In this document: positions 1 through 37,225 of the stretch, piece after piece
How positions within the stretch are numbered: position 1 is the stretch's first letter
Layout: each line of letters begins with the position of its first letter
NCBI GenBank assembly: GCA_013115125.1
Contig: JABANN010000343.1
Span: 1-37,225, forward strand
Length of the DNA stretch: 37,225 nucleotides
DNA from: Perkinsus olseni
Lineage: Eukaryota
Direction of reading: 5' to 3'
Program-made: the position numbers and the translations under genes
Notes under the pieces: model-generated
What the model was told of the DNA's origin: nothing
The model's database searches: none
Seen by the model: only the letters and a program-made list of their open reading frames with translations

Positions 1-87
1 CCTCCGCGAGCAAATGATTCTCTTTCGTTGAAGGAGCTCGAGATCTTCAGGGTCGGCGTCGCGTCCGTTTTACGCTTGCTGAGACGG

Positions 88-169
88 GTCAGTTTGGCCG
101 AGTGGTCTAAGGCGCCAGACTCAAGTTCTGGTGGAGAGATCCTCGTGGGTTCGAATCCCACAGCTGACA
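88..169 (+). tRNA. tRNA-Leu(CAA)
   Basis: Acceptor stem GTCAGTT/AGCTGAC, D arm TGGCCGAGTGGTCTAAGGC, anticodon arm CCAGA-CTCAAGT-TCTGG, long variable arm, T arm GTGGG-TTCGAAT-CCCAC. Confidence 0.95.
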
Positions 170-221
170 AGTAATAGTCTGTACTTATATTTCTGTTCTC
201 CTTTTCTGGCGAAAGAATGAC

Positions 222-294
222 TAGCAGCTCCTTGTTTCGATCAAGGGACCTTTGGGTTATGAGCCCAACACGCTATCCACTGCGCCAAGCTGCT
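222..294 (-). tRNA. initiator tRNA-Met(CAT)
   Basis: Minus strand AGCAGCTTGGCGCAGTGGATAGCGTGTTGGGCTCATAACCCAAAGGTCCCTTGATCGAAACAAGGAGCTGCTA. It has the eukaryotic initiator hallmarks: A1-U72, three G-C pairs in the anticodon stem and an ATCGAAA T-loop. Confidence 0.95.
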
Positions 295-371
295 TTGACG
301 CTATAATATGCTTTTGGCACCCGTAAGGAGGTTGTTGCTAATAGTTCGAGTGTATGTCCAGCTGACGCCTA

Positions 372-443
372 TGCACCGTCCGGGAATTGAACCCGGACCA
401 TCTGCTTGGAAGGCAGATATCCTAACCATTAGACCAAGGGTGG
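372..443 (-). tRNA. tRNA-Gly(TCC) whose 5' acceptor strand is replaced by the transposon terminus (possibly non-functional)
   Basis: Positions 8-73 are intact (TGGTCTAATGGTTAGGATA TCTGC-CTTCCAA-GCAGA ... CCGGG-TTCAATT-CCCGG ACGGTGCA). Positions 1-7 read CCACCCT instead of the GCACCGT required by the 3' strand, and they are continuous with the repeat also seen at 4490. Confidence 0.85.
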
Positions 444-785
444 GGGGGAAAAATCGAGAAAAGAGAGGGGGAAAAGAAGAAAAGGAGGAAAAGGGGGGAA
501 AGGAGAAGGAAAAAAGAGGGGAAAAGGAGGAAGAAGAAAGGAGGGAAAGAGAAGAAAAGAGAGAAAGAGAGAGAAGAGAAGAAGAAAGAAAAAAGCCCAG
601 AAGAGACAATGCGCAATGGGTGTTTCAGTGACGTCAGCTCGGCGCGTCAACTTTCAGGAGACAACGTGCGCAGTTGCGTTCAGAGTAGTGATTGATCTCG
701 CGACCTCGGGTTACGCGCGAACTTGACAGCGGAATATCCGCAACTATCCTACACAATATAATCCGTACACAGTAACACGATTTAT
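437..785. repeat. Direct repeat copy 1 (GA-rich tract plus ~190 bp unique part); transposon 3' terminal region
   Basis: Aligns by eye with 4490-4845, from AGGGTGGGGG..AAAAATCGAGA through TTGCGTTCAGAGTAGTGATTGATCTCGCGACCTC to GTAACACGATTTAT. Confidence 0.9.
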
Positions 786-1004
786 TACGGAGTACAAATA
801 TGGCACTACTGTCACAAACACAACCGAATCCCAGAATACATTCAACATTATCCATGCACAGCATTTTCAATCAGTGACAGCCACAGATTGCATCGGGTTT
901 CATCTGCAATTACCTATGACGCAGAGCGATGGACAACCGCACGCGATTTGGACACGAGAGATACTACCCACCAGATGCATTCAACTCCATTCATCTGCCG
1001 CCCG

Positions 1005-4000
1005 CTATGAATGGCGCTTCAAAGCTGGGCTGCAGAACCTGAGGGATTCTCTACGCGACTGGACCGGCACTGAAATCGAACTACTTTCAGATCCCTTCTT
1101 TGAGTATCGAGCCCGCTTCACCTCATTTCTGCGGCTCTTCTTCTCAGTGGCCCGCCTCTTCTTCAGAGTGATCAATTCTTGACGCCTGTCGTCAGTGAGA
1201 TTTTCCGCCAACGGACAATAGCAATTGGTGGAAGTTCTCGTCGCAGAAGGTCTCATGAGGATGAAGGACACCACTTTTCCCTATGATGCGGCTCTTGAAC
1301 GGCAGTTGACATAAGCCGCAACGCCGCTTGCCAGTTGTCGAGTCTTCCACCTTGACGTGGCGAGCGGCATCTTCCGCCTTTTTCTTCATTTCGACGAGGC
1401 TCGGATCAACCGGGGGCCTTGGATCCATAGGACAGCGACCAAACTTACTGCCATCGCTTTCGTGATCGTTGAAGCTTCGGTCGACCGTCAACGGCTTCGA
1501 ACAGAACTTGCAAATCCCCTTCACGGCTTTCACAGGGGGAATCGCAGGCTCCGGCCGCACACTAGAGGTTGACGGGACAATATCCTTGGCCGCCTCAGAT
1601 CTCTTTCTGAGCTCGCTGCAGAGGTCATCGCCAGTGACTGGCCTCGGCCCAGGTCCCAGAGGTAGACCTTCGGATCGAACCCGCGCTTGAGGCACCTCAT
1701 CAAACTGTGGAGCGGCTCCAGGTGTCAGGCTTGCATCCAGCTCCGCTATTGCTTCTGCCCCGCGCACAGTAGGGGGTACGAATGTGGCTCTACACGAGTT
1801 GAGTTGCTTCAGGAAGGTCTTTATGCAATCCAGAGACACAGGGTGATAGGGTAGAGGCTTTCTCCCCGTGAGCAGGGCGTCGTCGACCTCATCGAGAGTT
1901 TTGCGCAGATAGGTTCGATAGACGAACGTTGCACACCCACTACCACTCGGAGCTTCGCTGATTATGGCTCTTACGGTCCCTCGAACAAACTCCGACCATT
2001 TGCCCAATTTCACCGTGTGAGTGGTAGTATGCAAGCCTTTCAAGCGACAAAACTTGCGCTTGGGCTTACCTGCCTGCATCGCTGACCGGAAGGCAGCCTC
2101 CGTTCCCTCTACAGAGGGTAAATCCTCAGGGTCAGTCATTTCTACGTCTTCAAAATCGACTCCTTCCCCACCCGCGCTGCCTGCTGCTGCATCGAAGACG
2201 AGCTCCTCAGTTTCATCACGAGGCTCCTCGTCCCCGGACTCGTAGCCGTCAGGAATCTCACCCCTTTCCTCCAGCCACTCTTGGACGATCTCCTCGTAGC
2301 GTTGCGAGTTCAGCATAGTCAAGTACTCGTGTCCGAATGTTACACCCATCGAATTGAGTGTGATGTCCATCCCGTCGCACTGACTCAACTGTAACTGGGT
2401 AGCCTGATACTCGCTGGCGGATAGGGGGATGGGGATTTTGCTCAGTTGGCTGTCCGGATCAAGACGACTAAAGAGCCGGCGGTTCGCGAACACTGCCCTC
2501 CATAGTATCTTACAGTCGTAGACCGGACCCCCAGCTCGACTCACATGGCTGAGGTCGCGACGTAGGCAAGCATGCCGCGACTCATTGCGCGACGTGCCTC
2601 GGGTATGGCAGAGATTGCCGTGGGAGTCGGCCATGACCGGAGCGATGATCGTGCTATCAGAAGAACACGAGTTTCGAATATGCTTCTGGAGAGACTGATA
2701 CTGGCCCCAGAAGTTCGATGAGGCCCTGAATAGCGGAGCACCAACAGTTCCCATGAACGGTGCACCACTGGACGGATCTGCTTGGGACGCATCCGCCGCC
2801 GAGCGTCCCTCCTCGTCGAGCTCCTAGAAACATTTCACGACGGCGGCTACCCGCCGGGAGAGCTCCTCAGCTCCTGGAACCCGCCGCCTTACGTTCTGGC
2901 GGATTTCCGTCTTGGACGGAGCGCCTACAAGGCCAGCCGCCGCTCGCTTGGCCCTCAACTGAGCCATGTCCTCGGCAGAATCTTGGTAAAAAGCTCTGCT
3001 CAACTGGACTGCGAACATGGTGTGGCGAACATGATTCGGGTCCGTCGCTCTCAAAAGGCGAAAAATGCCATGCAGAGGATCTACTTTGAGCTCCAGCGAC
3101 GTGACCTGGAGAGCCTCAATGAGCTGTCCGTGAGCGCGTGAAGACTCCTCATTACAGCACAGGTAGTCGGTGAAGATCACCAAGTGGTCCGGTACATGCC
3201 CTCGGAGCTCACGTAATGCGGGTAGAAGACCAGCCAGAGAGACGTCCGGAACTGCCACGGTGTTCAGGATGACTCCAGCATCGCCGATCACTACGGCTAC
3301 GTATCCTTGTTTATTCGAGGTCAGACGCTTCGCCGTAGATCTCGTAAAATCCAACGAGATCGACTGAACCACGGTATACGAAGCCAGCTCTCGGCAAAGG
3401 ACTGATCTATGCCTTGAGAGGTCGCGTATAACAGCAGTACGGGGCATGGAGTGACTGACGTGAACTGATGGCGAGGGAACTGCCTCAGTAGGAGTCATGT
3501 CCCAAATAGATCGTGCCTCCTTTGACAGTTGGTGGAGGAGGGATCCTGGCCGGCACTTGTCCCTTACGACACAGAAGAGCGCCCGCCGTCTCTGCAAGGC
3601 CTCCTGCTCTTCCCCTGCCAGGTTTTCAAGTTCTCGACCGATATGCGATCCGTTGCGCAGCCTCCTTATCACTGTCATACTGACCGCAATCTGTTTGCCC
3701 ACGATCATACAACTCTCCAGAGACTGCCTCACTGACGACGGCAGGCTATCGATAAAACGATAATCTAGGGCCGAGAAGCAGCTTTTGCACTCCGGGTTGC
3801 GACACGACCTCCTGGTCGACACCAAACGGGCGGGCCACCCATTCAATCCTACCACATGCTTCACAGGAAGCGATTCCTCGACCGAACTTATTGCAATGCT
3901 CTTACAGGAAGGGCAGGACCCCCCGAAGGGGTGCCACACGTATAGAGACGAGCCTCGAAGCCGAGGCAGGACGTTCTCTGTTGGGCAGGTCGTGATGCTC

Positions 4001-4481
4001 TCCAGAGGCGGTAGGCAGCACTGGTATAGCCCTGGAACGCTGTTGTCCCCTTCTCGGAGCTCTTTTCCAAGAAGGCGTTCCAAATCGGAAAGGGTCTTCG
4101 GAGTGCATCGAAAGTCGCGATATGAAGAACTAGGCGCCTCATTCTCCGGATTCGTCCTCCCTCCGCTACTAGAACTCGCCTCACAAGCCGTTCCACTGGG
4201 TGCAGTAGTAGGTTGCTGCGACGCAGTAGCCGATTTGGCCGCAGAACTGGGTGGGTTGGTAGGGCCCTCAGCAGCCTTATTTCCGAACCACTTCAGTCCT
4301 TTCTGACGAGATTCCTGCTCGCGTGAGCGGATTATTTCATCTCTGATCTTTTTCACAGTAGCTTCGGGTAAACGACCTAGCGGAGGTTATCGATCCCGCG
4401 ACTCCCAAACACCCCTGTATCACCTGATCTTCCACTGCTTGAGTACGGATCGGCGCGCCGTGGATAAGCCAAACTGACCAT
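1005..4481 (-). pseudogene. Dada-like DDE transposase (~1080 codons) with an in-frame TAG at 2826-2824 and a likely frameshift near 1235
   Basis: ORFs 2824..4356 and 1192..2754 are in the same frame, separated by one TAG plus 23 sense codons. Candidate exon 1 is 4481-4424 (ATG GTC AGT...), followed by a 47-nt GT-AG intron 4423-4377 that joins in frame. C-terminal CxxC..H..CP fingers; the second finger's 'CYCP' lies in the shifted frame 1005..1274. Confidence 0.75.
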
Positions 4482-4489
4482 CTGACCAC

Positions 4490-4845
4490 AGGGTGGGGGA
4501 AAAATCGAGAAAAAAAGAGAGGTGGGAAAGAAGAAAAAGACGAAAAGAGGGGAAAGGAGAAGGGAAAAAACAGGAAAAGGAGGAAGAAAGGAAGGAAGGA
4601 AGAAAGGAGGGAAAGAGAAGAAAAGAGAGAAAAAAGAAGAAGAAAGAAAAAAGCCAAGAAGAGACCATGCGCTGGGGTGTTTCAGCTCGACGCGTCAACT
4701 TTCAGAAGACACCGTGCGCGATTGCGTTCAGAGTAGTGATTGATCTCGCGACCTCAAGCTACGCGCTGGAACTTGACAACGCAATTTCCGCAACTATCCT
4801 ACCCTCAGTCGAGCACCTAGAATCCGTACGCGTAACACGATTTAT
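4490..4845. repeat. Direct repeat copy 2 (diverged): either the 3' end of a second tandem Dada copy or a 5' terminal repeat
   Basis: Same orientation and colinear with 437-785, with many substitutions and indels. Similarity stops at ~4845. Confidence 0.9.
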
Positions 4846-5543
4846 AACTGTGAATTGATGCTCGACTGCTCAACAGGAGTACTCATGTAGGAAAGCGGGG
4901 TACTGAGACCGTAACCGGAAAGACGCTCTTTCCATCGGTGAGCTGCAATAAATCGGAAGATTAATAGTTGAAGTACTTACCCAATAAAAATTTGGATTTC
5001 CCCCCCCCCCGGATTTTAAGCCGTGTATTCCTAAATTATTCGGCACATATTTCGAGGGACCCTCCGAGATCTCGGCACCCACTGAGAGTTGTGGTCTGAA
5101 ACTTTGGCATTATACTCGGTAGGGTACTAGAAGGTATCTCTATACAATTCGTTTCGCAACTCGTACCAGTTGGAGCTTGCGGCGAGAAAAACACGATACT
5201 CCAAATTCATTTGGAGGATTGTAGAGGATTGATTCTTTCCTTTGTAAGATTTCCGAAAGGAATGAAGGGAAAAGATTGAGAAAATCGAGGGAAATTGGAA
5301 AAAATAAGGAAATAATCTGCGGAAATAGCACTATACACAGGTTGAAGGACAAGATAAAAGTACTGCTAAAGCGAGTCCTTAACCTTCACCACATTGCCCC
5401 TCGCTAAGATGAACCTATATAAAGTTCATGGCGAACAATCCAGGCAGGAATCATGACTTGACCATAACTCAACTCAATGCCTCCTTCGACACTGAGCAAC
5501 ACTTGCGGGTATGCGCTTCAGTGGTTATTCTCCGAATTGTAGT

Positions 5544-8500
5544 CTACCTAGTCATTGTTTGCTTCTTGAGGAGGGACGAGGTCTTCCAAGCCCCAATATA
5601 CAATGCGATCTTGCCAACGGCGTGAACGCTTCGATTCATCTTCCTATCCGGCTCGGCTTCAACCGATTCAACCGAGTTGGTTGCCGCTGATACACTCACC
5701 TCCAGCTTTTTTATCCATCCGAGCGCTCCCATTGCAAGCCTTGAGGCCTTTGAATGCGCGTCGTCTAGAGCCTCCTTGCGGTTCTTAAGAACCATTTTGT
5801 GCGCTGCAGTGCGATATCTGCGCAGAAAACCATTCTGTTCAGGACCCTTGGTTACCGTCCTATACCCTACGAGTGAACCGCTCGCTGGTCGACGGTTTCG
5901 AGAGTAGGCAAAGAGAAATCGTCTCCCGTCGAACCTTCAATACCTGTCATTCACGGAACATTGTATTCCATTATGGAATTCTCATGGCTGAACAGATATG
6001 CGGAGTATAGACTACCATCCGTCCCATCACCCTCCGTGTAACACCACCGATCTATTTCGGGCATCATCTGTGTCATGTCGACTCCTTCCCACACTCTCAA
6101 GGGTAGCGACCTAACGAACAAGCTCATTCCAAAACCAGCTCGATTCGGTGATACACGATGCTGTTACTCTCCAGACTGATCGATTGGGTCGACTTCTCCA
6201 GAGCTATGTCGACGCAGGAGTCTCTTCAGGGACATGCGCTTTGGCATCTCTCCAGTGAAGCCTGAACTTACGAACTGAAGACGTCGAGTCAGACAACGTC
6301 CCGGGTGCGCCGCACCCCTGAAGCTTGAAGGCATACCATCGGCATCATGTCCATCCGGGATTCGTTCAGCTCACCCGAAATGATCTCGAAGAGTTCTCCC
6401 CATGGCACCATGTCCAGGTATTTAATCACGCAATCAAAAGTTGAGTCGAGAATCTCGCAAGTGGCAACGCCTCTCTCAACCAGCACTTGAAACAATCGGA
6501 CTCGCGCAGCATACAATGCCTGTAAAATTGGATACGTAAAGCGCAATCGGCGTCCGCGAGGAATGTGCCACACACGTGAAAGCCTTTTAGAATGTTTACT
6601 ACGGACTTCGTCTTATGTTCGACAGTTCTGTAGTACACATAAGACGAAGTCTGTGGTGCACTTCTCTAGTTCTGTAGTACACATAAGACGAAGTCTNNNN
6701 NNNNNNNNNNNNNNNNNNNNNNNNNNNNNNNNNNNNNNNNNNNNNNNNNNNNNNNNNNNNNNNNNNNNNNNNNNNNNNNNNNNNNNNNNNNNNNNCATAA
6801 GACGAAGTCTGTGGTGCACTTCTCTAGTTCTGTAGTACACATAAGACGAAGTCTGTGGTGCACTTCTCTGTAGTGTCTTCGCAAGTATTCTCCAAAAGGC
6901 CCACCGAGTCACTCTCAAATCAACCACAGAATCATATCGAGCTCTACGCGCCTTAGAAAAGCTTTTCTCTAGGCAGCTTCACGTCGTGACTTGAGCGGTC
7001 ACAGCTGGTCACTCACACACCTTACCTTCGCGCAGTGTGTATGACGGACCTCTTCGCGCTTCTTGAGTGCCGCGAGCTGGAGCTCCGACTCCACATCTGG
7101 ACGGTCGACCCGGCTTATGCTCTCCAGTGTCTCAAAGTGCGCATCGTACCTAAGATGAAGGCAAAAAGATCGACTGCTCGCACTTCTCAAATCATGAAGA
7201 AGCCAAGTACTCTAGGCCCAGGATCCAGCCATGAGGCTCTCCCAGGGGGAGTGCCAGTAGGACCGAACAGAATATTACGCACATGGAATAACCCGATGGT
7301 AACCAAGACCGGCTAGTGGAAGAGGAGCATATTCTCTCTTAATAGGATAAATATACTCGGGCTGATAAACCACGGACACTTAGCTCCGTTGAAGAATAGA
7401 AAGTCACATTAAAAAAGGACACCTTTCTCAAAGGGAACAATAACTTTTGGCGAAAGTTCCGCCACGTTTCGCCGCGAAACGTACTTCTTGCTCGATGCAT
7501 CGCACGCCGACGAACATCGGTCAAGACTTGTCTGTATTTCTGCTTCGTATCGCGTCACAGCCTCCTTCACTCTGAAGCGGAAGTTACATTGATGACTCTG
7601 GCAAGAATGAGAGCCCCCACATCTCGTTGAAGATGACTTGACTGGCCTTAGGAATGATGCTGTCTCTCAGTCTCGAACAAATACCCTTCAACTTCCCAAG
7701 GCTCTCTGAGCGAAGTTTTCCACCAGAATCGAGTACCTTAGAAACAAACAGCAGCAATGACCGCACGCTCTGAAACGCGAGGCTTCGCACCCCACTCGAC
7801 CTACTGAGTCCGTGAAGGCCTGGAGATAGTGTGGGAGATTTCCTCCGATTTTCTGCTTAGCGGTGGCTACCTCATCTTCGATGGCCGTTTGATACCTGGT
7901 ATATAGTAAAAACCGCTGTTCGAGGTGAACAGAAAAGAAGCAGCGACACGCAGTAACAGCCCCTCCGCACGGCTTCAATGTGTCCGACTTCAGCGGACCC
8001 ATAACCGCAAGCAGCGAGTCTGATCGTATGGATGCCTCATCTACGTCATTAGCAGATTCAAATGTCCACGGGAGACGCTGCAGCACTCTACTCGAAGGGC
8101 ATGCTTTCGCATCATACCTGATTCTTCAATCGTTCCACACCTTCTGAGCCATATCGTTTCACCCACCTCTGTCTGTGTGCTGGCTTCACACCTTCTAGGT
8201 ATTGTATCAAAGTCACTACACAGGCTACCAGAATTGACTAAAAGGCAACCCAAAATAACGTATCATCGCAAGAGGATGTAGACGGCCGATAGACTCACCA
8301 GAGCTCCACGTATCTCCAGTTCCAGGCTCGGCGTCACTTTCACCAACACATGATCACGTGGACATCCGGCCGTCGGCCCCACCTGAAAATGCGACCTCGG
8401 CATAATCTATTAATCTCATATGGGAGCTCCACAGGGTCCGACTGACACCAAGCTTCCCGGCTAAGCAGACCTCTGCCTCCACGGCACTCCCTTGTTCATC

Positions 8501-11500
8501 ACAACGGCATGGTGGGATACTAGATAGGAGTCCCAGCATGGGACTCAGACTGGGTTACATATGGTCACTCAGTTACTATGATTGGTCACCTCACGGACCG
8601 TATGCGTCCGTTCAATAATACTAGTAGTATTATACTACGGCTAAGCTGGAATCAGTAATGATCTTCGTTAAGTAGTTCTCGAGATCAGCGATCTTCGATA
8701 ACGACTCGGTTATAGGGCTTGAGAGCTCCCGAACCTGAATAGGGGGATGCAGAGGACCTATAAGTAACATACATTCCACCACTTGATGTTTCAGTGGATT
8801 GGATGAGCGTAGAAGCTAGAGCGCTGGGAAACAGAACAGCATCAACTCTCACCCGTTCTTGTAGCTGCCTCCTAACAAGAACGTATTCCTTCCCGAGCCC
8901 ATGTGAAACACATACCTCCTCAAGGACCTAAACGAACGAACTTAATGCCCAACCACGGTGCTTCTGGCTGCACGAAGCTAATCGTGCAGCACATCTCGCC
9001 CCTGGTACGTTGCATTCTCTACCCTCTCGTCCACTTAGATTCTCGAGCCGTCGGTACGAAATTTTCGTAACGAGAAGTACCAAGCGCCATGACAGAGAAG
9101 TTTGGGGATGGTGAAGCGAGATGAAAACCCTCCGATTTCGGCTCAGATTTTTGTGCGATCAGCAGCATTGCAAGCCGTGAAGGTCCGCCAAAGTCCCGCT
9201 TTCTGATCTTCATGCCCGGCTTCTCACCTTCTTTCGTTCTACCTCGAACTCGTCCAGAGGCCGTTCGATCATGTCACTCATGGCCGCATCTATCTCGTTC
9301 ATTCTTACTTGCCTACAAATCACCGAGAAATCATCTCGACAAACTGCATCTTCTTACCTCTCCGCCGCCTTAGCTCGCAGTGACTCGTTGAGCTTACTAA
9401 CCTCCGCAGAATAGTATCTAAGCCCTCAGCTTCTGGGATGGAAGCATCGAAGAATGGAGTATTATACTCCAGCAGAGTGCAGAAGAGTCCATTCACAGTC
9501 TGCCTTTCCTCACTCTATTTCGGTCTTGCTATACCCTTCGAGTTTCTGCTGCTTCTGGATCCTGATCACATCATCGTTCGCGCTCACTAGCTGGGTTATC
9601 TGACGATCTACGGTCGCTCGGCTCTGAAGACGCGCTCACTGACCATTGAATCGCTCAGGCATGTCATTTCTCCCAAGGTCTCTCGATAGAGTCGTATCAA
9701 TTTATCACCTGCAATTCATCCGAACACTGAATCGACCTTACCGAGTAAATCGATTTTCCGACTTCTACTAAAGAAGGCCTCGAGCTTCGTCTCCTTCGCA
9801 CCGAGCGTGATACAGAGCCAACGCTACTGAGTCATTACTACACACTCATTACTCTGAGATTATCTACGCGTGGCCTGTGCGAACCCATCGGAGCGGCTCT
9901 CTCCCAGCCCGTACGGCTGGTTCATGTGAACACAGCCAGGGAAGATCTGATTATCTCAGGACTGACCACTTTCCCTGGAGCGCCTGGCCAGAGCCTTCAA
10001 TTCACTCAGAACATTCTCTGGAGTGCCGGTGCCAGTTTCCTCGCCGGGCTTCAATCGTGATAAATGGTGGGAAAGCTCATCGATGGTGGAACGGAATCTA
10101 AGGGCAGTTAGAAATTTTGCAACAAAATATTCAACCAAACCCAACCACGACCCGGCGAAGAATCACGCGAGGGACTCACCTTTGATCACCCTCGATCAAG
10201 CTGTCTACTAGTGTGTCGAATCTATCGTCCTGGTCGCGTGACTTCCTCGCTATGCCGATTATGTGACGCTCGAATTTGCTCTTATGTGACATGATCTGCT
10301 TCAACCTCGGCTCGTACCACTGAATGGATGAGCGATATCATCCTCGACCAATCGAACAATCCCCTCGCCGACAGAGTGTCTGCAAATTTCAATCTTCTCA
10401 ACATGCTCGAGTCTCCAAGCACGAAACTCCCCTTCACTGGAACTATTAATACGGGCCGGGAATGTCACCTCAGATCGGACCAAGCCTTTCCGCGTGGCAT
10501 GCTTTCGCAGTCGATCATCGAGCTCGCAACTGAGCTCCTCGTTACCCTGAACAAGCCAGTGGTGAGGACCATTTGCCTTGCGAAAGGCGGGTCCAAATTG
10601 TGTGCACCTTCCTCGCTGAGTTCTTGCTGTCGTCGAGGAGTACTTCCGTCTCCGTCTGCAAGAATTCTATCAATTTCACGCGGAGGGCATGAATGTAACC
10701 GCATAACCATTCCAGTTCGACGTGAACCTAAGGGAAGATAATCAACGTTAAAAATAAAAGCTCAAAAATACGTCCTTCACGCACTCGTCTCCATTTACGC
10801 GTACCGGCCAGGAATCTTCAACTCCAGCTGCGGCCTGAGGATTGCACTGAGTGGAGTACGTAATCGGTCCTACCTCAGTAATCTCGTTGCTGCCCTCATG
10901 AGCGTCTTCATCAGCTGGATCCTCCTCCTTCGGGTCCTCGGTTGGAGAGTCGTCCGTTGGTTCGCTAGCTCCCTCTTCGCTGGCTGAGACCGAGTAGCGA
11001 TCTCACATTGTAATCCACAGAACTCCCTACCATCGGTTTGTTCTCGGCAAATTTGCTTCTCAACAAAATGCAGCAGGTTGAGCAACTCGTACATCCCCGC
11101 TGCAGCCACGCCAGGCCAGAGTTCCGAGGGCTGCTCGGTTTCTATTGGGGAATCGAGAAAAAACATTACAACTGTCTTAAACAGCAGCTCTCACACTACA
11201 AGTACTCCGGCGACCTTGTACCCACCTATAGACTTACCCGTAGTTCCTTCCTCCTCCTTCGTTACATTAACTGTTTCGTCCTTGTTGCACTCCGGATCTT
11301 GCTCATCGCTGGAAGACGCCCTCGGTGGAACTGTCAATCGCTGAGAGAAATTTCACACAGGCATGCGTCTGGGTCTTATAAAGAGGGAGGGATGGACGAA
11401 ATCACGTTCGCGCTGGATACAGGCTATCGGTGCACGCCACGAAGGAGCTAGTAGCTCAGGGCTGCTACCCTTCAGCGAGCATGTTGAATATTACTGTAGC

Positions 11501-14500
11501 TCGACATGAAGGCAGCTCGTCGAAACACAAAATAACCAACCGGCAATAGCTCAGTTGGTAGAGCGTCCGACTGTAGTGTTTGGTATCGGATGGTCCCTGG
11601 TTCGATTCCGGGTTGACGGACGTTTCGCCAACGCATTTCTTCACGAGTTGTTTGGTACAGTTATGGTCGTATGAGTCGATTCCTGGTTCTTCAACCTTGA
11701 TGAGGTCAGCGAGACCTCATTGGCTGCGTCTGCGCGTCATGTCACGGTTGGTCAGACTTTATTCCATTCTGCGCGTGGCGATCGCAGGTCCCACCGCCGA
11801 GGAGGATCTTCTCAAGTGGCAAAAGAATTCATAAGCAATAATACGCCCTGACGATCCTCTCTCACTCCAAAAGAGAGAGAACCCGATCATTCAAATCACA
11901 GTCAGAGATGAGGAGTCGGACTCGGCCCACTAGACGCCTCAGGCTCACCTCAAGTCCGAGGATATTCCCCACTACGCTCTTTTGAAGGTCGAAGAAGGTC
12001 TGAGACTCGACACTCCCCTCATCCAAGCCCTTGTAGGCTTCTCAAGTTTGCCATGACCTTGGCGTGCTTACCTCCACTGCCTTCGGATATTCCTCGTGGA
12101 TGTCTAGCATCTGCTTTGCGAAATCTTCTATTCCCGCAGCCATGTGGTCCAGATGGGCGTAAGCCTGATGGACAATCAACTCCAGCCGAAACCCGAAACT
12201 GGATACCAACGCGGCCGAGTGGTCGACGCTTCCAGTAACACTAAAAATCGCTTTCATTGCAGCGCACACGCGACGCGGTCGGCGCAAGCGGAACGTAGTT
12301 GAGCGTTTGTGCCGCAAGTGAATCGCTGCCATCGACCACTTCATTCAGACCTCCATAGTAGCTTTCTCCAGGTCAGGATCAATGTGGGCAGAGTCTCGGA
12401 TGCTCCTGCGGTACTCCTGCAGCTCCCCTTCATTAGCCTCACACTCCGCCTCATGCTCAGCCTGACTGCCACCCACCCTCGGACGATCTCAGGCTAACCG
12501 CTACCCTGTGCTTCCGCAACTTTTCATCGTGTTCTGCCACCATGCCCTGCTTCTGAGTCTTCATCTCTTCCAGAGCTGTTGACGCTTCAACCATGAGCGA
12601 TGCAACCCGAGAGCACCTGGATAAGCTCTCCACAGAATTCTCGAGAATGGCCAACCCGTGTGCCACCTTGTCCGCTGCTCTCCCTCTAGTTCAAACAGTT
12701 TCTCCTTGCTTTTCGAGACCATACAATCCAGCTGTGCGTAGCAATCATTGAGTTCGGACGAGACCGCGGCGTCGGCCACATCGGCCGCGGTTAAATGCTA
12801 ACAAAAACCCTTTCGAAGTGTTGCTGAACAAACAGAACCCTCATTTTCATGAGGAACCAAGGCAGCAGCAGAGCAGCATCGAAGGAGCGGCGCATATTCC
12901 CACCTCGCCCCAACTTGGTCGACAGTCGATCTGTTCGATCATAGCCACGAGTTGGTCTCTGAGCTCCCGCCCCACTTCCTCGATACGACACCGAATCCTG
13001 TCCATAGCCTCGCCTTGTACAGAATAGGTCTGCAACAGAGCGCAATGGTCATTCCATTATCACCGAGAAACGCAGCGCGCAACTGAACTCCGCTGTGAGC
13101 TGACGACGCCGTCGCTACCAAGTATCTTACCTTCTCAGCTTCATCCCCAAGTTCGATGAGAGATTCCAGAGCGGCCTGAGTTCTGGCACCAGTCAAATCG
13201 GACACGGCCAAATCTCGAATCTACCAGGGTACGAGTTCGAACAGATGAAGAATGAAGAGCCGTCACCTCTAAAAGGATATTTAATCGGCGCTGCAGCAGG
13301 TCGGTCTGACTTTCTTTAACGAAATCGAACACCTGAAATATTGCCTCTTCGAAAGATCTTATCGCTCCCACTCGAGCATTCACCCCAACGAGCTGTGGAG
13401 GGTCCTGGAACTCTGGGCCACGGAGCCTCTCCAATGCCTCCCTTATAGCCCGATCGTGGCGGCATGTGCGCCATGCATGTCGACCGCGCTCCCTGAAATT
13501 TGAAAGGGCTCAGCCACTGCCCTTTCCATCAGGCCCACGCACCATCTCTCAGTGAGGGAGACCTTTTCATCATTGCATCTGATCGTGAGGAGCTTCTGCA
13601 CCAACTCGACATGCTCTTTCCTGTTCTCCGCAAGGACACTGTTCGCCTCTGTTGTCAGTCCATGAATAATCCTGCCAATCACCGCTATGGAACGGATACA
13701 CGGGAAGAAGCTCGCTGATGGAGTGGCCGATATTGATGACATCTTACCGTTCCACACTGCCTTGATCAGCATGGGCAGCGAGCAATAGCTCCTCCGTCAG
13801 GGACCTCAGACGCTCATCTATGCTCCGCTTGCGCACAGCGCATTCGATATCCTAACGGCATGCGAGAAGGCGATCCGGAAGTAAGAAAATGTGCGGTGAC
13901 CAATGTGCGGCTTCCCGAGGGACAAGGCAGGCTCCAGTATCGGCTTATCATGGCCCAGTACTCCACAAGGCACGAGTATTGGCATGCGGCATGTTAGCTC
14001 AGATACATTTACTAGGACAGATGCGAAGCCAGATCCGCTCGAGGCCTTTGGGCCGTGGGTGAAGGCAATTATCCCATAACCAACAGATACTCAGACGATC
14101 TGAGTCAGATCGGACCTCCAGTGACTGGGCGAACTTATCAATCAGCTTTCGCCGATCCGCGATTGTGGACTCCACCATCTCCAAGACTTTGTCGATCCAC
14201 TCTATGCTCTTCGAGCCTGCAAGGGCCAATTCTCGAGGCCAATACCACAAGCATTCTCCTCCACTTAGGATAGCCTCCCCTTCATCGTCTCCCTCCTCTA
14301 TTTCCGTCACACGTAGCAACGCGGCGATTTCAGAGTCTTGCTGATCCAAGCAAGCGTTGAGCTCCTCCGACGCGACTTGGACCTGAGGAAGAGCTAATGC
14401 TTACCATATAGAGTTGCATTAAACTACTTTAGCGGCGCACTCATCCGCGAGAGCGGCAACATACTTGTGGTAGCCCTCCAGAGCCTCATCGTGCCGAGCC

Positions 14501-15113
14501 TTTCTCCTGAGGAACAACATCTCCGGCGAGCGGGAAACGATTCCAGAGAGGCTTGTTCAGTCCTGCGTCGAGACCATAGCGTAGCATGGCTAGGGCCACA
14601 CGAGCTCATGCCAGGAGTAAGTAATTCCAACATACTTCGACGCAAACTTCTCCCGCTTCTTCATTCGTCTCTTATAAGCCTCCGCTGTTTCCTGAGGGCA
14701 GTGTACCGACTCTTATTCCGTCAGAGGACCAATCCGTACGTCACTCGGGGACAGAGTATCCGCAAGGCTCTTGACCATCTGTCTCTCTTCTTGTATTTCA
14801 ATCAGATGCTTAGAAGGATGCTTGTCAGCCTGCTGAACAATCCCAACATTCATTGCACGCTCGAGGCGAAACGGCTGGGTCTTTTCTCGGATTACCATCT
14901 TCGCTTCACGCACTCTCTCTTGCTGAAGCTGGGAGAACACCTGATACCCGAGATGCTACGGAGAGTGCGAACGTGCACAAGCGAGCCACAAGAAGAATCA
15001 GCGGGGACCCGAACTCTCAGGCCCGAAATTACTTTTATATCCTGTGCAGTTCTGAACCCGTCGCTCGGATTCGCACTTCTCTTCTGATTCAAGTCGCTAG
15101 TTGAACCAGTCAT
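5544..15113 (-). CDS. CCDC180/FAP76-like coiled-coil ciliary protein, many exons (3' extent uncertain)
   Basis: Exon peptides resemble the DUF4455 region of CCDC180: WIDKVLEMVESTIADRRKLIDKFAQSLE, EANSVLAENRKEHVELVQKLL..ERW, ERLRGPEFQDPP..SQTDLLQRRLNILLE, HLDHMAAGIEDFAKQMLDIHEEYP. An acidic middle exon lies at ~11240-11340 and a C-terminal-like TAAHKMVLKNRKEAL at ~5770-5812. ATG at 15113 splices to VFSQLQQERV. The part from 5.5 to 11.3 kb could be a separate gene or genes. Confidence 0.55.
6624..6869. repeat. 44-bp tandem repeat spanning an assembly gap
   Basis: Unit CATAAGACGAAGTCTGTGGTGCACTTCTCTAGTTCTGTAGTACA starts at 6638, 6682 (cut by the gap), 6796 and 6840 (partial). N-run at 6697-6795. 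Confidence 0.95.
11540..11620 (+). tRNA. tRNA-Tyr(GTA) with 8-nt intron (11577-11584)
   Basis: CCGGCAA TAGCTCAGTTGGTAGAGCG TCCGA-CTGTAG[TGTTTGGT]A-TCGGA TGGTC CCTGG-TTCGATT-CCGGG TTGACGG A. C1-G72/A73 Tyr identity elements are present, with one G4:A69 mismatch. Confidence 0.9.
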
Positions 15114-15146
15114 TGCAGATTGAATGGGAAGACAAAGCCGAGACTA

Positions 15147-15218
15147 AGGTTCTATCGGGATTCGAACCCGAGTCGCTGGCTTCAAGTTCCTGAGTGCTAA
15201 CCGCTACACTATAGAACC
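15147..15218 (-). tRNA. tRNA-Gln(TTG)-like gene or pseudogene with a disrupted anticodon arm
   Basis: Minus strand GGTTCTATAGTGTAGCGGTTAGCACT CAGGA-ACTTGAA-GCCAG CGAC TCGGG-TTCGAAT-CCCGA TAGAACC T. Acceptor and T stems are perfect; the anticodon stem has two mismatches and the loop has A32/C33. Confidence 0.8.
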
Positions 15219-15888
15219 ACGCAAAAAAGATCCACGGTTATGTAGTGCAGTGAGCTAAGTAATGTGATGATTCCATCCCCGTATACCTTGTTAGCGTTGT
15301 TTGCTGCTCTGAGAGGATGTGGGATCTGGGGCTGACAAACCAGGGCGTCGCGAGACGCCTGGATTGGCCCAACCTCAAGATCTGACTGCACCACAAACTG
15401 CGGTGCCCCTGCTGTCACCGACAGCTGTCAGTCTGAGGTTTCCTCCCGAGCGGCAGTACAAAAGAAGAAGAAAAAAAATTGCGCAAAGTGGAAAGGTTCA
15501 AACCACGTCAACGCACGAAGATGTTCCCAATACGCGGATGGGTGCCGCAAGCATAGCTTAGCCTAGCGCCACTTACTTCGCGCACGCCTCGGCCGTCTAC
15601 ATCCTCTCAATCACACAAGCAACATCACTAGTCGTTCGACTAGTTCTCAGTATTTGTAATACGACGCCATCAAGCTCCCTTGTTCGGACCGGTCGAGAGT
15701 GAGAAAGAAGCCAGGTACCCCTTGTGTCATCCCCACTGTTCATCAGAGTACAGGGAAGCACTTGGCCCGATTGAACAACAGCGAAAGACAATTCACCACG
15801 GCCGTAAAGTCCACCAATTGTACAGTCATGCCGAAAGGAAACCACCCCGTCCGCCAAATCACATCGAGGTCGCTTGTGTCGGCGTCCC

Positions 15889-17496
15889 TCAGTCAATAAA
15901 GCTCCGCTGAACTAGCCCGAACTCCATGTAGCTAGACTTCGCAAGGTAGTTAGGCTCTCTCCGGAAGATTATGTAATCGAGCTCCATTAGGTACTCTAGC
16001 AAAGACCGGGCGGACTTTGGATCTCTCCAGTGTACTTCAATCAGTATCTGTGTGGGAAGGCTTTTGTCGTTCTTCACATCAAACCAAGTTCTGAACGTAT
16101 CGAACTCGCATCCCTCACAGTCGATCTTGAAAATATCAATCACGCGGTCTGCATGTCCGAGCATCCTCCGCATTGTGGGAAGGGTAAAATGCTCCTTCGC
16201 CCGATCGTCTCGGCTGGCGAGCCCCCAGTGCTTCCAAGTGATGAATGCCGGTCCAACCCTCACCGCTTTCTCGTACAACTCTCTGTCGATCTCGAAAACG
16301 AAAATCTCAGCGTTGTCATTCACCTCGTCATGGAAGGCCGCCTCGAAAGAGAACGAATTGCCGTAGCCTACCGAGTAGATGATCACCGGTTCACGTCGAA
16401 ACTCCCTTCCCAACTTGTAGCTCTCGCACACCCATTTACCGCCGTCGCCGCGGGTCCCTAGTCTCTCTTCAAATTCACAAGATACTTCGGGAAACGTATT
16501 CCGTGCGAACCACTTGTCCGGCCGATTTCTCCGAGGCCCAACGAACTGCCTAGATCGCGCACTCGGCAGAATGTCTGACATTCTCGTCTGGGACCTCGAT
16601 AGTGGCTCCGGGACCAGCGAGCGGGCCGATCCTTTGCAAGGGCTACCGAACTCCGCAGGCATCCGGATCCACGACATTCTAACGGCTAAGCTCCTCTTGC
16701 CTTCGAAGTCGGGATAGAACTCCTGCTCCTTGCTGAAGACGACAAAATCATTCTGCGCCATCCAGTCCAAAAAATCGAACTGCTTCCTCGCTGCCGTGTA
16801 GTCATCCATCGGCCATCGCAATAGCACAACAACTTGCTCAGCCCGCCGCACTTCTTCCAGCGCAGCATTCGGCAATGAACCTCCTCGGTCTGTGTCGATT
16901 CTCAACAGAGTCAGTTGGTGCTCTCCGTGAACCGCCGCCTGGTAGGCCTCTCGTCGGGGATGGTCTGTTTCGAAAATACAATTCCTATTCATTTGATGCA
17001 GGGCGCGTTCAGCCGAGAAGAGCTCCTCTGGTGCAGTCTCGTCATTCCGGACGTAAGACCTCACCCTACAGTCGCCTCTGCCGGGGTCGAAGGCTAGCCT
17101 TGGGTCGCAGAGTACCATACTCACACTCGTACCTCCCAGCCGTTCTTGGAGGGGGCAAGCGAGAGTCGGGTGGTAGGTGCTCATATAGTACTTCCCGAAG
17201 GCTTTCTCATTGGCAGTGGGGACGCGTCGATCAACTGGCGGTATATAGAGATGCTTTTGATGCAGCATACGATGGAGGGCCAATGCCTTCGGTCGTGATC
17301 CAAACAGTAGTTGGACCAAAGGAAACGACCGGAGCTGCTCGCTTACGACTGAGCATGACTCTGCGGTCATCAGCTCTTCGCTCGCAGGTATTTCACGAGG
17401 AATCATGAGCTGACGCAGCGACGCCACAAGAATGATGACACAGACCGCCAAGACCGTTATGGCGAATGCTCGTTGTTGGGTTAGCAGCTGCTGCAT
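15889..17496 (-). CDS. Membrane-anchored Methyltransf_22 (METTL24/FkbM-like) protein with a tandem domain duplication
   Basis: 535-aa intronless ORF with an N-terminal hydrophobic anchor. Motifs CEFEERLGTRGDGGKWVC, IYSVGYGNSFSFE, IDIFKIDCEGCEF and QILIEVH. An upstream degenerate copy reads CPLQERLGG..VLCDP, LTLLRID, EQVVVLLRW. Confidence 0.85.
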   Translation of the reverse strand: MQQLLTQQRAFAITVLAVCVIILVASLRQLMIPREIPASEELMTAESCSVVSEQLRSFPLVQLLFGSRPKALALHRMLHQKHLYIPPVDRRVPTANEKAFGKYYMSTYHPTLACPLQERLGGTSVSMVLCDPRLAFDPGRGDCRVRSYVRNDETAPEELFSAERALHQMNRNCIFETDHPRREAYQAAVHGEHQLTLLRIDTDRGGSLPNAALEEVRRAEQVVVLLRWPMDDYTAARKQFDFLDWMAQNDFVVFSKEQEFYPDFEGKRSLAVRMSWIRMPAEFGSPCKGSARSLVPEPLSRSQTRMSDILPSARSRQFVGPRRNRPDKWFARNTFPEVSCEFEERLGTRGDGGKWVCESYKLGREFRREPVIIYSVGYGNSFSFEAAFHDEVNDNAEIFVFEIDRELYEKAVRVGPAFITWKHWGLASRDDRAKEHFTLPTMRRMLGHADRVIDIFKIDCEGCEFDTFRTWFDVKNDKSLPTQILIEVHWRDPKSARSLLEYLMELDYIIFRREPNYLAKSSYMEFGLVQRSFID

Positions 17497-17519
17497 TGAT
17501 AGTAACCGGAAGCCAACTG

Positions 17520-20500
17520 CAGCCAGCTCAGATCATTCGTAGTTCCGCAGGGTCCATTGACTTGCAACACGTCGCGACCTTCAGCGATGGAAGACGCCCT
17601 CAATGCAGTGCTACAGCGTGCTGTCCATGAAACTGCCAACGGCAGCTGATTGAACCGCGTTGTGAGAAAGATTCCAGCTGGCTTGCTCAGGCTCCCTCAC
17701 CGCCCTCTAGCCATCGAAGAAGGGGGGTCTTCGGCCATGCTTTGGCGCGCTTCTCGATGTCTCTTCGAACGGAGCGAGGCCCGTGATCCCTCCGCTGGGG
17801 CTTGTCCTACGAGAGCGGCAAGGAGTTTCACAGAGAGAACACAATCACACTTAAGAGAAGCTCTCAATGCAGGGAGGGTTCGGAGCGTCTCCGCTACTAG
17901 CGGACCGCTAGTCTCTGACCATGAGATAGCCATACTCGTCATGAAGGCTCACTTTCTGGGTGGTCCATTTCGAGAAGCCGTTCAAGTTCGATATCGCGGA
18001 GTTGACAGCCATCGTAGTGGGGCCACCCAGTAGAACCATGCCAGGTTCTTTCCTATACAGCGCCTTCACAGCTGTGACCTCTTTTTTCGTACTCTCTAAG
18101 GGTACCAATAATACCGAAAACTCTCTCCGCACTCTTACCGTCCATTCGCCGGTTGAGTCGGAGTTTACTCTCATACTGCCTCAGCTCCTCTCGATGAGTC
18201 GCGTCCCTCGCTATTCTGTCCAGCCGCGGAGTCGTCCTGGTCGGTATGTACCTCCATCAACCCCTCAACCGTACGAGCTCGCATGACCGCTCACTCGAAG
18301 GTGCCCCAGAGGTCTTCAGTCGGTTCAGAACAGTCGCCGCCCGCCCGGCGGCCGAATGCCGTAGGTGAACCTCGGAATAGAAGAGGGTAGCTTCACCGTT
18401 GTGGTCTTTTTCCTAGACTCACGAGAAGCCGCTGTGGGTGACTTGACAAACCGTCGTCTAAATCCTTGTCGTCTGGATTGGGGTACATTGGCAAGGGAAT
18501 GGCACCTTCATGACCGATTCATTGAGCCACGCAGGAGATTGTTTGACATGTTCCACTGGCAAGCTTCCCGTGCGAACCGACCAAGCATTCCTTAAGACTT
18601 GAAAGGGGTGCTTGGAAGCAAGTCCGAGCACACCCAGGATGGTGGTTCTCGTTCGGGGCCCTAGCTAGCCGTGTAATGACTCGGCATCGCGCAAGAGCAT
18701 CGTCCGTTACAGTGTACTCACTCTGTGGTGGGCCTGCTCGTATGTGCCGTCGATATAGTCACTGGTCGGCGACACGGTGGCGGTGGAGGCGGTACTGGCT
18801 GAGAGGCGAGAGGAGGAGCTCGATAGCCCCTACAGGAGGGGATACCCAAGACGAGGGCTCACACGATGTGGTTCATCTATGGTAACAGGTAACACCCTTG
18901 CCGGGTTCAAAGCAGCTCGACCCAGTGCAGCCAGGTGAGGGTTACGTGACCTGATATTGTTTACTATTGGACTATCATACTGTTATACAACAACGGAACA
19001 AGACTCCCTCCAGTGCGCATACAGTGGTAAATTATGGTCGATGATTCATTCAAACGAAGAATTGGAGCGGACTGCTCTGTGCAAGACTGGTGCGGTTCTG
19101 AGATCGATTCGGTGGTCCAAATCGAAGAAGCAATACAGACTCCCTGGCAGGGAGTCCCTGCACGAGCTTTCTCGCACGAAGCCCTCTTGCCTGCCCAGTC
19201 CTAATGACGAAGCACATGGGAGCTGGCCCGAAGTTTCTTTCATTGCTACCTACTCGCGATTCGTACCACAATCCACACATAACACAGAGTAAGACGACCA
19301 CCCGAGTCTAGCTCCGGCGCGCAAGGCCTACCTCGGATAATCCCTGTCCGTGTACTCCGAGGACTCCCACCCACCTAGACCGTTCGAGACTTGCCCGGCA
19401 GCGTCCCTCAAGCGGTGTATGATAGAGCGTTCAATGGGCTCCACCAACGGTGACACGTCGCCGCTAGCGTTGGACGCTTCAGTCGACTTCTCTCCGCGCA
19501 AGGCTCGGGCCTGAGCGGGCCACGGCATTCGGACAACCACAAGGCTGCGACTGAGGAGAGTGTGCGTGTCAGTTCCAAGACCAACCGTCGGCGGCTAGGT
19601 CAGACTGGATGCGCTAGCGACGTGTCGCGTTACTTAGTTACACGCCCGAATGCTGCCACAACGAGCGGACGCAACAAACGAGAGCAACTCATAATGGAAT
19701 CAATGTTTTTTCAGGAAAGAGGCCGGGTAATACGGAAGACACAGGAAAGGCACGGCAATGATGAAGCTGAGCAGCGAGCACCCGTCATCATCGCCGTTAC
19801 CATCGGGTCGTGGTCCCTCTCTCCCTCCTTATCCTCGTCCATCATGTGGACTGTGAGGAATCATATACCGAGATTACACTGCACAGCTCACCACTATTCG
19901 CCTGTCCTTTCTGATCGGCCGTCGCGTCCTCTGAGCCCTCTGCGGCATCCTCATCATCATAGCCACCACATTCCCAGACCAGGATGACCAATAGCTTTAC
20001 TCTCCGGAGCAGCGTCCCGAACCATGACACGCTGAGGCGTGCATAGACGGACTTGATTTTTCTTTCGACAGCACGGATGCAGGAGCCGAAGATTCTCCAG
20101 AATACCTTCCTGAAAGTTATCGTTGAATGAAGAGCCGCAGCGTCGCTCTGGACACGCCAAATGACCTCCGCGGAGAACTGTCAGTGTACCAGAACGAGAA
20201 GGAAATACAGGTCGACCGGTTGAATACAGATGTTGCTCCAAAAGATTATCGAGCTCAGTTCTTCTAGACGACCTCATCAGCGCCTTGGGCATGTCAAGTA
20301 CTGTACGGGAATACTGCCCGTTCTAATGGGCATGAGATCAAAGGGAAGACCATCAATCCTCGCGTTGATCAGGAAAAAAGCACGGTGAACCCGAAGATAC
20401 TTACCGCAGTATCCGGTTATACTTCCACGATAACGCAAGCAAAATGAGCAGTCCTCCTAGACCAGCGAGTGTCAGGTCCCGGGTAACTTCATTCTTGCTA

Positions 20501-22170
20501 CCTGAGTAGCTCTTTCGTATAAGATTTCAACGACAGCCTGCCGACCTATCGATATCCAGGTTATGTCCTCGCCGGAAGTCCCTACCCTTGGAAAGGTGCA
20601 CTCCCAAGGGTCTTCGTTCGGCGACTCGGGACACGACCATGCGTCACAAAATCTGTCTCCGATGCTGGCTCCAACACATCAAGTGTCGATTTTACGTCTG
20701 ATTGGCATCACTGTAGAAGTTGCAGCAATCAAAAGTCTCTCTGGTTGGACAGCAGCGGAAGGGCTCTTCCTTAGGATACCAGTATTCCTCTATGCGCGAA
20801 TATGCAAATTCCATCTGATAGCCGACGAACCTACGGCTGGACGATGCGCTGGAGACGACCATATCTGGCCTCACTGATAGGTCCAGTCAGTGGTCATGAT
20901 CTCCACAGCGAAGCTGCACTCGCTACATGCGCTGCTGAAGTCAGTGAAGCGACACACCCCGCGGGAAGTGGAGTTACGCTCCGGGAGAGAAACGCGGGCT
21001 GAATGGGAAAGAACGATAAGTGTGCACGCCCGGGTTGTGAGGAAATGTCATTGAGGTAAAAAAGTAGCTTTCATGCTACGGGCAGCTGGGTTGCAGAGAT
21101 GATCTCTGAGAGATCATAGCCAACTTGTTGTGTACGAGTGTGACGATTCATCACACGAAGCCCCGCCGTAGGGTCGACCTCAGCCTCGGACGATTCTACA
21201 CGGTATCTTTACAGTTTCTAGCTATGATGCTATGTGTAGCTATGATGGTCACGCGGAACCACACCCGCTCTCAACGTGAAGATGAGCAGCATGAGTGCAC
21301 CGACCATAAATATACCCACAAGATATCGGTTATGACGTACTCGGGTGGAGTACCTGGCATGCTTTGATCTGCGGAAGAGTAGGATGATTCGGGTTCACGA
21401 TTGAAAGGCTGGGCGAAGGCTACTCCTTGGCACAGCAGAAGCAAGTAATTGTAACGTGTCGAGAGGTCAGCTGCTCACCCATGCTCGGCCAGGCGGTCTG
21501 TATGTGCTATGAGGTCCGGTACTCTAGCGACTAACCAACAGCCGAGTCGTCCACATAACTTCATTTGCTTCGGGAAAAATGCAACTATTCTTTCAAGTTT
21601 ATTTCGGGTCCCTGTCCCTGAATCAGCCCCGGCGTAAACTGACAACTCGGAGCTCACATTTAACCACAGCCAACCAGCAATACGACTCGAACATGTTTCT
21701 GTCTTAGAGCACACGCTTCCACGCTGATCCCGTTCTCGATTCTTGGTGTGTAAGAGATGTGCGCGTAGATTTCGCAGCACTGACGCACTGACACCGATTG
21801 TCAAAAAGATTCCCTGAAAAGCTTCGTCGGCTCAACTTGTGACTATAAGTCACAAACACGAACATCGCTAGTTCATCGGCACAGCCGAATCGGTCTCTGG
21901 GTGATGTCAAATCGTCCGAGGAGTGGTCGTGGTAGAAGAAGTACGTGGCTGCCGGTGACTTAACAACCTCAAGCGCCGTGGCGGCACACCGGGCAGTTTT
22001 ATTTCTTCTTGAGACTTGCATCCCGGGCGTACCGTGAAAACATCAGAGTGCCCTGAGATATTGGCTTTCAAGATTGACAGTTTGCAGGACTTTCCGCCCT
22101 AGCCCGCTGGAGTAGTGCATTCTGAACATCAAGTTGCTCACTTTCCGAAGGCATCGACATTCATGCATAC
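17520..22170 (-). other. Unidentified multi-exon coding region(s), hypothetical proteins
   Basis: Minus-strand open segments bounded by GT/AG (e.g. 17908..18174, 19957..20292, 20692..20874). No family recognised and the number of genes is unknown. Confidence 0.3.
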
Positions 22171-23423
22171 AGTAGCGATAGAGCGATAACTTGGGCCTCA
22201 TGAGGTCGGTGAGTGCTTCACGGCGGTATCATACCGGTGGTGTTCGATCCAAACTTCGATGCGTGTGTGCCTGGACTTGCAGTTTTGGGCATCCCGGCAG
22301 AGCGTTCGACAAACTTTACCGTGTACGTATGGAATACGTAGCCTTTCGATCGGTATACACATTATTAATTATAGTTTTAAGGATTATATATTGACATGTC
22401 ATTCGACTCGTACCATTCTCCATATTCTCCAGCAAAAACATGGAGTTTGCATGGTCGAATCCACAACGAATATTCTAATATAATTCGTCAACATTCTCGA
22501 GCTGGTTCCCCAGTTCTCATCTACCGCTGCGATATGATGCTACATAAGGTACACCGGGTGTCCCACGGGCGGCATATTTTCGGCCCTCACTGCAGTCGCC
22601 GATCGACAACACCATTTTCGACACCTTGGCTCCTCGTAATATTGATTGTCTTCTTCCGAAGTTTTGTCTCCAAAAGATTCTGCGTTGAGGAATCACAAGA
22701 CCTTGGAGTTGTTCACGAAGTTTTGAAACACCCTCTCTACCAATTGAAGTCTAGGCCAGAAGACTGCAAGAATGAAAGAGAACGCTATTGTTCTATTTAA
22801 ATCTGGAGGGGCGTAGACTGCCATCAAAAGCAGGCAGGGTGCAGGGAGTTAACATACTTCTACTTCAGCTCCTGGCCAGTGACCTTCATCTAGCCTTTCA
22901 CCCCTCCACTCTTAGAGTCCTTACACTGAAGGAAATTCCACTTGTATTCAGCGGAAAAACAAGTAGTTTATGTAGGTTGAAACCGGCGCGGAGAGATGCC
23001 GTGTTATATTGTGCGCACAGCGGGACACCTAGTGTCCCGACTGTGCCTCCCACGCTAGCAAGCTAGTACGCCGACTACCGGCTTGAGTTATCAGGTGCTT
23101 GATAACGGCTCGGAAGTCGAGCGTCGTCCTCTTGACGCTCTCTTCTTCTTTTTTTTAACCGGGGTCTTCGAGAGGCAACTTGTGCCTGCCGAACCGCGAT
23201 TGCCACTTGCAGCTTCGCCTTCGGCCTCGGCACAGTTTGCCTTCGCGTTACCCTCGCTACCGTCGTGAGGTCCTGTCGACCTTTCTGACGCTAGCGCGGT
23301 ACCGCGCCTTGCCCCATCTCGGAGACCAGAGGTTTTACCACGTCAATAACACGAAGCCGTTCATTGCCCGGGCTCCCGACGCTTCCGATCAAAGTCTGCG
23401 AAAGAACGACTTCTAGTCTTGGC

Positions 23424-23639
23424 TCAGTGCGACCCAACTGAGTGACGATGAACCCCAAGATTCTTGGGGCAAGAACCTTTCACCTCGGCCGTTTCATCAG
23501 TAAAGGTCATGCTTAGCCTGGTCGGAGCACCAGCGGACTCCCTAGGCCTCAAACTGGAGGCAGCTCGGTAACACGATGATGATAGTAACACGGCGGCGGC
23601 GAGGATCAGAGAACGTGACAGAGCGATCTGTTGGGCCAT
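23424..23639 (-). CDS. Probable first exon of a hypothetical secreted protein
   Basis: ATG-initiated MAQQIALSRSLILAAAVLLSSSCYRAA is signal-peptide-like. Confidence 0.35.
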   Translation of the reverse strand: MAQQIALSRSLILAAAVLLSSSCYRAASSLRPRESAGAPTRLSMTFTDETAEVKGSCPKNLGVHRHSVGSH

Positions 23640-25492
23640 GGCTCAGTTACCAAACCTCTGGTAATGACCCGTCGGCCGAACCTCGGAGGAGTTCTCAAAC
23701 CGAGCTCGATTCCATGGAAAGGAAAGACCCTTGTGCGCTCGAAGAGTTGCAAGATAGCGAGAAAGAGGGAATTTTCTTGAGACGGCAAAGGAATTTCAGC
23801 TTGGGAATGGTGGAATTTCTACCGCCAGACTCTACCCAGCCTCTCCGCCGAATCATCGCTGAACCAAGTTGAAACAGATCCAGTACCCCTGACACCTTCC
23901 GGTGGTTGGCGACAACGAGGCTCCGCATTTTGGCTGCGGACTCATTCGCATGCGGTAACTCAGCTCCAGCTTGACGGTACTCAATGCTTCGCACGTTTAG
24001 TTAGAAACACAGACGATGGAAACGTATAAATGAGGAGCTTCAAGCTGTTATGATTATGCAATTCACGCGTCCGCTTTGTCGCTCTGGCACATGGCAACGC
24101 TAGAGGAGAGTGCAGCAATCTTCCGGTACCTGAGGACAAACCAGCATGATGAACACGACGAACAGACAGCCCCCATCGTAGTGGGAACGCGAGTCGCATT
24201 ATGCGACCCTCCCTTACCTCAGAGACCCGCCAAAAGCGTGGGGCTCTTCGGGGGAATCGCTAGGCCAGATGAACCTAAAGGCAAGAGTTAACGGCTATAG
24301 CCACCGGCATATTAAATCCGCGCTCGCTTCTGACCGAAATCAGGTAACACCGTTGAGGTGTTCGATCATCTGTAGAGAACGACACATCCGGAACAGACTT
24401 CGGAGCTAGTCAAAGCCCCACAAACCCAAAGACTCAGCCGCCGCAGTAGCTCGAGAATTGCAAATTAGGTCCGGTGCGTTGCACTACCCCGTAGAAGCAT
24501 GTTAATAACAGTCCTACTCCAAAAGAGACGGCAAACTCCGCTCATTACTCGTTGTGGATGAATCTTACCGAGGGACCAGACTGCCTCGCCTACCCTGGCG
24601 AGGCTCTCGAACAGACATAATGGCCGACAAGAACTCAGAAGCATTATGAAAACAGGTTCGTTGATTCAATTGGCCCTTACAGCATCATCGGAGCGAATCA
24701 TGAGCTGCCTTACACCTTCCCATTATCATCCACAGCAGCACTGCACATGCACCCTGACGATATGGCAGTGAGCTCGGCGTCATCCGGTAGAGGGACTCGT
24801 CGGGGCGGTACGCACTCCAAGCTGCCCGTGGTGGTCGCTGGTGGTGGGCCTGATGAGAAGCACCATTAAGAATTGGAGTGTGCGGTGGCGCATTACCGAG
24901 TACGGTGAGGAGAGGGAGAGTATCCGCATCTTCCTCCATTGCCGAGGATGATTGCTCCGAGATGCTCACGGCTTCCGTACCGTCTCTGAGGAGCAGTACA
25001 CTAACCATTCGATTGGACGCACACGTCACAAAGAGCAGAGACAGAGTTGACTCGAGTGAGTACGCAAACGTCGCAAACTCGACCACAGTATAGTCAGCTT
25101 CCACGCCATAGGGAACGAACCATAATGATAGATCGTGGACCGTCAGCATCGGCTAAGGCAAGCAAGGAGCAGTGACAGTTCTAGGCTACTACGCGTTAAT
25201 AATTGCACTCTGAGGTGACCAACAGTGTCTTACTGTTGCAAGGTCGGCTCACTAATAGGGCTTGGGCCCACACCGGCTTGGAACACATCGCCAGGAATCG
25301 TCAATAGAATGGTAACCCAATTCCCGCAGGATACCTCTTCTATAGGGACCTAGGATGATGAGAAAGCGATGAAACTGGAAGCTGCCGCCTAGGCATGTTA
25401 TCACTGTGCTCTGCAGTAGGTTCCATCCGCCGTCTAGAGAGACTCGGTCTCCTGTACCTGAAAGTTGGACCGACAGAAATGAGCCTCTCCCT

Positions 25493-25522
<30 letters not shown>
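25493..25522. repeat. (CAG)10 microsatellite
   Basis: Ten perfect CAG units. Confidence 0.95.
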
Positions 25523-25523
<1 letters not shown>

Positions 25524-25853
25524 CTGGTAATGCCAACGGATGCTGTGGAGGGAGGATGTTCGACACACGAAGTGCTTGATGCCAGCAATAGAAGCGGTAG
25601 TCGCCAGACAAAGGCGGCGGTATGAACGACTACGGTGGAAGATAAAATAATCTTGCGCCGTTGCGAATGATACTTGTACGTGTGAAAGCTGTTAGGCGCT
25701 ACGCGAATTGAGAAAAGAGTGTTACTAGTAGAATCGGTACTTCTAGTAAAATATGATATTACAAGGGAGCACACTTTCCTCAACTGTTCTCGTCATATGC
25801 AGAACTCACATGAATCGATAAACTTTACACGCATACGTGAATGATCCACGGGA

Positions 25854-25886
25854 TTTCTTGCTGATCCACGGTGGATCAGCAAGAAA
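25854..25886. repeat. Perfect 16-bp inverted repeat with 1-nt spacer
   Basis: TTTCTTGCTGATCCAC G GTGGATCAGCAAGAAA. Confidence 0.95.
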
Positions 25887-27091
25887 CCAACAGGCGATCG
25901 CTCGAAAAATATTTTCCAGATCGAAACCAGAGAGAGTCGGTACTACCTAGCTGTCCGTGTTGATTGTTGCCCGTGGAAGCGAGCTGATTCTGTTGTCGAC
26001 TCAGTACCCAGGTGTGGGCGTATCCTGATGATACTTGTTTAACTTTGAAGGTAGGTGATATGGATACCATCACCGGCTCGAGGACCGTCTCAGAATGGGT
26101 CGAGGGTATCCCAAGCTGACCATACCTACACTCAGGATGTACCAAGCAGCTAGCAATCTACCACACCTGGGGGGGGCACTCATTCGATTTTGGAACCACA
26201 ATTTACGTGTAGAAATCGATACTGAGCTTCGAGAACCATTTTGTTGAACGAGAGCCTAACCCCTATAAACCGAGAGTAAAAGCAAGGCCGAGGGTGATTG
26301 AACATACCACCGACCGATGAGCGCTCACAACAAACGTTAGGCGGCTTGCCCGAGGGAAAAGTACAAGTCTAAGTGACTCGACAGGAGGGTCGGAAAATAA
26401 TCACAGAGCGGCTATTCAATCGAGCAACAGCTGAGATCCCGTTCGAGAACTTCTTCTTCATATCTTCACGAATGAGCCCAAATCGAGCAGGAGGATTCCG
26501 AGTGACTCCAACCCTGGATTTCGGATGGGCTTCGATCACACTTGAGGGCTACAATATCGGCCCTTCCCAAACTACCTGTTGTCTCCCCAAGCCCACAACT
26601 CGCCCTCAACAGTGATGGCGAAGGAACAGAAATACCCACAGGCTATTGACTCTATTCGTTCCGATGGCATGCAGGAAACCGGGGCTAGCTCGGGGTCGGA
26701 AGAACGCTCTCGCGGAGTTGATCGGCCCAGCTGGCCCTGAAGAGGAGCAGTGCGAATCAGAAGTTGCTGTGGAACCGTACATGTTGATTGCTGCCAGTTG
26801 AGAACAGGCGGCCATCGTCAGCAAGGACAAGAGTGTGCTCAGCACCGCATGCTATGGATTTAATTACGAATGGTGTGGTACGAGTCCTTCTGACATGTTC
26901 CATCAACGGACTTACGACATACCTGAGTTCACGAAGCAATACTCATTAAAATCATACGACCAGCTTCTACTAGGCTGACGTGCACGACGCCCAGGGAAGT
27001 ATCGCGTGCCGACGGGATGACTTTCGATAAATGTAGGTGCTCTTTTATGTGGTCAATACCCTGGCCGTCGTAAGGGAGCATCCACGCTCAT
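25876..27091 (-). CDS. RCC1-repeat protein, multi-exon (3' end uncertain)
   Basis: RCC1 repeats IKSIACGAEHTLVLADDGRLFSTGSNQH and YGQLG...VKQVSSGYAHTWVL...STGNNQHGQLG. Candidate ATG at 27091 with a nearby GT donor. Confidence 0.8.
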
Positions 27092-27117
27092 TGTCACACA
27101 CGGTGCCTTCACCCACG

Positions 27118-27931
27118 GTTCAGTGAAGTAATTCTGAAACTCAGAATCGATTCTGGAGTCGATTCTACACGTAAAAAGCGGTTCCAGAAATGTTTCTGAG
27201 TCTTAGAATTGGTCTATTGAATGATCTCCCGATCGCTACTCACTTTGTCGCCTCATACTATCGAACAATGGTAATTCTAACGATACTTTCATATTGTACA
27301 TGTCAACGTGGCGTTGCTAGGGTAAGTACTATGCATACCCTCAGACGGGCCCCTGTTTTGTGTGGCTCTTTGGTAGGTGTATAGAGGGACGTGTTGATCT
27401 CATGGTCTGTCTTGCGCCGCCGCCGCAGTGATGATGATGATCTGAAGGTTGTTGGGATCTCTTCCTAAGGACTTTCTTACCGGTTCGAAGCGGACGTCCA
27501 ACAATTCGATATATGATTCTGTGATATGAGAACACTAAGTCACCTATATGATATAGGCTATATTCCGTCATCCCCTTCCCAACTATAAGCTACAGTTCCT
27601 GTACTTCACAGGACCATGAAACGCAGATATCAAACCCTCCGTCAGTATTACTCAGTCACACTGGCAGACCTATCGTCCTCTCCTTCCTCCAGTACTGCCA
27701 ATCGGTGCCGGCAAGCGGTCATCGTTGTAGCCGATCGAGACGTTGCGATGGACCTAGTGTGCTCTCCATTATCTCTATCGTATGACAGGAGACTGATGGA
27801 TGTGGTCGAATCAGCCATTGGAGATGTTCAGCAAAACAGTTCTAAAGTTCAAAATCCATCCTGGAACCAAATTATGCGGGTAAAAATCAATTCTGAAATT
27901 GATTCTAGGCTTGAGAATTAGTGTCATGAAC
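27118..27931. repeat. ~810 bp segment bounded by ~120 bp degenerate inverted repeats (MITE-like or inverted promoter duplication)
   Basis: 27118-27237 aligns colinearly with the reverse complement of 27813-27931. Shared blocks: GTTCA, TAATTCT, AGAATC, GGTTCCAG, TTAGAA, ATCTCC. Confidence 0.65.
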
Positions 27932-28950
27932 AGAGAGGTTGTGAGGTAGCTAGCAGCATCATTCGCTTGTCTGAGGCCTCGTCATTCTGCGCTGGCATTC
28001 ACAAGAAGTTGCGACGAAAAAATACACTGGCCGGGATTCGAACCTGGGAGGGTTCGCACAGGAATTTTTTTCGGGCGCCCTAAATTTGTCACGAATGTTG
28101 CAACTCGTTGCTAAAACTTGGAAACTTGCAACACTTTCGATGTTAGCAGCACGCATAAACATATGAAAAATAGGTTGGAAGAAGTCTCAATGTTAGCTCA
28201 ATGTGATTCGTGCGTCTTTGGAACTCTTACTGTGAAGAACTACTGTGACCTATGACTATGTACGATGGCTTGCGTTAACTATAAGGGTCACATCAAGCAC
28301 TCATTGCTCAACACGGATGTCACAAATATCCTGCGGTTGTCAATAAACTAATCAGTGATGTCACTAATCGCTTCCAAAGTTCTAAGAGAGTGTACGTAAG
28401 GCCATGTTACTAAAAGTTAGTAACTAACTGACTTGAAGCACAAATGAACTGTATTGCTGAGTCCAATCTCAACTGCAGGTTAAAACTTATTCGTAGGACA
28501 AAAAAGAAACAAAGGACTGCGGGTGAGCCGAGAAAAGGGTAACCCGAAATCCCACCCGAAACCCGACAGAGCAACCAGAAACCCGAACTGTTATCCAAGG
28601 CCAAGCTGCTCACAAGGGAACCAGAAACCCGAGCTGTTAGGTGGCTGAAGGCGGGAGAACAAATTTGGTGCAAGTGGTACAAAAAAGACGCACGGGCTAA
28701 AAAAGCTTTGACATCGTTAACAAAAGTGTTGCAACCTTCGGCAACACCTTTCCCATTTTACGGAACCTCTGAATATATTGTTCCTTCCTTCGAAAATGCA
28801 CTTCCTCCTGAGAGAAAGCATTCTACAAATTCTGACATAAAATGCTTTTCGCAATACACGCCGTATATCATCATTCGTCCCTTCGCCTTATTGCTAGCAG
28901 CTGCCCCCGCGAGTCGTTTTATTATCGTTTAGTTCTCTCTTCCCTCCGTC

Positions 28951-31498
28951 ATGGAAGATCCCCTCCCTCTTTCCCACGAGATTATATCCCAGGGGCTAGC
29001 CAGACTGGAACGTACTAAATGCCGTCACGTGACGCAGAGGCGTTCGCGTGATGGACCTTTGGCTGTGGCTGTTTTCTGTGCACTACCATCATCGGTGTGG
29101 CTTTCTCTCCCCACCATCACGTGGGATCCCACCAGATTAGGGCGTGATGGCTATAATGTGAGCAAATGCATATTGTCGAGGGAAAAGCCCATCATGAGAA
29201 TTTTATCCTTCAGTGAAACCGACGGTAATTCGTTGGTAGAGTCAATAGTAAGATGAGCCATGTAACGTAACGTACACTCTTTATTGCCATTGCTAGGTAC
29301 AGTGGATGGTACTGGTTATGCCTTCATCCGACTGGATTGCTCGGATAAGGGCATCACTGACCTTGCCGAGGAAGTCGACACGCTGAAGCACCTCAGGTGA
29401 TAAGAGTGGACGGGAGAGGGGGCCTTACTCGCCTTCATTCAGGCAAATTAATTTAAGGTCGAATCTACTCACGGACGTATCGAGACTCTCGACTCTACCC
29501 CACCTACTGTCACTGGATCTCAGCAACAACAAAATCACTACAATGGACAGCCTTTTCCAGCCGGGGGTAATACCGCACGTTTCCCTCATCCTCGAGGAAG
29601 TCAGAAAGTATACTTGGCACAGAAAGAAATTGACACCAGTCATTCACATCTGAGTACATTCAGTGAGGCTGTATGAACCACGGCCAGCATTGCCGGGCTA
29701 GCGACTTATTGCTGAAGTTCATACCACTTCTCGCCTAGCTCTGAGTACCGTCCATTCTCAGTGCCTACCATGGTCCCAATACATCGACCTCTCCCACAAT
29801 TCCATCACTTCCATCTGCCCTCTAGCCGCCATGACCAGATTGAGGTCTCTCAAATTGAACGCAAATAGCATCGAGGATATCACCAGGTCGGCTGTCTCCC
29901 TGTCGCCCCGAGCATCACTATTTTCTCACAGGGTCTCGCCCGATGGTCATACCGCCCTCGAGGAGCTCGATCTCAGCGATAATTCTCTGACAACTTTGAA
30001 TGGCATCAACAACTTGCCCAAACTCAAGTACTAGTTTGCTCTGTTATACCGTCAACTTCTGTGGTAAGATCGATTTTTCTTCAAGAAAACTGCGGAATTC
30101 TCGTAGTTTTTTTCGGCCATTCACGGCGTAATTGTCACCCGCCTTCCTTGGCCAGACTTATTTTTACCCGCGTACTTTGACTCGTGAAAGTGTCTTTGGA
30201 AACTCCAAAGATTTCCGACGCATTTTTCGGTTTAGTTAAAATACTGTCCCGAGAGCCCTCCTGAGCAGGTTTCTGCGAGTGGCCTCGAATCAGCTCACTC
30301 ACGTAGGGGAGGATGCTCTGCAGGGCCTGGACCAGTTGCAGGTAGGGTTGGATATCTCACTGGTCTTGCCCGTGTCAATATCAGCTACTCGATCTGCATG
30401 GTGGTAATACTTTGCTTACCCTCACTGGTAAGCCGATCGAGAAGCCTGCCGAGGATGGCGAGGAGGATGGTGGAGAACAGCAGGAGGAAGTAGTACCGGT
30501 TGGATCGATCCTTGTTAAGCGAAACTCGTGCCGCCTCGTGGGTATACAGCTATGCTTACTCCTAGGGAGAAGGCGCTCCATCTTGGGATAGAGTATGCTT
30601 CTCCCTCCGACCGCATGACAGTGCTTTTCCCGTGACAGATCCCTCCACCGTCGCCGCGAAGTCTGCCTAAGTTCCCCCCGCTCCCCTCATTGAAGACTCT
30701 CAACTTAAGCTCCACCCAATTCGGTGCTGAGAGCCCAGCGGACATTCTGGCGGCCGTCCTCACAACCAGCTCTGGAGACCGTGCTCTTCCAGTAGGGAAC
30801 GGACCCTAGTTTTATCGGCGTTGCTCTTATGCTAGCATCAGTGTCGGGCCTCTTTCCGTGTGCTCTTTCTTAGGAGCTCAGGGAGATCGATATAACCGAC
30901 ACTCCTGCCCTAGCTGCGATGGGTGATGATGTCAAGGCCGAGCTGCTATTAGTACTACCAAAGACACTTCGTACCGTCAACGGAGAGGTACTCCTGGACC
31001 GATGCTACAGCCCGCGGGACAGTACACGCTATCCCACCCGATGATTATATTCTTTCGGAAAGTATCACATATTCTCTTTCTGTATACTAGGAAGCGGCGC
31101 GGGCACGGGGGACCTATAGCCGTCTAAGCTGTTCCCAGGAGACATCGAACTGCCTCAATGGCGTTATAAGCGACCAGTCGACATTATAAACCGCTCCACG
31201 TGGAGAGCTCGAGTCCGAAGTATATCACAATATGAGTATAAATCGGATGAACTGTATCTTAACGGAGCCGCCTGCTGTCGGTTCTGAGTCCGTGACTCTG
31301 CGGTGCGGTTGGAATTTTGCAAGCGACTTAGCCTTTCTTCACTAGTGACTGTTGCAGGCTCTCACACTCGAGGATTTGAAGGCGTCTGAGGACCTGCAGC
31401 AGGCAAGGATAGCTGAGCGGGAGGAGAAGGAATGGTTGGCGGCGGAGGTACTCAACCGTTGGTCTTCGAACATCTCCGTACCTGGAATACTACATTAG
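28951..31498 (+). CDS. LRRC23-like leucine-rich repeat ciliary protein, multi-exon
   Basis: Spliced N-terminus LSHEIISQGLARLERTVDGTGYAFIRLDCSDKGITDL..LKHLR resembles the LRRC23/LRGUK start. SDS22-type LRRs: LLSLDLSNNKI, IDLSHNSI, LRSLKLNANSI, LEELDLSDNSL. LRR cap LPKTLRTVNGE. Last exon uncertain. Confidence 0.75.
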
Positions 31499-32099
31499 TA
31501 TTCTGACAGCGGCATGGAGCCTGAGTATTGTTAGTGAGGCGGACTATCCGTCGGTGACCACAACGGTGAGCGCGACCTGTGGTCGGCTGGACTACAGCCC
31601 TGGTATTGGTCGGACGACCACACCTTGCCGAAAAAAAAGTTAGTTAAGTTACGCTCAGAAATTATAATCAACAGAATCGAGTATGGTAGAACAGGAGAGT
31701 TTTTAACGCCATTCAAGTGGTTTCGACCTTCTTGTCAATATATCCGTCGAATAGGTCTCTGTAGGCAATATCATATATTTTCTCGTTGTTATGGATGATA
31801 AGAATACATAGTTTGTTCTGTATTTATTTTCTTCGACGGAGACCTTCAGTTATTATCACCGCTGACTGAAGATTGGTTCTCTCCAAAGGTTGAGTATATG
31901 GTGTCCCGGACCGGGACTCCCGATATTTTAGGGTCCGCTACTTTCAGGCGCGAGCCGTTGCTGAGGATGCCGAGCGCGTAGCCGAGGAATGATACATGTA
32001 TCGTTGCATGCTGTGTCGTCTCCATCATGGAAAGTTCCTGTCGTGTTGATGCTATTTCTCGTGCGAGTAGTTGTTCAGTTGGTCTCGTTACTGTTTGAC

Positions 32100-32848
32100 A
32101 TGAGCGTAAGTGAAGGAGAGCGAGAGGTTCAACAGCAACAGCAGCATCTCAAGGTCGACTACAGCAAGCCCTACGCTAAGAGACGGCCGGACGAACCGAG
32201 GAGCCACTACGCTCAGAGACTGAAGTTCATTAATGAGCTCATAAGAGGGATGGGAGATAGTAATGAGGGAGGCGGCGAGGCTAGCGTTGAGGAGAATGGA
32301 CTCTCCAAAAGGGAGCGTCGTTCTTCCTCGTTCTGTGTGGCTGACGGAGGGTATGGGTCAGTTCTTTGAATCGTGTTACGAATATGGAGTGGATCCTGTC
32401 TAGCCTTCGACAGGGTCATGGTGTCAATGTATATGATCAATGGAATCCGTATATCGTATGACGCGTAGCAGTCTCCACGAAATTACTTACCTTGTCCCTT
32501 GCGATTTACGACTAGATCGCCCCGTGAAGTTGAAGTCCAAATGGCTGGCGCATTGAGGCAAATTCCCATTTACTGGCGTGCTGCGGTCCGAGCCGCTATC
32601 ATGGTGTTCGGTCGCCCTATTGTATTGGTTGCATTGTGTCTCTGTCAGGTCTGTCTGATGATAGAATTGACGTACTGAGTAATTGTTACACCAACGTGAA
32701 GTTCCTGAACAATAAGTATCATCCTGAGATCATGGAGATCCTGGAGAAGTATGATCCGGATGTTGGAAGCGTTATCAACAGTCGCCATAGTATAGCACAT
32801 TGGAAGACACCGACGGCCGATCATGGACAACAACAACAGGCCCGCTAG
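32100..32848 (+). CDS. Small XTBD-like (XRN2-binding domain) protein, 2 exons, 119 aa
   Basis: Exons 32100-32259 and 32649-32848 join in frame via GT-AG. The product reads KRRPDEPRSHYAQRLKFI..SLSDDRIDVLSNCYTNVKFLNNKYHPEIMEIL, matching the XTBD pattern R..E...hW..R..Fi...rl..Ls...N..fl.C.Y...vm. Confidence 0.65.
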
Positions 32849-35062
32849 AGGAGAGTAAATTACGTCTCGTATATCACTGTGTCTTGGGAGTTGGGGGAGT
32901 TGTGGTATGAAGGTCCAACACATCCTCAGTTTGTTTTGTTTGCCCTCGCCCTCCACCTTCATGGTCTCCAGTGATGGCGTGATATCCCCTGAGGGCAACA
33001 GGACCCAGGCCCCTCTAGCCCTGCTCACTGATATCTATCACCAGCGTAACAGAGGTCTGCGCAGGTCTTCTCCTCAAACTTCCCGAAGGTAACAACACCT
33101 GAGCAAGTCTTAAGTTACTGCATGTTACAACGTGGTCGTTGGATTGCCATCGAAGACCTCGTATACGAAACTATTTAACTAGGTCTTCGAGACGTACTGA
33201 ATGTATTCCGGTTCGGGTGTGATACCCGATAGTCCATGGGAGAACTTCGAGTTCGAGGCGAGCTAAACACCGACGATGGACAACATGAATACTGTATGGG
33301 TATATTCAATTATGACAATGATTTATAGCTCAAATTTGGGTGCATAACAACACTCAGTCGCACATTCAGTCGGATTCTCATCCCGCTTGTTGCAGCCCTT
33401 TCTGGTCTCTGAGATTCGGTCGCAGTACCACGCCGATATCCGACGATTGCCCTAAGGGTCGGTATCTCTGTCGTCGCCCGTGTGCCTAGTCTCGGTCGCC
33501 TTGGAACTTGTCTGTTATCAGGAGGAGCTCACCGGTGTATCAGCAGCCCCTCCGACGCATCGATTCAGCTCCGGCCTGGGGCCTTCTTACGACCTCCTAC
33601 GTCACGACACCTTGCAGCACTCGCCATGACCATCTCCGGCGTTATAACGTACTCAATCGGCTCCCGTCTGCTGAGCTTGAACTCCTATTCAGTCCTGCCA
33701 GCCGACCCGTCGCACGCCTCGCCCGATCGAGTACGGGTCTATCCATGTGATGTCCGCCAGGAGTGCTACTATGTAAGTGTATACCGTCGTGAGAGGCTCT
33801 CTCGCATGGACTTACGCCCTCAAGTACCCTGCTCTCTGAAATCTCATGCTTTACTGCGTGAATAACCTCACCATACAGCTTCTGTATGGCGAGGTTATTC
33901 CCTTGGTGCGGATTGCTTTGTACAGTGCTTTCGTCTAGGAGGAGGGAAGGTACGAGGGCGCGCCGCACGACCTACATGGCGGCCCCGCAGCCGCTGCGTC
34001 CTTCCGCACAGGTAGGCTCCCACGCTCGGGTAAGCGCTCATAAGTTCTTTATCAGAGACACACGGCTCGGCCGCACCATTCTCCTGGGAAGCCATTGCCG
34101 ACTCTTATGGAGCCCGAATGGTCTTCGAGGAGCACCGGCAGTAGCTCTGGTGGCGTGGTCTCGGCCTGGAGCGATTTAGGCGACCGTGACGCTGTCCCCA
34201 TTGAGGGTCAGATCCGCCCGGTCATAACGTACACACATCACTGTGCCTGCGGCGGCTATGTTTTCCGGAAGGAACTTTAATCCTCGAGCATCGTCCTTGT
34301 GCAGGGCGGAGCGAAGCGTGCAATGTCTTTTATTTTTGTGAATCGCCCAGTCCGATTTTGATGAGGACCATGCCGGGATACAAGTTGACTCGTGTGAACA
34401 GTCGGCTCCCGTTTACTCATGCTGTTCTTCTGTTGTAGCTATAAGTGATTTGGTAAGCCCCGCCAGACTAAATACTGTTGTTGTGAACAGTAGACTCACT
34501 TGCCCTCTTGAGAAATCTCGCATTTCCTCAAGTGGTCGATGATAACAACAGCTACACTGCTACTCTAATGAGATGCTTCCCCACAATTTTAACTGATTAG
34601 TTTTCAACGAGTGTACATATGCCTGGTTTGTTCTGTTGAACTTAGTATCTTAGCTGTTGGATTTGAGTTGCCGCAGTAGGCTTGGGGGAGTATACACGGC
34701 GTATGGGTGATCTCGCAGGGGAAGGCCAAAAATATTGTGATCGTATATATTAATAAAATAACATGTAATCGCTACCTCAATCTATATCATAACAAATCCA
34801 AGGAAGCGCGCGACAGTCACGAAAAAACCCGTGGATTGCAACAAGATCTCCAAAAACGTTTCCTTGGGATTTGTACTCCTTTCTCCCTCGTTTTCTGGGA
34901 ATCACCCGTGATCTCGAGCAACAGCGTGTCGTACTCCCCTCGTCTCTACTCACGCTTGCCTGACGTGGGCGCCCGGGATGGTCGTGTGTGTGAGGTAGTA
35001 GTCCAACGCTTACGGTTCCGGCTTACTTAGACGCTTGCCGATGTGCACAGTTGGAGACTTTC

Positions 35063-35108
35063 TGTGGCGTTGTGGGATGGTCGTGTGTGGCGTTGTGGGA
35101 TGGTCATG
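35063..35108. repeat. 23-bp tandem duplication
   Basis: TGTGGCGTTGTGGGATGGTC(G/A)TG twice, plus a partial copy near 34975. Confidence 0.85.
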
Positions 35109-35908
35109 TGAGCTTCGAACGGTGAAGTACAAGAAACGACGCAACGGAAGCGGATCGTGGTAAGAATCCGATGTGAGAGTTCGCAGAGACGGAACGCGCA
35201 CGAGAGTTTGCGTGCGACTAGTCGTTCTATCGAGACCGCAGCACTTCCTCGGAGTGCGATGCTAGAGGTAGCAACTAGCGATGAATGCTACCATGAGATA
35301 GTATGACCGTGAGGACGGCGGATGTAAGCTCGACCCACCCCCTGCTTGATGTGGAGATAGGATACTATAGACTGCCGGCTCTACCCAAACCAGGTATGGA
35401 CCGGGCAGTTAACCGTGGTGGCTTGCAACTACTAGTTGGCAATGGACACAGGCTGCTGACTTTGACTCTTATGCGTGTTAAACAGGTCGGGGCAGAGCCA
35501 CCCGCTGTTCACACTCCCCTGCATCTTGCGCTTATCGTCCTTGATTTGCTGAGAAGAACTGCGTCATGAGTAGTGACCGGCGCCACAGTTCGGCGCTGGC
35601 GTACGCAACTCTAGCTAGCGTGCGTTAGTCGCCTTAGAGAAGTCCTTTAAGAACACAACACCACAGGACGGAAGGGACGAGCTAAACCACACAGACTCGG
35701 TTAATCGACATGATTCAATCGAGCTACTGCTGTGATATGCCATAAGACATAGTGGATACCAGGGAATCGCTCTACCTAAACTGTCATCAGGAAAAAGTTA
35801 TTGGCCCTGATCACACCGTGATGGTGATCGCCAACAATAATGTCAAGTTAGTATGAGAGGGTGACTAATGTTACTGACAACTAACTCGAATAAAGCAATA
35901 TAGTCGCT

Positions 35909-37117
35909 TCAAGGCTTCGAAGATCTCTCTCCTTTATCTTTCTCGGTGCCGTGGTCCTTCAGTGATGCCGCCTCCAGTTCCTCGTTGGCCTTGGCGACAC
36001 GGTTAAAGTAGGGGATGAGGGCCAAGCATGCGATCGCTCCGATAAAACATAGTCCGATGAGGACCAGATAGAAATACTCGTAGTGGGCCCCCTTGTGGGA
36101 TACAACGGTGGGCTTCTCGGGGTCAAAATTGGGCAACCACGGAGCACACAACTGGAAAATTACCCCAGCCAACGCGTACCCGACAGCAAAGAACAACAGA
36201 TTCACCGCGGATGCGACTGCCTTCAGTGAGCTCGGGGAAAAAGTGAAGGCAATTTCGTACGACGTTGAAATAAGGAAGATCTCGCCGGCTGCTACGATCC
36301 AGAATTGAGGCACTTGCCACCAGATCGATACGGTGAAGAGCGGCCTGGACTTGATCTGTAGCTCCACTATGGCAGCGCACACCAACGAAAGGACACCCAG
36401 GACACTTCCAATAAAGGACCTTACAAGGACGGACAGAACTATACCACGCCTCTTGAGAAGCGGATAGAGGACTGAGCTGACTAGTAGTGAGTTGATAACG
36501 ACAGCTATTGGATCGACATTCTGCATGAGGGCCGCCGGGATTTGCCAGTTGAATAGCCGCCTATCCATTTTCTGGGCTTGAGTGAGGTAGGAGGTACTAA
36601 GGTTGACGTAGGCAATAACGAAGGGGATAATGAGAGAGAACAGCGGGACCAGGCGAAGGAGAGCTTTGACGTCCTCGATGAAGCCGTCCTCGAAGCGACC
36701 CCCTAGGGATTTTTTATTCTTTTCCAGGGAGCACTTCCTGACGGCATAAACCATCACTTGCAGAATTTTGAGGACCGCGGAACCCTGAGGTTTGGGCTTA
36801 ACAAATCGGCCGAGAAGACCACCGAGTACAAACACAGCTGTTGCCACGACGAAGGCAGCTAAGGGTATGGCGAAAGCAACAGTGAAGTTTGTCTCTTGAA
36901 GTGCGATCGGAGTGGCGATACCACCAATCAGGGAGCCGATGTTGATGGCAGCATAAAAGTAGGTATAATATTGAGTAATATCAGCCTTGTGATGTTCGGG
37001 ATGGAATTGGTGTGCACCCATGACGTTCACGCAACTTTTGATACCACCTCCACCGATAGTGATGAGAACGAGCACAGACAAATGAACCATGTTGCTCCTG
37101 GTCGCTCTCATAGTCAA
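35909..37117 (-). CDS. POT/PTR2 (SLC15-type) proton-dependent oligopeptide transporter, N-terminal part absent from the window
   Basis: Motifs GGGGIKSCV..GAHQF, YFYAAINIGSLIG, KPQGS, QA.KMD, WQVPQFWIVAAGEIF and EIAFTFSPSSLKA; multiple TM helices. The ExxER motif is missing, so upstream exons are outside the window or the gene is 5'-truncated. Confidence 0.9.
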   Translation of the reverse strand: MTMRATRSNMVHLSVLVLITIGGGGIKSCVNVMGAHQFHPEHHKADITQYYTYFYAAINIGSLIGGIATPIALQETNFTVAFAIPLAAFVVATAVFVLGGLLGRFVKPKPQGSAVLKILQVMVYAVRKCSLEKNKKSLGGRFEDGFIEDVKALLRLVPLFSLIIPFVIAYVNLSTSYLTQAQKMDRRLFNWQIPAALMQNVDPIAVVINSLLVSSVLYPLLKRRGIVLSVLVRSFIGSVLGVLSLVCAAIVELQIKSRPLFTVSIWWQVPQFWIVAAGEIFLISTSYEIAFTFSPSSLKAVASAVNLLFFAVGYALAGVIFQLCAPWLPNFDPEKPTVVSHKGAHYEYFYLVLIGLCFIGAIACLALIPYFNRVAKANEELEAASLKDHGTEKDKGERSSKP

Positions 37118-37225
37118 CCCAACACCTTGGTGATGTAGCTTGTGGTAGTGAGAATAACAAAGGGATCAACAAAAGTATTGCACCAATCTATCTTGTACTT
37201 GCGTGCTACAGCTAATGTAGAATGC

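Follow-up and report, generated by a model that had tools for sequence, protein, structure and literature searches.

A probable Dada-type transposon remnant in a tRNA-Gly(TCC) gene of Perkinsus olseni and the resemblance of its end to the tRNA acceptor strand

In a 37,225-nt stretch of Perkinsus olseni DNA (contig JABANN010000343.1, assembly GCA_013115125.1, positions 1 to 37,225; hereafter the window), a tRNA-Gly(TCC) gene begins with seven nucleotides that are continuous with the end of a transposon-like sequence. This arrangement raises the questions of what occupies the gene, how it came to lie there, and whether the resemblance between its end and the tRNA strand it replaces has any meaning. 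Positions 437-4454 (minus strand, copy A) are probably a dead DNA transposon of the Dada superfamily, truncated at its 5′ end and of Dada-tG type, that interrupts the tRNA gene between nt 7 and nt 8, with an older solitary 3′ end of a related element (4490-4848, copy B) lying upstream, followed by a scrap that resembles nt 8-22 of tRNA-Gly (Table 1).

Table 1. Features at the interrupted tRNA-Gly(TCC) gene, in window coordinates
Feature	Positions	Strand	Basis or remark
Native part of tRNA-Gly(TCC), nt 8-73 (D, anticodon and T arms, ACGGTGC, discriminator A)	372-436	-	ARAGORN, cmscan
CCACCCT, final 3′ 7 nt of the element at the place of tRNA nt 1-7 (GCACCGT expected)	437-443	-	Sequence, cmscan
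C/T-rich low-complexity 3′ tract of the element, including T5 at 449-453	444-600	-	CT-rich tracts likewise end relatives
3′ subterminal region, past the end of the transposase coding sequence; 437 to ~797 common to copy B	601-1076	-	Alignment
Broken Dada-type transposase gene, without its first 25 codons	1077-4454	-	tblastn to P0095
Frameshift that puts the final ~50 codons out of the main frame	1220-1222	-	tblastn frame switch
In-frame TAG at the site of P0095 W552	2824-2826	-	tblastn
Catalytic core: D 3349-3351, D 3166-3168, DxxH 3070-3081, E 2581-2583	2581-3351	-	Alignment A2
N-terminal CCCC zinc-finger cysteines: codons 3913-3915, 3904-3906, 3802-3804, 3787-3789	3787-3915	-	Alignment A2
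Junction between the copy B terminus and 5′-truncated copy A: G + TGGTCAGATGGTCAG, then ~19 nt of other sequence	4455-4489	-	Alignment
Copy B, a solitary, older 3′-terminal fragment of a related Dada element, ending in CCCCCACCCT	4490-4848	-	Alignment

The chimeric tRNA-Gly(TCC) gene

A tRNA-Gly(TCC) was called on the minus strand at 372-443 by ARAGORN, and the Rfam tRNA model scored the same interval at 57.9 bits, close to the 58.5 and 59.3 bits of neighboring tRNAs. The native part starts at nt 8, with TGGTCT followed by AA, and carries the anticodon TCC. The acceptor stem consists of a 5′ strand reading CCACCCT and a 3′ strand reading ACGGTGC, the complement of which is GCACCGT; CCACCCT is identical to GCACCGT at five of seven positions. 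In the cmscan alignment the only non-standard pairs are C1·C72 and C6·C67, and the D, anticodon, and T stems are made up entirely of standard pairs. The first-pass annotation, prepared from the sequence alone, had proposed that the element supplies CCACCCT in place of GCACCGT while keeping five of seven acceptor pairs, and both points are borne out. It had also described the A and B boxes as intact, and the part of this that stands is the presence of TGGTCTAATGGT at nt 8-19 and of GGTTCAATTCC at nt 52-62, which by consensus are presumably the A and B boxes.

Because CCACCCT pairs with five of the seven bases of the 3′ acceptor strand, tRNA finders report a complete gene. Occupied tRNA genes score as complete in this way, so tRNA counts for Perkinsus may include chimeras. 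Elsewhere in the window, an intron-bearing tRNA at 11540-11620 has a non-standard G4·A69 pair and a tRNA-Gln at 15147-15218 has two bad anticodon-stem pairs, both without an adjoining element. Of 11 public sequencing runs listed, nine contain at least part of the stretch, and no RNA run is listed among these.

The transposase gene, its fold, and its relatives

The product of the broken gene is 98% identical at the protein level (tblastn) to P0095, an intact protein of 1138 amino acids, and 100% identical to P0001; both are hypothetical proteins of P. olseni. Copy A is dead, as it carries an in-frame TAG and a frameshift and has lost a conserved N-terminal motif. That a copy at 98% identity still has an unbroken frame suggests recent activity of the family. 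Public gene models imply a short intron of ~46 nt near the 5′ end, at about 4378-4423, unlike the Perkinsus Dada elements described as intronless in the text of PMC3706591.

An alignment of 22 sequences (A2) shows D377, D467, H470, and E633 (numbered as in P0095) in invariant or almost invariant columns, with D438 nearly invariant, and D377, D438, D467-x-x-H470, and E633 are all retained in the window copy. Four nearly invariant cysteines (C189, C192, C226, and C231) form an N-terminal CCCC zinc finger, and a C-terminal C-x2-C-x12-H-x9-C motif starting at P0095 residue 990 corresponds to a CCHC zinc finger. These are the features given for the Dada transposase, namely DDE, DxxH, and CCCC and CCHC zinc fingers, in the description by Kojima and Jurka (2013; PMC3706591). 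The superfamily is further characterized by insertion at a constant place within multicopy small-RNA genes, by target site duplications of 6-7 bp, and by having no terminal inverted repeats.

The AlphaFold2 model has a core pLDDT of ~85-92 and places the catalytic residues on an RNase H-like arrangement of β1, β4, and a helix, with D377 on β1, D438 after β4, D467 and H470 after β5, and E633 on a later helix. When the model was compared with the PDB using Foldseek, chains of the ISCth4 transposase occupied ranks 1-5 (E 2.7e-5 to 4.5e-4, probability 0.99-1.00), with the P element transposase at rank 13, Hermes at rank 43, and many retroviral integrase cores in between. This ranking agrees with kinship of Dada to IS256, MuDR, hAT, and P transposases and to retroviral integrases; distant kinship to IS256, MuDR, hAT, and P is stated in the text of PMC3706591. 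A profile sequence search of the PDB returned chance-level matches only (best E 0.46).

Relatives were numerous at the sequence level, with 94 found by phmmer at E≤0.001; the 28 that were looked up comprise 10 proteins from P. olseni, two from Perkinsus chesapeaki, two from diatoms, and 14 metagenome or Logan proteins, labeled at most “hypothetical.” In a word-indexed protein search, the A2 profile recovered P0001 alone, and the 510-aa open reading frame had no match. Among viral contigs, 40 pattern matches were found, none of which was confirmed.

A match to the Pfam family DUF6729 (PF20499) had been suggested as a check on the assignment, and the window protein did not provide one. Pfam searches of two window open reading frames found no domain at E≤0.1, including DUF6729, and no reverse transcriptase, and P0095 gave no match to DUF6729 at E≤1. 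Matches were found in nine of the 22 relatives at E≤0.1 (best E 1.7e-5), below the curated cut-off of 27 bits, with two relatives scoring 24.6 and 19.6. In the ESM Atlas, 19 of 30 feature matches were DUF6729 clusters, with Chordata as the commonest phylum and a top score of 0.97, which serves as a lead only; the neighbors there include one Basidiomycota cluster. A full-text literature search for DUF6729 found no paper.

The annotation of this locus as a Dada-type DDE/DxxH transposon at the acceptor/D-arm boundary of tRNA-Gly(TCC) is upheld by the motifs, the fold, and the insertion site. Membership in Dada is probable on these grounds together with the host genus, the likeness to Dada being one of description. 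By analogy with the published family, and given the fold, the enzyme, a DDE transposase whose RNase H fold is IS256-like, would recognize the acceptor/D-arm boundary of this multicopy tRNA gene, cut at nt 8-13 with a 6-bp stagger, and join the element there, and redundant tRNA genes would serve as a safe harbor for the element. The insertion spares nt 8-73, including the stretches that read as internal promoter boxes.

Element ends and their resemblance to the target

The ~365-bp 3′ end of the element is present twice, since copy B aligns with 422-788 at 80.2% identity over 389 columns, with similarity ceasing at ~4848. CCACCCT also terminates copy B, at 4490-4496, and because it ends two 3′ ends that are 80% identical, the 7-mer belongs to the element. 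The end of copy B is followed by one additional G, standing between CCACCCT and TGGTC, and then by a sequence identical at 12 of 15 positions to tRNA nt 8-22 (TGGTCTAATGGTTAG). The insertion position is fixed insofar as two related junctions can tell, with the end of copy A adjoining nt 8 and that of copy B also preceding TGGTC. The two copies may stem from one duplicated junction and not from two insertions, in which case the common CCACCCT counts once.

Beyond the likeness to nt 8-22, the junction at 4455-4489 has no significant similarity to tRNA (268 of 2000 shuffles score equally) and no Rfam match at E≤1, and a reading of this flank as a full tRNA remnant was dropped as unproven on the same shuffles. 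The element had initially been drawn as ending at 4489. This position is instead a breakpoint, as homology to the intact transposase begins at 4454 and the conserved first 25 codons are absent, and copy A there abuts another partial copy. A search for a GCACCGT+TGGTCT half-site gave 13 matches with at most three mismatches, against 9.4 expected, and none of them lies upstream of the element.

Relatives offer a wider view of the ends. Elements of the WLWD01 family are ~10.7 kb long and are flanked by 6-bp target duplications (GAGGTA in L043, ATTCCA in L022), and in the multicopy members the left and right ends differ. Among 14 WLWD01 right ends, another copy follows at a distance of at most 6 nt in six cases, with a full left end in four of these and with 5′ truncation in two. 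Similar C-rich 3′ ends occur in relatives outside tRNA genes; the WLWD01 family has CCCCAGCCC and L045 has CCCCCCAGCC. Searches with Rfam returned four tRNAs and nothing else in 10 relative loci at the gathering score, and no matches in 12 short relative contigs (59,620 bases) at E≤0.1. An element found at L004, L003, and L007 has 245-bp inverted repeats that are 85% identical, and tRNA-Asn genes lie 2 kb away from it without being adjacent.

The first-pass annotation had further claimed that the terminus mimics the tRNA 5′ strand. The five-of-seven match itself is real, and it exceeds chance only weakly: 5/7 identity to GCACCGT is reached by 1.29% of all 7-mers and by 929 of the 74,228 7-mers in the window, and 5/7 pairing with G-U allowed by 8.1-8.2% of 7-mers. 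The case for mimicry is weak, and the resemblance is a single case. It may reflect recognition of end and target by the same transposase, an idea already in print for Dada-U6 and Dada-U1 (text of PMC3706591), or it may be a coincidence with the C-rich end motif common in the clade; it is not read here as a demonstrated repair device.

An adaptive explanation of the same resemblance is improbable. By this account, the 3′ terminus was selected as a stand-in for the 5′ acceptor strand, such that the chimera would be transcribed by Pol III, processed by RNase P, and used as tRNA-Gly, making insertion nearly harmless. Five of seven acceptor pairs are indeed retained in an otherwise flawless cloverleaf with an Rfam score near those of its neighbors, yet the minimum-energy structure predicted by RNAfold has an acceptor helix of only 4 bp. 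Although none of the 151 7-mers of the element's own CT-rich tail attains 5/7 identity, which adds to the low frequency of that identity overall, the more permissive pairing measure is reached by about 8% of random 7-mers. CCACCCT is kept between copies that are only 80% identical, but the tRNA-like sequence after copy B fails to continue as a tRNA, and C-rich ends are shared by the relatives outside tRNA genes. Just one further relative next to a tRNA gene was found, L001, in which the element-side flank of a tRNA-Lys contains CCCGA out of the expected RCCCGAU; however, the acceptor match there is poorer and needs a 2-nt shift, an additional anticodon-stem pair is bad, and the gene scores 48.2 bits against 66.2 for a neighboring tRNA, which together look like decay and not maintenance. 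The T5 run also lies only 6-10 nt upstream of tRNA nt 1. Runs of T act as Pol III terminators, and if they stop Pol III here, the leader of the chimeric tRNA would be just 5 nt.

An extension of this idea, likewise doubtful, is that Dada junctions imitate the uncut target, with the 3′ end copying nt 1-7 and the true 5′ end, perhaps GATGGTCAG after copy B, copying nt 14-22. If that were true, two ends joined through a 6-bp spacer, whether in an IS256-like circle or in a tandem, would resemble an intact tRNA-Gly; a new landing site would arise with every insertion, accounting for head-to-tail arrays; and the occupied gene would still yield a usable tRNA. The element would then be a DNA transposon of a eukaryote whose target heals and renews itself.

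It is very unlikely that CCACCCT comes from the tRNA itself, as a 5′ strand carrying two substitutions, and that the element lies just upstream of nt 1, outside the gene. The imperfectly paired tRNAs at 11540-11620 and 15147-15218 are compatible with such substitutions, as neither adjoins an element, and copies A and B could share CCACCCT through one duplicated junction. Against this, CCACCC in both copies follows directly on the C run of the element's tail and looks like the ends of relatives, copy B has its additional G between CCACCCT and TGGTC, and the site given for Dada-tG_PMar in the text of PMC8869645 is nt 8-13. Least credible is an LTR-like element spanning 437-4848: direct repeats of ~365 bp in one orientation do lie on either side of the coding region, but an LTR retrotransposon was rejected because the repeats share only 80% identity, against 98% protein identity of the coding region to another copy, the protein has a DDE transposase fold with no reverse-transcriptase or other Pfam match, multicopy WLWD01 relatives have unlike left and right ends, and the upstream repeat abuts a truncation, as the missing conserved N-terminus indicates.

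Comparison with known elements

The interpretation favored here, a dead Dada-tG-type insertion, extends to P. olseni a tRNA-Gly-specific Dada family that was published for Perkinsus marinus. A comparison across the five published Perkinsus Dada families (tL, tIA, tIB, tY, and tG) would be an inexpensive test of the end/target resemblance. If the resemblance proved general, it would reveal how a 20-nt target is read by a DDE transposase and would be of interest for targeted integration tools, a use already proposed by the 2013 authors (text of PMC3706591).

Insertion of Dada-tG into tRNA-Gly of P. marinus has been reported previously (PMC3706591, PMC8869645), and the text of PMC8869645 (section 4.2) places Dada-tG_PMar at nt 8-13, TAGTCT followed by AA. 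The two elements share the host genus, the tRNA-Gly target (GGA codon, TCC anticodon), and the site at nt 8-13 plus AA, and, as far as the text describes it, a transposase with DDE and DxxH motifs and two zinc fingers. They differ in host species and at nt 9 of the target (TAGTCT in P. marinus, TGGTCT in P. olseni), and the P. olseni copy is truncated and mutated. A keyword search of the text of the two papers returned no passage on a reconstituted tRNA, and their figures or supplements may show the termini of Dada-tG_PMar.

The best fold match to the model, the ISCth4 transposase (PDB 6xgw, 6xg8, and 6xgx), has 10-13% sequence identity to the window protein and, normalized to target length, TM-scores of 0.38-0.48. 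This transposase is a bacterial protein of about 400 amino acids that does not have the Dada-type zinc fingers, and the match is silent on target choice. ISCth4 presumably belongs to the IS256 family and moves by a copy-out/paste-in mechanism.

In Dada-U6 and Dada-U1, sub-terminal repeats recur in the target, and the authors speculate on a role in target recognition (text of PMC3706591). CCACCCT+TGGTCT at the P. olseni junction and GCACCGT+TGGTCT in the expected gene represent the same kind of resemblance. The repeats described for Dada-U6 and Dada-U1 are 7-9-bp inverted repeats at both element ends, whereas the P. olseni match is 5/7, is known from the 3′ end, and involves the acceptor strand, such that a gene resembling that of a tRNA is re-formed.

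Some integrative elements of prokaryotes, and some phages, insert into tRNA genes and make good the loss with a copy of the gene end that they carry. As at the P. olseni locus, a mobile element within a tRNA gene supplies a substitute for the displaced part. The prokaryotic elements rely on tyrosine or serine recombinases, and it is the 3′ part of the gene that they exchange, with exact or nearly exact restoration. Here a DDE transposase is involved, the substitute stands in for the 5′ strand, only five of seven pairs remain, and the function of the resulting tRNA is putative.

Family assignment of the element at tRNA-Gly(TCC)

Dada elements are defined by a DDE transposase whose second D is followed by a DxxH motif, and are described as inserting at fixed sites within snRNA or tRNA genes, with 6-7-bp target duplications and no terminal inverted repeats (Kojima & Jurka 2013, PMC3706591). 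Targeting of tRNA-Gly is already published for the sister species: Dada-tG_PMar is listed for P. marinus in tRNA-Gly-GGA, a gene of which that species has 116 copies (PMC3706591), and its duplication comprises tRNA nucleotides 8-13, TAGTCT followed by AA (Kojima 2022, PMC8869645). In Perkinsus olseni, the tRNA part of the junction begins at nucleotide 8 with TGGTCT+AA, the same site with one base different.

The window transposase is encoded by one long minus-strand frame between two copies of a terminal repeat, with a single TAG interruption. Pfam and a word-indexed protein search gave no match for it; an exhaustive phmmer search, with the TAG read as X, returned 94 relatives at E<=0.001, including 10 at E<=1e-30. 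The best match, P0001, is 100% identical, and P0095, an uninterrupted 1138-aa protein of the same cluster used here for residue numbering, shares 98% identity along 1052 aligned residues; both are recorded as 'hypothetical protein' of P. olseni. Sources were looked up for 28 of the 94, of which ten are from P. olseni, two from P. chesapeaki, two from diatoms, and the other 14 are metagenome or Logan proteins, unnamed or only 'hypothetical'.

Across a 22-sequence alignment, the columns holding D377, D467, H470 and E633 vary little or not at all, D438 and four cysteines are also close to invariant, and residue 990 marks a CxxC-x12-H-x9-C motif; the window copy retains all of these. The AlphaFold2 model (mean pLDDT 69.5; core about 85-92) has the strand and helix order of RNase-H, with an all-helical insertion ahead of the E. 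Its best five structural matches in the PDB are ISCth4 transposase chains (E 2.7e-5 to 4.5e-4), with P element transposase, retroviral integrase cores and Hermes ranking lower, and these matches to a predicted structure fit the kinship stated in PMC3706591. By motifs, fold and site, the element is classed as a putative Dada-tG-type transposon of P. olseni, and the first-pass annotation was right to read a Dada transposon in a tRNA-Gly gene. The suggested link to Pfam DUF6729 falls short of member level: the window protein has no match, nine of 22 relatives match at E<=0.1 (best 1.7e-5), and two of the relatives score 24.6 and 19.6 bits, under the cut-off of 27. DUF6729 clusters, mostly from Chordata, make up 19 of 30 ESM Atlas matches to the core, a lead only.

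Copies A and B and the probable history of the locus

The 3'-terminal ~365 bp of the element are present twice, and nowhere else in the window, at 80.2% identity over 389 columns: in copy A, the decayed element joined to tRNA-Gly(TCC), and in copy B, a solitary fragment upstream of it. On the minus strand, upstream of tRNA-Gly(TCC), a long C/T-rich tract runs unbroken through GATTTTTCCCCCCC into ACCCT. Copy A closes with CCCCCCCACCCT and continues into TGGTCTAATGGTTAG (tRNA nucleotides 8-22), copy B closes with CCCCCACCCT followed by G and TGGTCAGATGGTCAG, and the stretches following the two termini are identical at 12 of 15 positions. On this sequence comparison, CCACCCT is part of the repeated element end. 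Past those 15 positions, tRNA likeness after copy B is not significant (268 of 2000 shuffles do as well), and Rfam has no match there at E<=1. A purine-rich stretch with GAAAATCGAG has a faint likeness to the start of the terminal tract (75% across 24 nt) and may be simply low-complexity sequence or else a third remnant of great age. A 99-N assembly gap (6697-6795) has copies of a ~59-nt repeat (CATAAGACGAAGTCT...), both direct and inverted, on its flanks.

Coordinates of features in the window and in related metagenome loci
Feature	Position	Strand or orientation	Remark
tRNA-Gly(TCC)	443->372	minus	ARAGORN, Rfam
3'-terminal repeat, copy A	422-788	minus	
3'-terminal repeat, copy B	4474-4848		
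Spliced stretch in gene models	~4378-4423	minus	GT..AG
Purine-rich stretch	5260-5320	plus	
Repeats flanking assembly gap	6594-6859		
tRNA, probably Tyr(GTA)	11540-11620	plus	
tRNA-Gln(TTG)	15147-15218	minus	
tRNA-Lys(TTT)	L001:6758-6830 (and L002)	opposite to transposase gene	adjoins 5' side of 1427-aa Dada-like transposase gene
Inverted repeats	L004:6558-6802, 12331-12575		
Example of array	L012:9213-9240		

Relative to P0095, copy A has a TAG in place of W552, a frameshift near 1220-1222 and no counterpart of residues 1-25, homology beginning at 4454. These residues are part of an N-terminal motif, MPxxxK..W....L, which roughly half of the 22 aligned relatives share, one of them a diatom protein, and which metagenome locus L001 encodes without interruption. 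Because the motif is conserved and absent from copy A, this copy has undergone a 5' truncation or deletion, which makes 4489, earlier given as the element's right-hand end, a breakpoint and not a terminus. The public gene models P0001 and P0095 splice out ~46 nt close to the gene's 5' end, whereas Perkinsus Dada elements are stated to have no introns (PMC3706591). In the P0001 model, 23 codons surrounding the TAG are also left out, apparently to carry the annotation past the stop codon.

The most likely history would have three steps. A Dada-tG-type element would have entered the tRNA-Gly(TCC) gene at nucleotides 8-13; the family would have remained active, since a 98%-identical copy has an open frame; and copy A would have gained its nonsense codon and frameshift and lost its 5' end. 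Its 5' side would now adjoin an older copy at the latter's 3' end, together with a remnant of the target into which that older copy had inserted.

Resemblance of the terminus to the acceptor strand

Five tRNA genes are called by ARAGORN across the window and confirmed by Rfam; three of them (Leu-CAA, Met-CAT and Gly-TCC) cluster at 88-443. The 3' acceptor strand of tRNA-Gly(TCC), ACGGTGC, would need GCACCGT as the first seven nucleotides of the gene for full pairing; the 5' strand is CCACCCT, which keeps five of seven positions. The cmscan alignment has exactly two non-standard pairs, 1-72 and 6-67 (both C.C), and only standard ones in the D, anticodon and T stems, bearing out the earlier observation of a substituted 5' strand that preserves five of seven acceptor pairs. 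RNAfold returns a cloverleaf for the chimeric tRNA, with an acceptor helix of only 4 bp. A T5 run lies 6-10 nt upstream of tRNA nucleotide 1 in copy A, another precedes the copy B terminus, and a search of the window found no intact tRNA-Gly 5' half upstream of the element.

Two other tRNAs are irregular. One carries 11 extra nt after the start of its anticodon loop (CUGUA...), a G.A acceptor-stem mismatch, TAGCTC at nucleotides 8-13 and no element-like sequence upstream, and is probably an intron-bearing tRNA-Tyr(GTA). The tRNA-Gln(TTG), with two non-standard anticodon-stem pairs and 47.8 bits, is possibly a decaying copy.

Whether CCACCCT mimics the tRNA must be judged knowing that the resemblance was selected after the fact. 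By chance, 1.29% of random 7-mers should have at least 5/7 identity to GCACCGT, and 929 of 74,228 window 7-mers do; pairing of at least 5/7 with G-U allowed is found for 8%, and in the CT-rich tail of the element itself no 7-mer of 151 is identical at 5/7. By these chance frequencies, the resemblance is unusual but not compelling. At 14 junctions of WLWD01, a multicopy family of relatives, the CT-rich tract closes with ...TATACCCCAGCCC, and that of metagenome locus L045 ends with ACCCCCCAGCC. A C-rich CCCCA(G)CC(C) motif thus seems widespread at 3' ends in the clade irrespective of target, and this weakens the case for CCACCCT having evolved as a copy of tRNA-Gly. The resemblance itself is real, but mimicry appears weak, a single case with a plausible non-adaptive explanation. 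Guidance of integration by end similarity is a known idea, here in a new family; that of a near-repaired tRNA was not found in the text of PMC3706591 or PMC8869645.

Metagenome relatives and head-to-tail copies

The generality of the end/target resemblance was tested by scanning metagenome contigs with a 10-sequence profile, and 159 pattern matches yielded 49 confirmed matches at 46 loci. Three of the 46 bear tRNA genes (L001, L002 and L004), and ARAGORN places one beside the element only in L001 and L002, the same sequence in two records, where tRNA-Lys(TTT) faces the 5' side of the transposase, 254 nt from the ATG. Its element-side flank is CCCCCGAGTA and its 3' strand calls for RCCCGAT, with CCCGA common only after a 2-nt shift; the acceptor stem is disrupted. 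This shifted match, one bad anticodon-stem pair and a score of 48.2 bits, against 66.2 for a neighbouring tRNA, suggest decay rather than maintenance. Nucleotides 8-13 of this tRNA are TAGCTC, the published site of several Dada families. In L004, a relative 43% identical to P0026 lies between 245-bp inverted repeats (85% identical), whereas Dada is published as having none at its termini (PMC3706591).

The WLWD01 family (31 loci, element about 10.7 kb) has 6-bp target duplications of variable sequence, and no Rfam RNA adjoins its elements in the seven loci scanned. Tandem Dada-U1 copies have been described (PMC3706591), and head-to-tail neighbours are frequent among the present relatives: at four of 14 WLWD01 right ends a full left end begins 5-6 nt further on, and at two a 5'-truncated copy, without about 110 nt of its left end, begins within 5 nt. 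Arrays occur in L012, L020, L022, L024 and L019, and the spacer in L022 is the 6-bp target duplication, ATTCCA. Tandem or circle junctions are features of copy-out/paste-in insertion sequences, of which the WLWD01 arrays, taken with the ISCth4-like fold, are reminiscent.

Follow-up and report, generated by a model that had tools for sequence, protein, structure and literature searches.

A tRNA-like mosaic at a Dada transposon joint in Perkinsus olseni, proposed to be a decayed tandem junction

Introduction

To our knowledge, Dada is the only strictly site-specific superfamily of eukaryotic DDE transposons. The window analyzed here, a stretch of 37,225 nucleotides of contig JABANN010000343.1 from the shellfish parasite Perkinsus olseni, contains a tRNA gene interrupted by a transposon whose inner junction, at 4468–4496 on the minus strand, reads like a mosaic of tRNA pieces. 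The initial annotation took this 29-mer either for a decoy target that the element carries along and that promotes tandem self-insertion, or for a relic of insertion into, or recombination with, a tRNA-Leu gene. Hence, the question is which element is present, whether the tRNA likeness exceeds chance, and how the joint arose.

In Perkinsus marinus, the element Dada-tG_PMar is reported to insert in tRNA-Gly-GGA (Kojima & Jurka 2013, PMC3706591), and the Perkinsus Dada sites are placed at tRNA nt 8–13 (Kojima 2022, PMC8869645). In their text, the same two articles describe Dada elements inserted in tandem, Dada copies with chimeric tRNA flanks, and target hexamers that have been replaced; they are also the only literature found to join Dada, Perkinsus, and transposase.

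Architecture of the locus

The features of the locus are as follows, with coordinates of the window.

88..169, plus strand: intact tRNA-Leu(CAA); its first 11 nt and one leader base match 4468–4479 on the opposite strand
222..294, minus strand: tRNA-Met(CAT), member of a repeated Gly-Met-Leu unit (802 bp in L042)
372..436, minus strand: tRNA-Gly(TCC) nt 8–72, the 3′ part remaining after insertion
431..436, minus strand: target core TGGTCT, equal to tRNA nt 8–13 (A box), the published Dada site
437..800, minus strand: right end of Dada copy 1, pyrimidine-rich, with a terminal T-run, C-run, and 5 nt; inner limit approximate
1080..4454, minus strand: Dada transposase remnant, from codon 26 onward
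near 1221, minus strand: frameshift in the transposase remnant
2824–2826, minus strand: premature stop in the transposase remnant
4377–4423, minus strand: 47-nt intron in the transposase remnant
4453..4482, minus strand: 30-nt segment whose source is in dispute, the left terminus of copy 1 being the favored reading and a repair filler the alternative; 4453–4456 are common to the ORF
4468..4479, minus strand: 12-mer identical to the 5′ end of tRNA-Leu
4473..4488, minus strand: 8-bp tandem repeat, 7/8 identical, including the tRNA-Gly 9-mer at 4476–4484
4483..4489, minus strand: 7-nt spacer made of an extra G, TGGTC (target nt 8–12), and A
4490..4848, minus strand: right end of Dada copy 2, of the same family and diverged; the remainder of the copy is gone
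4847..4917, plus strand: unrelated dispersed repeat of ~70 bp that bounds copy 2

Nucleotides 1–7 of tRNA-Gly(TCC) were not found in the window. The right end of copy 2 is 80% identical to that of copy 1 by BLAST; 299 of the 328 aligned columns are identical, with 65 gap columns. Both copies are assigned to family A, and the genome search, which gives a lower bound, returned no further right ends of this family. On the minus strand of 4481–4700, the joint sets a long pyrimidine tract and AG right before an ATG in the frame of the remnant ORF, an arrangement that is splice-acceptor–like, but the ORF is broken further on. Elsewhere in the window, a 44-bp tandem repeat, itself containing an inverted repeat, lies around an assembly gap (6594–6870). 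Two more tRNA genes are located at 11540–11621 and 15147–15218; one is Tyr-like and probably has an intron, and the other is a Gln gene.

Identity of the transposon

The minus-strand ORFs at 1192–4386 match the P. olseni protein P0001 at 100% and have no match in Pfam. In total, 78 relatives of P0001 were found; 20 of these were looked up, and the named ones are proteins of Perkinsus (olseni, chesapeaki, and marinus) or of diatoms. The residues D362, D423, D452xxH455, and E595 (P0001 numbering) are kept in at least 90% of 23 aligned homologues. In addition, the transposase contains a CCCC motif of two Cys pairs near residues 174–216, as well as a C-terminal Cys pair, His, and Cys, the final Cys being located past the frameshift in the window copy. 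Its predicted fold (mean pLDDT 66) is nearest to ISCth4 of the IS256 family (E ~1e-5), followed by the P-element transposase, with five matches at E below 1e-4.

The right end of copy 1 directly abuts nt 8 of tRNA-Gly(TCC), the point at which 3 of 13 tRNA-Gly–like loci are interrupted. A target-site duplication of 6–7 bp is seen on both sides of the relatives L085 and L084; around the window copy, the repeated part is limited to 5 nt and accompanied by an extra G, and the 5′ piece of the tRNA is absent. No inverted pair of at least 20 nt links the element ends, the left end of the window copy being itself uncertain. The G-rich terminus resembles the Dada-tA ends of Fig. S4 in PMC3706591. The window element is a Dada by every testable feature, the duplication test of this copy apart. 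No related DNA was found in viral and metagenome collections.

The start of the transposase can be judged from P0079 (KAF4691012.1), which belongs to the same 90% cluster as P0001 (97% identical), is uninterrupted, and carries 25 extra residues before ADPY. These 25 residues are conserved with the paralogue P0081. By this comparison, the window transposase lacks its first 25 codons. The annotated start of P0001, MVSLAYPRR, was rejected as the true N terminus since P0079 and P0081 share a different 25-residue start; it is a product of the gene caller reading through the joint. The second "intron" annotated in P0001 merely skips the stop. Neither the missing N-terminal exon nor an intact family-A copy was found elsewhere in the assembly by searches that give lower bounds.

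tRNA matches in the joint and their chance level

The minus-strand sequence from 4496 to 4468 reads exactly as first annotated, and each of the tRNA matches named there is present. TGGTC repeats nt 8–12 of the tRNA-Gly target. The A-box likeness amounts to 12/15 between the 15-mer at 4474–4488 and tRNA-Gly nt 8–22. The 9-mer at 4476–4484 equals 396–404, which is nt 40–48 of the intact tRNA-Gly gene, and the 12-mer at 4468–4479 equals 87–98 on the opposite strand. Herein, the 12-mer comprises one leader base and 11 nt of the mature tRNA-Leu(CAA), which begins at 88.

Chance levels were estimated with 28-nt control windows from both strands of the remaining window, compared with both strands of 1–436. 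This reference is the local cluster; against the complete tRNA set of the genome, chance would be higher. A match of at least 12 nt occurs in 68 of 62,974 control windows, and the 12-mer together with a separate 9-mer in 0 of 62,974. The 9-mer by itself is weak because 5.7% of the control windows contain a match of at least 9 nt. When the reference is restricted to the five tRNAs of the window, the 11-mer is equaled in 260 of 62,974 control windows. The tRNA matches are not independent since they overlap one another (by 4 nt and 1 nt) as well as the 8-bp tandem repeat at 4473–4488, which the initial annotation had not recorded. Such repeats with 7/8 identity occur 25 times in 31,515 control bases, once with the centre-base geometry of 4473–4488.

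Genome-wide, the pattern of the 12-mer has 19 hits, namely, 10 tRNA-Leu(CAA) genes, one Leu-like relic, seven unrelated sites, and the joint. The 15-mer of the joint recurs once, in a perfect 8-bp duplication at L096, a site without tRNA and without Dada. At that site (G000:C478, 130–195), short fold-backs cluster with the duplication.

Dada ends and end-to-end joints in the genome

Right-end junctions were collected at 10 places. They share a T-run, a C-run, and ~5 nt, followed by the core; copy 2 has an extra G. Both core alleles, TGGTCT and TAGTCT, are found in this genome.

Genuine left ends were found at three loci. L085 consists of tRNA-Gly nt 1–7 and a family-C element with the 6-bp duplication on both sides. 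L003 (G000:C1150, 68–1138, minus strand) is a complete, internally deleted family-B Dada outside any tRNA; its direct repeat is identical over 5 bp and differs in the sixth base. L084 (G000:C3053, 146–4185, minus strand) comprises two internally deleted Dada elements in perfect tandem within tRNA-Arg(ACG), in the order tRNA 5′ piece, core, element, core, element, core, tRNA 3′ piece, with a unit of 1,983 bp that is 99.9% identical. Its left end contains a 35-bp hairpin. An Arg target for Perkinsus is not listed in the text of PMC3706591 or PMC8869645.

Compared with the target from nt 14 onward, the left end starts with 6/6 identical positions in the Arg family of L084 (binomial chance 0.0002), 7/9 in the Gly family B of L003 (0.0013), and 5/9 in family C of L085 (0.049), chances that apply to related families and, for L084, to a locus that could carry a 12-bp duplication. 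Thus compared, the genuine Dada left ends of this genome begin like tRNA nt 14–22. Because L003 sits outside any tRNA, the A-box–like start belongs to the element and not to its flank. This likeness was not found stated for tRNA-targeting Dada in the text of PMC3706591 and PMC8869645.

Joints of a right end, a core, and a left end recur at L084, L107, and L042. L107 (G000:C2935, 227–186, minus strand) is an isolated joint of 42 bp with no tRNA nearby; it is built of 10 nt that match the family-A right end at 9/10, a 6-nt core, and 26 nt of the family-B left end. The locus is enclosed by other repeats near a low-complexity contig end. L042 is a 5′-truncated sister copy. At its right junction, 7 nt of left-end–like sequence precede the resuming tRNA, and the filler at its left junction is built of repeats, one direct of 9 nt and one inverted of 7 nt (3/3,146 controls).

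Since end-core-end joints stand at three loci and the left ends resemble tRNA nt 14–22, the decoy idea is partly right, and such joints may attract new insertions. The part without support is the 29-mer as a conserved cassette inside the element. The sequence is single-copy in the genome; it takes in the terminus of a second element copy, and the ORF that it leads into has lost its start. With the first 25 codons lost, the joint itself is a dead, single-copy scar.

Several further observations concern these elements. The 47-nt intron of the window copy (4377–4423) has a counterpart of equal length at the same codon position in L003 (966–920), which belongs to another Perkinsus Dada family. At L045 (3587–5993), a Dada lies at nt 8 of tRNA-Phe with an ORF opposite to the pyrimidine-rich end, unlike in the other copies observed. 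At L044 (6756–6830), a Dada right end is located beside a tRNA-Asn–like 3′ part, and the six core bases are not A-box–like, which resembles the "replacement" of the target hexamer published for Dada. Candidate left junctions with tRNA-Gly nt 1–12 were discarded, as the 14 pattern hits are seven intact tRNA genes and seven unrelated sites. A likeness of right ends to tRNA nt 1–7 was dropped as a general trait; right ends look much the same in families that use different targets, so the 5/7 match of family A may be partly chance. A degenerate pattern of right end, core, and target returned this joint alone, against one control hit; with one control hit for a single true hit, that search is uninformative.

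Origin of the joint

The right end of the related copy 2 lies directly upstream of the joint and is followed by the TGGTC core. The best explanation of the bases that follow, with about an even chance of being right, is that the joint consists of this right end, a 7-nt target core, and ~30 nt of the left end of copy 1, after which a short deletion leads into the ORF. In this sequence of events, the left end of copy 1 would start like tRNA nt 14–22, as do other Perkinsus left ends, so that the left junction of copy 1 (core plus left end) would again be a usable target. Copy 2 would have come to lie there, giving the order right end, core, left end, with a spacer of 7 nt instead of 6. A 4-nt slip copied from the neighbouring core may then have created the 8-bp repeat, and a deletion of ~110 bp at a 4-nt GC microhomology would have joined left-end nt 30 to codon 25–26, a size obtained by adding 25 codons to the leader of family B, which measures 66 nt. 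Another repeat would have cut copy 2 short. The A-box look would thereby be inherited Dada anatomy, and the tRNA-Leu 12-mer and tRNA-Gly 9-mer would be by-products.

This reading is favored by the tandem at L084, the isolated joint at L107, the left-end–like bases at the right junction of L042, and the element-borne A-box–like start at L003. It is also favored by the alignment of 4453–4482 with the family-B left end, which gives 16/26, needs one gap of 4 nt, and is in register at either end. An equal score is reached by 214 of 62,997 control windows. By the same statistic, the left ends of families B and C give 1,955/62,997, a poorer value than that of the joint against B. The 4 nt left out of the alignment are readable as a copied TCAG whose original lies immediately upstream. 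The 30-nt stretch shares its last 4 nt with the ORF, in line with a deletion at microhomology. Published Dada tandems combine copies of two families, separated by the target duplication (PMC3706591, Fig. S3), and according to a suggestion in PMC8869645, the insertion site is bound by Dada mainly on its downstream side.

Several points stand against a tandem origin. When ATGG and the terminal GCGC are dropped, because the rival of a repair filler explains these bases, the likeness to family B falls to 8/17 (10,296/63,009 controls) and is not significant. The 21-nt stretch without its GC-rich tail is likewise not significant against left end B (2,113/20,000) or C (5,128/20,000), whereas B against C treated alike is significant (138/20,000). 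The motif common to B and C at about +10 to +19 is poorly kept in the joint, and the extra G at the end of copy 2 breaks the register of most other right ends. A genome search found no second family-A left end for comparison. A tandem origin also means that the 12-mer match to tRNA-Leu (68/62,974; with the 9-mer, 0/62,974) must be a coincidence.

The serious rival is copying from tRNA-Leu during repair, which we consider possible, though clearly less probable; the weights of these two readings are a judgement and not a computed posterior. Copies 2 and 1 would have been located in the tRNA-Gly genes of adjacent Gly-Met-Leu units, and a deletion of ~0.9 kb from Gly nt 12 to the ORF of copy 1 would have been healed by polymerase-theta–type end joining. 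The templates would be Gly nt 40–48 on the same strand and, after a 4-nt overlap, the 5′ end of tRNA-Leu on the opposite strand, 348 bp away. The mosaic would then literally be made of tRNA pieces, yet it would be a one-off scar without function. Both templates belong to the 802-bp repeated unit of tRNA-Gly, -Met, and -Leu, and a deletion running from a Dada copy in one unit to that in the next would therefore remove the unit that holds them. The joint occurrence of both matches, found in none of the controls, and the overlaps of the pieces by 4 and 1 nt also favor a filler. Moreover, the genuine left ends contain no match longer than 8 nt to the Gly-Met-Leu unit, the sister copy L042 carries its own repeat-built filler at the left junction, and the genome encodes a helicase-plus-Pol-A protein with a POLQ helical domain. 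This POLQ-like gene is located at L093 (G000:C517, 3154–8373) and combines a DEAD helicase, the POLQ helical domain, and Pol A. Multipiece, partly reverse-complement fillers are described at deletions in Arabidopsis (PMC5217109, section 14).

A filler nevertheless calls for more events, as the template must be switched twice and 2 nt duplicated, and it leaves 6 bases unexplained. Its Leu template is 348 bp off, whereas the fillers described in PMC5217109 mostly match DNA within 100 bp; the array spacer that should lie upstream of copy 2 was not found in the window; and it would be by chance that the sequence resembles, in register, both the family-B left end and the joint at L107. The filler pieces match nearby DNA above chance and with overlaps, and these bases are equally covered by a tandem origin.

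In a third reading, held to be very unlikely, the inverted 5′ end of tRNA-Leu became attached straight to the right end and core at the 4-nt overlap, and an 8-bp duplication with a complemented centre base came later. This duplication would be the excision footprint of a cut-and-paste transposon and would have produced the A-box look and the Gly 9-mer. The geometry of 4473–4488, seen once in the control bases, and the same 15-mer in the perfect duplication at L096, with neither tRNA nor Dada, argue for a footprint; it needs, however, the visit of an unrelated transposon within 28 bp and turns both the Gly 9-mer and the left-end likeness into chance.

The initial alternative of a relic in tRNA-Leu would place copy 1 at tRNA-Leu nt 8–13, or just its left end if transposition was one-ended, and would take 4468–4478 for the 5′ remnant of that gene. 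The match does start at tRNA nt 1 and end inside nt 8–13, and PMC3706591 describes zebrafish Dada copies flanked by pieces of two distinct tRNA genes. A plain insertion of this kind is unsupported because the upstream bases match none of the 10 tRNA-Leu(CAA) leaders and the core of nt 8–13 is incomplete, being cut at nt 11; no left end follows, and the right end of copy 2 is only 11 nt upstream. It is thus given hardly any probability.

Equally improbable is that copy 2 sits at an unrelated near-cognate site, or that the joint is an assembly error, with the further matches due to chance: off-target insertion exists (L003) and a 9-mer alone is common (5.7%), but P0001, encoded on a separate 5,070-bp contig, has the same N terminus read through the joint from 4481, so that the joint from there on was assembled independently of the window contig. 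Sampled words of 400–5000 are present at 62–92% in eight runs of two studies, which is context for the region at large and does not bear on the joint itself.

Comparison with known systems

The window element shares with Dada-tG_PMar and the P. marinus Dada families (PMC3706591, PMC8869645) the genus, the tRNA-Gly-GGA target, and the site at nt 8–13, as well as, by the description in PMC3706591, the transposase motifs and the lack of terminal inverted repeats. It differs from Dada-tG_PMar in its core, which is TGGTCT instead of TAGTCT (compared by the published description), and in being a broken copy. The P. marinus elements are called intronless in PMC3706591, whereas a conserved intron is present here.

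As in the zebrafish Dada-U1A/U1B tandems (PMC3706591, Fig. S3), the end of one copy is followed by the target duplication and, in the reading favored here, by the start of another copy. One of those zebrafish joints has no spacer; here, a spacer of 7 nt is present, and soon after it the downstream copy is interrupted by a deletion. The Dada-U6, -U1, and -tL copies of zebrafish are reported to have been active recently. PMC3706591 also remarks that an apparent 8-bp duplication is really one of 6 bp and that short subterminal repeats are common to U6 and U1 genes.

ISCth4 of the IS256 family (PMC7780238) is the nearest solved fold, and it forms end-to-end junctions with 6–8 bp spacers derived from the flank. 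Unlike the window element, it is bacterial and has inverted repeats and no such sequence specificity; here, the joints seen are chromosomal only. Templated insertions of the polymerase-theta type (PMC5217109) resemble the joint in their multipiece filler from nearby DNA, in either strand and with short overlaps, and differ in that one template would here be 348 bp away.

Implications for Dada transposition

A by-product of this analysis is a panel of Perkinsus Dada termini, comprising the right-end pattern at 10 junctions, three left ends, and the end-core-end joints, although Fig. 2 and Dataset S1 of PMC3706591 may already show Perkinsus termini.

A bolder reading, which we regard as unlikely, is that the Dada left end, by copying nt 14–22, would regenerate the target with each insertion and that the element would move via an IS256-like end-to-end (circular) intermediate, the spacer of 6–7 nt being carried over from the previous flank. 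It is rated this low because the joints are chromosomal, and no circle was seen. If true, it would account for the spacer of 7 nt and the isolated L107 joint, for the nontarget cores at L042 and L044, and for the "replacement" of target hexamers, which was published without an explanation. Dada would then transpose by copy-out/paste-in, as a eukaryotic DDE element whose landing site renews itself.

If the left-end likeness to tRNA nt 14–22 is general, it would give a simple reason for the tandem arrays of Dada. It would also provide a testable handle on how Dada finds its site and on the frequent replacement of the hexamer, and site finding by Dada is relevant to its proposed use in targeted gene delivery.
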